In this document: positions 1-64,000 of the stretch, piece by piece
Numbering within the stretch: position 1 is the first letter of the stretch
Layout of the letters: each line of letters starts with the position of its first letter
Source: Phallusia mammillata
Taxonomy: Eukaryota
Reading direction: 5' to 3'
Length of the DNA stretch: 64,000 bases
Assembly (NCBI GenBank): GCA_965637545.1
Contig: OZ281497.1
Coordinates: forward strand, 5,890,001 to 5,954,000
Made by a program: the position numbers and the translations under genes
The notes under the pieces: generated by a model
The model's input: the letters and a program-made list of their open reading frames with translations, nothing else
The model's database searches: none
What the model was told of the DNA's origin: nothing

Positions 1-1990
1 GCTAAATACAATATGGCGATTACGGCCTGCCGACGGGCTTCCGATTTTCGGCGAGACTTCGCTTATCGCTTATCGGCCTTATCTCACACGATCTTCCGTT
101 CCGTTGTGTTGTTGGATCATAAGGTCGCTACGCCTGCAAGACCGACTTATATGATTCATTGCGGCTTTAATTACACTTGATAAGCGATTTTCAACACTCA
201 ACAACACTGGAACGCCACCTTGGGACAAGAAACTGTCGTGAAATTGTTTTTTTAACGCCTGACGTTGCTGATCAAGCTTAAGCAATGTAGGGTATGTTGC
301 TAATATACAAAGCAAGTTAAGTGTTTCTTAATGCAATGCGCTAGGACTGCAAAAATATTCTGTTGCAATTTAGAACGCATATTTTTCAAATTCGCTTACG
401 GAAACCTAACTATACAATATAAAAATTCCTACGCTTCCATACAAGGGTTTATGCAAGCGACAAGTACGGAATGCTTCAGGAGAATACGGAGTACTCGTCG
501 GTTCTTACTCTCCGGGATAAAACATCTTTGCGCCATATCGAAACAGTTCAATATGTACAAAACGCTTGAAGGAGAACAAATTCTTTGCCTGACTTCAGTA
601 ACTCATCTTAAAAATACTGTAAATAAGAAACAATCAACTTTTTGACAATATTTTCAACAGTGTTCAACAGTAAAGTGGCAAGTTCACACTGTCATTGCTG
701 TTTTATCCATTTCACTGCCCTTGTACACAACCTCACAAATTTACATTAAATTAAAGCCTTTGCGAAAAGGCCATCCTCACCCCTTGACATTTACTTGCAA
801 ACTGGTTCGCCGCAAAAACTAGCCATCATTCTGTCTTCTGTTCTTGTCCTCGAAAGGACCTTCAGAAGCACGACACTTATCGCAAGGCCTAAACGCGGCT
901 ATCGCTTCCCAAATCGACTGAGACGCCGACGAAGTGCCCGCCTTCGTAACCCTACCCTAAGGAGCTTCAACAGGCAGCCGCGGGCAAAACTATTTTTACT
1001 TTCCGCCGTCGTTGCTCGCGTTCCTGTCCTTCTTAAGCTGGTCTGTTCTAATGTCGTTTCCCCGTACATGCGGCTTTTAGGCAATATACTTGCGCCGTTT
1101 TGCGACCAATGACAATTTGTTCAATTCAATTACCATTTTGTTGCGTTTTATGTAGATATTGACAGTAAACCTTTGAATTTTATCCAAACAGACTTTTGTA
1201 AGCACGATTTGTGACACTAGCCCTTGCTTTTTAGGGTTAATTTTGTTTGTTTTTTTGGTCTGAATCTGGTATAAACGCTTGATAACTATTCATGCCAATT
1301 TCGCTTTGAAAACCTCATTAAAAAGGTTACTAAAACCTTAATTTGGAATTTTTCGATTTGTTACTATTTTCAACAATCTAACACGCCTTCTTGGTATTTC
1401 ATTTAATTTGGTGGCGAAGTGTGGACTTCGTGTCCCCGATTAAGTAAAGCCGCCGAGTGTTTTCCGGCATTCAGATAAGTATGTTGCTGCCGGGCCTAAA
1501 GCTGTTTATCCTTAGCATGACTATTTACCACTAAGCGCATAATGACGAATTTGCATTGGATTTGGCGTGAACAAAATGCAGGTGTTGTAAACTTTCGCTT
1601 CGTTTTGCGAATAGTTTCAAAAATATTGCCTAAAAGCTACATACGTTACACAATTTTGTTTAACACAAAATAAAGCAAAGTCTTTTACGCAACTTATTTT
1701 CAATGTGGAAAACAACAAGTCTCTAGTTCTACTGTTTAAAGGACTACAAAGCAATATCCAAGGTCCTATTTTTTTGCCTTTTCTCTAAAACAGAAGCCAG
1801 ATATTTTACACTACCCAAACAACATATTAATAAAAACATCGTTTATACTCTACAACAAAAAAACTATTCTCAAAAATTTCTACAATACAAGAAATTTTAA
1901 ACCAATCTGCATAACTGGCATTTTGTCTCAAATATTCTATATCTCAATATTTAATACGTAGCTGCCCTTTGTACAATAAAAAAAAAACTG

Positions 1991-2030
1991 ACGGCATGAA
2001 TGTTCTACTGAACGGCATGAATGTTCTACT
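1991..2030. repeat. 21-bp tandem duplication
   Basis: acggcatgaatgttctact occurs twice (1991 and 2012). Confidence 0.9.
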
Positions 2031-2163
2031 ATCAAGTACCTCTCTGCCTGGGCAAGTCGACTGCAGTCTGTTTCGTTAACAAAACAAGAAAGTGAGCACC
2101 TGTCTGCCGAAACGCCGAAACAATATTCCCCTTTTTCCCGGAAAAAAGTTTTTGCTCACTTAC

Positions 2164-2228
2164 AGTGCCTGCGCTGTTGTGCGTAGTTTGTCAAGTGAGA
2201 GAGTTTCATTTTTTTCGGCGATGGCCAT
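2164..2228 (-). CDS. Possible first coding exon (MAIAEKNETLSLDKLRTTAQA-) of a gene continuing left of the window
   Basis: ggaaaATGG start context, 21 open codons plus 2 nt, then a perfect GTAAGT donor at 2163-2158. No downstream exon or homology recognised. Confidence 0.3.
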
Positions 2229-5200
2229 TTTCCGTTGCACTACACAAAATGAAGTGCGTGTGTTACAATGCGAAACGTTAGAATCGGTCACATAAGACAA
2301 CAAAATAACGTATCTGCGAACTAATTACAAAATATGATGTACGTGATCAAAAATTGTGACAATGTATATTTTACATGTAAAACCGGCTACAGCAGATGTA
2401 TTTAAGCGATAAAAGGGAAATAATGATTTGTAACTCAACTAATTCCGCCATTTTTTGTAAACTCAATTATTAAAGGGTTATATTTGCCAAAAGTAATTTC
2501 AATCTTAAACAAAATCTTTCACGTGAATGTCTATTGCAGATTTCTGCCCCGCGATTATTCTTAAATTTAAGTTTTTATTTTTAAAATCATTGAAAAGTGC
2601 TAAATTCCAAACAAGCAAAATTTTGTTTCGTTCGTGTTAAGTAGACACTCTAAACATTCTATTAGTCATTCATTGGCATTGATGTCTTTCTACTGTATCT
2701 GCCTTATCGCGTAACGAACTGTTGACAGATCGCATTACGTTAACGGCCTGCACACTAATGAACAGTTTGTGATAAAGGCTATTAACACGGATCAACTATT
2801 CCGGTTCATTTCTTAAACCTGGAAGAAACCCCAGCCTTGCACATTTCTGACATGAAACAAAATTGTAATTTCTATGGATACAAATGTTTTTGAAGCGGAC
2901 AAAATTTACTTTACAGTCTTTCATACAAAAATTATGAAAATTGCAATAAATATGTTTCATAAATGTTCATCTATTCACAAATGCTTAAAAAATGATTTAT
3001 TAAAACATCATTTTTTAAGCGTTTCCAACTATGTCTTGCGCATGGGTAAAATCTTAAAACAACCTTTAATCGCTTTTCGTCACAAAACAAACACAATGTG
3101 ATTATGCTATGTTAGTGAACAACATTATGTAAAACAACCCGGTAAACACGTGTGCTGATTTTGATTTAAGACGAAAATTTGGTCTGAATCTGGCGTTTTA
3201 AGACGAAATTAGTGAACAATGTATCGATTTGTAACAGTGAAAGAGATACTAATTGGTGCTTTCAGAACCCAGGCATCGATTAAAACTTTTTTATCGCGAT
3301 AACTTGCAAGCCAATCCATTGTCCTCCGCACTCGCGCCTGTTGTTGCTATTAAAAGGTTTTCAAACGTTTACCTAATATTCCAAGACCTGAGCGCATAAT
3401 TAACTCTGTTTTGATGGAACGAGTCATTTGTTGCCGAAGATTCTGTAATTGTTGCCTATTAGTCGAGTCATTGTTGAGCTACGTATGTGTGAAGCTCTAG
3501 GTAGCCACAATAGGCCGCTGCTAATAGCAACTTGTACAAGTCAAGGTCCATTAAATCTCACAATATCATTCAACGAGTTAATAACGAATGTTTCTAAAAT
3601 TCCATGAACTAGATCAATTTTACACCGCGACTTTGAAAACTGGAAGACCGTTCAACAAATTTGGAAATGGTTGTTCTTGATGTATAATAAAGTTTGTCTG
3701 AAATTTGTATAGTTCACAACTTGAAAACTTAATATTTCACTTAAAGTATATTCCTGCCAAACTCACTAACGAGTGGACGCGACCAAATGTTTCGCGCTTA
3801 AAATCACTTTTTGCTTTAATTTTTTTTAACGTTTACAATCTGCTGTTTAACTAAAACGCGTAACTTGAAACCTTAAGAATAAAATGTCAACATTTTTTTA
3901 AAATAGGAGTTGGGTACTTTGTACATCTTTTCAATTGATAATGACAAAGAGTTAAAATGAACAGCAGTTTGTACTTTACTCTTAACGATCGCTCAATACT
4001 TTGCTAATGTCTACAGATGCGTACCTAAACTTATCAACAATAACAAATCACCAGATACGCCAACAAAAATTCATGCTCATTCCAAAAGACAAGCGCATTG
4101 TTATCAACTTAAATCGATATCATCGCATTCTTTAAAGTCCTAACTACAACTACAAGCTCGGTCTCAAACAAATCTCCTTCCCCAAGTCTTGGGATTTAGG
4201 TCTCCACGTTCTATATCGCAGGGCATCTTGATCTTGCCATGATTTTGACGCAAATGATATCTCGGTGAAAACGAAGTCCGTTTTTATTTTCCTCCCTCGT
4301 GATCTCCGCTTACTTATCGTACTCTGCCACGACAGATCTTTTCGAAGAAGTTTTTGGGGAAAAAAAACTCGTTTTGACGAAAAACGAATCAGTTTTGGGG
4401 GCATTCTGTCTTATCCATTTAAGGGGATGTTTTTTTTCATTTTACGTTGTTGTGAATATGGAGTTGGTCCTATAAAGATTGCGTTTGCGATATTTTTGGC
4501 GACAACAATTAGTCATCAATGGATGTTAAATGCAAAGAAAATTCGATTTGATTCAAGTTGGATTATTATGTATCTTGTTTCGAATCTTTGACCGTTTCCT
4601 ATCTTGGCGTGTTTTTGGAAAAAAATCCTCATTTTAGGTAGTCCAATACACAAAAAAAATATGTGAACAATTTTTTTGCAAAAATTGATTTGATTTACAA
4701 AACCATCAATATTTGAGTCAAAAGTTTTAAACCAAACAAAATTTTCAGACACAAAGTAGCGTAAAACCACATAGACTAATTACGCATTGTGTAAGGGCCT
4801 CTGAAAATTTTCCCAATTAATATTTTATAGCATGTCGACGTAATGATTCAACTTGATACACGGAAAAAACAAACAACTTTCCGAACGAATTTCATTAGGT
4901 GCATGATACCTATGACGGAAGCTATATAGTGTTTTGTTAAGCGGGAAACTCCATAGATCGCAGAATACACGTGTTTTGTCTAAACGATTAGGGGGATTTT
5001 TTCTATTTGCGTTGGAAAGCGTTTTCGTCTTTCAAAAACAAGTCAACAATATTACCCTTACACACGTAACGGTATGAGTTTTACAAAAAAAATTAAATAT
5101 TTTAATTTGTGCGAAAATTTATTATGAAAATCCTTTTTGGGAAAAACGCTAGGTTTTAGCCTAAAACTAAAAATATTATTAAATAACATCAGAATAAACT

Positions 5201-8200
5201 TTAGCAACACACTTGAATAAAATGGAAGCAAAATATTAATGATTAATGTTTTTTCGTTTTAACCCAAAACATAACGTTTAAACCAAACTGATTGTCCAAA
5301 TTTTCTGCAACAATTTTATAAAAAATTTTGTGCAAAAATGTTTCTTACTTGGTTCTAATCTGAGCAGCAACAATGCTTTCAAAAAACTGCTCCAGAAAAT
5401 CGTTGTTAGCGTTTCAAATTCAACAACCTTGGTTTTGCAAATCACCATAAATATCTCATCAGCTCAAGTCCGCTTCTCCCAGTTAAAAGCCAAAACATAA
5501 CTTCACACGACCAGGCTCAAGCCTTTCCATCTCAAACACAGCATAAATCACGTGTTTGTTTATCGTGCCACGTGACGAGAGCCTATGTGACGTCACAGAC
5601 CAGGTGCGCGCCCGGTCATCGCTTAGGAATACTGGCCGGGACCGCAAAGACCGTGATTGGAACTATCGATTTAAGTGCTGTCTTGGCTCGTTGGTTTGTT
5701 TGTCGTTAAACTATAGCGGCTGGCCTGTGATGTCCTAATCAAGATGGAAATTAGTGCAATGGTTTTCGATCGAATACGGCCAAATTTGAGCATGGCAATG
5801 TTCAAGGCTTCGCAATGTTTACGGCAAAGGATTTAAAGACTTCCGTATGGAGATGCCTTTCAAGTTGACCTTTTGTTACTGCAGAAGACAACTCTATATG
5901 ACGTTTATCAATTTCGATTTTTAATTCGTTTTGATGAGTTCTCTTTATTTGCTGCAATATTTAATTGATACGAAAAAAAAACAAATAGAATATTTGCTTT
6001 AAAAAAAAGACAATTAAACAAAAATTGTACGCGTAAAATTTATTAGGTAGCACAAAAATTTGAAAGAATATTTACCTATTTCGTTTCTTACAATTTAGTC
6101 GCATATTGTTACTTTGAAAAGGTCTGTTTTGGGCAAATTAAATTGATTTAAAAGACGCTATTTTTATTCTAATAATTTAAAACAGCTCTATTTTGATAAA
6201 GTTAAAAAAATAAAAACAACCATTACTCCCTTTTTTGGATCGCCTTGCGGACAAAATTCATTATCCCACCACGACCTAAAAAGTGGATTGTCTGGTATTG
6301 GAACAAGGCAAACATATTTAGGGTTAAAAGGTTTCTTTAAGTGCAAGTAGTGAATCAGTGTGAAAGTTGCTTACATCCAAGTTGCTGTGCGGAGGCGGAA
6401 AAGGAAGCGATTAAAATCAGAATCGTCTCTTGAAGTGCGTTTATCGTTTGATGCGATCTGATGTGTTGGATATGTCCGGCAACGGCTCAGACTTTCAAGT
6501 ACGCCTTGCTTTGTGGATTTATTGTATAATTTGAATGATAAAACCTGTACTGGTTTAGTACCGCTATCTTTTCCGAAGATGTTTGTTTTCAAAATTTTGC
6601 ACATTGAACGTTGACTGTGATTGTTGCTTGTGAGGGGAAAAACTTTATTTCAATGTGTTTTTTTGTATTTTTTACGACACTTTAAGTCTTAGGTTTATGC
6701 AACACTTAATTCGAAGTTACTTTTACGATACAAACAGCAAAATATACCTAACTTCACTTTACGGGTATATTTCGAATTTTTCGTTGTGTGTCAAATCATA
6801 GAAGTAATATGCGACACGGAAGAAGTTTGAAAATGGCGCAAAATGTCTGCCTTAAATTAGGCTACATGAATCTACTCCGTATCTTGCTCTCTTTGACAGA
6901 AAATCCAAAAAAATTGCAGTAAAAATCTTTTTCAAAATTTCTCAATACATTTGCCACCAAAATATGTATCTTTACCCCAGCTTTAGATCAAAATCCTAAA
7001 TTGTCTCAGAAAAATATCTACCAAACAATCTGCCCATCAGCAGAACAATTGATTAACTAACACAGACCCTAAACCGCCATCAGCATCATGTTTTTCATAA
7101 CTCTTTGTACCTTGCATCGACTCAGCGCACATTTTGTCGCTCGTCAAATCTAGATCCTTTTGATCATCGACATCCCAGCCAAAAACGCATCGGCAAAAAT
7201 TCCAATCAGTGCCTAATACGACACCTTGCGGTTTAAAGTCAATTTGCCGTGTTCGCCCGCGTCTTGGTTCTGTTTGTTGTCAGTGATCATCCCCTAGCTC
7301 TTGAAGTACCCGCTCAATAATGCTACAGCCGTCAAAATCGCGCACTAATGCATCTACGGCGATGCACAGTTCGTGAGCTTGAGAACGACTAACGAGCAGC
7401 GGCTGTTTGTTATTACAATTACGAGATTCGATACGGCCTCGGCGCGCTGTCAACAGCGTGTAAACGTTCGGCCATCATCGTCGTTATGAATAAATGGATG
7501 TAAATGCGAGATCTAGCCAGTCGCCTTAAGGGATCCGTAGCCCAAGCCTTTAATGACGAGCTCATAGTGATACTCGTTTTTTTCTTTTCTGGTTATTTGC
7601 TTTGGTCCAATGTAGTTGAGTCAATTTTGCGCGGATAAGGTTTCATAATGATAAGCCGTAACAACAGCCATGGCCGTTTGGGATGTTTGTCATGTGGTGT
7701 TGTTATACAGATCGACAATTTTGCGGGTACCGGAAGAGCACAATGCCTTATGAATTCATACGCATTTTTTGTCTTAGGGAATGAAACTCGATGACACCAG
7801 CCATTTGCAAATACTGTTTCACTATTTGTTGCAAAGTAAAAACATTTTTTTGGCAGAAAGTAACTTACTAGTCCATATATTTTTTCTGTAACCGAAACCC
7901 GCCTGCTTTTTTGTCAACTAATATATACTAAACCAATTTTGTACATCATACGCAATACATAACAATAAACCACACCATAAATGAAAATAATACTTTATTT
8001 AATATATGTTTGCTAGATAACATTTAACATTTGTTGCAAACGTTTTAAAAATATCCGTTTTTATTAACAAGTTCCTATCTGGTGTTACTAAATCTTAATA
8101 AAAATGTAAATCACAATGAACTATAACTTACCATAATTAAAACTCAAAGTTACCTCCTTGCTCTACTATGACTAAATTCTTTACGCAATACCGAAAATCG

Positions 8201-11200
8201 CTACAAGGAAACTCTATACAACAGTGACAGGTCATCGCATTGACACGGGGTCACCTATTCACACCTGGCCTACTCAACCGGCATGTCGGCCTTGTACGTT
8301 CTATTCAATCAGGTTCAAGTGGTCTACAACACTGATACCGACAAACGGATGTCGAGGGGTCCTCTTTTGTGCCCCAATGCCCACCCAAATTGTTTGAAAA
8401 CCTATACCGCAATGGTCCATTGAATTTTTGTGGTTAGTGTATTGAAAGGTGTCTGAGTAGCAACTCGAACGCGAAGATGTAATCCGAAAATCAAACAGTG
8501 CACTTATTTTAGTTTGTTGCTGGTATTTGCTTACTCTTTTCAAGCATGTACCGCCATGGTACAGGGCTGTAAGTCAGGCCTGGTTTGGGCTTAGGTAAAA
8601 AAAAACTCTGGCCTGGTTTTACACTTGGCCACGTTGCCATCAACTTTTAGGCAAACTTGACCTTCAGATTTAATTTTGCTTTAAAATAAAAACATTTCAG
8701 ATTCTGGTCGGAATTCGGGCTTATACCTTTCTGGTTGCTGGTTAAGAAACTGGCTTTACACATAAGGGGTTGTTAATTGGGGAAATCTAACTTTTGGGGG
8801 CAAATAGCACAAAGCATTTGTCTAAATTATTTAAACAGAGCAGAAAATGTATCACGAAACATAAGTACTTTCATTCGACTTCGGTTCTATATTCACAAAC
8901 AGGCTTTACATTTTCCTGAACTTGATTTGCTCATCTGGCTAGCAAGATTTAAGAGATTTAGTTTCTTGTGCCCACACAAGTGTAAATAACTTTAAACTTA
9001 TTTCGTTCACTGCAGACAAAACACTGACAAGGCGTTCCTTACTTGTCGTTTTGACGAATTCTTGTTTAATGAATCACCAAAACTTCTGTTTTGACAAGTA
9101 ACAAATTACCTTACAGCAACTGATTTTACACTTTAAGGGTAGGCGAACAAAACTAGAAATCTTCTGTGTGGATGCTTTATACAACTCAATCCGTTGTAAA
9201 CATTTCTTAACTTTAATACAAAGTTTGAAATTTATTTATCGCTGTACAAGGTTACCAACTGTACTTTAACCAATTTATTTTTTAACGTTTAGGCTACTCG
9301 GTAAAAAACACACTTGTTACCTCAAACTTAACACAAAGAAAGTTAGCAAAAAATTCGACTTATCCGTTTTGTCCTTTAAAAATGGTCTCATTTGTTATTG
9401 CTATTTGTAAACAATGTAAATGGGCCCTGTCAATGCTTGACCGTGGATAGAACTGTTTAGTGATGGCAGGAAAGATTTATCGTTTCACCGAGACAATTAT
9501 ATGCCCGAAGCATGAACCGTATCCAATTAGGCCTCCACAACCCTTGGCAGGGTCAGTTCGAAATAGGGAGACATACGGACAGGTCAGCTATTAAGCTTAG
9601 AGCACACTTGACCTGCATGGACAGCAGTCTGTCCAGTTTTGTGGGCAATTTGCTTAGAAAAATCCAAACAAATTATGACTTTTCCGCCAGCTTCAATTTG
9701 TCTTGGCGCCAAACGAACAGGCTCAATACAAATTTAATTTCCCAAACAAATTCAAAATATTTCAAAATAAGAGCAAAAATGCTGTGCGTCGAGGCCCTAA
9801 AGCGACAGAGCTCTCGTGCCACTGACAAAAAATTTAAAGCCAGTTAATTTGCAGATCAACGAAACCACATTAGGGTCGTAAATTCAATTCCAATTTATCG
9901 AATGCGGAAAATCAATTTTGCACGCAAAAAATGGACGCCGACATGGTCATGCTATTCAAAACACCGCTTTAACTAAATTTTGGATACGATCCTACAATGC
10001 TAAATCACGTTTCCATGTTTCAAAAACATACCTGATATTTGAGTCATACTGAAATCTACAAGCTTGTCTAAATAAACTGTTCAATATTTTATCTTGTAAA
10101 CTGCGCTACACACCTCTGTAGAACACCCCCTAGCGTTAACATGCGGCAATGCGCAAAGTTAACTTCTGCTCTTGACTATGGCGATGACCGTCACCAGATC
10201 TTCTCACCTAAGACGACCTTTAACAAACAAATTCGCCTCATAAAAACAACATGATTTTTCGAAAACTTTATCCTCACTTTTGCCTGGCCTGATTTCAGAT
10301 AAGGCAACTCACAGGTAACGCAACCGATAATGGAGCTTTATGTCGTAACAGAAGGCGATAATGACGCGGCGACTTGGCAGTTTACAGACGGCGTGGTATT
10401 TCAAATATGGCGGAATAAGCTTAGGTGCAAAAATTACCTGCATGCATATAGGTACGCTTGCGTATGAGGAAGGCTTATCGTTTAAAATGTCGCTAGTACA
10501 CTTGCATTTTGCAAACATGTTGAAGCTATTTAAAACATAATTTCAACAAGATTAGTTTTTTAAAGCGCGTATTTCACAAGATGTATTTCTAGATTAATTT
10601 TATGAATACACATTTCCGTTGTTCAAAAAATTGCCGCTTACTTTTTACCGTCAAAAAAACAATTTTCCTAAATTATGCAACCTTTTTTGAACAAACAAAA
10701 CTGCTCTAAAAAACTTACGCGCGCAACGCAAAAAAACAACCATCCAACAACAACAACTTTCAAATCATCAACGTTTACCCCAGGGGGCAAAAATCAACAA
10801 ACCCATCGCTTTCACTCCCAGCTGGTCACGTGAGTATGGTCACGCCAGAACGATTATTGGCGCTTTTGATCGTACGCCGTGTTGTGTCGATGGCGCCGAG
10901 ACGCATGCCGCAGCCAAGTAGCCGTAAGACGCCTTGCGGGATCGACACACGGGGGCCGAGCATTACCCTTGCGTTGCACCACCCCTGATAAATTACCTTA
11001 TTGTGACGTAACCGACCCGTTTTGGGTTCTAATTACCCCTACTGCACATGAGCGTGCTTGTTTAATTCCCAGCGCAAATATTTTTTTTTTCGGAGTTATA
11101 ACAGTTTGAATCAACTTCTGAGAATAAAATGAACAACCGTGCCCTTATGTACTTTCAAGTTTCATTTGAACTTGGAAAACTGTTTGCCTTTACCCGAAAT

Positions 11201-14200
11201 CTCACAGAGTATGAAACAGGGACTGTCATTGCCCAAATATTGTTCCATAGGCTAGCCTACATCCCAGATTACGGAAAATAAAGCTAGGTTTTCACACAAA
11301 CCTTCTTTCCTATTTTTTGGGCAAATCAAAAGTCCTTGCCATCATTAGTTTCGACAATGTTATTAACAAGCAGTAGTGGTAAAATTGCAGATCACCATTT
11401 GCAAAAGCAACTTTTCCAAAACGTAACAATTACCCAAACGGGTACTACCTAAACTCATGCCCACGCAGATCTAAAAACATCAGTGGTGTTAAGAGCAGAC
11501 AGTGCCAAGTGACCGTGGAAGTGGAAAAGGGAACTCGGGTGCTTTGCATCACACCCATAGGCAGCAAAGACCATTGCTCTTCGTTTGATCAACCAGCGCA
11601 AAGTTTTAACCTGACAGGGTGTTTGCTCTGTTACCCGGCTTAGGGTCAAGACCCCTCGGTGTACTGTTGCTGTCCTGCCCGAGGTTCGACTTTGAACGCT
11701 CTTACTGTGACGAGGTGTAAATTTTGATTGATTTTGTGTTGTTTCAAGCTCCGTTGGTTGCCGTCAGTTGCACGACTGGCTTAATATGTTTATCAAGTAC
11801 GCGAAATTAACCAACGTTGTTTGGGGGAGTATAAGGCGCTAAATATGCAATTAGAGTTAATGCGATGATGTAGTATCATTAGGAAATAAGAGTACTGTAT
11901 AGCGTCCGTTTTGATGCAAATTATGAGTTATTCTCAACTGTTCGACACCCGTTTTTGGAAAGTTTACCATGAGAAAATAAAAATTCATTAATTAGGAATC
12001 CCTTAAACGGAATGCAATTGCCCAACTGGACGGAAAAACGGAAAAGGTTTTGTTCAGGCAAATGTATGTGACATTTGTTGTACAATAAGTGTCCTACAAG
12101 TTGTTTAAGCTCCCAAAATATAGTTTATTTAATGTCGATTTTGGCGTGCTGCAAATACACACACATGAGCAATCAAAGAACACATTAGCTGCAAAGGCAT
12201 AACATTATCCAAAGTGCCACGTTTACGCTAAAGTGTGTTTTAACTGACTCATGCTGCATAGTTTCGCCTCCTTAGCAACCTAGGCCGATATGCAAACATT
12301 CCATGGCTGCAGCCGTGCGAGCACCGGCAAAGCAGATTAGCAAATTCTCTGTGTGTTCCAAGTCGGTATGTGTTTCATGCTTGGAACACATCGCACCCTT
12401 TATCCCACCCGGCTAGAGCAGAATCCCATGCTCGTCTCCTGACCGCTGGCAATGGACCGAAGACCGCTCCATTAGAGTGGTTACTTCTAGGCAAAGGTGC
12501 TGACGGACACGAGGTTTGACTAACTGACTAGGGTCGTGACTTTGAACTGGGAACAACGTCGGGGCGCGGGAACGTGGTACAGCCTAATGCGTTCTCTTGT
12601 TTGCTGGATTTCATGGGATTTGCGCGTTTTTGCTGCCATGGAGATCTTGTGTTTGAAAATAGAACAATTGTAGACTAGGTCAGCCCATAAAATGCAAACA
12701 CTTGCGAAAAATCGCAAACCATGTACGTTTCTTCTGACAAATTGCAATCTATGTAAATCTGAATATACGCAGCTGTACGCTTTTGCAAACCACGTTTAAA
12801 CGGAGTGACAGTGTTTGAATATGCTACAAGCCTTGTATATCAAGCACCAAACCGCAAAGCATTTTAATTTAATCCCTAGAACCGCATAGGCAGCAACATA
12901 ATAATCAGTTTCAATACAAATCTTTCAAAAATGTGTCCATTTTACAACGCAATAAAGCAAACTATTGGTCTTTGCTGTTTGCATGATTTACAGTAAAATC
13001 TTTACTTGTACAAAAGAATCCCGTGGTCGCCCACCAGCCTTTTGGCCGAAATTGCAAATAAAGAGAACAAAAATGGTGGTAAGCAGGGTGGCGTATACAC
13101 AGAGAAAGCAACAACTCCAATTAAAAATTATCCGGCATGTAAAACAATTTAGTACCAAAACTTTCAAGCAACGTTAACCACTTCAGGCAAGTCTTTGAAG
13201 ACCGCATAGCGCAGACAAGCGGTCAGTCGGGGATATTAGCCGCCATGGGTCACTACACTGGTCAAGATGACCAGCGATCACGTGGTGTTCGTCAACTTTT
13301 CAGGTGTGGGATCGAATGACCGGGAAAGGCGTTTCAAGTCGGAATCCTATTGTCTTAAATCGTGGGAAACTGCCCCAAACAGTAGGTGCGACTTGCACAT
13401 GTAAAGGCTGTAACTATTTCTGGGCAATGTCTATGGGGTTGCAAAAACTGCGTGTGGTGTAAAATTTGAATAGGGCGTGAATTTTCGAATAGTGGCTTAC
13501 AGAAATATTTACATTTTGTACATAACTTAATAACACCAATTACATACTTGTTTACATTTATTGCATTAGTAGTGCGCAGATAAATAGCCCAGCTAAGAAA
13601 ACCGGAATAAATGAATGTTCGCACAAAACAAACAACCATTTGGCAAAACGTTTTTTTATCTTTCATGTTAATTGTTTGTAACGTTTTGGAAGGCCTGTAA
13701 AATTTGAGACCAAGCATTCAGTTTGAAACAAATACACACACACGGTGCCCAACCTGGTCAACATAGGGCACGCGTAACTAGCACACGTTCATTATTCCCG
13801 CCTCGCCTTCAAAACACAAACACTCGATCACTTAATCGGTCACTGGCAAACCTATTGCAAACACGGGGTCCAAAGTCAGTTGGAAAATCCATCAATCACA
13901 TGCGGGAAATAAAACAACAAAACCTGACACCTTGGCCCATTGGCGCTGCGTGTCACCCTGTCAAGTCGACAAAACAGCTTCCGTGTGCCCGACTATAACA
14001 AAATGGCGCCGTTCGCCGATGACGTATCGCTTCGGTAGCGCGCAACGCTCGATTGTGACAAAACAATACGCGACGGGCGTCGGCGAAGAAAAGCGCCCGG
14101 CAAGACGGATGAAATTCCTTTCTTTTAGGGCGATCGGAAAAGAGTTGGCAGCCTTATTATGCGGGAGGGTTTGGCAAACAGTAAAATCGGTTGGCACGGT

Positions 14201-15000
14201 GGAGACACAACGACGCCTTGTACTGACAGAGGGATAACGCAGCTGAGCCCCGAAGCGCCACCCCTAGGTATTCGTGACGTCATAGACATCGAGGTGCATG
14301 ACGTCACAGTCTTTTTTTCGATTCCTGTGCGTGGAATGTGACAGCTGACAAATAGGTTTGGTGTAAAACTTCCAAACCAAGTAACCCCCCGATAGTTAAC
14401 CCAACACATGCCATATATTAGTATATTTAAATTTGTGTACACCACAAAACTTAAGTTTATTCCAACTATGTTAGATACATGTCTATAGGATGTTACTATG
14501 AAATATACAAATTGTGACAACCTGTTCATTCTGCAACAATGTAAATATTTGATGGACGGTTTGGTTCTTCACCATGGTTCACGTTAGCTTTCCTCGCGTA
14601 AAAATCCAATGACGATTAATTTAGTGATAAATTCAGAACCGATTAATCATTTTGCAACTGTGGTGCCCTTTTAGGTACATTGCGCCTGGTGTTGATTTAA
14701 AAGGAAATAAAAGAGTTTTTGAACAATTGGACACTGTGTGGCAGGTGCCGCTTGCAATACATGTATCTTCTTGTACTGAATTTACTTAGTGCTGTCGCAG
14801 ATTCTATACAAAATTACTCCATTTGAGCTAGTTGGCAATTGATTCCTTACTGTGTCCCAAACTTTCCTGTTGCTTTAAACAAACTGCTGCGAAAATCATT
14901 GACGCTCTAATTTAAACCTATAAAGCCAAAAACATACGCTCTCTTTAACCTTTAGGCGAACCCGTAGTGTCGAGCGACAATAAAAGCATGTACTTATGTG

Positions 15001-15076
15001 TATAAAAGGGGGATAGAAACCGCAGATAATAATTGATGTCGCGCGCAGACCACTGCTTCCCCCTGATAAGGTAAGT
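15001..15076 (+). promoter_or_regulatory. TATA box with a short first exon and perfect splice donor
   Basis: TATAAAAG at 15001-15008 and AAG|GTAAGT at 15070/15071, leaving a ~40-nt exon after the expected start site (~15030). It contains an ATG at 15036 (MSRADHCFPLI, phase 2). No downstream exon was identified. Confidence 0.45.
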
Positions 15077-15297
15077 GCCCGCCTTTTTGCCGTATATCGC
15101 CGAAACAAGGTATTTTGATGAATAGTCTCGTTTCGTATCGAAGCAATGTGTGTGGTTTTATGTGACGGAAGGCAAACACCTTTCACTGAGATATCAACCT
15201 ACACATACTACTTGTTCTAGCTTTTACTCACAAAATGGACACAGGTCTATAAACCGGTGGTGTTTTGGGGGACTTCAAAATTGTTCTATATTCCTTG

Positions 15298-15388
15298 TTT
15301 GTGACGTCATACCTAGTTAGTTGTTTTCAATATTTGTCACGTCATACCTAGTTTGTTGTTTCCAATGTTTGTGATATCATAACTTAAC
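15298..15388. repeat. 35-bp tandem repeat, ~2.6 copies, each starting with a CRE-like motif
   Basis: tttgtgacgtcatacctagttagttgttttcaata / tttgtcacgtcatacctagtttgttgtttccaatg / tttgtgatatcataacttaac. Confidence 0.85.
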
Positions 15389-16201
15389 AAGTCGATAATC
15401 TTTTGACAGAAAATTGCTTGCTATCAAACGGGAGCTTTAAAAAGCGTTTTCGGTAAACTATAGTAAACTGCTTATAACACGCATATGTGATTTTGTTAAA
15501 CGCGTTTTTTATATCAAATCAGTCCAATATTAGTACGCAGTTTTTTTGTAATGAAGAAAAGAGGCAAACAATCTTCGTTCATCTTGTGTATGTTTATGCT
15601 ACAAAAGATTTTTTTTAAATCTTGGTATACCTATAATACCGAAAAAGCAAAGCATTTTCATTGATCCTATTTTAGTCAATTCCATTTAAAGGCTAAAGTA
15701 TGCTTGGACACCGGCTGTACTACGTAAAAGTGACGTAGTTAGGTCAAAACAGTCGTTATCAGATGTCTAATCCAGATCACCGTGGTGCGAAAACAACAGT
15801 AGGCCCAGTAATCGCGTACAGGCCACAGATCTGTTGACAGATCAGCATTTTTTACGCTCGGATAACTAACTTCAACAAATAGATTTCAGGGGGCAGAACT
15901 GGAGTTAGTTGTGGGTGGTTTGGGAGATAAAATTGCCGATGTTTTGCTTCGCTTGTTGTCAATATTTGTTTTCTACTTCGCTTGACTTGATCGGAAACGC
16001 GATTGCAAGTTACCTCATTACGCGCCTCGTTGGCCAGACGGATGTAGGAGAATATTGGGAGGAAATTTTAAACAAATCAGCAATCATATCAATTTGTAAT
16101 GTAAGAACGTTTAGGCTGGTGGCAGATAAATTAGTCAAGAGTAGATAAATTAGTCAAGGGTAGAAAAAATATTTTTGACGTTATAAGGTAACGATGTACA
16201 T

Positions 16202-16250
16202 TTGCCAGAAGAGCTCTATAAACTTATGCCTGTCAGCAATAGCTTACATA
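16202..16250. repeat. Short dispersed repeat shared with 35003-35057
   Basis: ttgccagaagagctctataaac-ttatgcctgtcagcaatagcttacata vs ttaccagaagagctctacaaagttgatattatgcctggcagcaacagcttatata. Confidence 0.7.
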
Positions 16251-19200
16251 TTGAAAAAGGTAACGATGTTAGCATGCAGATATCAGGTTCTCAAGCTCTT
16301 GAGTAACGTTACATAAAACTATTCAATTCAGGTGGTCATACAAAATAGTTTTATCTAGGTTTTGTTTAATATAATGTCAAAACGTGAAAACAACACAATG
16401 TCTACTTTTGTAGGACAGTACGATGGATACTTGAGGAATCGCAAAACATTACAAATTCTCTACTAGGCGTTACATCACAGACACGACCAACAGCGACATT
16501 AATGATTCAAATATGAAGTCATAAAAGTGGTTAAACCCTTGTCAAGCGACAACGTCATATTGTCGCATCGTGCCACCCTCCACGTTTCAAATCATTCGTC
16601 AACAAAAAATCCGCCAAAAATGTCGCAACTTTAACACGAAGAAAAACTCCTTAAATCACAATTGTTTTACTCATTGTACCGCAGTTAATTTCTCCCTGTC
16701 AATCAGCAATTAAAGCCAATATTGTCGGCAACATAGTCGCGTCGGCAATGACCCCGCGATGACCCCACAGTAAACACGTGACAACGGCAGAAAGGCACGT
16801 GACAGAGAGGTTTCATTTACTGTGGACTGTCGGATTAGCGACATGACTAACGATGCCCGCTACTTGCTAATTGGCTTAGATGACTGGTGGCCTCAGATCA
16901 CTAGGTAGTCGTGTTTGTGCTGTCGTTGTGCGGTTATATATCGTGATAAGAAGCTTCCCGCAACTCTGACAAGGTGCGAAGGCGGTTAATTTGGCGACAA
17001 ACAAGTCCAGGACGTATATGTGGGCAGTCGTCGCGGCCGTGAGAAAAAACATTGGATTTATTTCTGATGTCAACAAGATTATTCCGCGCTCGCGCCGACA
17101 ACCGACTGCGGTCTGGATTTACGCAAGTGAACGAATGAGCAATTCGGCTGTTTTTGGTCGTTTGATCCGCACCTGGCGATTGGTTTGTTGATGTTTGGCT
17201 ATTTTGCACTGGCGGTTTGATGTTGCTCTAATGACCAAGTAATGATTTCCGATGTACGGAAGTTCTAGCACGTAGGCTTAAGTGCAATTCTGCGTCATAT
17301 GTTTTGTACAGTCATCATTGCAATATATGGTAAAGAGTTGAGCTATTTTGGGGGTTTATTTTTTCAGCACCAAAGAAGCAAAACATCAGTTAGGAGTTTA
17401 AAAACAAAATCTTTTAACATTAAAAATTGTGCTTGCAAAATATAAAAACTATGCCAAAGTATTTTTTGCCGTTTTAACAGTTCTCAACAATTGTAAAAAG
17501 TAAAAAAAACTACCATAATAATTAAATGTGTAAGGCTTAGTGACATATATTTGTAAAATGTTTTTGCTTTCGTATTTAAATCACTTTTATATGTACAGTA
17601 GTGGTAATATGTCAGGCTGCCACACATCAAATAAAGTATTAGGTTCAAAGCAAATCCTAAAATCTTTTAGCAGAATTCCAAATTTTCCAGCCAGGGCAAA
17701 ATACACAAAAGTAAATCTTTGCACAATTAAAGGAATGCCGCACAGCAAGATAAAAATCTGTGGGAAATAAGGAAGTTTGGCCCCCTTGCGAGAAAAACAA
17801 ATATTGGAATAAAAGGAATCTTTTTTCGGATGTGATTGTGACTTCTTGGTCACCCGTAACCTTGTTTGCCGTAGCGTTTATTCTACCGTAGCAAACACAG
17901 TTCTAGTTTGTGCTTTTTAATTCAACACCACCACGATACACAAAGGTTGATTGATTTAGATTTTAGAGTGAGCGTTGAATTTTCGGAATCAACGTTAATT
18001 GCGCAGAAAAAATACCGACATAGTAATTAAATATTTCAACAGCAACAAATCTATATCATTTTTGCACAGTAAAACAATTATTTAAAAAAATCTTACAATT
18101 AAAGAATTTGGCACAATGTGTCCGTTTAATAAAACATAAGCTTTTTGCAAAAAAAAAACTTGTACAACTTGTGTTACATTTGTATGCACAAGAACCCAGG
18201 TCAAAAGTAACCAAAAACTTTTTCAACAAGTTTTCTAAACATAGAGCTTTGGTAATTCTTGCAAATTTTCTCTGCTTGGGTGCAATTCCCACTGTTATCT
18301 TTCAACTATTTCGATCGCATTTTGCAAACGCTGGGTGATACATGTATTAGCATCGAGTACAGGGCGTTCTGATTGCTTCAACCTTTTCAACGTGGCCGAT
18401 TTGCCGAAACGTTACACCTTAAACGTTGCGCCTTAGCATGTTAAATAGCAGGATGATCCTTAGAGCCACGCGTGTCATTTGCCCATCAGACGCGAAACGC
18501 TGTCTTGGTTTACAAGCTTGCGACTTAAAATCAGCATCCGATACTATAAGAACAGACGGCTGATGGAGTTATGTTGGTCAACAAACGCCGTGAGTAAAAG
18601 GATTTTGTTGAAAAATCGCTTCCTGGCTGGGGTAAATGATTCTGTTGCGTTCGTTTATTGCAACAAATTGCTCTCTCGTTTCAAGGTCAGGTTCCAACAG
18701 AAAGTTCATATCGACCAAAAGCTTAAGTCGTTTCAGATTCACATAAACTTGCAATTTTCGAGGAAAGCGCCTTATGACCTCTAGTTTACGTTTGCTTGAC
18801 ACTACTTGCGGTTTTGAGACACGTCAATGCATATTTTTATGTCAAAGCGCTGAGAACTTTAACAACTTACTGTAAAATTTAAGTTAAAAAATCGATAGTT
18901 TAGTCTTTAAGTTTTCAAACATCCCAATTGATCAAAAACGAAATTTGGAGAGTCTGAACAAATTTACTTATAAATGCATGTTAAACATTTAAAAAGTTTT
19001 CGCTTTTATTTTTATGTAAGCCTGTCATTGCAATAAAATGATAAAACAACTCAAACACAAAACAATGATTGAAAATAATCTCAAAGCTAATGTTAAACAC
19101 GGAAAGGCCAAGGATTACAGTATTTTACGCTGGCATAGAAAAAAACGCTCCAAAACCAACTATTTGAACAAAACCAGAAACTAGCATGTAAACTCAAGTC

Positions 19201-21394
19201 AACCTCCCAGGAGACAAATTTCGGACCTTACACACACAACAAACAAAGAGTCGATTTACGGCAGTTCCAAGTTTTTCTGTTGACTCTTAATTTCGCGCCC
19301 GTCGTATCCTTATCCGCCTAAAGCCCTCATCATACATTACATAAAGCCAGCATCCAAGGCCCAGTAACCGAGCTGTCAATTCATCGTCACTACAGGGTCG
19401 TACATTTGACCTTGAGTTGCACCTGAGTCCTTAGCTGTGACGAGCCACGCCACTTGCTTTCTGAAGGGCCGATTTCATGCAGCATTTTGTGGTGCGGCGT
19501 TAATACGCTGATGTTTCGATATCTATGCCTATGCGGTACTCTCCTGGCGTAGGCTCTATGCATGGTTAAGTTATTTTAAACTTTAAAACCATAGCCTTTA
19601 TTAAAGAAAAACTTGGAAGTTCAAAAAAGTTTATACCAATTAGAAAAATATTTTTCGTTACATTAGTAGTTGTTTTTCTGTCGAAGTAAGAAAGAAACCA
19701 ATTTATCGCCCAACTTTTGAATTGAAGAGTTTTGTAATGAAATAAAGCCATCAGAAGGCCAGGTAACTTTCAGTGTGTGCAAAAAACAGTACAAATTTTT
19801 TTGGAAATATTAAACTAAATTAATAATTAGTTCCATTTTCGTTGCCAACGCCATTTTAGGGCCCCACAATACACAAATACCAAGGCGGCCATTTTGTTTT
19901 CAACCTTTTGTTGGGTAAAATTTGATAATTTGAGACCAGAATTATTACCAATCAAATCTCTTTTTGCAAGAGAAACGTCCGAAAAGCAAACCAACAACTA
20001 CAGATTAATGACCAGTCTTGACAAATAACGTAAAAAAAAACAATCAGGCAAAGGACAGATTTGTTTGTTTTAGAACATTTTTTTGCAAATGAAGCAAATA
20101 CCGATGATAAAATTTAATTGCATAATCATAATCTTAGTGTCTTCAACATGTCATGGAGTTTGGGAAAAACACTACAGGTCTGATAAGGCCATGTCGCAGT
20201 CCATCTACTTTAACTTTAATTGGATTATTCAGCGTGACCATCTCGATATTGCGTTCGTTTTCCTCTCAAACAGATCAATTTGCTCATATCATAATCCACC
20301 CGTCAAGGTAGCGCAGGCAATCGTGACACCATGACCATCATATGTCAAAAAAGTCCCGCACGGCCTTAATGGACCCGACTCCATAATGACTTGGTAATTA
20401 CAGGTGTCTGAAAAATAGGTTCTACGCATTCAGTCCGCCTGTTTGTTGTTATAGGTCCAGTGCAGCAGGTGACGTGCCGTTCAGCAGCGCTTAAAAATTA
20501 ATACACAAATAAACACATTCGCCACGCTACGCAAGCAGTGCTCGGACGAAAAACCTCAACCCGTCCGTATCATTTAATACCCAGGTCCGCGTTGTGATCC
20601 TGTCAGCACTGTAATATTCCTTAGCGGTTGCAATTTCCTGCAGTTGGCGATTTTATCTGCAAGGTGGTGGCCCCGAAAACACGCGAAAGCTTTTGCCTAC
20701 CAGGACAAGTCATACTATCCTTTGCAAATTAGAGGTAGATAAGTCGGATTTTCAACCAACAAAAATAGACACACCCGCGTTTAAATGTCAGACACTTAGA
20801 GGAGAAACAATGCGACTGAACTTTTCTCATGCCATTGCAGCAGTTTCAATACCAAACAAAAAATTAATCACTTTAGTATGCGCCATTTTAAGCACGGGCC
20901 ATATATTGTACAATAACTAACAAACGAAGAGTAGATTACGTAATCATGTATTTGTTAATAATAATAAAAAATAATCAGAGTTTCAACTAGTCCACTTACA
21001 GTTTAGTTTTCTACAATCCAAAATATTATGTCTATTAGTCTACTGTTCTTAAACATCTCTTTTTTTTTCAACTGCAACTGTTGGCAAATAACAAGTTAGT
21101 ACAATACCAAGTAAAATCAAAGACAAAACGTTTCGATTTGTCTACATAGAACCTCCATACTTATCCACTATCGACTAAAATCTAATCTTTTGTTGATCAC
21201 TTAACTTAACCTGATGCAAAGTTTCTCTTTCACAACAGAAGATAAGCTTGACTTAATTTGGTTATTACGTCACAAAGGTACTCTTAACGCAACAATGATT
21301 CAAACGTTGCTGCCCAGATTGAAAGTTGCAAAGGTAAAACGGTTTGTTTGGGCAATTTTGGTTTGTACAGTTTGCAAAAAGGTGATTGGACATT

Positions 21395-23839
21395 ATGGAT
21401 GACGACCTAGAACTACCTCCTGGTCAGCCTATTGTGCACAACGAAAAAGAACAAATACCTGCAGGTTTGTTTACAAAAAGTTAAATTGCTGTTAGGCTAA
21501 GTTTTTTGTCAGGCAGTTGATAAACTACCTTACCACATGGCCAAGCTTAAACGGTTGCACAAACGTCTGAACTTATTTCGTGTTTTAAAAATACGCTGAT
21601 TTTGTAGGGATTTCGTAAATCATCTTCTGCTTTCATTTTTGCCTTTTCTGCCTGCAACTTTTACTGTGAACTAACTAAACGTTGGTTTTCAGCAATTAAA
21701 AGCAAGACAACAATCTTTAAACATAATTTAACTCTGCCAAAGCTGACAAATCGTAATTCCTGCCGGAACTAAAACTCCCGGATGTAACCGCTAAAACTAG
21801 TTTTGCAACAAAATTTGGTGCATTCGTTTGACAATAAACAGCACTTCTTAGCTACTCAGGCTCCAAAGGCAAATTTAACACTACCTATGTCTTTCATCTC
21901 ATAATCCTGACGCTAGGTCACAGGGCTATCAGTGAGGGATCTCCTTAGCTCGTTAGAGAATCTCAAATCTCATCTACAAAATCTTGGCCCTTGCTAAACG
22001 TCGATCGCACTGTGATTGATTGCAAATTATGAGCTGCCATGAACAGGTAGTAGGGCATGCCAAATCACGGTAGTTGCTACATTTTTTTACTATCATACAG
22101 TAAAGTCAATTTCAAAAATGTATCACAAAATTAAACTACTTCGGACAATATGCCCTGTGTTGAGTTTTCGTTGAATAATTTGTCATCTATTTGACCTAAA
22201 ACAAACGTCCAAGTTGAAGAGTTAGTTTAACACAGTGGTTCCCAAACTTTTTCATATTTTTTTCAAAACGGTCCCTTTGCCATTATTTCGAGGGCTCGCG
22301 GTCGCTAAGCCTAAATGTGTATTTCATGAAAACGAAAGTTGATTGCAGGATTTTAGCTAGTTATGCAAAATTGCGCTTAACATTTATCCAAAGACAGCAT
22401 GTGACATCACAAACAGGACAAAAACATTACGATTGTGCGCGAACAATTGCATTTTTGATAGTTGTCATTCAATAAAGACCATAGTTTAGTAATGGAAACA
22501 GTCGATTCTCAATTCTACTTTGATTTAAACTTATTTAGTTTCACAAACTGACGCCAAATAAGATAATAGAATTACTTCAACTGCTTCGCGGTCCCCCCCA
22601 AATTGCCTCACGGACCCCAGTTTGGGAACCGCTGGTTTAACACGTGATCGAGGTTAGAAGTAAGTGAAAGTGTTTGAAGTGTGTTTATTGTAAATAGTTG
22701 CCAACTACAGGGTAAAAGGGATAAAAAAAATTTAAAATAAAAATCCTGAAAGTGTTAACAAATGGAGCATAAATTGCTAGAAAAATTGTGGGTTTCTTAA
22801 ATAATAGGAATGTTTATGTTGTCCTGATGTATGAAAGTTGACTTTAAAACACAAAATGTGAAACAACTTTGTCAATTTAAAACAACATGGCGATAATGAC
22901 TTAAAATACTCACAACCAATGCAATTTTGATGTTCGAGACAAATTGATTTACCACCATAGTAATATTTCAGCATGGCTTTTAAAAATAAGCGCCCCTGGC
23001 GCTAACATTGGCATTTTGATGGGACAGATCCCGTGCATATGCATTGTTTGTTGCCGCAATAGGATTAGGGTGAAGGTTGCACTGCTATTAAGATGAAACC
23101 GCCGATTTTATGCCAAATTCATTTGTTGATATAAATATCACGACTGGGGTGTGCACATGTGATCCTTTTTCTTGTCCGAAAAGCGAGTTTTGGCCCTGGC
23201 AAAGACTATAGTTAGCAAATTTCCTACAGTTAGTTACCTATATTGCTGAAATTGTTGAACAAAATTTGGATTGGTGCTGTCAGCGGATCTATCCGTACGT
23301 TTCTGGGTTTTAAGACGCATGATAGTTTTCTTTTTTGCAATAACCTTTGGGCCCACTTTGTGATTGGCACTTATTGGCAAGTGTAATGATTACATTCATC
23401 ACATGCTTTGGAGGAAAACTAGGACACAATCCCCCAGTTTCTTGTGTCACAAAATCAAACACGACTAACAATATAATTTTTAACATTTTCTCCTTGGTTT
23501 GTGGCCATCAGACAGCTATGATCCAGTGGTTGAAATACACTGTTCAAGGCGGAGTGAATATAAAATAAAACGACTTTTTTGTTTAGGTTTGACTGATCTT
23601 CTTCACATGTTGAGTCGTGAGGTGCTACGCAGCCAGCCTAAAGACATTGTCGCATTTTCGGCTGAGTATCTGAGCAAAATGGTTAGCAGCATTTTTTTAC
23701 CCACGTATGTACCTTCATGTGTATGTACGTGACATTTTCGTAGGTCGGAGTCAGGGACGGCAAAAGGGAGAGCAAGAGCGATTTGAAAGCTCTTGAAACA
23801 AATCTACCGAGTTCTTTACAAGGTCGAGTCATCCAGTAA
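21395..23839 (+). CDS. Small RIIa docking/dimerisation (D/D) domain protein, SPA17/CABYR/ropporin-like; 3 exons, ~86 aa
   Basis: Exons 21395-21464, 23587-23681, 23744-23839 give MDDDLELPPGQPIVHNEKEQIPAGLTDLLHMLSREVLRSQPKDIVAFSAEYLSKMVGVRDGKRESKSDLKALETNLPSSLQGRVIQ*. IPxGLxxLL..L.REVLRxQPxDIxxFxAEY is the RIIa D/D signature. The 3' end is less certain: alternative donors at 23823 or 23836 could extend it. Confidence 0.82.
22233..22634. mobile_element. hAT-type MITE in intron 1 of the RIIa-domain gene
   Basis: TIRs CAGTGGTTCCCAAACT / AGTTTGGGAACCGCTG; perfect 8-bp TSD GTTTAACA (22225-22232, 22635-22642). Confidence 0.92.
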
Positions 23840-23946
23840 CATTAAATGTCAGTTTTGTGTATGTTCCACCATAGAGTAAAATGAAATACAAACAACACAA
23901 TCAATAGTGCCACTAAAGCGCATGCTTAAAGAATATATCTGACAAC

Positions 23947-24123
23947 CAGAGCTGTATAACATAAAACGGGTTTGGTTCGGGCCTAAAATTTACACTCGGT
24001 ATCAATTTTGCCGACTTTCAAGTCTGACTTGGGCTTTTTTAAACATCTGCTTCCTTGTTGCGGTTTGCACTTTCCGGTTTGGGTCAGGATCAGGCCTCAA
24101 TTGTAGGGCCGCTTAAAACTCTG
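23947..24123. mobile_element. Degenerate MITE of an AGAGTTGTAAG-terminus family rich in GCCCG/CGGGC repeats
   Basis: Imperfect termini CAGAGCTGTA..../....TTAAAACTCTG with no clear TSD. Related ends occur at ~8560 (cagggctgtaagtcaggcc), ~59645-59662 (ggcccacttacaactcc) and ~63779 (agagttgtaagtgaggcc). Confidence 0.5.
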
Positions 24124-27100
24124 CTTGTTATAGCGTACATATTAAAAATGTCGCAATTGCATATGACAGGGTATATTTCCGAACATGGACCGATCTACAA
24201 TAGGGTAAATACTGTTTGATCTGGAAACTTTTAAGTTTTATTGTGGGTGTGACAAAAAATGTCCAATTTTGTTACACGTTTCTATTTTTGCGAACCAAAA
24301 ATTCAACTGCCTTATCTTAAGTCACATCTAAAACATAGGCTATAAACTTGCATCTAAAACATAAGCTATAGTGTTGTGGGAAAGCGTGGCAAGGCTTAGT
24401 GTGTGTGGATTTTATTTGTTTTTCTTCTTATCTGCACCTCTTCATGTAGCGGCGAGATCTTGTAACAGGAGATTAACCGTTGGGTTAGGGCATAATCCGC
24501 TTAAGTCCCTAACTGAGATTTGTGCTGATAGACGAATGCTATTATCCGCCTGCAAACACAAGCCGCCTTATCTACAGTCACTTTCTTGCCATTTGAAGAT
24601 GTCAACGTTAAACGAAATCAACCGCATCCTACGTAACGCGACGTGTACAGCAAGATTTGGCGGTTGGTGACATTATATCAGATGCAGTTTATGACGTCTT
24701 TAGGGGGCGGAAGGCTCAGGTAAAAAGCCTAAAAGGAAACCCAATTCTCTACACGTAACTTAAAGCGAGGTCTTACTGAGTGTCAGGCTGATGCATTTCA
24801 GATGGCACATTTTGGTTACTTTTGTGGTTATTTGGACTTGGCTGACTAATCGTATTGACGATGTGGGACGAAAAAGCCTATAGCAATCTTTCCACTTCCA
24901 ACAAAACATTGTAAAATTCGACAATCGCTGAAACGACAATCGATTTTGCCAAAACAAGGATTTAAACATGATTATTGCATCTTTGTATAACAAAAAGTTA
25001 CCGAAGGCAGCCAAAATCTTAAAAATAACCGAAATAAAATTATTTTTTACATAGAAAAGGTCAATAATGCCCATTTGAAACCTTTTTCAAATGACTATTG
25101 TATCTTTGTATGGCAAAACTGAAAGGGTCATTTGAAAATGAGCCAATACATTAATACCTATTTAGAAGCTTTTTTCACCGGCTATTACTGCTTATTGGCG
25201 AGACCACACGGGTTGACAAGAACTATTGGTCGCTGAGGAAATTGCAAGTCAGAGAACGCAAAAACGCAAAAACGCCAACACTAAACACACTCAAGTCAAA
25301 TGGGAAACACATTTACCAATGAGGCGTCTGTTGTGTTGACTATCTCGAGTTACTGGGCTCTGAAAGGCTTCAAATGCTCAATGGAGGGCTTTGGAGTAGA
25401 GAAATTCCGGTTACATTACCCCCAAGTTCAGACAAATTAACAGCACCGCTCCGTTCAGCTTAGTTGTTTACTTAGTTTGCACGCCAACCGCATTGGTTTC
25501 GCCTGTGAACGCGTAATTTGCTGAACACACACCAAGGTGGAGCTGAATGCCGACACAAGCCGAGCCGGCGACTTATCCAGGTGATGACAGATGTAAGACT
25601 TGAACCCTGTCTCCACGTCGAGGGTTTCACATTTAGACCAGCGCTCCCAAGGGGCAAGAATGAAAAGACGCTTTTAGGCCCTGAATACCACCCGAAAAAG
25701 GCATCAATGAGGCCATTGGTGCCCAAACTATCTGGGAACATTTTATGGACATTTAATAATTTAGGTTGTGCTTTAAGATGAAAAAGTACGCTCAAACCAA
25801 AAAAATACCCCTCTTTTAAAGAAATGGTATGTGTTTGCTCCCTAAGTTTTTTTTAGGATATAGGTAAATTTAAACCTGTGAGCCCTATTCATTTTTCTGA
25901 CCCGTAAAACACAATGTATTGAATCACAAACTCCAAAGTAGATTAATAACGAATTGTTCAAGGTAGGCTATAGGCTTTGTTCATAATTGTCTTTGGTAAG
26001 TTTTGCTCTTATGGTAGAGGCTTCGAAAAAATGATGGAACCATCTTCCCCCTGTGGCAATTAATATGTGCTCCTCTAGGCCTTGTTAACAGCTCAGTTTG
26101 TAGACAAACGGTAGCCAATGAGCAAGGGTCTTAAACACCATGTTTAGCTACAATATTGGCGCAGGCAATTTAGCCTGTCGACGCATCGAGCATGCTTTGA
26201 ACATTCCGCTGCTTAGTCCTCGGTTTCGCCCAAACCTTGTTGTCTGTGTAAACTGATTTAGTTGCCGACTCGCCCTTATGCCCCGCCATGCATTTACAAC
26301 GTCTAGCTGGGGTCGCTTTCTGGGGTTTGACACTGCTCACAAATAAATCCAATAATCCGATTAAGACAGACCCGGGCCCGCTTTCTACTTTTCAAAACTA
26401 TTTTTCACTTTGCCACCAAAACCAACCCCGCGAATTATCACGTGACTAATGACGCGCATGCGTCTTGTAAGGTCGAATTTAGACTTCGACCTACGTGCGC
26501 TTTTTTTAGTAAAAAGGGAAAATTTAATAAATACTGCGATATTGTCAATTGTTCGCTATTGTTACCAAGCCCAAGTTTGGAAACGTTTTTGTTGCAAGGC
26601 AAATCAGTTGGCGGCTAACTGTTAGCCTTAGTACAAAGAACAGACAAATTTAGCTTATGCAAGCATTTCCAGTGCCTAAAAAGGAGATTAAATTATTTCA
26701 TACTAAAGCTAACTGGTTTCTGCCTTGAAACAAACGTTTCTAACCTTGGATTTATTATTGTCAAGGCACAATACATACCTTATGGCTTTCTAATAAATCC
26801 TATCTAAATCGAGCAACATTTTTTGCATTTTCAAATATTAAATGCAACCTAGGCCTACTTTGTAAAGGTCGAGTGCCTATAAGGTCGCGTATTCAAACCT
26901 TATTGTGAGCTGATCTTACAACACTGACAACGGGCATAATGAAGTGAACTGGATAGTTTATTGTGTGCTACTGCCAAACGCAAATACACCAGGGTGAAAA
27001 ATGAGTGCGTGGGAATATTTTACAGCAGGGTTGGAAATGAATCAATAATCGCACAGTGCTCGTAAAACATAAACAGTGGCGAATAATCAAATACAAAAAT

Positions 27101-27721
27101 AAACATGAAAAATCACTTGTGTAGCAAATTCGCATTTAATAAGGACACAATTGTATATTTTGTCACAATTGTGGTAAAAAACTGCCAAAAATACTTTTAA
27201 TCTTCAAAAAACTGCGTCAAAAACAAAGATCGCTATAGTAATGATAATAATCTGTTGTAACCGGGGGTCTATTAACCACCATTTACTGCAATAAATTACG
27301 TACAGCTGTGTAAGGTACAAGCAGGCACTACTTTCAATACAGTGATGTTCGTAGGCATCAGACAAAGGCACTACTATTGATAAATCAATGTGTACAAAAT
27401 ATTTAAACTAACATGACATTTACACAAACATGGCTGTAAGGTTTTTGGCCCACAAATATAACGACAATATATAATTGATGGAATGTACAATCTATCAAAG
27501 AAATTAAACTCAAGAAAAAAGTTTAACATAAGGCCTTAAAAAAGATTGACAATAATACCAAGTCAAACTTCAAAATGCAACGAACACATTATTTACCTAA
27601 ATTCATACATTATCAAGCCTGAAAAAACAAAGCATTGTGCAAAATGGATTTGCATGAAAAGGGAAATAATAATTATGTTGCGTTGTTATTCACAAGTTTT
27701 CTGTCATCTTGACAATACACT

Positions 27722-30700
27722 TTAGCGAACGAGAACCCCGTTGACTACACGCAGGCGAGACTGAGCACCTGCCTTCGGAACCCGGATGGATATGGCCTGA
27801 AATATAAAATATTTGTTTGATAAAACAACACCTAAATTGCATCGAAAGCATCTTAAATCTAAAACGTTCTGTGACACAAATACGCAGTATTTCTGAATTT
27901 TTTAGCCTTATTGTCGCTTGACATATAATAAGCTAATTAAAATCTATTTAAATACTGGCAAAGTCTTTAAAAATCTGTTCCGTATTATACGGTAAAGGTA
28001 AGTGTTTTGAACACATTTTTGTCATGAGGTGCATTATTGCAAGAAATTATTAGTACAGAGCTCGTTTTAGGCAAGAAAGATGGTTTTGCGATATGAATTT
28101 CTGAAAAATGCCGGACGCAAAATTATAAAACAAACCACCAAAGCTTATATGCATTAAAAAGCAAGGCGCTTTGAAAGTAGGCCAAATCGCCACAAACAAA
28201 GATGACAGCATAACGACCTCTCGAAATCCTGAAAGCCATAAAGCAGCTTCAATTATAAGCGGATGTGGAAAGGTCATTTACAAAGGGGAGCCATTAACTC
28301 TGAAAATGCCCTAGACTAATGTATATAAGAAGCTGAGCCCGAGGATTACAGGGTAACAAAGTGGAGGGGCCAATACCGTAAATCGGCCTTATCTGGTCCT
28401 AAGAAAATAAACCGAACACGGCGATTCCGCTAGGGCTCTTATCATCATGGCGAGGAACGTACTGCAAACGCTTTTGGTAAATGGAGAAAGTACAAAGTAA
28501 AATCCAGCGCCCGGGCGCCTCTAGTGGTCACAACATTTTTGGGAAATTGAATTGTGAGGCGTATGTTTGGAACATTATTGTTTTGCATAGCACGTTAGTT
28601 AATTATAATGCGAAACTGACTCGGTATAATTGAGTCGTTCTTTTGACCGTGACCTTGATGCGTATTTTTCCTGTTTAAATTGAGACGACCTAATTCAGCG
28701 AAGTAAACCACATTCAAAACCCTTTTCATAACTTATAAAATGGACGAGTATTGCATGTGACCAGGACACAATAAAACAAGGTATTCGGTTTGTGTGTTGT
28801 AAACTTTGCACAAACAAAAAATTCGTTGGGATTTTGTTTGACAAATAGCCATCTGGCATTAAAAAAATACATACATATCTCCGTGCATAGCCCCAACAGC
28901 AGAAATGTGACAAACGCATCGACAATCTTAAAGCTTGATCAAGTGCAAAAACAATAAACTGCAATCTATTGCAAAAAAACTTAAGGCACAAAAAAGATAA
29001 ATCGACCTCAAAAATGTGCTTTATTCTCAACAGTCGTATTACTCATATACCATGCTGAAATGCGACAAAGTACCACTGGCAAACTTAACCCCAGCGGCTT
29101 ATGTAACCGATGATAGACAACCGTTTATTTGAAGAAGGATTTACCTAAGTTCACCACACGTCGCCGGAAGCCAGCTCCCGACCCGGTTTAAAGTTTATCC
29201 TAACAAACAGTTTTATTTATCGAATCATCGGCGTTTTTGGCTGAAGCCAAAGAAACAGGTTTAAATGCGCAGTTGGCAAAACAAGTCCAAGTGAATGTAA
29301 TAATTGCGAGCTTAGCAAGACAGCACTCTGGGTTCAAAATAAACTTGCCCAGGCATTGACTCCATTTAGTCCATAGTTATATAACTTAAATTTTAAGGTG
29401 TGTTGGTGGCTTATTGGAAGGTTAGACCAGCATTCTTCGTGGTACCCTTCTCATTAAACTAAAAAGGTGGTAAAATCTGTACACATTAAAAACTACGACC
29501 TTTTTCAAGTTTAAAGTTTGTGATTATCCTCACAACCCAAAATGACCCACGTATTCCGTTGACCCCAGGGGTCAAGCTAGTGTCCGTCCAAGCAGCGACC
29601 GGTCATCGTACGTGCTGTTGCCATAGCAATCGTGTTTGCTGTGCGATCCCTTTCGGGGCTTTTCCTGATGGTTTGTGTGCGTCCAATTATCACGTTACGA
29701 GGTTGGCGATTTTGGCCGAGCGCCAACGATATCAGGTGACCTCTTGGCTGGTTACAAGGTCACAGTTACAAAGTGTAAGTATTGAAACGTGGTCGCAGGT
29801 GTGTTGCAATTTTTGACCTTTTTTACAACGTTACAATTAGTGGATTTGAAGAAAAGTATGTGTTTGTTTAAAAAGTAAAAATGGCACGTTTGATTGTTAA
29901 AATTTGACATAATATTCTGTTGTATTGTGTGCACATGTTTTTCAGTCTGAACGTTATGCAACTCTATTTACAAAGTTATACATTTTTTACGACTTTGCAA
30001 ACAAATAGTTTGTCCAATAGTGCTTAGATTGTGGTGGAAAAGGCGATTGTAAAATAGGGAATTTTAACTTATCGACCAAGTGTGTATGTGTACATAAAAT
30101 TTCATAGCCTTCATGCCGTGTATCACATCTTCTCTATCACATCAACCTGTCACTCGGACTTTAGGTGGGGCTTGTGTTTACCAAACTCACGGACAAGCAT
30201 TACTTTCGTTACCGTCACTATACCTCAGCAGTTGCCATCGCACAATATTCCTCTCGCATTTTCGCGCCTCCAACAACCGACAATAAACAACCTCTGACCT
30301 TTGAACCCCGAAGGTCATCGCCGCGCGACAGCTTAATGCCTTTCAACGAGCGATCGCATTAGGCGTGACCGCAGCGCACGCGTGACGTCACAATCGTGAT
30401 ATTGTGACGTTTTCGGACCGGGCGCGGAGGAGTTAAAATAATAAACAGTTTGAAAAGCGATGCTCGGATTCGACAAGCTTTTGCCGGAGATGAGATGCGA
30501 GGTTTAAGTGTTTGGACAAAATCAATGCCTGAATCTCCAGAAGCCTTTTGATTGCTTGTGATTTATGAGGGCGAGTTAGTGAGGTCCCCGTCTGCTATTG
30601 TTTACTATGTACGTTATGTCGTTTATTCCACTAGGTTTGAATGACCGTTTTCGAATGATTTTGAATTCGCGATATTCAGGCAGAATTTTACAGAAATTTT

Positions 30701-33700
30701 GACAGGATTTTTTTTACTGTTTTAATTTTCTTTAAACAAAACTCTACAAAACATTGCAAGACATTGTAGACATCTAGATAACATACACCTAAATAATAAT
30801 AGTCGCAAACCGAATTACATTTTAGGGGACTAAAGGTTAAAGAATTTGTCAAAAAGTCAAAAGTTATTTACTTTAAACACATATCTGTCGTAAGTGAAAA
30901 AATGAATAAGTTAAATTTACTTTTTTCCAACTAAAATCTATGTCAAAAATAAAAATAATACGAAATAAAACGTACGAATGCAGTATTTTATTCGTTCCAG
31001 GAACGGTCGGCATAATTACAAACAATTGTCTTAAACAAGACTTTCAAAATAACCTTAACGTATTCATGAATTCTATATCATTTGTTACGTATAACGTAAA
31101 TATATCTTGCAATTATGTGATCAATATTTTAGCTGATCCTGCAATTACCGTCAAAAGCATAAGCAAACCCTCACAACCACGTGACAAACAAGGACCAACC
31201 ATATCAGACTCTCGTTTATCACGTCATAATGCGAAGACGCATCAAAAAGCCGATCTTGAAAAACGGACGATAACCAGAGCGCAAAATCGATTCTTTCGGA
31301 CAATTAAAAGTCAGTTAGCGGCCCCGCAAGGCAGGAAAAGGTAAATAAACGTCGGTGTTGACGATATGTTGGGTGCAAAGGTTAAGGTAATAATTTGCGG
31401 CTTTTTAAACATGAGTTTCCCATTTGCAAATCGAGCGACCTTTATGAAATACATAAGTGTGACGGAATACTGTGGTTGCATTTTCGAGTTATGAAACGTG
31501 GCGTTGATGCTTGTTTTCGAAAGTTCTGGACCCTTTTAACCAGTCTTGACCTTATTTACTACGCTCTAACAGGAGTTATCCTCCAAACGAACCTTCACTT
31601 CGGACAAACACGGTCTTCGAATTTCTCTGTTATCTTTGTCTAACAGGGAGTTTTGGTGATATATAGGCGGTATGCATTTTGGTCATTTAATGCATCTGTA
31701 TACGTTTTTGGTCCAACGGCTATTTATCCATAAAATTAAAGTGTGTGGTGAAGCAAAAAGGTTGCAATGTTTCAAAATATAACAAAAAACCCTGCGATTT
31801 CAACGGGTCAAAATTTTTACAAGTTTATATTTTATATTTTTTGTATGACACATGTGGTTCAAAATTGAAACAAAAAGGCCAACAAAATTGGTAAAAACTC
31901 AAAAATGTCTTCTATAGACAATGTCAGCCCGTTTTTAATTAAATCTTACCGCAAACTAAACGCATAATAAAAATCTCATTGCCAAACGACAACCATCTTG
32001 GAACATCAACGAACGGGTCTTTAAAAGCGGAACCAGAAAGGTGCTTTAGGTTTTAGCAATATTATTACAAAACAAACTATAAATCTGAAACAAATGCGCT
32101 TTTTATACTTAGTTATAGCCTACCACTAATCCTAAAAGCTTAGCAAATGTTTTCATTTTACTATTTAATGTGCGACACTTTAAGTTGTGACGTCACATGA
32201 GCTCTTACGTCACAGGTTTTACATACACCTCTTTTCCAGCTCTACAATAAAGTTCATCCGTGAAATTTAATTAGAAAACTTATAACAGGGCGCATGTCAA
32301 TCAGAAAACCCTATAGCCGCTAATGAGACGTACGCTTTCATATCTTCACATCGACTGGTTCGCCGCAAGCTTTACGTCAGGCATGTCGACACCCGATCGT
32401 TGTGATATCGCGAGGATCTTTTATTGATCTCACAACTTTGTGTATCGTGAAATCCGGACCAAGAGAGAAATGGGATTAAATTTGATAGAAATCGTGGAAG
32501 GTGCCGACGACCAAATTGATTATTTTGTCCGAAAAAAATGAAAACGAAAATCCATAAAATATGCTCCCAACCATCCTACGAGGTACAACCAAATTTTCCT
32601 TTTTTTAATTTTTATTGATAAAATGTTCAAAATTCATAAAAGATTTCGTATGTTTGTGACTACTTCTACTTTACAACATACACCATTTGTTTTTTACATG
32701 TACACGACATTTTTATTATTTCAAATTTTCATTAAGTCTGTGAATGGTTAAGTTAAGAAAAACTTTCTGCACAAAATTTACACAATTATTTGTATTAAGT
32801 TTAAACAAAAAATAAGCGAATCTAAACATTAGGGGTCCACCATGCATAATATTTTTCCTATAAACCAGTTATAATACACATCTTCAATAAAAGCTTAAAT
32901 AACACCAACTCAAACTCAAGCCTTGTCTAATGCTCTATTTATTTAAGTAGGAATCATTTAAAACCAGGACTTTAGTTGTACTCTGTTTTAGTATTCTAAA
33001 ACGCTGGCACGATTATCTCACCTGATTTCCAGCCCCTCTGACTCTGGCAAACACCATATTAGGTTTCTTGTACATGGCATGCGCAACCATCGCCTCCTGG
33101 AATTCTTGAGTGATTGCGTTTCTTGTCCATCTGCTTCGAACGGCCACATTCCCACGCTAAAGTGTAAAAAATTGGTTGGTTAAACGTTTGACAATTTACA
33201 ACAAAATTGGACGCAGTTTTTGTTTTAAACATTTGGCTTGAAAATGATAACAATTACGGTTAGACAAACTAGACTACATGGCTTGAAGGCAGTGGTGGGA
33301 TTCAAATTTTTTGTCAGCCGGTTCTATCACAAAAGTGATATTTTTCGGCCTGCTCTGGTTACAAAAACTCCATTGACAGTTACCAGTAATGCTAACAGGT
33401 TCGCTGATCTCATAAAACTTCGTAAGACGGTTCTATGAAACCGGTGCGAACCGGCTGAATCCCACAACTGCATTAAGGTGCCTTGCTTTAAATTTTTGGA
33501 TGGCTTTTGGTTGCTTCACACGAAAGCTATTGTTTTATTATTTATTCAGTCACATATGGGAAATAAAAACTTCGTCAAAAACGTGATACTTTAAGAATAC
33601 CCTAGGAATTAAAACTAGGTAATGGCGTTACACCACTAAGTACTGCTTTAATACCAATTAAATACCACGATATTGCAAAGTCCAAGACAACTTGACCTTA

Positions 33701-36700
33701 TCTGCCAGATGATCGACGCTTTTCGAAACCCCACTCACTAAGTAAAAATTGATTTTTTAATGTAAAAAGTGGCTACGGTAATTGTCTGAGCTGGAGCTAC
33801 CAAATACCCATGAACCAACCAACCAATGAACATTATTAACTGCAAATATAAGGTAAACACACAAAATAGGAAACCTGACAATTTTTTTCAGTTGACGACT
33901 AAGTATCAGGTTACCATGTCGGAAAGAGGGAAAACCCCTTCGAATCCCTGATCAAACTGAAAGTTGTCGAGATCGATATGACATTCGCCCAGATAGCTGT
34001 CGGTTTCATTGGCATCTGCCACTATAAGCACGATGTACCTGCAAATACAAAATAAACAAATCAATCCAATTTTTCAGAAATATAACGGAAACATCAATTT
34101 TGCGATTTCTGTTTTATTGTACATTTTTTTTTTGCTTTTAAAACATGTTTTTCAATTTTTTTATCATTTTAAAATATGAATTCCTTTATTATTTTGAAGT
34201 TTTGAACATTTTCAGAAGGCGCTAATCTCATTAAACAGTGCAGTAAATTAATGGAAACAGGAAAATTATTTCGTTATTTTACCACTATACTTTAAACACA
34301 AAGTACACAAAACTTTTGCAAAACCAAAACAACAACAACAACACTTTAGGTGCTTTAATTACCTGCTGTTCAGTTCTTCTTTTGGTACAGGAAAATCGAA
34401 GGATTCATTCCATTCCGGACTACCAGTTCTTTCTTTGCATGGCCATGTTTTGTACACGTAAGGTACACCAGGAATGTATACGCGCACGAATCTAAAGATG
34501 ATAGGTGGATAGCAACAACTTAAAATTAAAACCACATGTCCAGAAAAAATGCAACAGAAAATGCAACTTGATTTCAAACACCTTGGAACTGCAATAATAG
34601 GTTAGTTTCTTGAACACTATCATATAGGGCAGTGGTTCTCAAACTTTTTTTGTTGCGACGCCCCTGGACAAGTTTTTCTGGACTTGCGACGCACCAGCAA
34701 ATAAAAGTTAATGAGGAAACTTATTATTAAAATTGTGTTTATTGATACAACAACAAAAAGCCACGAAACGGAACTATTCTGCGACGCCCTTGGAAAATTG
34801 AAACGACGCACCAGGGCGTCGCGACGCCCAGTTTGAGAACTACTGATATAGGGTGATAAGGTAATCAGTAAATTTACGAAACTTTCTATCAAACGCATCG
34901 CTTTTGGCGTAAACTACATGCAATAATGTTTGTAACGCAAGGTTTTCCATTTTAAGCAAAGATTTAGAGAGACCATGGTGGAGTTCTATCTCAAATTAGC
35001 AATTACCAGAAGAGCTCTACAAAGTTGATATTATGCCTGGCAGCAACAGCTTATATATAGTTTTTTCGTTTTGTGGTTGTTTTGGTATTTTCTTGAAATA
35101 TATATTTTTTAAATAAACTTCCACTTACGGCTCTACATCGTCGTTGTCGATACGAATTCCTTTTGCTCCTTCGATGATGACATTAAGTGTTTGGGGCAAT
35201 TTGTAGTTGAGCTTGATTCCAACGTTTCCTCCGATGGTTAGATCAACCTTTGTTTAAAATGAACGGTGTCTTAAACTTTTGTCAACAGTTACAATACAAC
35301 ATGGTCTTATGGCATGATTTTACAAATAGGTCAAGTCATGAAAAATGTTTCGCAAAAATCAAGAAATGAGCAACTGCCAAAGTAGCCAGAGATGCACAAA
35401 GTAGGTTTTATTTTTATGGAATTCAAAAATGATGCACGGTTATTTCAAAGATCTTTTTTTTCACAATGAACATAACGTAAGGCAAGGAGTTTGTCAACCA
35501 TTTTACTTTATTATTAACTCTTACATTATTATTTTTTAAAGAGAGGCTATTTGTCAAGATCTCATGTGTTGTATAGTGAGTAGTTATTATTTACTATGGT
35601 AAGAAACCTTGACCTAAAAATAGGCGAAATGTGTGTTTTGTTTACAATGAAGAAAAATGTTGTACTTTTAATTGCTTAAAATGGAAAAAAACGACCTAAA
35701 AATTGAAAAGGTTAAAACTTTTAAAGGTTAATATCAGTTTTTAGTTTTTACAATATTAAAAATGATATTTTTTTAAAAGTTAAAAAAATGAAGTTGTATC
35801 CAATACAATCCACATTTACATGGCCAGTGTTTTTTTTAAGGTGTTTTGGGGGACCGAAACGGTCCCCCAAATTTCTCCAGCGGTTTCCCAAATAAGCAAA
35901 AATGACTATTTTTTGGTATTTAAATGAAACACTTGCGGTCTCTTAAAACTACTTAGCGGTCACCCAAACCAAACCTTAAAAAAAAACCTGTACATGGCTA
36001 TGTTGAAGTAAGCAATAACAGGTAAACAACGTATGACCAGAATCAGAATGTACCAACACGTATTTTACATTCGGACAAACAGACGGGCAGTGGGTACCAG
36101 AAAAACAATAATCACCGCAGCAGCAGCTCACCGTGTGAAAATTTTTCAAGATACCATCTTCATACAATTCACACAAAGACGCGAAATAGACGGAATGTGC
36201 TTTATACCCAATCCCTATTACGCCCAGAACTATATGATCCATAATTTATAGCTCTGGCCGGTAAATGCGGTTGCTATCAGCCCATCAGCAGCCCCCGCAA
36301 GGTTATTTGTAGGACAAATCGGCCCACAATGTCCTCTGTATCCAGAGTAAACATGAGAACATTGGTGAGTTGTACCCACAGGCATGTGGAAATGGATTTC
36401 CGGCTAAGTATTGTGACGGAATAATGGGGCGGAGGCCGGTTGCCTGATTGATGATTTTGGGGTTGGGAACGGTTACGTTATACATTACGTAATTTTTGTT
36501 GAAACGGGAGATTTGTGAAATGTCGAAATCTGGTAAAAATATTACTTTAAAATCTTGTACTGTTAGGAAGTTTTAAAATGTCAGATCCAGACAGTTTTAG
36601 GGGTTATTTAAAAAAGTCTCAAAAAAAAATATTTAAACACCAATTTTTCAAAAAAAAATCACTTATTGCACAAACACGATTCGGTTCTAAAAAAAGGAAT

Positions 36701-39700
36701 TCGTTTTTTAGTTTTACCCGTCTGTACTTGGCACCATTAGCCCAAACCTAAAAATTCAAATATTTTTATCGCCTTCATGTATTCATTTTCAGTGTACGAC
36801 TTTTCCTGTACGACCCAATGCAACAACAAAAATATCCAGAAACAGTTTTTTGGCATTTTATCCCTAAGGCTGTTACACAGGTAGCAGTTATACAAATAGA
36901 ATAGAATTAAATGTTTTATTCATTAATGAAGAATAACAAACATAGGCGGGATATGTACTTTAGGGTAAAAACACCGACTTTTTAAAACCGCCCGTCGTTT
37001 TGCATCCCTAACGAGGCATGTACCTTTTACCGTTAGCGATGCAATAATCGATAAATAACCCACGGCGAGCCATTTGGCAAAAAGGGCAGCCCGGCTAAGA
37101 CATCGAATGCGTCCATGGGCACATGAAAGGCGTGTAGGATATTATCGCAACGTTCCATTGACACATCGTGCTAAATTAGCAGTGCCCTTGCCCCGCAACG
37201 GGCCCTTATCTCTAGCAAATCGACATCTCTGATCTATCTGTGTATTTCGACAAATGCTAACGGGTATAGGCTTGATGGACTTTTAAGTAGCACCAGTTTA
37301 ATTGTGAAAGGTTATTGCTCTCGTCGTACGACGTAATCAACGGTAAAATGCACATATTTGGAATAAACGACAATTATGTTCAAAGCAAATAAAAACGTTA
37401 TAGTGGCCAAACGAAAAAAATGCCATGACAAAAAACAATCGACAAAACAAATATGGTGGTTTAGAATTATCGATGTGTTATCATTGTAAACCAAAGTTAT
37501 ATGCCTATTGTCTATTTTGCGTACTGACCTATTAGTAATAGAAAGTGTATGCACAAAAGATATTATAGGACGATACTAGACATGCCTGGTTATAGCTTAA
37601 TAGCGCCATATAGCGGTCAGTGTAAAAAATATGTTATTGGGGTTTTAATGGATTATTACCAAAATTCTTAAGACTTATCAAAGAACAAGAAGCAAATAAA
37701 CCTTATTGTCTTTTGCACTACTGTTTTTGCACTACACTGGCACATAATTCTTAATCTGCAACCTTTCCAGTAAAATAGCTCATAAAATTAGTGTTTGTTG
37801 TTCACATGGCCTATGGCACTCTGGTATAGCATTTTATTGCATTTAGTCACAAAACGAAAACTCCTTTTCACTCGTAAAACAAAAAAATACTTGAACTTGA
37901 ATTATTGAATGCAAGGGCAAGATGCTTGAGCTGGCAACCACAAATGTCAGGTGGTTGTAAATACAAGGCATATTATTGACATAAGTGTAAGTTCATCCTG
38001 ATACACACGTAACTTACCTCAGGAAGCAACTCGTACCAATTGGATGCCACCACATCATAACATGAAAGGTCTGCAACCGAAATGATTCTTTCACCCATAA
38101 AGTCATCCTTTCCAAGAGCATCAAAACTCCATACAGAGCATCTGTTTCACATGATGTATATATGTAAGATTTTGTACTGCCCATACATGTTGACATAGCA
38201 AATTGAACAAAAAAGGCTGTTTTAAACTTTTGAAAATATTTTTTGTTTAGTTCATAAGGTCAATCAAATCACCACAGTTTAACACAGGGATGACTGAACT
38301 TGCTTTCAAATCATAAAGCCCACCATATATTACCTCACAATCCACAAGTGCTAAAAAATGGTTGTTAAAAGGCAAGTATTTATTAGGAGTAAGTTTTTTG
38401 GTCACTATAAAAAACTACTTGGTGCGCTTCTATGCATCTGCTAAACTTTCATGATAAACTGTAGTGTCTATAACTTGTACAATACATAGTTTTATTTAAC
38501 ATGTATTTCCCTAATAGCCATGATTAACGTCCCTTTAATCCATTCAAAATAACGATCCAATAATATTACAATCTTAGATGTGTTTGTTAAAACCCAAGCA
38601 AATAAGCTGGAAATCCTGGAAAAATATTTACCTCAACTGAAGAAAGTTGATTTGTTCGCTGGTTACAGGAAAAGTAAAAATTTCATTAAAGATTGGGTTT
38701 CTTGTGTTTTTGGCCACAGATGTGCATTTCATTCCTTTTTGTTCTTCTGTTAACTCAATGGTGGCATCCCTGTGCATTAGTAGCAAAACCTATTGAAAAC
38801 ATGGAATGAGGGGTGGGCTACTCACACAAGATTCATTATTTATATTAAACCAAAATGCAGTAGCTAATACCTTTACATATGGATCAGATGTATGGCCACG
38901 AATATCCTTTGCTATGAGATCTTGAGCTGCAATTACCTAATAAACATATATATTTTCCAAGCTGGGTTGTTATTTGTTTCTTACGCTGTATTTGTTAATG
39001 TGTTTTGTGCATCACAATTATAGGTAGCTTGTCTCAATTTTCAACTTTTTACTTTGCAGATCTGGACCTAAATGTAATCATCACTAGTGTGCAATTCATT
39101 TTGTAAACTAAGAAAAAGGTTTCATTATTATTACAAAGATGACAAGTGGAATGATTTGGTTTGATAAGATACTCTTTATTGCAATAAATACCAAAATTGA
39201 CATTCTGGGCATATGTCAACTCTCTGATACAGTCATTGGGTTTGCAAAGCCTAATTGGCTATAATATTTACCTTGACAAGTAGAAGTGACTTGTCACTGA
39301 CATATTTTACAGATACTTTGATATCTCCTTGAACATCAGTAGTTGTTTTCATCACAGCAGGGTCAAGTTGTTTGAACATCCTCTTTAGCAGGTACATGTT
39401 TTCCTGTCACGATAAATTGTACTGCTAATTTAGATCTTTAAACGGCTAATACACAAGCACTAATGTTAATTGTGCCTGTAAGAAAAAATTGTGAGAATAT
39501 TTCTTATTGTTTCTGGGAAGGAAAAGGGTGAGCAGTGCAGCACATTCAACAAAAATGGTGGCTGACAAAGTAAATGTTTAAACAAACCAAATAAGCTTCA
39601 TGTTTTTCCAATCGTTTTTCATCTTCATGTAGTGTTTCATCATCATCAACTTCCTTACTGCTCAGGCCACTGATGACAGACATTCGAGTCTCTGGACGAA

Positions 39701-39731
39701 CATTGTTGTCCCGGGAAAAACCACTTCCCAT
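27722..39731 (-). CDS. Tandem C2-domain (synaptotagmin-like/DOC2-like) protein with N-terminal myristoylation motif and no transmembrane helix; 10 exons, 401 aa
   Basis: Exons (minus): 39731-39588, 39403-39272, 38936-38871, 38789-38632, 38141-38018, 35247-35129, 34491-34363, 34038-33915, 33156-33022, 27796-27722. They total 1206 nt, all GT-AG, and phases join. It starts MGSGFS. C2A: GDIKVSVKY..LLLVKVIAAQDLIAKD..SDPYVKV..TRNPIFNEIFTF..VWSFDALGKDDFMGE..WYELL. C2B: GNVGIKLNY..LNVIIEGAKGI..EPFVRV..SPEWNESFDF..YLGECHIDL. It ends AISIRVPKAGAQSRLRVVNGVLVR*. Confidence 0.9.
33290..33470. mobile_element. hAT-type MITE (older) in intron 8 of the C2 gene
   Basis: TIRs CAGTGGTGGGATTCA / TGAATCCCACAACTG; degenerate 8-bp TSD CTTGAAGG vs CATTAAGG (6/8). 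Confidence 0.8.
34630..34845. mobile_element. hAT-type MITE in intron 6 of the C2 gene
   Basis: TIRs CAGTGGTTCTCAAACT / AGTTTGAGAACTACTG; perfect TSD ATATAGGG; internal subterminal GCGACGC repeats. Confidence 0.92.
35825..35990. mobile_element. hAT-type MITE in intron 5 of the C2 gene
   Basis: TIRs CAGTG(T)nAAGG / CCTT(A)nCCTG; perfect TSD TACATGGC. An internal segment recurs at 41123-41177. Confidence 0.88.
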
Positions 39732-41122
39732 TTCAACAGTTTTTGCTAATTAACTATTTTTCAATTTCAGCTATTTAAACACAAGTGGTTGCATACCTAA
39801 AACAAAACATTTTTATTGAAACAACCTCAACTGGAGTTTTTCATTTAACCAATTTCATACAAAACTGGTAGTTTTTGTATTTTATAGTGTCAAAACAAGG
39901 ATTGTATTTGACAAAAAATTTTGGCTTAGAATTTTTATTCTTTGCAATAATTTACATAAAGTACAATAAAATTGGCAACTGTATCAACAAGTTAATTAAC
40001 AATAACAAAAATCAGAACATGCCATTATCCATTATCCAAGGTACGCAAAATAGCAAAATCAGGATTTGTTTGGCATTGTTTACAAAGGAAACTAAGAAAT
40101 TAGTCAATATTTTGTGAATCTCCAGGAAGCGTCAGAAAATCCAGGTCGGTACAGTAAAATAAAAAAATATAAATTGAAATGGCTTTTTAACTTTGCACTA
40201 CTACACGCAAATTGTAATAATCAATTTTAAAGATATACTTCACTTCAAAATAGCGATTAATATTTTCCTAAATAAATCTTTAACTTCCAGCTGCAAGTTG
40301 TACTGGTGCGGATCATAATTGTTTTCAGCGGCAAACATTCTCACTTTCTTTTTTGTCTCAAATACAAAACGGAATTTATAACGCAAAATAATTGTAAAAA
40401 AACTTATTTGCAACATTTTCAAAACCTTTTCAAAATACTAGACACAAATCTTTTTTTCATTACATAAAAATCTTATTTATTGTGACGTCACTGTCTACAT
40501 TCGACAATAAGAACATCCAAGAAACATGCGTTTGAGAAGAAGTTTCTGATTCTAAATCACAACAAACGTTGTGCAAATCACCAGCGGTGGCTGCGGCAAT
40601 TGTGGCGATGGCAATGCGTGCGATTTTGTATTGCCATGGAATATAAGTCATTATATGTACATGATACGTAGTATTTTTAGGACGTTAAAGCCAACGTGTA
40701 ACGTGTTGACTGTTGATGGAACGACTGGCACATAGTGAATAAAACGTCCTTTCAATTTCGGATTTCTTTTTGTTGTCTTAGTATTATTGCTTAGTCTTTT
40801 GATGTTGTCTTTCGTGTTTTTTGTTTACCTATCTACAAAGACCGTTGTTTTCTGTAAAACTGCATCTGGGGCACGTTTTCAACTATGTCAGCCAAAAACA
40901 CATTGGCCAACTTTCAGGGGTAACATCACACTGAAAATAAGATAAATAAACCAAGATTTGTCGCACTGGAAAAAAGGGTTGGTGTGTTGTTGCGCAGAAA
41001 AACAAGAATGGACACAAAATTGTCATTGCCAGAGTGTTATTTTATTCTTCATTTGATGTTATTAATTGTTATTAAAGTTCCACTTGTCTATGGAACCAGG
41101 ATAGACAAGAGGAGTGTTATGG

Positions 41123-41177
41123 CTATTTTTTGGTATTTAAATGAAACACTTGCGGTCTCTTAAAACTACTTAGCGGA
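41123..41177. repeat. Internal fragment of the 35825-35990 MITE family
   Basis: ctattttttggtatttaaatgaaacacttgcggtctcttaaaactacttagcgg is identical to ~35906-35959. Confidence 0.85.
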
Positions 41178-41519
41178 CATTATCGTAAACATGAACATTA
41201 TTAAGTTGTGGGAAATAATAGTGTATGGCTCTGATGAGTGTATGTTTTTACCATCAGGGTGACCGAAAAAATCTTGGTTGCATTGTGTTAAATAACACTC
41301 TGCCCTCTTAACCTACTGGGACATAGCAAGCCACCTAACATTTTTGTAGCATTCAAAATCATAGTCAATGCTAACACAATGTGTTTAATGTGATAAAACA
41401 TTTCTGTCAAAATGTAGGTTGTTTCAATTGTAAAAATATACTAAAAGTTGCACTTAAAAAATAACCGCCTATTGTGTATTTTTGTGATGTACTTCTGATC
41501 ATAATTTTGTAAATGTGAT

Positions 41520-41522
<3 letters not shown>

Positions 41523-41571
<49 letters not shown>
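41523..41571. repeat. (AT)n microsatellite, ~24 units
   Basis: Uninterrupted ATAT run just upstream of the acceptor preceding the first coding exon of the winged-helix gene. Confidence 0.97.
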
Positions 41572-41575
<4 letters not shown>

Positions 41576-41657
41576 TTTTTTGAGCTGCATTTGAAATCAA
41601 ACTCTTTATTCTCCAGGAAAGTTTAGTGTAGGTATGTCATAACATTGAGTTGAAACA

Positions 41658-44600
41658 ATGTGTGACATTTGTGTGGCAATTGCCAAACAGCTTTTCCACC
41701 CTGAACTGAAGTATGCAGATGTCATTGCAAGCTTCAGGAATTTGTCAAATGAAAAAAGGGAAGAGGTGGGTTTGACTTTGACTTGACCACTAGTTTAAAT
41801 ATACCTAGTTAACTCTTTATGTTGTAAACCACTTTTGCACACAATCAGAGCTATTATCTTAAATGGTTTGTGTTCTATTGATTTTAAGCAGTTTTGTTTT
41901 TACTCAAACACATTTACAAGTGTTTTGAAGCAACCTGTTTACTGTTTTTTTGTACTGTTTACTGTTTTTTTGTACATTAACTGATATATGGCTTTGAAAA
42001 ACATTTTTCGTTTGAAGCAACCAGTCTAGCTAACACATTTATTGTTAGCTTTTGTCTCAGTTGTTAGGTTTGTACCTGGTCAATTGTACCCAACAATTTA
42101 GTAGTAACAATAAAATCTCACTTCTTTTTGCCTAGTAAAGAGATTACCAAATCATGTTTGGTACAGCAGTCTGTCGTTTATGGCTTAACAGAACATATTG
42201 TACTCTGAACGCATTAACTCGTGCAGAGTTTCCTTTTCTTGAACAAACTTTGTTTCTGTGCCTTAGTATATGGGATGTACTTTTAGATAATTAAAAAATA
42301 AACTCAAGTACAAATGCGAAGTTTTGCAGAATGTATACTGCTGCTGGCTCCATAATGTTTCCAAACAAAACATCGATGATGTGTTTATATTAACCAAAAT
42401 ATTTGATACAAGTTATATGCCATTTATTTAATATTTCCTAATTTATGATATATATTTCGGGAATTGCATTTATCCCAGCTACCCCAGCATTTTATGTGTC
42501 AGAAACGTTAGTTTGGTACAGAGACAGCACCCATAGCAATAAATGTTGTTGTGATTTAACTTCGTTGATGTCAGTTAAGCTGTGGCAATTATAGTTAGTC
42601 CAAAACGACAGTCCGTTTTTGGTCATTGACCTAAAAAGTGTGTAATGTGTATGATGTATACGGGAAAAGATGCCATCGGAAATTACTATTTTCCTGTTGC
42701 GTTAGCCATCTTCCTGTGTTCACACGCACGCAAATCACGTTTGGTGCACATATGTGCGCAGTGAAGCTTTCCTAAAGAATGTATTTTCTTCCCAAAATAA
42801 CCTACGCACGGCGTTATTGAAATTAGTGCGCCGAAAAGCATTTCCAAACAATTTTGTAGCGAGTTTTAAAATAGTTATTAATAATCACGGATTGCGCAAA
42901 AAGGAAAGTTTCTGAATCCAATTATTTTCCCCTACTCGTGTCTGATAATTATTTGCTGCGGTAAATAATAAAATTATGTGACGAATCTGTCTTGTCATTG
43001 AAAAAGTTCTTACAGGGCATGTCGTTACCGTGCTATTAATCACCTGAGTGATTTCCCACAGAAAGGTTATGAGCAACGGAGCAAGTACTTACCGCTTAGC
43101 GACCTATAAAGACCGCTTTTAAAACATGATGAAAGATAAACCATATTCAACACCGCCTTACCGACACGTTTTCCACGGGAAGTATTACTAACATCACAAA
43201 GTATTTGCTGTCGCTTGTCATTCGATATAAAGTTGTAATATTGATTACAAGATGTTCATGCTGCTCTACTTATATTTTCGCCTATATCTCCTGTACCCCT
43301 AGGGCCATCTTGTATATTAAGATCAGAATGTCGGTATTTTAATTCTTTACAGATGTGACACATCAGGGCAGAAATTGGTAATTATTTGACGCTCTCACAA
43401 CTATCGAGGTTAATTCCGTGACCCATTAACATGTTCTCATTAACTAACTTTTAAACCGCGGTACTGTGTTTAAAGAACAACACAAATGTCCTACAAAAAA
43501 AAAACTTTCTTGCAGATGCTGTTAAAATTTAAACAACCATTGATATGGCGACATAGTCATTACATGATTTTTGTTAGTGTTCAGCCTATATATTATCGTT
43601 TTTTCACACGACCAATACCTAAATAAAAGTGCGGACGAATTTGGCATGTTTTCCACGTCGGGTATGAACTAAACGCTAAAACTTGCATTTGTGAGCTGCA
43701 GCGTGTAAAACTCTTGGTTTGACAATTGTTAAAAAAACATATTGAGGCAATATGATCTGTACTTTTGAATCCCAAATATTCAAAAAAAGTTGAATCCCAC
43801 CAAAAAATTAAGTGGCTTGGGGTAATTAATTGAACACCCCTCGATGGTCTTTTGCAGCCTGATAGATTTTTGCAATTATAGGAATGTCAGGATCGTTTAT
43901 TGTATGGTCTTGTCTTAATTGTTAATGGTCCTGTCTTGTATTCACATTAGAAGCATATTAACTAATTCTATTAGGTAGTGCAACATTTTAATTTGGGCAT
44001 TCTTTGCATGGAAGCGGTGTAAAGTGAAATAATTTGCATCACTTTTATGTTTGTGCACTGCAAGTTGTTGAGAGCTCCAAGGCAAATTACCCATCCCGAA
44101 CCGGTTTTGCGCGACACCTAAACATTTTCTTTGACACGCCCTATGGCTGTTATCTTACACATTTAGTACGTTAATTGTTCTGAATCAGCATTTTTTTGGT
44201 GGCTATTACAGAAAATAACACAGGTTGTAAACTGTAAACTCCGGTTAGGGTTTTTAAGTTTATCTAATTTACGGATTGTGTCGGGTTCGAATAGTTCTCA
44301 ACCGGTGCGCGCCTTCGGATTCAGTTCGGGTTCGACTTCTGGGTTTAGCTACGCAGTTTGGTATTTCGTTATCGGGAGGAAAGCGACTAAGGCGACGCAA
44401 ATTGGTTACGTGAATGCATTTATACAACTATTGAGCAACTGTGAAACAGTTATTATTTTTTTTTTTGGACATACGTTTTAAAAATTTTGTCTTTTGACAT
44501 ATCAGTGTTGTAGGAGCGCATTTTAATCTAACGCAATGAAACGATTTTACGCATCTTGGCACCATCGTCCATAAAAAAGGTTATCTTACAAACAAAAAAA

Positions 44601-47600
44601 GACCAGATTTGCCGTTGTTTTTGTATTTCTCGATAGTTTGAGTCTATATAGACAAATTAACATAGGTTTTGTAATCTGCGGGATGATTATATAAGCCACA
44701 AAATGCAAACAGATTACACAGGCGACTCCGGCTGACAGGAAGTTGTTATATAGGCGTTTTGTTCCGGATAAACTTTACCACGGTATACGACATTGGTTTA
44801 AACACTGGCCTCTTGTTTTTATAACGTCAAAATTTGCGCTTTGTTTTCGAGATGCTTGAAAAAAGCTTGAGATTTACTTTTAGTTAGTATTTGCGGCAAA
44901 TAAATGCCAACACAAACACACAAAAATGTCAAATTTGTTTTTACATGACGCCAATATTACTTATGCCGAAACGTCTGAAACCTAATTCTTCAAATCAGGA
45001 TTAAGGGACCTAATTTTCCGTAGATTTATCTTTGTAAAATCACCTTCCTGTTAAAAGTAAAATGAATACAATATCATTGAACTATTTGATTTTGGTACAA
45101 GACTATTTGAAAGGTTATGAATTCATATATGAATGTAATTTCAGCAGAAAAATCGGTATATCGAAAAATAAAAATAAAAAATTGACCAAACTAAGATAAT
45201 ACAAAAAGCAAAATGTAAGGTGTGCCTATATTTTGTTTTTGCAGATCTCCTCCAAACATGGATCGTTCGTTGATTGGATCACATCCACTTGTAACCAGTT
45301 GGACAACAAAGACGCAGTTGATTTTACGTATCTCGTTCACAAGGTCATCAGGGAAAAGATCAGTTTGGGACTAACAGCTATTGGGACATTAAAAATTTCT
45401 GAAATTCAATGCAGCTTGATGCATACCACTGGTTTTGTTTCCGAAAGTTTGCTTAAAAGGGTTTTGAATGAGTTTCCCGAGTTTAAAATCGCACGCGAGG
45501 GTCATGACGAGGTTGTCAAGCTTAAAAGCGAATCCTCGCCCTCGAAGAAAATCTCTATTTCACTCCCGGACTTAAAAACGTGTTCTCCATCAAATAAAGC
45601 AAGCCAAATTAAGGCATTGTTTCGCAATCACCCAGATGTTGTTGCGTGCTTAGGTAAACATGTTACATGGGACGTCGTCAACAAGTCGTACCTCTTTTGG
45701 AAAGGACACTGCGGGAATTCCAGCACAAACTTTACAGATTGGCTGACAAGTATGGCAAATTCTCATTCACCGCGTCTTTATCCCGAGTACATCAAGGCTT
45801 TACGTCTGTGCTTTTTAAAACAATGCATGAACTTTATCCAAGCCAAGTCGCGTACAGTTAGGGAGATTAGAGACAACTTAACTATATCTAAAGCTGACCT
45901 TACCTCTGACAGCTTCATATACGAAGCTTGTAAAGATTCTGACTTGATGACTGTTACAATACCAAGTAATTCAATGCTGTTGTGCAAATACGTTGTAAGC
46001 ATTGTAGGCAAAGATACTGCGGTATCCGAACCTCTGACAAAAAGCTCAGTTTCTACGACAAAATCCTCTGGTACAGTTGCAGTTTCGACGCCTCGCGGGG
46101 AATCGTCTGATAATAATCGATTTCCATTTTTCATCTCTGCAACTTTTCTGAGAAAGATTATTCCACTGCTTTCTTGCAAAGTTCTGTGCACGTCTCTTAT
46201 TAGCACTTACCAATCTCTTGTAAATGAAGACGCGCACGTTGTTGATAGCTGGTTGTCTCGGTACGGGTGCTTTCTTGAATTTTTGCTACAATTCTGTAAG
46301 TACCATAAAAAGGCAATCAACTTAGAGATGTACAACGATGCTTTGGTGAACCAATTGAAAATCATAATCTGCCAGAAGTTGTATGCAGTTGAATCTCACA
46401 CCTTACCATGGTCAGAACTAATCGAAAATCTTGCACCAAAAGGCTTCGCGGATTCAAAGTTTATTTACAAAACAGTGCAGGCCAATGCCTCTCGTTTTGC
46501 CGTTGTTAATTCCAATGTTATTCTAATCGATGATAGAAAGGCCCAACAACAACTAAAAGATAACGAAATGTTCACAAGTCTTCTTAAGCACCCGCCGTTG
46601 CAGAAGTTGTGCAACGTTGACATTGAGTTCCGTGATTTTTTTGATACTTACCATACGTTATCAGTGAAAGAGAAGGAGTTTCTGGCCTCAAACAACTTTA
46701 GTTTTGTGTTTCTAGTGAAGGAGGTCTTCAAATTGCACCATCCAGATCAGTACTACTTTTACCGCAAACACCTAAACACTTTAATATTTGGTCAGCTGCT
46801 TGACTTAGTTCAATCTCGACACAAGATCCACATTACTCAGGCACAGCAGATTATCACACTGGGCAATTTTGATTTAATTAGCTGCCAAGAACTTCTCGCA
46901 TCAATGCGAATAATGCCTTCCAAAATCCGAGTAGTTGAGGACGAATTGTTCTTGTCTGATCTGGGGCCATCAAACCAGAGCGGCAGTAGCATGGAAGCAG
47001 TACCGATGGACCATCTTGCACAAGCTGTCCGAGGTATTTTTATGAGTCAGAACACCATAGATGGGCGAATTGCTGGGTTGTTACAACTTGACAATACAAT
47101 GCAAGAACACCTAAGAGATTTTGTTATCTTAAGGTATGGCACTCTCTGCCAATTTATCAGCTGCATTTGCGAAGACCGTGGAATTTTTCGTGCCAGTGTT
47201 GAGCATAAGGTTGCTGAGTATCTGAACGGAAGGAGCATGTTTCTTGAGGAGCTTTTGAGGCATCTTTTTGGCTTGAGGCCTTCTTTTATGAGCGAACGGG
47301 ACCTCTTAGAAATGCTCAGTCCGGTCAAGTTCGTGGCCTTAAACCACGCGAATGGAACGTTGGTTTCAGAAGTACGAAGTGCTGTACACGGAAAAGTGAG
47401 ATACTTTGATGAAAGTGAAAAAATGATTGTTGAAACAGTTCTGTCTCTCTTTACTCGCCAGTCTATTACTCTTTCCTTTGACTACACGTACAACAGAATC
47501 TGCAGCTCTAAGCATTTTACCAGGGTTCAACGGTTGTTCCTTTTTGGAAAACCCGAGGGAGAACTGGACAACCACTTAAGTGAAGTTTATTTTCGTCGCT

Positions 47601-50600
47601 TTTTGCTCATTTTCCCGACTATGTTTAGAATACTGGAAAGTGATGAAGTAGTGATCGGTGGTCGGTCTTTATCGCGTCGTTCTAGGTCAAGAAGCAACAG
47701 CGTTGGACCATTAGAAAGGTCACCACAAAAAGGCTGTGAATCTGAGCGCGAGAGTGGAGAAGTGACCGAAGAAGAGGACAATGAAAAATCGCCTTCCAAG
47801 CGCCACAGTAAAAAGCGAACCAACGCCAAGAAAGATGAAATCAAGGCAAAGAGACGCAGAATTAAGTTTAAGTCTCGCCGAGAGATTCGCAGAAATAAAG
47901 AAAGGTCTGCGAATGAGTCCGAATCAGGAGCATTACACGATACCATTATGTCTTTGCCAAATAATCTTGTTCAAGACGTGACTATGGGTCGTTTGCTTGC
48001 CTCCGAAAACAACCAAATGCGTTTAAACACATTAATCGATTGTTTGATGTCAAGTCTCCTGAATGAAACACAAAGAGTGCAGATTACAGAACAAGATTAT
48101 TTGAGATCGGTTTTTCAAAAGAAAGTTCTCGAATGTTTGTCCACCGCGGAACAAGTTCAATTATTGGATTCGGGAGATGAAGCTACAAAGACGGTAAGAC
48201 TTGTTTTAAAGCAGCAGGCAAAGATGGACGTTGTACAAGATTCAAGTGTGGCCATTTATCGTCACGTCTCCAGCTTGACCGGAGTTACAAGCAAGGAGCT
48301 GGCCGTATTTATCAAGTGAGTTAGTAGGCCTAGTAGCCTGCGTAGAGTTAAAAACTAAATCATCCCCTGGCTAAAAAAATATGCTACAATAAAAAGTTCA
48401 AACTTAATGCACGCTAGAAAGAATGCGTTTGGTGGCGCACAACATGCTGGTTAAATACACAAAAGAATTTTTTTTACAACCTTTACATGATGGGTTCCTA
48501 AGGTAACAAATAGGAATTGAATAGAGTTGACCCTGGTATTTCTTCGTCAGGCTCTAAACTAGAAGATGAGTCTAAAACAAATACCTCACTGTACACTGGC
48601 TAATTATTGTGTCGCGATATTAATTTTAAACAGTTAATGCTTCGAGAAAAAATAGAATGATTTTAATTGCAGTAGGACATTTTTTGCTCTCGAACACCAA
48701 CACTATTTTACTTGGTCAATTTCTAACCTATTCGACATGCCTTGCTGTAATTACGTCAAACACTTCGGCATGCCATGCAGTAAAAACGTAAAAGAATTGT
48801 CCAATAGATCACTTTCCATTAGTATTGCATGTTTTAAATGAACCCACTTCATTCTTTTGCGAGTCACCTTTCTTTGCAGGGCGTTGTTATCGATTCAGGG
48901 CGCGGAGCTTGACCTTGACACTGTTGTAAATGTTTCGCGTCGAAAGTATGGCAAAAGAAGCGCGTTCCCGAATCTATCCGATGACGTCATAGCATGTCAA
49001 GTCATGGAATGTTTGAAAAAAAGTTCTGAAATATTTATCAATGCAATTGAGGCAACTTGCTCTCTCCGCGAAGAACAAGGGGATCCTAAGAATCAGTTTG
49101 GGCTGAACAATTGTTTGGAAAATGTTTGTGAAAAAGAGATTGCGGATTTTATCACAGGATGTCTTGACGTATGTATTAAGTTCTTGCTTTTTTAAGTTAT
49201 CAAAATGACTTGCAATAGTATTTTGCAATATTTAAGATTGCAATAGTGTTTCTATAAAACAATTTGTTCATGTAGCAATGTAAACGCTAAATAGAATTTC
49301 GTTTTTAACTTCATACATTAAAATGTTTATCATTACGTTGAAACTGCTGTATTAGCTTGCATTTCATTTGCTAACTCGTCCTGTCCAATGAACTGCCACA
49401 AAGACAGTAAAATTTGTTGCATTATTGGCCCCTGACAGAAGACCTTACGCACATAGGAAACGAATTAATTTTGTTTTGTAAAATGCTTTTAAACAGGCCC
49501 CTTATCTTACCATTATAACATAGAAAATTTTGTTTGCTTACTACCTTACTTTTTAAACTTAAGCTTATTACCTTACTTGTAAGAAACCAAAGGGAATAAA
49601 GAACGACTGTTTCACTCTTTCCAGGAAAAATTGCACAATTCCGGAATTTCCTGGAAAAATTTGCTCGTTGAGGTTTCTAACTACTTTGAAACACGCCTTG
49701 GCTCCGTATCACCAACAACTTTGAAATTGATTGTGCAAAGTATTGTTCCTGGTATTGAAACAGTTGGGTTCACAGTTGCTGGAAAAGTAGCCAGACTACA
49801 GGAAAATGTTCCAGGTAATGAAAACTTTTTCCAACAAAATTTAGTTTATTATTTTGTTATGTGGTCAAATTAATAAAATTACGTGACAATAAGGGAAACC
49901 ATTGAGAACAAGTTACTACAAAGAAAACAAACCACTGTCAGACGTTTGATGTTCTATGGGAGAAATTGGCTTGTTAATAAATAAAAGACCGCTATTAACC
50001 AAACAATAGCTTATATTTTCTCTACATATATACATATGTTGTAATGTTTGGATGGTATGAAACGCATATTAATATATAGCAGGAGTGTGCCATTTATTTT
50101 ACATTTTCGAAGCTACACTACCGAACGTGCGTAGCTTTTTAAATAGAGGCCACAAAAAATAGTCTGTGTCGTAGGTTTGTATCTCAACCCAAGCAGACTT
50201 CAACTATTTTTTGTAACCGCGAAGTGAATTGATTTAGTTAGTCTATACATTTTATCCGCACTACATTTAGATCGGGACGGTACCTTGCCCTTGGATAAGA
50301 GTGAGAATGAACAAAAGCCCGAAGAGAAAGTGGAACAAGCAGTTGTAACTCAAACTGTTGAAACCGTGGAAGAATTATCGACCAGGCCAGAGGAGAGTGG
50401 CGTCATTCGACTGGATCCAAAAGACCAAAACGACACGCGACAACCTTCGGACGCGACACGCGACAAAACTGATTCTAGTTTCATGCCAAATGGTGAAATC
50501 GACATTTCAGATGTTATAACCAGTGTTAGGCAAAAAACAACCAACGATACTGCTGAAGCGCCCACGGAGAAATTGGTTTCTACAAACGCGGTAGAGGCTA

Positions 50601-51586
50601 AGTCCCCAGAACAACAACATGTAGTTTCATGCAGTCGAGAGGCAGTTCAAGATGTTAGGCGGGCCAAGCGAATTGAGCGCCATGAAAAAATCTTTGGGTT
50701 CTTGGTTGCGTATCTCTCATGCAAAAACTTCTGCTCAGAAACTGTGGATGTTTTAATGGCCGCCGGACGAGAGTTTTCCAATGAGCGATTCGCGCGCAGC
50801 CCTTTGGCAATGGAAGCGTACATACGCGAATTCGTGGCTTTCTCGGGGAATTTGTTTGCGTTTGGAAACCGCTGTGGAGACGTAGGTGTGTCGTGGATTT
50901 TCTACAGGCCCCACTGTGCACGAAATGCAATCACTAGCACGCCTAGTCTGCCTTTGCTTGAAATCATGCAAGACTTAGTGGAAGCTCTGCAGGTCCACCT
51001 GCTAACTAAACCAAATAGAAGAGACTCTCTCGCTAAACTGTGCAATATGGTTGTCCGCCGTTTTGCAGACAACCTAGCTGTTATACAAGAAACCGAGCGA
51101 CTACCCATCTGTCGTACGTTGGTTCTTTTGGGTTGTATACGGAATTTAGATAAATTTATATTCTCAAAATCTGCAATGTCCATTGGCCTTCGTATGGAAA
51201 CTTTGAGTAAGACTATTCAATCTCTTGTCACCCCGTTAACACCATTGTCCCCCGCGAGGCGTCCGTCTACAGAAGAGCTGGAGCAACCTTTACCAGTTCC
51301 CAGGCCAATACCGCTTCGTGCAAAGGCGAAAAGCAAAACAGTACAGCGCAACGAAGAAGCCATTAAACTGGTCGCCGAGATACTTCACAATAACGGACCC
51401 TGCACCAAAACCGAGCTACGCGATTTTTGGTCACGTGATGCTCCTGATGACTTACGCAAGGTTCTCGGTACCGGAGTATCTTTTCTCTTCGATTTACGCA
51501 AGTTCGAGCAATACTTTCCAACTTCAGAAGACGGTAAGGTGGAACTGAACGACATTGAGTTTCAGAGGTTTCTCTTGCAAATATGA
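41658..51586 (+). CDS. Large uncharacterised protein (~1657 aa) with ~10 winged-helix / LOTUS(OST-HTH)-like repeats and a central RS/basic-acidic region; 5 coding exons
   Basis: Exons: 41658-41765 (MCDICVAIAK...KREE, upstream in-frame TGA), 45245-48315 (acceptor ttttgcag|ATC; donor AA|gtgagt pre-empts the ORF-track stop), 48880-49168, 49625-49814, 50271-51586. They total 4974 nt and all phases join. The exon structure is solid; the domain call is pattern recognition only. Confidence 0.85.
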
Positions 51587-51799
51587 TGATGGTCAAGTTG
51601 TGATAGGTTGTCGTAAGGGATCATTACTTTAATGCCAGTGAAACATATACCATTTTAGTGCCATACCGTGACAAGTGATCTTGCTCAAAGTAAGTGTTAA
51701 ACCTAAGGTACAAAAAACGTATGCTAAAATTGTTGCCAAGTTTGCAATAAATGTATCGTGCTTTTTTGTTATGTTGCCAAAATAGGTGTTGTATTTTGT

Positions 51800-51868
51800 T
51801 AATTGGTTGCCGAGAGTTTGCGTGCCAGCTAATTGGTTGCCGAGAGTTTGCGAGTTTGCGTGCCAACT
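51800..51868. repeat. 30-bp tandem duplication downstream of the winged-helix gene stop codon
   Basis: taattggttgccgagagtttgcgtgccagc occurs twice; the second copy has an internal 8-nt duplication (gagtttgc). Confidence 0.9.
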
Positions 51869-53088
51869 ACCCCGTATTATTGACTGCAAGTACAATTTTC
51901 TTACTTTTTAAACCATTTGACACCATATTTTCACCTTTGACTAGTTGAAAGTGTTTGAAAATCTGTTTGGTACTGACACCATTAATTGCAATGACTGAAC
52001 GAAAGCGGCGTTTTTCTTGCCATTTTCGAACCACTTTCAGTTTTGGGTACATCTGTTGCAACCTATCTTATGTATTAGTATGCAAGACTTAATCCTTCGC
52101 TGTCCTATAGTTTCACCTTCAGGCTACGTGATTGTGTGATTGTCAAAGTATTTACACTGTTCTCGTAGGTTTGTCAATCTTGAGTGAGGATTTTTCAACG
52201 TTTTCGTGTTGTGCTTTTTAAAAAGACGATTTGGTTGTTGTTTATGAGTTCCATTTTCGTTTATTGGTTCTTGTGTTATTTCTTTTTTTTCTTTTTGTGT
52301 TTCTGTACTGCTATCACTTCATGCACAAATTCAAGACTGCTGAAACTTTTTAAACTATGTGCTGTTGCCTCCGTAGAAACACTTTTTGCTCCAACAGATT
52401 TGCACCCCAGAAATACACAAAGACTTTAGGATACCGTGTTGCACAAATGACTCAGTTGCCACATTTCTTACTATCTTCTTGTTTTCTTAAATGATGTAAC
52501 TTTTAGTCTGTGTTATCAGAAATTTCTTTCAAAAGTTGTTCACTTTTCCGAAATAAACAATAACACTTATCTACAAACACAAGCAAATAATTCATTTTCT
52601 TGGTCTTTATTTGCTTAGTGCGACATTCAAGCTGCTCAACCAAAGGTATCATTTGCGCCACAACAGCCTATTACTGACGATGCGAGCGGTTATCTGGTTC
52701 CATTCATAGACAATTATTCTCTTATCTGCCTTGTGGGTTTCATGTCTTTAATAATGTTATTTTACGATCTGCTTTTGCTGTGAATTACGCTAGTCAGTCT
52801 TGAAATTATTTGAGTAAGTATCAGTTTAAAAATAAGTTATTACGGTGTATTCAGCTCACATGCCAAAATACCAACCCTACGCTAATGGCTAGCCATGCTT
52901 TACTTGGCGTTAAAAGCAAAAAATCTTGAAGGACGTTTTCTGCATTTGTTAAGCACATCACTTTGTTGTACAGTTAAGCTAATGGGGCCTTAATATGTGA
53001 ATAAAACATGCACGTCAATAAGTATCGGGCATATAACAAAGGAAGGCATACGAAATAACGTAAGGCGTCTGTGAAAAGTAGCAACAGC

Positions 53089-56000
53089 TCAATATCTACT
53101 CGTAGCAAGGTACAAAGATATCAAGCTTGATATAACAGCCATTGACCATGACAAATTGAGCGAAGTGGCAGAACCTGAAAATTAAATTAGAATATAACTT
53201 ATATAATGGCAAAACAATTAGGTCACAGCAATGTATTTGTCTTACCGATGCAGATTTTTTCCACGCTGACTTCAGTGTTGGTGTGTTTGCCAATATCACC
53301 TTTCTCTATGCTTCCACCCCACGCGTATAGGAAGTAAATGCATTCGGTTAAAGGCAGATCATTGTCATCCTGGTGGTAAATGTATTTTTTCTTGTAGTTT
53401 GAATAATCAAGAGTTAACTGAACCGTTATGTATTGAGAAACCACATTGAAATGGTTGTAAACGGCCATGACTTAAGTCAACAGTGTTAAAATAATCAACT
53501 TGACTTGAGTCATAAAATGGGACAATTTTAGTGCAAAAGACAATTTTAAACAATTATTCTTGTAATTGACATACCCTATCAAAACCATTTTCTATCAATT
53601 TTCTGCGTGGTTTGTGCTATTGCAATGCCTACTAAATTGATGCCTTGTGACGTTTTTTTGTAAAATTAATCGGATCTTAAATAGACTCATGTTTTAGCAA
53701 AAACTCGACTTGACACTGATATAATTTGACTCGTCTTGTGACTCGATAAGTACCCGTTGAGAAGTAAAATTGTTTACCCAACAAAAATACTTGGCATTAT
53801 CCTCGTACCTTTGTGTCTCGAGCTCTGGAAAACGAAAACTTAAGCTTCCCATCAAGGTACCATCCTCTGGCATTGCGCAACGAGCTTTTACTGTTGTCGA
53901 GAGCGACACCTTCCGGCGTTTTCGTGACCAGCCAGCGATCAGTAAGCGTGAGTTTTCCGCTAGATGGCTCTATCCATCCAACCACAGCGTCCGATTGTTC
54001 CTGGTCAGATAATGCATTTGAATTTGCCATAGATTCAACAAATTTGAATTAGTGTTATTGGAAGTTTCACAGCAAACTTCCTTTGATTATTTTTGTTAAA
54101 ACTTGATTGATCGACCGCAAGCAAAATGCTGTTGTAAAGGCAAGGTTTCGTTTATTCACGACTTTTTAAGGAGTATGTTTTGAGGTGCTATGTTGTAGCC
54201 TATAGTGTTTCTCTGCCTAGTGCAGTGGTTCTCAACTGGTGGTCCATGGACCACTAGTGGTCCATGATGACTTTTTGGGTGGTCCACAGGACGTCCACTA
54301 AGTTTGTTGATAAACTAGAGATTATTGCATATTACATGTTAAAAGAGTATCGAAATATTAGCTGTTAATAATTGTATCTCACTTCTTGAAAATCGCTTTT
54401 AAAGAATTATGTTTCAAGCCCAAATAGTAGTTTTGTATGTGTACTTTAATCTTGCTCAAAAATAAAATGGTCCATGATATTATTTTACTTGCGCGGTGGT
54501 CCATGGCCCGAAACGAGTTGAGAACCACTGGCCTAGTGCTTTGTCAGAGACTAGACATAACACAAAGTGTTTGTTTATATGCTTTCGCTATTGCTCGCGC
54601 TCATAGAATGAAACGGCGTGGTCAATACGGTCACGTGATATACTGTTAACATAGAGATCGTTTAATGCTAGTTGTAAACACTACATAGCCTAGTCCATAT
54701 TTTGGGTATCACATTTGGCAATCAAAGCATAAAATTAACACTGGGTTCTACTAAGCCAACCATTTTTTTGTCCTCTGAAAATCCAATTCCAGCCCATTCC
54801 TCAGCTTCTACCCTGGCTTCGATGCTAAAGTGAATAAGATCGGTTGACTTTCGATATCTCCACGATGCCCTGAAATCACAGTCGCTTCCTGCACAATCTT
54901 TTGGATGCGAGAACGATCCTTTCTCTAACGTGTCTTCCTCGTTTTTCGGGTCATCTTTAACAGAAAAGAAAATTTGAGTGTTGCGGAGCTCTTATCACAG
55001 TTGTGTATAAAAATCGTCAGATTGTAAAACCTATTTCATTTACCAAACGCGTTGTAAGTTATGCTCCCTCTTTGTGATGGTTTTGTTCCGTGGTATTTCA
55101 GTTCGTGAACTCTGCAAAGCAAAAGTGAAAATCAAATTACAGCAAATTAGTTATACTGGATGTGTGGCCATTGACATGCTACAAAAGCATCTGTTTTGTA
55201 AGTGTAATTCATATGCAATGAAAACAAAATTTGCTATTCGCAAAGAGTAATGACTTTTTCGATTTTTCCTGATTTGCAAAGCATGCGTTTGATCTTACAT
55301 TTGCAATTTTGTAATCATCTTAGTCACATATGCAATAACGAGTTCTGGAAACGAGACGTAAACGTGCTCTATTTCAAATTACGACATCTTCATGTTTACA
55401 TTGTAAACTTACGACCTCTCTAAGCAGATAAGTGCCCTGTGCTTAAATAATTGATGATCTACGTTGCACGTAACCCATTTATCGTCTTTCTCTAACAAGT
55501 ACGTGATATGAAACGCACACACCTGTAGTATCCATAGTCGGATGCCTCGCACTTTTCCAGCCCACTAAATGGTCGATGGAAAAACTTGGTCGGGGTCTGC
55601 CCTCTGGCCCATATCATTTTCATGGGTTGGTCTAATAGCGGTTGGTCACTTTTGTCTTTGGTGACAAGTTTCCTAAAAAGTGAAAAGGCGTATAGAATTT
55701 GACGGGCTTATCAGCAACACATGTGTCTTCTGCATGCTGATTCACCTAGGGCTGTTATCAAAGAAATAATGATTTGAATTTTTGACATAAATTTATCAAA
55801 TAATATTTCACACAATTTCAAATAATCAAATATTTTTTTCCATGCAATAAACCTCGATGTAGGTGCAACATCAGATCATAAGAACATATAGAATAGCCAC
55901 CAAAACATTAAATGGTCAGTATTTTACAAAAATACTGTTTCGATGATAAATTTTTCTGGTGAGTTTTGTTGAGGTTTCCTTTCGTATCAAACTTTTTTTA

Positions 56001-59000
56001 GTCATATGCACGATATTGCTACCTCCAGGACGAGTTTTACAAATTAACATACAGCAGTACATCTTGTTTTTCTTATCAAATGAAGTTAGTTCACAAAACC
56101 GTTTCATGGCGTGCAGTTTTAAAAAGTCAAATTTCTTTATTATGAAAATCCGCAAAAAGAGGCAAATTGCAAATGTATAATAGGTTTTATGTCGAACCTA
56201 CCGTATGAATCGGAGATACATCATTCCATTTTCGCTCTTTGCAACGGCCGCAACCAAATCTTCGCTTCCTCCGTACCAAGCATCGTGATGAGGAGTTGAT
56301 CTGTCACGTGTGTAACTGTCCAAAACCCGATGTAGTTTGCCTTTAGCTGTAGCTGGAACCAAATAACAGATAAGGAGTGTCAATACAGTACTTGTAGGGT
56401 CACTACCTTGCAACAAGCAATATTCGATACATACACAAGAGGATATTTATCATAGCGATCAGATGTTAGTAGATATATGCTTCTGTGGTGTAAGATGAAC
56501 ATTAATTCACCACTGGGATCAGCCCTGAAGTGTCAATGCAGACCAGCAACCACGCCACACTAATATATAAAATACAGTACGCCAGGCCCATTAAAGGCAC
56601 CTTGAATGAGAGCAGTACGCCTTGAATGGACCTGGCGTTATGTGCTTCTATCGTGGGTTCGAACGCACCGCAGGCCAGATTTTTTCAACCTACGCATTGC
56701 ATCACGAATATGCTTGGAAGGCCACAATGTTTTAGTGTAACGTTGTTGCACGTAATGACTCAGATTGGTTTTAAATTAAAGGGATTTGGCATGCCAGACT
56801 GTTGATACTTGCTAATATCGTTGACCTATGTATGCTAGAATGTTTCAAAAAGGAAAATTTGTTTCAATTATGGATGACTCGAATATTTCACTTAGAAAAA
56901 AAATCTATGTCAGTTTTACCGCAATCATCTGTTTTATACACTTGTTATGAAGCATTTTGTTTATATTGCACAAATGTTTTGGTACGCAGCTTACCAAAAA
57001 TGATATCCATGCAGTCCATAGCATGTAAAACGTCATCGCCGTCCTCTTTTGGTTTTGCATCCGGTTCAGGCTCTGGACTTGGAGCAGTTTTGTCGTCATC
57101 GGCTTTGTCTTCATCCGTGTCTTTGTCTTCTTTTTCATTATTGTCATCACCTGAATCTAACCAGAGAACGAATGATTTGTTTTAATATTAGGTTCGAGTG
57201 GTGAGTTCTGTTACAGGTATTAAGGACTTTTGTGGAAATACTACATAAAACCTTAGTAAATTAATAAAAAGTTTTCTTTAACTTGAATCATATTTCCGGA
57301 TTCTACCTTTTCTGTTGAATTCACAAAAGTTATTATTGGGTTGCATTTTTTGTAAATACCGTTAGAGTATAGAGTCACAGAGGTTACGCAAAATTTTGGA
57401 AGTTTTACAATGTACGCTCTTCTTCATTTATGCTTATAGAATCTTTTAATACCGTTGGCCATTGGGCTGTAATCGAAGCTCTTTCTAGCCCACTCTCCTG
57501 CCGCTGTGGTGTTGCCCATTTTGCATAGTTTTTCAATTTCGTTAATCTGTATGAATAAATTCATTAATGGTTGGCCTGGTTATGACAGTGTTGAAAAAAT
57601 GTTGTTCCGGGTACATGTTGCATCATGATCTTTTTATGTCTAGTTAAATCTCTCCCCCAAACAATTAATTATCATTTGAAATAGGCTTTAAAATCTGGAT
57701 ATTTAAATAAAAGGGTAACTACACTCAGTCCCGATAAACAACGTACTTTTTAATTAAACTAAGTGTGCTTATTACTATTAGACACATAGATATAACAATC
57801 GGTTTTACTGTGTAAAATACTACTTTGGTGGTATGGATTTTATAAAGTTCCAAACATATTGAATTTATTTCATCACCTTATTGTCTTGTTTGTCAACAAC
57901 TGCTCGTTTTCTTCTATTTGTCCGCCGCCGGCGTCTCCGCTTTTCTTCTGAAGACGATAATATAGAACAAATATAGAAATATAAGGCTATCCAATGACGC
58001 ACGCTATTTACAGTGAGAAACAAACGCTAAAGCACCGAACAGTTGACCTTTAAAACCTTAAGCCGCTCTAGCTTTAAAAGTGTCTTTTACATTTGGCAAC
58101 TTGCTTTGTGGACAACAACTATTTTAAAGGTTTTAATTCGCATCAACAAAATCCAGTCCAAGTAAAGTATTTCACAATCCAACTATCTGCCTTCATCAGT
58201 GTTTTCTGTTTGTTCTTCTTCTTCACTTTTCTCTTCTTCTTCCTCATAAACCTCATCATTATCTTCCTCTTCTGCAGAATTATCGGGATTGTTTGCGTCT
58301 GGGTCGGATTTTGGGAGAAATGAAGTTGGAAATTTCTTGATAAAAAAGCATTAGCAAAAATTGTTACCAGATATGTAGTAAATCTCTTCCCATTAATTAA
58401 AATCTCTTTTCAAGTAAAGCAACTGCGACGATTTTTTTCATATTGTTTTTAGATATTGATGATGCTTAAAGAAGCGAAATGCACTTGTTTTTGTAAAACA
58501 CGTAAAACACAGCGGCCGATTTAGTGGTTTTCACGCTGAATTTTCTTGTTACCAGATATATATATTACACTACAATTACAAGATATATTACACTACAATT
58601 TGAAATTGGAAGTAAACTAAAGTCACATATTGAATTTGTCATGCCCCACTCGCTCCCATGGGCGCCGGAACGTAGGGGCAAGAGGGGGCACTTGACCCCC
58701 CTTGGAATGTCAGTGTACCTCAATTTAACATATTTTGCAGCAAACCTAATTAAAGTGGCAGCGCGGGGATCTGTGACATCGTTTAATGCTTTAACTTTCA
58801 GGCAACTCAATTGTGAAGTACACGATTTATGCCTTCATATGTAACAAATTCTTGATGCGGTAAAGTATGAGCCAAAATTTGCCCTCTCTTGCAAAATTTT
58901 CTGCCGGTGCCCATGCTCGCTCCAGTAACAAACAAAAAACGCAGACAATAGCATTTAAATTTATCCTTTGAATACATCATACCATCCAACTGTTATACCA

Positions 59001-62000
59001 ACGCCATTATAAAAAAACGATATGAGACAAAAACCCTATGTATGTATTTTCAACTGGGTTTTATGACTTTAAACTGTTTTTATTTGGCAATGTTTTTTTA
59101 CGGGATTCGAACCCAGGAGCACGAATCCCGATCAGGTTTTTTATGCCTGTATAATTTGGCCAAGTTGAGGGCCTTTACCTTGCAATGTTCATCCACATCA
59201 CTGGGTCTCCACCCGATCGCGCACCAAGTGTCGGTTTTTGCCCTCACTGCAATTTCGATTTCTTCTTTGTCTTTTAATATTCTCCAGAAAAGACTTCAAA
59301 GAAATGTAATGCTTTGCAGACAATAAGGATTTAAGAGTTTTCCTAATTTGCCAAGTTTGTGTTCAAGAAGCCAGTTTACATTTTTGTGTAGGTTTAAAGG
59401 AAACTTTTTAACAACCCATAAGCTGTTTTAGAGTAGCCTGAAATTAATGCGTGAACCCGAAAGTACAAATCCGAAGTTCGGCCCAAACACCTTTTTCAAA
59501 AAAATATGCGATTTAGACGCATAAAAGTGTAAAATGGTGGCACAAAAAAGTATATTGCGGCACAAGTCTGGTCAACTGTGATGTCAAACCCGAATTATGT
59601 CGTTTTTTTACTTAGGCCTAAATCGATCGCGACCCGAGAAACTCGGCCCCACTTACAACTCCTCGCTGTTTTTTTTTTTTTATTTACAAACTTTTACCTG
59701 AACTCTGGATTTTCGTAAAGCTTAATTTTGCGGAACTTCTTTTCTTCTGACTTTTTTAACTTAGCATTCGTAAGTTTTGAATCTGTCAAACAGAATATAA
59801 TTACTTCACACCTTCTAAGAGTTTTTTTTAATTGTAACACAAATACCTTGGCATCACAAAGAAATGATTAGAATTTTTATTAGTGTTATATATGAGTGTT
59901 AAAAGTAACAAGAAAAGTCAATAAAGAGTAGTTAATGAGGCCGAACCCAAAACTACAAGCCTGGAACCCAATATTTTTCAATAAATAAAGCCCAGATCAG
60001 GACCTAAATGTAAGATTTACCACGGTGGAAATACGAAATAAATGTGACTTAATACTGTTAGGTCAGGCCCGAATTAAACCCCGTTTTAAGCCCGAAGCCA
60101 ACCTAAAAAGTCCGACCAAACCTACAATTTTACATGTAACTAACTTACATTTGTCGCACTTTCGTCCTGCCCAACCCGGCTCGCAGAAACATACTTTCTT
60201 AGGATGAAACGTAGATCCGATATCAACGCATTGCCCATGGGCGCTGCAATCTGAATTGGTGTCGCATTCATTTTCATACTCACACCTTAAAACATAGGTC
60301 GAACATAAAAAGGTAAAACATCGCTTAACAAAGCCCAAATGTAAATCGTTAATATTAAAAACAATCATTCGCAAAGATACTATGTTGTTTTGCACTAAAT
60401 GAGCAAAAACTACTTTTTAAAAATTCGCACGGTGTTTTACAACAAGCATAAAGTTAGCAAACCTTTCTCCCTCAAACTTTGATGGACAAGAGCAAACCCC
60501 GCTTGTACATGTTCCGCCGTTTATGCACTTTCCTTCGAAACACTCCTCTTCTGAAAACAGATTTAAATATATTTTAATTAAAACCTGTTGGATAATATTA
60601 GGTATGTATTTTTTTGCCAAGACAATACGAGAAAACTTCAATTCTGAAGCCCGGTCGTTTGAATCATTTTTTTGCCTTGACGTAAATTTTAATTTATCGT
60701 TTTTCACGATGTAAAAAAAGTTGTGTTGGGAGATTTGTAATCGTAGTGCATTGGATGTAATTTAAATGTCGTGAACGCCAAATTCAGATGATAAAATTTT
60801 GCAAAATTTGCCTTGCAATTTATTTTCAAATTTTCTAATTGTTTTCAGACTTTCATGGAGACTTAACCACGTTAGCACAGAATCTACCAATACCTCACAA
60901 AACATACCAGTGACTTTTGCTAACAGATAGATATTGTTTTGGCATCTATGATGCATTAATATGCGTTTTGTGGAGCAGCTGTTAAAACCAAATAGACTTC
61001 CCTCGTAACCCTGGTTTATGGTCAAAACGACCATTATAAAAACATTTTGACGTTACCTGTTTCTGTTACGACAGTGACGTCAGCACACGACCAGAAGTGG
61101 TAATCGTCATCACTTTTACCATTATCTTGTGCTGCCCATTCTTTTGCTTGTCGGAGTATTCTCAGCACACAATGGTCGCAAGTAATGTTTGAGTCAATGT
61201 TGACTGTATGTGATAGTTTCCTGTGAAGGGGCATTTTCCATCGTTAGGAAAAAAACTTTTGCTGTGTATTCTTGGTAGAGCATTGTATAAACCAGTGCTC
61301 TTCAACCGGTGTGCACGGGATGCACCAAAATATGCATGGGGTGCACCAGTACTAAAAGGTATACAAGGGTGCATCACAAACTTTTTAATAAACCATTAAT
61401 ATTTGACGTTCAGAATATTAGAAAAAATATGTAGGTTTCAACTGATGTATAAATGAACCTCTGTATTTTTTTTTAAATGTTGATCTCTAAGAATTTTTGT
61501 TTCGGTATAATTGACATGATGATATAAGGGTTCATCAAACCTCAAAAGAGCACTGGTATAAACAACCTAACAGTGGTTATAGTTGATTATGTTAACGGTG
61601 AAACATTTAGCACAAAAAAACAAAAAACAAAAAAAATTGTCTGAAAAAAATTCAGGCAAATTGACAGATCCAATGCTGAATACATGACAATTTAAAATTG
61701 TCATGTAAAACTCGAAAGAAGTTTTGGTTGTATGTGAACACCTTTTTAGAAACTAACAGTTAGAACTCGTTCTTTTCGAAGATCTATTTTAGGCATACAA
61801 AAATTGCAGCACCAGAAAACATAATTTGCAAAACAGGATATTTGCCAACATACGTGGAGTCATTTTGATAAACGAAGTTAGCATCTGTCAGTTCCGTCAG
61901 TAGGTCTCCGTCCAATTTAATCAACTGAATTTTCACACCACCCTGTAAAACATTTTTATACTGTTTATGAATTCGAGAGCAACAGCCTTTGCTTAATGAC

Positions 62001-63565
62001 AGCCGTAAAAGTATAGCGATTGTAAAATGTTAGGTTGATTCTCAGTATGAATTCCACGTCTCGCAAACAACATAAGAAAACTTCACTCGATGTGAAAACT
62101 TTTATAGACATAACATTCGGGTCTCTAGTTATGTATAATGCCTTGTGATAAATACAAACCCAACGACAAATCACTTTCGCTGTTTTTTTACCTGGTTTGG
62201 ATAAGCTACATGCCATGTAACGGTAAAATCAATCCCAGCTACCAATGTTGTCATAACGCTCTTGTCTGGAAAACAGAAAATACTTTTGTTACACGTGGTG
62301 CTTTTATCATCGCTAAAATGGCTATTGGATCATCATAGGTAGTAAAGTGTGCTAAGTAGCCTATAAGCTTAACGTCTCGCAGTCTCAAAATTCAGTTTGT
62401 AAAAAAATGCACAACTTATCATGTATGGTGTTCTTGTTAGGTCTATCACATATTTGAATTGTTTTCAGGTTTGGGCTTTGGTCTACTAACTTAAGATGCG
62501 TGAAGCACCTCTTCACGAAAACAAAGCTTTGATTACATACGCGCAATACAAATCATATCCCAAAAGGCTTTGTCGAAGACATTTTAAACACTAGAACATC
62601 ACCAATTCCAAATATCCACGACTTGGTTTACCGTTTTAGCTAAACATTCCCAGTTTGAAAACAATAAAAAAAAACATTTTTTGTAGACAGTGAGTCACCG
62701 ACTATTGACAAGTTTGAATAGCTGACATAGAGTAATTAACACTAAACCGCTTAAGCATGGAAAGCGTTATTGCCGTCCATGGTTTATTCATAACTGACAC
62801 GTGCGTAAATTATCACAACATCGTCGCGCTGTTTGAAAATGTCTTTTTCGGTTTCGCAAATGCCATGCTAATGGGCAAAGCTAATAGATTTTGAGGAAAA
62901 CAAAGTGTCTTAGAAACATTACATTGGCCAGTCTATAGGGTTTATTGGTAATTTTTATAATATACATAAAATGTCATGGAAATGTTAATATTGCTAAAAT
63001 ATGCAACGTATTTTCACAACTTTTAGTTACTTTGAAATATTAAAGACACATTCAAGCATTTTTGTTAGTGCAGACTATTTCTTGGTTCAAATATTCGTGG
63101 CACATATCGAAGCAAAATCTTTTGTCACTGTTAAACTAGTATTTATTTCTTTTAAACCGTTAATACCTGAATCAAATTGCACACCACAGGGTGGGTTTGA
63201 ATTTCTGTTGTCCATGTAGTCGAACGCCATTGGTCGAGCCCGGGGAAAGGTCAAAACCACGTGACTTTTCACAAGATTGTAGGCAAGCATTGAAGTCTTG
63301 TAAACGAGAAAAATAGTAAATAGTTTAATTGTCTTACACAGTTAAAGAGCAAATGGAACCACATGGCAAAGAGATTTAAAGCTATGAATAATGTCCCAAA
63401 TTGTAGATAAATTTTCGTTTTTTTGCAGAAAAGTATTCCTATGGCAAGGAAATAATAATTCAAAGCTTCACTATAGTTAAATGTTAAATGTCATGTAAAT
63501 ATAGAACGTTAAAAACTTGTTGTCTTTAATGTACTTACCATCAGGAATATTGTATGTAGCTTCAT
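53089..63565 (-). CDS. nahoda: Nahoda-like secreted/GPI-anchored protein: signal peptide, N-terminal His (LPMO-like) domain, 2 EGF-like repeats, 2 DOMON domains; 20 exons, ~779 aa
   Basis: Exons (minus strand): 63565-63539, 63296-63167, 62265-62192, 61942-61854, 61220-61057, 60550-60463, 60285-60149, 59782-59698, 59293-59179, 58335-58191, 57947-57877, 57546-57453, 57150-56995, 56352-56202, 55672-55523, 55111-55044, 54954-54761, 54000-53809, 53369-53246, 53174-53089. They total 2340 nt, all phases join, and all introns are GT-AG except possibly intron 10. Motifs: MKLHTIFLMTSMLAYNLVKS|HVVLTFPRAR, PPCG, TWHVAYP, CDHCVLRILRQAKEW, YHFWSCADV, EGF CINGGTC..CSCPSKFEGERC and CSAHGQCVD..KKVCFCEPGWAGRKC, WCAIGWRP, AMDCMDII, DSYTRDRSTP, IWARGQ, ELKYHG, WAGIGFS, SDAVVGW, and a hydrophobic C-tail. 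The motif order matches the invertebrate Nahoda family as I remember it (no search run). Confidence 0.88.
54223..54530. mobile_element. hAT-type MITE in intron 17 of the Nahoda-like gene
   Basis: TIRs CAGTGGTTCTCAACT / AGTTGAGAACCACTG; perfect TSD GCCTAGTG; internal GGTGGTCC repeats. Confidence 0.92.
58657..58915. mobile_element. MITE with CATGGGCG termini (hAT superfamily inferred from 8-bp TSD) in intron 9 of the Nahoda-like gene
   Basis: TIRs CATGGGCGCCGG / CCGGTGCCCATG; perfect TSD CTCGCTCC. Confidence 0.9.
61293..61555. mobile_element. hAT-type MITE in intron 4 of the Nahoda-like gene
   Basis: TIRs CAGTGCTCTT / AAGAGCACTG; perfect TSD GTATAAAC; internal GGTG(T/C)AC-like repeats. Confidence 0.88.
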
Positions 63566-63778
63566 GTTTGCGATCCGGGCATAAGCACACCCGCAGAGCT
63601 TTTATCTATTAATCTAATTCAAGGAAATCCTTTGGATCAAAACACTATTTTTACTCACAAATGGGCTAAAAGTATACAGTTACGTCAAAAAAGAAACTTT
63701 CTAAATCGCGGGTCATTATTTTAGTTACACGATTAAGTATCGTGGGAGATGTTTTTTAGATGTTTATATTTTTACTAA

Positions 63779-63960
63779 GAGTTGTAAGTGAGGCCGGATT
63801 TCGAACTTTGGGCTTCAGTTTGAATAATACAAACCTTATTCGGCTCTGATTCACATCTGGCCTCTTTGAAATCGCAAATTCACAAATTTTTGGGGCTTTT
63901 TCTGGCTTTAAAAAAAAATAAAACTAGGTATTAGGCTTCTACTTTCGGTTCGGGCCCCTC
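63779..63960. mobile_element. Degenerate element of the AGAGTTGTAAG-terminus family upstream of the Nahoda-like gene
   Basis: It begins agagttgtaagtgaggccgg, a near reverse complement of ggcccacttacaactcc at ~59645-59662, with internal ttcggg/gggc repeats. Confidence 0.45.
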
Positions 63961-64000
63961 CTATTGCCTTTGTTTCTAAAGCTTTAACACTAATTCTGCG

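What the first reader, a model, noticed from the sequence alone, without database searches (positions are those of the whole stretch)
41658..51586. Orphan-looking 1657-aa protein built from ~10 winged-helix/LOTUS-like repeats with no catalytic domain
Seen: units of ~120-150 aa recur in the N-terminal two-thirds. Each has a 'Y/HGxF/LxxF/WI' helix (KHGSFVDWI, STNFTDWLT, RYGCFLEFL, NNFSFVFLV, RYGTLCQFI). This is followed by a helix-helix-helix-hairpin segment ending 'xxxPxxFxVxxxxVxL' (LLKRVLNEFPEFKIAREGHDEVVKL; FIYKTVQANASRFAVVNSNVILI; LLASMRIMPSKIRVVEDELFL; FRRFLLIFPTMFRILESDEVVI). Further single units follow, the last being AIKLVAEILHNNGPCTKTELRDFW..LRKVLGTG..LRKFEQYFPTSEDGKVEL. Established: this pattern typifies LOTUS/OST-HTH and Egalitarian-type winged helices of germ-plasm and RNA-granule scaffolds (Oskar, TDRD5/7, MARF1), which normally carry Tudor, NYN or exonuclease domains; none is visible here. 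Inference: a lineage-specific multivalent RNA- or Vasa-binding scaffold, or a multi-wHTH nucleic-acid binder.
Basis: partly seen in the sequence, partly recalled or inferred. Interest (0 to 1): 0.7.

Follow-up and report, generated by a model that had tools for sequence, protein, structure and literature searches.

The report
Sea-squirt protein of twelve winged helices
This is a real, spliced and expressed sea-squirt gene for a 1657-residue protein made almost only of about twelve winged-helix domains, several like the RNA-binding domains of fly Egalitarian and of LOTUS proteins, with no enzyme domain. It belongs to a fast-evolving, unstudied family whose only named members are sea-squirt proteins.

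Summary
RNA-like contigs from three studies confirm three of the four splice junctions. The five exons give exactly 1657 aa.

AlphaFold2 models with small family alignments fold ten segments as winged helices (wH), with segment pLDDT of 80-97. Two more, across exons 2-4, are inferred from sequence only.

The first five wH each follow a small helical bundle. These five are true internal repeats (profile-profile E 2e-8 to 1e-4). The other seven are not detectably alike in sequence.

W6, W7, C2 and C3 have the four-helix Egalitarian/LOTUS topology:
- W6 superposes on Egalitarian ED2 (Z 8.6, 2.4 A, 73 residues).
- C2+C3 superpose on ED1+ED2 (Z about 10).
- C3 matches the TDRD5 LOTUS domain (Z 8.4).
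- Pfam WH_Egal hits 9 of 18 family members weakly; only one passes the curated cut-off, and the window's own protein has no hit.

No catalytic domain is seen. An exhaustive HMMER search found 17 relatives at 31% identity or less. The only named ones are "uncharacterized" ascidian proteins.

A strongly basic, NLS-like cluster is kept between W6 and W7. This argues for a nuclear protein rather than a germ-granule scaffold.

Function is untested. My best guess is a non-enzymatic, multivalent nuclear scaffold that binds structured RNA and partner proteins.

The parts
41658..41765 (+). Exon 1: start codon and 36 codons, the N-terminal helix of the first module
   Evidence: ATG at 41658, GT at 41766. 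Peptide conserved in the Clavelina N-terminus, E 1e-9. Not covered by laid contigs; the contig lengths fit a spliced exon 1.
45245..48315 (+). Exon 2: 1023 codons holding W1-W7, four helical bundles and a basic disordered linker
   Evidence: Acceptor AG before 45245. Donor joint 48315>48880 in X1 and X2. AF2 model m6f92688651b2, mean pLDDT 75.9.
45305..45523 (+). W1, three-helix winged helix (exon-2 residues 21-93)
   Evidence: DSSP pattern H-E-H-H-E-E. Matches ESCRT-II, RPC34 and Z-alpha wH at Z 7.0-7.5. Homologous to W2-W5.
45587..46003 (+). Module 2: bundle B2 (residues 115-174) plus W2 (179-253)
   Evidence: W2 vs W4 E 3.8e-7; W2 vs W3 E 9.9e-7.
46139..46525 (+). Module 3: bundle B3 (residues 299-354) plus W3 (360-427)
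   Evidence: pLDDT about 90. W3 vs W4 E 2.3e-8; B3 vs B5 E 2.5e-6. Matches Vps25 tandem WH at Z 6.4.
46532..46954 (+). Module 4: bundle B4 (residues 430-498) plus W4 (500-570)
47000..47371 (+). Module 5: bundle B5 (residues 586-641) plus W5 (645-709)
   Evidence: W2 vs W5 E 1.1e-6; W1 vs W5 E 1.7e-6.
47411..47656 (+). W6, four-helix Egalitarian-domain-like winged helix (residues 723-804), carrying the most conserved motif of exon 2
   Evidence: Matches Egl ED2 (9rw7_D residues 93-167) at Z 8.6, rmsd 2.4 A, 73 aligned. The Pfam WH_Egal hits of homologues P0010, P0001 and P0002 map here.
47663..47911 (+). Disordered linker rich in RS and K/R (net charge +15), NLS-like
   Evidence: pLDDT < 50. 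Charge. The K/R cluster is kept at this position in most homologues.
47912..48202 (+). W7, four-helix winged helix (residues 890-986)
   Evidence: Matches at Z 8.6 to a 72-residue chain (residues 308-379) of human 80S ribosome entries, 7.7 to forkhead, 7.6 to MARF1 LOTUS 5yad_B. W6+W7 match Egl ED1+ED2 over 141-144 aligned residues.
48245..49066 (+). W8, inferred winged helix spanning the exon 2/3 junction (intron 48316-48879 inside)
   Evidence: Its first two helices are modelled at residues 1001-1022. The exon 3 part is conserved in 12 homologues. It was not folded, because that needs the joined sequence.
49130..49814 (+). W9, inferred winged helix spanning the exon 3/4 junction (intron 49169-49624 inside)
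   Evidence: Sequence pattern only. Junctions confirmed. No Pfam hit.
50271..50644 (+). Start of exon 5: acidic, poorly conserved linker (net charge -13)
   Evidence: This part was not folded; disorder is inferred from its composition and poor conservation.
50648..50920 (+). C1, winged helix (C-terminal model residues 2-92)
   Evidence: Model ma2ecf8a279f6, pLDDT 91-98. Matches MARF1 LOTUS at Z 7.9.
50957..51226 (+). C2, four-helix winged helix with a helix after the hairpin (model residues 105-194)
   Evidence: Matches cullin WHB at Z 8.5-8.7. Together with C3 it matches Egl ED1-ED2 at Z 9.5-10.1.
51335..51586 (+). C3, four-helix winged helix with a terminal helix (model residues 231-312), then the stop codon at 51584-51586
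   Evidence: Matches TDRD5 LOTUS 3s93_B at Z 8.4, rmsd 2.6 A, 72 of 81 residues. It contains 13 of the 30 invariant columns of alignment A3.

Best explanation
Shown:
- The gene encodes a 1657-aa, non-enzymatic protein built from about twelve winged-helix domains.
- Five homologous bundle-plus-wH modules come first, then W6, a basic disordered linker, W7-W9, an acidic linker, and a highly conserved C-terminal triple wH (C1-C3).
- It is spliced and present in transcriptome-like assemblies.
- It belongs to a fast-evolving family. The only named members are ascidian proteins, and the family expanded in some lineages.

Inferred:
- The conserved K/R cluster between W6 and W7 takes the protein into the nucleus.
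- The Egalitarian/LOTUS-like domains (W6, W7, C2, C3) bind structured RNA. By analogy, Egl ED1 and ED2 insert helix 2 into adjacent dsRNA minor grooves, and LOTUS domains bind G-rich or G4 RNA.
- The near-neutral N-terminal modules bind partner proteins.
- The whole protein would then work as a multivalent nuclear RNA-protein scaffold, not as an enzyme.

I hold the structural part at about 0.9 and the functional part at about 0.4. The confidence given here is for the functional part.
For: Gene model.

wH folds at high pLDDT. All top structural matches are winged helices.

Internal homology of W1-W5 and of the bundles.

Egl-like signal from two kinds of evidence:
- Pfam WH_Egal hits 9 of 18 members. 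One passes the cut-off at 29.8 bits against 27, and one search lists PF23713 as precomputed for it. Three of the hits map onto W6.
- Structure: W6 vs Egl ED2 at Z 8.6 and 2.4 A. C2+C3 vs Egl ED1-ED2 at Z about 10, and Egl is the top Foldseek hit at probability 0.96. C3 vs TDRD5 LOTUS at Z 8.4.

No catalytic family in the protein or in full-length homologues.

A basic cluster is conserved in position between W6 and W7.

RNA-binding roles of these domain types: PMC13186709 (Egl ED) and PMC7498356 (LOTUS).
Against: - There is no experimental or expression-pattern data.
- The window's own protein has no Pfam hit at all.
- Foldseek E-values are above 0.001.
- Single-domain Z scores of 7-9 are in the range the tool calls common, and many unrelated wH (forkhead, cullin WHB) tie with the LOTUS and Egl matches.
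- The wH units are near neutral or acidic, which is not typical of strong nucleic-acid binders.
- A K/R cluster can be a nucleic-acid-binding patch or a nucleolar signal rather than an NLS.
- W8 and W9 were not folded.
Confidence: 0.4

Rival explanations
1. Nuclear DNA- or chromatin-binding scaffold. The wH array would contact DNA or the transcription or replication machinery, as the multi-wH subunits of TFIIIC, RNA polymerase III (RPC82, RPC34), Cdt1 or ORC do.
For: - An NLS-like cluster is conserved.
- Foldseek's top rows for the exon-2 model are cullin, RPC82, TFIIIC, UFL1 and SelB.
- W7 matches forkhead domains at Z 7.7-8.1.
- W1 matches RPC34 and the TFIIIC tau138 eWH at Z 7.0-7.2.
Against: - None of those matches is significant or stands above the other wH matches.
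- The domains are near neutral, not basic like forkhead.
- There is no Pfam hit to B-block_TFIIIC or to any transcription-factor wH family.
- The only family-level sequence signal is WH_Egal.
Confidence: 0.2
2. Pure protein-protein scaffold. The winged helices would serve only as interaction modules, as in cullins, PCI proteins, ESCRT-II, UFL1 or kleisin partners, with no nucleic-acid binding.
For: - The wH and bundle units have neutral to acidic net charge.
- Bundle-plus-wH modules recall PCI and extended-wH modules.
- There are matches to ESCRT-II, UFL1, MukE/JetB and cullin WHB.
Against: - The WH_Egal signal and the Egl ED2 superposition point to a domain type shown to bind RNA.
- A strongly basic linker sits between W6 and W7.
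- The matches are as weak as those supporting the other readings.
Confidence: 0.2
3. One reading: a cytoplasmic germ-plasm or RNA-granule scaffold that recruits Vasa/DDX4 through eLOTUS-like domains.
For: - C2 and C3 have a helix after the beta hairpin, the feature that defines eLOTUS. eLOTUS binds Vasa (PMC7498356).
- C3 matches the TDRD5 LOTUS domain at Z 8.4.
Against: - No LOTUS Pfam match in any member.
- No Tudor domain.
- The conserved NLS-like cluster argues for a nuclear protein.
- No germline expression evidence is available here.
- The helix after the hairpin also occurs in many non-LOTUS wH.
Confidence: 0.1
4. An Egalitarian-like adaptor that selects structured localisation signals in mRNAs for transport, having lost or never had the exonuclease-like module.
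For: - Egl chains are the best Foldseek hit for the C-terminal model.
- They are the best VIA multi-domain hits for both models.
- WH_Egal hits occur in homologues.
- Ascidian eggs localise many maternal mRNAs (general knowledge).
Against: - There is no ExoHD-XAD module, which is needed for Egl RNA binding (PMC13186709).
- No similarity to the Egl BicD-binding N-terminus was found.
- No sequence match to Egl in PDB profile searches.
- The NLS-like cluster is present.
- The rmsd of about 14 A over two domains shows a different domain arrangement.
Confidence: 0.07

Closest known systems
Drosophila Egalitarian 'Egl domains' ED1-ED3 (Pfam PF23713 WH_Egal; PDB 9rvy, 9rw7 and others)
   Same: - Four-helix winged-helix topology.
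- W6 superposes on ED2 (Z 8.6, 2.4 A, 73 residues).
- W6+W7 and C2+C3 align to ED1+ED2.
- Weak WH_Egal profile hits in 9 of 18 family members.
   Different: - No exonuclease-homology or XAD module, and no detectable BicD-binding N-terminus.
- Twelve wH instead of three.
- The window's own protein does not match the Pfam model.
- The inter-domain geometry differs (rmsd about 14 A over two domains).
LOTUS/OST-HTH domain proteins (MARF1 with eight tandem LOTUS domains, TDRD5/7, Oskar)
   Same: - Tandem wH domains of the same topology.
- C3 vs TDRD5 LOTUS Z 8.4; W7 and C1 vs MARF1 LOTUS Z 7.6-7.9.
- C2 and C3 carry an eLOTUS-like terminal helix.
- The multivalent tandem layout recalls MARF1.
   Different: - No PF12872 match in any member.
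- No NYN, RRM or Tudor domains.
- The five N-terminal modules are three-helix wH with helical bundles, which is not LOTUS.
- A nuclear signal is likely.
Multi-wH scaffolds of other systems (TFIIIC tau138, RPC82, UFL1, cullin WHB, ESCRT-II, SelB)
   Same: Arrays of (extended) winged helices with helical inserts. These proteins fill the top of the Foldseek list for the exon-2 model.
   Different: All those matches have E >= 0.015 and TM <= 0.1 by query. No sequence-family match, and no shared accessory domains.

Membership tests
LOTUS / OST-HTH (PF12872) | Match to the Pfam profile | tested here: not met
   No PF12872 hit at E <= 1 in the five exon products or in any of the 18 members. None at E <= 10 in ten single units.
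LOTUS / OST-HTH (PF12872) | Winged helix with an extra helix before the recognition helix, giving four helices and a hairpin | tested here: met
   DSSP of the AF2 models shows this topology in W6, W7, C2 and C3. W1-W5 and C1 have only three helices. The four-helix description of the ED/LOTUS type rests partly on PMC13186709 and partly on my own knowledge.
LOTUS / OST-HTH (PF12872) | Closer in structure to solved LOTUS domains than to other winged helices | tested here: inconclusive
   TDRD5 3s93_B Z 8.4 and MARF1 5yad_B Z 7.4-7.9 tie with cullin WHB, forkhead and Z-alpha at Z 8-9.
LOTUS / OST-HTH (PF12872) | Binding of Vasa/DDX4 (eLOTUS) or of G-rich/G4 RNA | not testable with these tools
   Needs pull-down and RNA-binding assays. 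The properties are taken from PMC7498356.
Egalitarian winged helix (PF23713 WH_Egal) | Match to the Pfam profile above the gathering score | tested here: inconclusive
   The window's protein has no hit. Clavelina P0010 scores 29.8 bits against a cut-off of 27 (E 8.7e-7), summed over weak stretches. Eight further members score E 0.02-1.
Egalitarian winged helix (PF23713 WH_Egal) | Structural superposition on a solved Egl domain | tested here: met
   W6 vs Egl residues 93-167: Z 8.6, rmsd 2.4 A, 73 residues. Egl chains top both VIA lists for the C-terminal model.
Egalitarian orthologue | 3'-5' exonuclease homology domain plus XAD after the EDs | tested here: not met
   No exonuclease family in Pfam scans of the protein or its full-length homologues. 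All modelled segments are wH or helical bundles.
MARF1 / TDRD5 / TDRD7 | NYN nuclease and RRM domains (MARF1), or Tudor domains (TDRD5/7), beside the LOTUS domains | tested here: not met
   None found in Pfam scans of any exon product or homologue.

The most novel reading that the evidence does not exclude
Ascidians evolved their own multivalent reader of structured RNA. In this reading, a twelve-wH protein whose Egl/LOTUS-like domains recognise RNA shape organises nuclear or maternal RNPs. It would be a tunicate-specific counterpart of Egalitarian or MARF1-type scaffolds that works without any nuclease or Tudor module.
Probability: 0.15. Interest if true: 0.75.

Novelty: new variant of a known kind. 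Interest (0 to 1): 0.5.

Why it matters
Egalitarian-type winged helices were shown only in 2026 to be non-canonical dsRNA readers (PMC13186709). Their range outside Egl itself is little explored.

This family puts such domains into a very different, enzyme-free, twelve-domain architecture. It is found so far only in tunicates, the sister group of vertebrates, and it evolves fast and duplicates in some lineages. That makes it a tractable case of how a multivalent wH scaffold is built by internal duplication, here five bundle-wH modules.

It is also a candidate for unexplained RNA biology in ascidian embryos. Without functional data it remains a well-described unknown.

Tried and rejected
- **Word-index protein searches.** Three searches gave nothing useful: exon 2, the family alignment and the C-terminal region of the Clavelina protein, which found only itself. 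These blanks reflect the method. The exhaustive HMMER run found 17 relatives.
- **Self-BLASTP for repeats.** Nothing found. Profiles were needed.
- **An apparent W8-C3 homology** (E 5.6e-7). This was an artefact of a misaligned P0011 row in alignment A2. It vanished with the clean alignment A3 and is rejected.
- **Profile searches of PDB sequences** with A1 and A3. Only chance hits.
- **ESM Atlas.** Searches by features and by shape gave only generic HTH or HARE-HTH clusters below meaningful scores.
- **Rfam scan of the window.** Nothing.
- **Virus or mobile-element origin.** I considered this because several homologues sit on contigs of about 27-30 kb. I rejected it because those contigs are gene-sparse and show the same layout of a big exon followed by a C-terminal exon.
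- **Synteny with the window's neighbours.** None found in the fetched loci.
- **A second copy in the window.** None.
- **Literature search for LOTUS proteins in ascidians.** Nothing relevant.
Full report
**Setting.** The window is AT-rich animal DNA (GC 0.32-0.43). My own results fit that: the only named relatives of the protein are from the ascidians Clavelina lepadiformis and Styela clava.

**Gene model.**
- ORF listing shows a 1028-codon open frame at 45233-48319 and a 433-codon one at 50285-51586.
- I laid the contigs of four public runs on 45700-51699.
- Three small assemblies (X1, X2 and X9, 16-22 million letters) are flagged only as guessed RNA. They skip 48316-48879, 49169-49624 and 49815-50270, each with GT..AG ends.
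- The 205-million-letter assembly X15 is colinear with the genome.
- The contigs run unbroken through the stop codon at 51584-51586 and continue 460-760 nt beyond 51699, so no further coding exon follows.
- Exon 1 (41658-41765) lay outside the 6000 letters allowed. It has an ATG, a GT donor and a phase-0 fit to the AG acceptor before 45245.
- Its peptide matches the N-terminus of the annotated Clavelina protein (13/24 identical, E 1e-9).
- The upstream overhang of contigs X1 and X2 fits a spliced exon 1.
It was used only in local scripts, for frame, length and charge and to look for a second copy in the window. All searches and folds used single exons by reference.
- For the same reason the two units that span exon junctions (W8, W9) were not folded.

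**Relatives.**
- Pfam finds nothing in any exon product, and the word-index search is blank.
- The exhaustive phmmer run of exon 2 against 1.84 billion representatives found 17 proteins. Twelve have E < 1e-30, and all are at 31% identity or less.
- Two are RefSeq 'uncharacterized protein' entries, from Clavelina (1828 aa) and Styela (1452 aa). The rest are unnamed, from ENA, JGI and Logan assemblies.
- Their contigs are gene-sparse. They repeat the layout seen here: a very large exon followed a few kb later by a 414-535-codon C-terminal exon.
- That exon is 30-39% identical to exon 5 of the window.
- Some contigs carry two paralogues in tandem (L001).
- A quick maximum-likelihood tree gives three well-supported groups: Styela plus one unnamed row; Clavelina plus four; and the window's protein plus eight unnamed rows. 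Terminal branches are very long, with a median of 0.95 changes per site.
- The family is therefore real, conserved in architecture, fast-evolving, and expanded in at least one lineage.
- I cannot name the organisms behind the unnamed rows. 'Tunicate-restricted' therefore means only that no named non-tunicate member was found.

**Structure of exon 2.** AlphaFold2 on exon 2 with the 18-row family alignment gives mean pLDDT 75.9. Folded segments reach 80-95, and three segments are disordered. DSSP shows seven helix-strand-helix-helix-strand-strand units, in exon-2 numbering:

| Unit | Residues | Preceding bundle |
|---|---|---|
| W1 | 21-93 | exon 1 peptide plus helix 8-14 |
| W2 | 179-253 | B2, 115-174 |
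| W3 | 360-427 | B3, 299-354 |
| W4 | 500-570 | B4, 430-498 |
| W5 | 645-709 | B5, 586-641 |
| W6 | 723-804 | none |
| W7 | 906-986 (helix 890-902 precedes it) | none |

The 'PxxFxV..VxL' motif is helix 3 plus the wing.

**Structure of the C-terminus.** The last 313 residues of exon 5 were folded with a 9-row alignment. The model has mean pLDDT 83.8 and shows three more such units, C1, C2 and C3. Exons 3 and 4 have the sequence pattern of two further units, and the model of exon 2 ends with the first two helices of W8. Those two units are inferred only.

**Fold assignment.**
- VIA-align against 48,161 representative PDB chains returns only winged-helix domains in the top 50 for both models. 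They include forkhead, cullin WHB, ESCRT-II, RPC34, Z-alpha, MARF1 LOTUS and TDRD5 LOTUS, at Z 6-9, and most cover nearly the whole small domain.
- Foldseek gives no hit at E <= 0.001. Its lists are filled with multi-wH proteins for exon 2.
- For the C-terminal model, the recently released Egalitarian-BicD-RNA structures head the Foldseek list (9rwb_C, probability 0.96, E 0.011).

**Repeats as homology.** Plain self-BLAST is blank. I cut the family alignment into units and ran hhalign on all pairs.
- W1-W5 are related to each other over their full length (E 2.3e-8 to 1.5e-4, up to 94% probability).
- Bundles B3, B4 and B5 are related (E 2.5e-6 and 4.2e-5).
- All wH-versus-bundle pairs, which serve as controls, give E > 0.02.
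- W6, W7, W8 and C1-C3 show no convincing sequence relation to W1-W5 or to each other.
- An apparent W8-C3 hit came from a misaligned row and disappeared with a clean alignment.
- So the N-terminal 750 residues arose by five-fold duplication of a module of about 130-145 residues. The remaining seven wH are either older or too diverged to tell.

**Which kind of winged helix.**
- W1-W5 and C1 have the canonical three helices.
- W6, W7, C2 and C3 have a fourth helix before the recognition helix. The Egl paper describes this addition for Egl domains and likens it to LOTUS (PMC13186709).
- C2 and C3 also have a helix after the hairpin, the feature that separates eLOTUS from mLOTUS (PMC7498356).
- Sequence evidence: Pfam WH_Egal (PF23713) hits 9 of 18 family members at E <= 1. 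Only the Clavelina protein passes the gathering score (29.8 against 27 bits). The hits of three members map onto W6.
- Structural evidence: W6 superposes on Egl ED2 with Z 8.6, rmsd 2.4 A and 73 residues. W6+W7 and C2+C3 each align to ED1+ED2 over 141-148 residues at Z 8.4-10.1. C3 matches the TDRD5 LOTUS domain at Z 8.4.
- Limits: the window's own protein has no Pfam hit. The LOTUS Pfam model matches no member. The Z scores tie with unrelated wH. The rmsd of about 14 A over two domains shows a different domain arrangement.
- My reading: the domain type is Egl/LOTUS-like, but the protein is not an Egl, MARF1 or TDRD orthologue, because the defining accessory domains are absent.

**Clues to function.**
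- The wH and bundle units are near neutral, with net charge -5 to +4.
- The linker between W6 and W7 is disordered, has RS dipeptides, and carries net charge +15.
- A dense K/R cluster (10-14 of 20 residues) is kept at this position in most homologues, although its sequence is not conserved. In Clavelina it includes an SV40-like run of lysines.
- I read this as a nuclear localisation signal. It argues against a cytoplasmic germ-granule role.
- The C-terminal triple wH is the most conserved part, with 30 invariant columns among nine sequences. It is probably the functional core.
- By analogy with Egl ED1 and ED2, which place helix 2 into adjacent dsRNA minor grooves (PMC13186709), and with LOTUS domains, which bind G-rich or G4 RNA (PMC7498356), I propose a nuclear, non-enzymatic, multivalent scaffold for structured RNA and partner proteins.
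- This is inference. DNA binding, or purely protein-protein roles, are nearly as likely.

**Verdict.** The 'orphan' label is softened to a lineage-restricted, unstudied family, and the germ-plasm idea has no support. It is a new architecture of known domain types, of moderate interest until function is tested.

Noticed in passing
window 41518-41571 and 41634-41642: An (AT)26 microsatellite lies about 90 nt upstream of the start codon. A two-codon upstream ORF (ATG TCA TAA) sits in the probable 5' leader.
   Followed up: no
window 34359-34577, minus strand: An ORF fragment has a C2-domain-like motif (…PEWNESFDF…). It is probably an exon of the upstream, divergently transcribed neighbour.
   Followed up: no
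window 50348-50356: A TQT tripeptide, the core of dynein light chain LC8 binding motifs, lies in the acidic linker. It is not conserved in the homologues aligned, so it is probably chance.
   Followed up: partly
window 45975, 45978, 46201, 46324, 50400: The contigs of run X9 differ from the window at five coding positions. By my own arithmetic, three are at second codon positions, so they change the amino acid. This is polymorphism in a fast-evolving gene.
   Followed up: no
window 48599-48807: Run X1 has a separate 209-nt low-depth contig inside intron 2, laid on the minus strand. It may be unspliced precursor or an antisense fragment.
   Followed up: no
L001 87-3491 and 10001-14083; also the contigs shared by P0002/P0015 and by P0008/P0017: In the unnamed relatives, two family members lie in tandem on one contig. 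The tree shows an eight-member expansion sister to the window's gene.
   Followed up: partly
P0011 (1856 aa), region aligned to the W6-W7 linker: In this homologue the basic linker is expanded to about 510 residues, with 120 K/R.
   Followed up: no
L004 3265-4031: FAM200/ZBED5-like (transposase-derived) ORFs lie about 6 kb upstream of the homologue P0004.
   Followed up: no

What the first reader, a model, noticed from the sequence alone, without database searches (positions are those of the whole stretch)
53089..63565. GPI-anchored fusion of an LPMO-like His-first domain with two heme-type DOMON domains: a candidate self-reducing surface oxidase
Seen: the predicted signal peptide ends at VKS, leaving His as residue 1 (HVVLTFPRAR). 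The domain closes with C-x-x-C-x-L-R...W-S-C-A-D-V, followed by two EGF repeats and two DOMON domains. Each DOMON keeps a Met and a downstream His (AMDC...ELKYHG; KKM|EQSDAVVGW...GDIGKHT). The protein ends in a hydrophobic GPI-type tail. Established: lytic polysaccharide monooxygenases bind copper through an N-terminal His brace, and fungal LPMOs are reduced by the Met/His-ligated b-heme DOMON domain of cellobiose dehydrogenase. Inference: this one polypeptide joins an LPMO-like module to its own cytochrome electron relay at the cell surface. If the host is an ascidian (inferred), cellulose tunic or chitin are candidate substrates. To my knowledge this family has not been characterised biochemically this way.
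Basis: partly seen in the sequence, partly recalled or inferred. Interest (0 to 1): 0.78.

Follow-up and report, generated by a model that had tools for sequence, protein, structure and literature searches.

The report
Nahoda-family LPMO-like DOMON surface protein
This is a sea-squirt copy of a little-studied invertebrate cell-surface protein (called nahoda in insects) that joins a copper-enzyme-like head to two probable heme domains, but here one of the two copper-holding histidines is replaced, so it is unlikely to be the self-powered oxidase proposed.

Summary
A 20-exon gene on the minus strand (63565-53089) encodes a 779-aa protein. It has a signal peptide ending VKS|H, an LPMO-fold domain, two EGF repeats, two DOMON domains that each keep a Met and a His, and a GPI-type tail. 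RNA contigs confirm exons 1-11. The rest aligns end to end with a Clavelina protein at 50% identity.

The gene is not an orphan. It belongs to a family found across bilaterian invertebrates, whose insect members are named nahoda. A 2019 LPMO phylogeny paper already noted the LPMO_10/EGF/DOMON combination. I found no functional study.

The head domain of the ortholog models as an LPMO fold. Its best structural match is the AA15 enzyme TdAA15A (Z 12.9).

The second histidine of the copper "brace" (TdAA15A His91) is His in 134 of 136 family sequences. In this gene it is Asn76, in both DNA and RNA.

The protein also has no electron-generating domain, so "self-reducing" overstates what the sequence shows.

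Best reading: this is a nahoda ortholog with a degenerate copper site and intact heme-type DOMONs. Heme and copper binding remain untested. An earlier scan note reports a second locus with the same architecture elsewhere in this genome; I could not examine it.

The parts
53089..63565 (-). Whole coding span: 20 exons, 2340 nt of CDS, 779 aa
63539..63565 (-). Exon 1 coding part (MKLHTIFLM). The 5' UTR extends beyond 63640.
   Evidence: RNA joint 63296|63539 in run X1
63167..63296 (-). Exon 2: end of the signal peptide, the VKS|H cleavage site, His21 (codon 63263-63261), and HVVLTFPRAR...PPCG
   Evidence: RNA joints. The (-3,-1) rule holds in 119/119 family members.
62191..62265 (-). Exon 3: TWHVAYPNQ. 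Asn76 (codon AAC, 62197-62195) sits at the second brace-His position. His71 is at 62212-62210.
   Evidence: No differing letter in RNA or DNA runs.
61853..61941 (-). Exon 4: middle of the LPMO-like domain
   Evidence: RNA joints
61057..61219 (-). Exon 5: end of the LPMO-like domain, CDHC...EW...HFWSCADV. Phe149 (61096-61094) sits at the axial Tyr/Phe position.
   Evidence: Pfam LPMO_10 E 0.011 on this exon alone. Aligns to TdAA15A Tyr184.
60461..60550 (-). Exon 6: EGF repeat 1
   Evidence: Pfam EGF families; RNA joints
60149..60283 (-). Exon 7: EGF repeat 2
   Evidence: Pfam EGF_2 at 4.9e-5; RNA joints
59698..59782 (-). Exon 8: linker and start of DOMON 1
   Evidence: RNA joints
59179..59293 (-). 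Exon 9: first strands of DOMON 1 (...WCAIGWRPSDVDEHC)
   Evidence: RNA joints; conserved in orthologs
58191..58335 (-). Exon 10: acidic, low-complexity insert in DOMON 1
   Evidence: RNA joints
57877..57947 (-). Exon 11: basic part of the insert, RRRRRRTNRRKR. The furin-type RRKR occupies aa 363-366 (57915-57904).
   Evidence: RNA joints. R-x-[KR]-R occurs in this insert in 111/125 family members.
57453..57546 (-). Exon 12: insert, continued
   Evidence: The loose end of the RNA contigs at 57877 matches the start at 57546
56995..57150 (-). Exon 13: end of the insert and HAMDC. Met451 (57019-57017) is the putative heme ligand of DOMON 1. An alternative in-frame acceptor lies at 57156.
   Evidence: Frame and splice sites. 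Met is invariant in 40 aligned sequences.
56202..56352 (-). Exon 14: DOMON 1 core (YTRDRSTP...)
55523..55672 (-). Exon 15: DOMON 1
55044..55111 (-). Exon 16: ELKYHG. His566 (55092-55090) is the putative second heme ligand of DOMON 1.
   Evidence: KYHG is invariant
54761..54954 (-). Exon 17: first half of DOMON 2, GIGFSEDKKM. Met646 is at 54763-54761.
   Evidence: Met is at least 90% conserved
53809..54000 (-). Exon 18: DOMON 2 core
   Evidence: Pfam DOMON at 1.2e-6
53246..53369 (-). Exon 19: end of DOMON 2, GDIGKHT. His739 is at 53285-53283.
   Evidence: His is invariant in 27 sequences. It lies 93 residues after Met646.
53089..53174 (-). Exon 20: candidate GPI omega region (G752-S-A), hydrophobic tail, and stop codon
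   Evidence: Hydropathy. No GPI predictor was available.

Best explanation
The gene is the ascidian ortholog of the bilaterian 'nahoda' family. Members are cell-surface glycoproteins. After signal-peptide removal they start with His1 of a small AA15/AA10-related LPMO-fold domain. Two EGF spacers and two cytochrome-type DOMON domains follow. In tunicates the protein ends in a GPI-type signal.

Inferred for the family: the His brace holds one copper, each DOMON holds a Met/His-ligated b heme, and the hemes pass electrons from an outside donor (ascorbate or a membrane cytochrome) towards the copper or another surface acceptor.

Shown for this gene: the second brace histidine is Asn76.

Inferred for this gene: the canonical copper centre is crippled, and this copy is not an active LPMO. 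The gene is expressed, spliced and intact. I therefore think it works mainly through its DOMON hemes as a surface electron-transfer protein, with the head domain kept as a binding module or weak metal site.
For: - Orthology: the model aligns over residues 5-770 with Clavelina LOC143461130 at 50% identity. The same architecture occurs in tunicates, amphioxus, hemichordates, echinoderms, arthropods, molluscs, annelids and nematodes. Insect members are named nahoda.
- LPMO fold: the ortholog model has pLDDT 86. The top 50 Foldseek hits are all LPMOs. The best VIA-align match is 5MSZ, with Z 12.9, rmsd 3.0 A and 136 aligned residues starting at residue 1 of both. Pfam LPMO_10 matches 24 of 34 head domains and BIM1-like matches 19 of 34.
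- Brace mapping: the family's YPH.GG His aligns to TdAA15A His91, and the F of FWSCAD aligns to Tyr184. The paper names His1, His91 and Tyr184 as the active site.
- Asn76: the position is His in 134 of 136 sequences, Asn only here, and Gln in one bug. The codon is AAC. RNA runs X1-X3 and DNA run X4 show no other letter there.
- DOMONs: the DOMON 2 model has pLDDT 91.6. It matches the DBH DOMON at Z 14.5 and CDH cytochromes at Z 13.0-13.6. Met and His are conserved in both DOMONs. DBH, which binds no heme, has Leu at the Met position. The Met646-His739 spacing of 93 equals that of Met286/His379 in CG8399.
- Expression: spliced contigs occur in three runs.
Against: - No metal or heme binding was measured.
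- The fold models are of the Clavelina ortholog, not of this protein.
- His71, five residues before Asn76, might take over as a ligand. His1 with its amino terminus could also still bind copper weakly.
- The DOMON is closest in sequence to DBH's, which binds no heme.
- Residue-level equivalence of the conserved His with CDH His163 was only estimated from aligned ranges.
- The long intact ORF and continued expression could mean that the head domain still does the family's normal job despite the Asn.
Confidence: 0.55

Rival explanations
1. One reading: an active copper oxidase that reduces itself through its own two heme DOMONs and attacks tunic cellulose or chitin.
For: - The domain has an LPMO fold and exposes His1.
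- An axial Phe is present.
- Both DOMONs keep the Met/His pair.
- Fungal CDH cytochromes share the DOMON fold.
- The gene is expressed.
Against: - The second brace His is Asn in this gene.
- No dehydrogenase or b561 domain supplies electrons.
- The head domain is short, about 140 aa against 195 for TdAA15A.
- Two EGF repeats separate the head from the DOMONs.
- According to earlier, untested scan notes, the genome has ordinary AA15 genes elsewhere.
Confidence: 0.1
2. A metal-handling protein rather than a polysaccharide enzyme. The head would be a Bim1/X325-like surface copper-binding module. The DOMON hemes would act as a cupric or ferric reductase feeding uptake transporters.
For: - Pfam BIM1-like_dom matches 19 of 34 head domains and passes its cut-off in the Clavelina ortholog.
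- LaX325 matches at Z 10.9.
- X325 and Bim1 proteins are GPI-anchored (my own knowledge of Labourel et al. 2020 and Garcia-Santamarina et al. 2020; I did not read these papers here).
- Animal CYBDOM DOMONs with the same Met/His pattern are proposed ferric reductases.
Against: - AA15 and AA10 enzymes match better than X325.
- Loss of the brace His would also weaken copper capture.
- No link to transporters was seen in the window.
Confidence: 0.15
3. A non-redox matrix or adhesion protein. The DOMONs would bind sugars or other ligands without heme, and the head would be a carbohydrate-binding relic.
For: - The closest DOMON by sequence is that of DBH, which binds no heme.
- EGF repeats and a GPI tail are typical of adhesion molecules.
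- This copy deviates from several invariant residues in the head: F16Y, L17M and H56N in mature numbering.
Against: - Met and His are conserved in both DOMONs across phyla. The literature reports that sugar-binding DOMONs and DBH lack them.
- His1 and His2 are more than 98% conserved in the family.
Confidence: 0.1

Closest known systems
Insect nahoda ('DOMON-like domain-containing protein nahoda') and its bilaterian orthologs
   Same: Same order of domains: signal peptide, His1 LPMO-like head, two EGF repeats, then DOMONs with a Cys-flanked low-complexity insert that carries a furin-type motif. Identity is 30-50% over the full length.
   Different: The tunicate protein is shorter (779 aa against about 1000-1500) and ends in a GPI-type tail rather than a long C-terminal extension. 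This copy has Asn at the second brace His. No functional study of nahoda was found; it appears only in gene lists.
AA15 LPMO TdAA15A from Thermobia domestica (PDB 5MSZ)
   Same: It is the best structural match (Z 12.9). His1 aligns with His1. The family's second His aligns with His91 and its Phe with Tyr184.
   Different: The head is about 55 residues smaller and only 20% identical. It is fused to EGF and DOMON domains. This gene lacks the His91 equivalent. No activity data exist.
Fungal X325 / Bim1 LPMO-like copper proteins (LaX325, PDB 6IBH/6IBI; Pfam BIM1-like_dom)
   Same: A small LPMO-fold domain on a GPI-type anchor. Pfam BIM1-like hits occur in 19 of 34 head domains, and the structural match is Z 10.6-10.9.
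   Different: These proteins are fungal and have no DOMON or EGF domains. They match less well than AA15 and AA10 enzymes.
Cytochrome (AA8) domain of cellobiose dehydrogenase and the cytochrome of CcPDH
   Same: Same DOMON fold (Z 13.0-13.6). The Met sits in the same loop, and a His lies about 93-98 residues later.
   Different: In CDH a flavin domain on the same chain supplies the electrons. This protein has no such domain. Sequence identity is only 10-13%.
DOMON of animal CYBDOM proteins (SDR2/FRRS1, Drosophila CG8399) and of dopamine beta-hydroxylase
   Same: The S-x-D-x-x-M motif and the 93-residue Met-His spacing match CG8399. DBH is the closest solved sequence (E 3e-11).
   Different: CYBDOMs carry a b561 membrane domain that imports electrons. 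DBH has Leu in place of the Met and binds no heme.

Membership tests
nahoda family (LPMO-like head, EGF, DOMON surface proteins) | Collinear full-length similarity with the same domain order | tested here: met
   Residues 5-770 align with P0003 at 50% identity. Identity to echinoderm and insect members is 31-35% over the full length. Pfam domains of the homologs agree.
LPMO (AA15/AA10-type copper monooxygenase) | LPMO beta-sandwich fold | tested here: met
   Tested on the Clavelina ortholog. The model has pLDDT 86. Z is 12.9 to 5MSZ, and all top Foldseek hits are LPMOs. The window protein itself was not folded.
LPMO (AA15/AA10-type copper monooxygenase) | His as residue 1 of the mature protein | tested here: inconclusive
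   The VKS|H site obeys the (-3,-1) rule, as do 119 of 119 relatives. No SignalP run or N-terminal sequencing was possible.
LPMO (AA15/AA10-type copper monooxygenase) | Second histidine of the brace (TdAA15A His91) | tested here: not met
   The window protein has Asn76 there, while 134 of 136 family sequences have His.
LPMO (AA15/AA10-type copper monooxygenase) | Axial Tyr or Phe | tested here: met
   Phe149 aligns with Tyr184. The position is Phe in 132 of 136 sequences.
LPMO (AA15/AA10-type copper monooxygenase) | Copper binding and oxidative cleavage of a polysaccharide | not testable with these tools
   Needs bench work.
Heme b DOMON / AA8-type cytochrome | DOMON fold | tested here: met
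   Pfam DOMON scores 1.2e-6 on a window exon and 6.8e-45 on the ortholog. The model has pLDDT 91.6. Z is 13.0-14.5 to CDH cytochromes and DBH.
Heme b DOMON / AA8-type cytochrome | Met and His axial ligands at the CDH/CYBDOM positions | tested here: inconclusive
   Met451/His566 and Met646/His739 are present and conserved. The Met aligns with the Met of 6JT6 only at E 1. The His position was estimated from aligned ranges and from the 93-residue spacing.
Heme b DOMON / AA8-type cytochrome | Bound heme (Soret band, redox activity) | not testable with these tools
   Needs bench work.
GPI-anchored protein | Small omega-site residues, a polar spacer, a hydrophobic C-terminus and no cytoplasmic tail | tested here: inconclusive
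   The pattern G752-S-A, then TSLNLSWS, then MAVISSLISLYLA fits. No GPI predictor was run and no PI-PLC test was possible.

The most novel reading that the evidence does not exclude
The nahoda family is the animal kingdom's built-in pairing of an AA15-like copper centre with two b-heme DOMON cytochromes on the cell surface. This ascidian lineage would be a natural experiment: the copper ligand was lost while both heme sites were kept. That would show the hemes have a job of their own, such as surface metal reduction or extracellular electron transfer, independent of the copper head.
Probability: 0.25. Interest if true: 0.7.

Novelty: new member of a known kind. Interest (0 to 1): 0.45.

Why it matters
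What reduces animal LPMOs in vivo is not known. A conserved invertebrate surface protein that joins an LPMO-fold copper head to cytochrome-type DOMONs is an obvious candidate system, and it seems never to have been tested.

This report links the tunicate gene to the named fly gene nahoda, which is genetically tractable. It places the head closest to AA15 enzymes. It also shows that the copper ligand set is more than 98% conserved in the family but broken in this copy.

Because of that break, this gene is a poor choice for proving LPMO activity. It is a useful natural control for asking what the DOMON hemes do without the copper.

Tried and rejected
- A PDB sequence search with the last head-domain exon alone found nothing meaningful. 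The profile of 34 domains was needed.
- I could not fold or scan the window protein itself. A spliced protein has no reference, and I did not type long sequences. Orthologs from the databases were used instead.
- I looked for exon 3 of the closest relative in JGI metagenome contigs L001 and L002 (66% identical over the exon 5 region), to see whether it shares the Asn. No exon 3 was found in the 3.9 kb upstream.
- P0039 and P0041 come from unrelated samples, so they say nothing about a paralog in this species.
- The findings look-up by sequence was blank, which means nothing according to the operators.
- Rejected: Asn76 as an assembly error. RNA and DNA runs agree.
- Rejected: His71 as the true brace ligand. 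Nematodes have Arg there but keep the downstream His, and TdAA15A uses His91.
- Rejected: a DBH-like, non-heme DOMON as the default reading. DBH lacks the Met.
- The window has no N runs. No contig looked human. The single read-laying run used 5991 letters.
Full report
**Gene model.** The region holds one multi-exon gene on the minus strand. Laying contigs of four public runs on 57650-63640 gave canonical GT..AG joints in three runs of one study (X1-X3). One X1 contig is 2914 nt. The DNA run X4 showed none of these joints, so these contigs derive from RNA and the gene is expressed.

The joints define exons 1-11. The loose end at 57877 continues exactly into an exon that starts at 57546. I placed the remaining exons by splice sites and frame. 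The result is 20 exons, 2340 nt and 779 aa, from the ATG at 63565 to the stop at 53091-53089. The model aligns in one BLASTP segment (residues 5-770, 50% identity) with a 763-aa Clavelina lepadiformis protein, which validates the unsupported 3' exons.

**What the protein contains.**
- Signal peptide MKLHTIFLMTSMLAYNLVKS, followed by His21.
- A head domain of about 140 residues that ends HFWSCADV.
- Two six-Cys EGF repeats.
- DOMON 1, interrupted by a 153-residue acidic and basic insert.
- DOMON 2.
- A C-terminus with small residues (G752-S-A), a polar spacer and a hydrophobic end, which fits a GPI signal.

On single exons Pfam gives EGF hits, DOMON at 1.2e-6, and a sub-threshold LPMO_10 hit (E 0.011) on the last head exon.

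**Relatives.** A whole-library HMMER search with the last head exon found full-length relatives. Word searches seeded with two of them found about 170 proteins with the same architecture. They come from tunicates, amphioxus, a hemichordate, echinoderms, arthropods, molluscs, an annelid, a nematomorph and nematodes. Most are labelled 'uncharacterized'. Several insect entries are named 'DOMON-like domain-containing protein nahoda'.

In the paper library, nahoda appears only in gene lists. [quoted passage not shown] So the architecture is on record, but I found no biochemical or genetic characterisation.

**The head is an LPMO-fold domain, closest to AA15.**
- Pfam LPMO_10 matches 24 of 34 head domains, and BIM1-like_dom matches 19 of 34.
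- A profile of the 34 domains hits TdAA15A (5MSZ) at E 7.6e-6.
- An AlphaFold model of the Clavelina head has pLDDT 86 and pTM 0.83.
- All 50 best Foldseek matches are LPMOs.
- By VIA-align the best match is 5MSZ, with Z 12.9, rmsd 3.0 A and 136 aligned residues, starting at residue 1 of both. AA10 enzymes follow at Z about 12, and the copper protein LaX325 at Z 10.9.
- In 119 of 119 relatives the His follows a small residue at -1 and V/A/T/G/S/C at -3, at a median position of 23. Exposure of His1 is therefore well supported, although not proven.

**The copper site is incomplete in this gene.** In the profile alignment, the family's YPH.GG histidine pairs with TdAA15A His91, and the Phe of FWSCAD pairs with Tyr184. 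The paper names His1, His91 and Tyr184 as the active site.

The window protein reads TWHVAYPNQGG, so Asn76 (codon AAC) stands where the second brace histidine should be. Among 136 family sequences that position is His in 134, Gln in one stink bug, and Asn only here. The upstream His (W-H) is Arg in nematodes, so it is not the conserved ligand.

No run, RNA or DNA, shows another letter in that exon. This copy also departs from two otherwise invariant head residues (DYMDN instead of DFLDN). I infer that the T-shaped three-nitrogen brace cannot form as in known LPMOs.

**The DOMONs look like cytochrome-type DOMONs.**
- In 27 DOMON 2 sequences the Met of GFSxDxxM is at least 90% conserved, and a His 93 residues later is invariant.
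- In 40 DOMON 1 sequences the Met of HxMDC and the His of KYHG are invariant.
- The window protein keeps all four: Met451, His566, Met646 and His739.
- The DOMON 2 model (pLDDT 91.6) matches the DBH DOMON at Z 14.5 and the heme b cytochromes of cellobiose dehydrogenase and CcPDH at Z 13.0-13.6.
- DBH, which binds no heme, has Leu at the Met position.
- A published analysis of animal CYBDOM proteins uses the same Met/His conservation to infer heme. Its Met286/His379 pair in CG8399 has the same 93-residue spacing (PMC10691727).

This makes heme binding likely, but it does not show it.

**Mechanism.** The protein has no flavin, PQQ or b561 domain, so any electrons must come from outside. The DOMONs could relay electrons but cannot generate them. 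Two EGF repeats separate the head from the DOMONs, so contact within one molecule is not obvious.

For the family, a surface heme-to-copper relay is a reasonable hypothesis. For this gene, the lost ligand argues against an active LPMO. I favour a protein that works through its DOMON hemes, with a degenerate head.

**Limits.**
- The window protein itself could not be folded or scanned whole.
- An earlier scan note (s1-410948) reports another locus with the same architecture on another piece of this genome. I could not read it, so I cannot say whether a copy with an intact brace exists.
- I failed to find exon 3 in the closest relative's contigs.

**Verdict.** It is a new member of a catalogued but uncharacterised family, with an unusual loss of a copper ligand.

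Noticed in passing
window 57904-57915 (aa 363-366), within the DOMON 1 insert (about 58335-57020): A furin-type R-x-[KR]-R motif lies in the otherwise unconserved, Cys-flanked insert of DOMON 1 in 111 of 125 family members. The insert is 35-579 aa long. This suggests proprotein-convertase cleavage just upstream of the putative heme Met, which would give a two-chain molecule.
   Followed up: partly
window about 58650-59150 and 61250-61470 (introns): Word depth in the DNA run X4 jumps from about 270 to more than 100,000, and the contigs there are short and variant. RNA runs also match. These are high-copy interspersed repeats inside two introns.
   Followed up: no
window 63585-63565: A six-codon upstream ORF (ATGCCCGGATCGCAAACATGA, out of frame) overlaps the main start codon in the 5' UTR.
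   Followed up: no
window 57150-57156: Two in-frame acceptor AGs lie 6 nt apart (..GGTTAG|ATTCAG|GTGATG). Either could start exon 13, differing by two residues. RNA evidence was not available for this junction.
   Followed up: no
L001:3965-10374 and L002:2843-3293: Two JGI metagenome contigs carry the gene of a close relative of the window species (66% identical over the exon 5 region). They are probably host DNA in an ascidian-associated sample.
   Followed up: partly
P0057 (Halyomorpha halys, aa about 70-80): This is the only other family member without the second brace His (TWHIAYPQKGG). It also keeps the Met and His of both DOMONs.
   Followed up: partly
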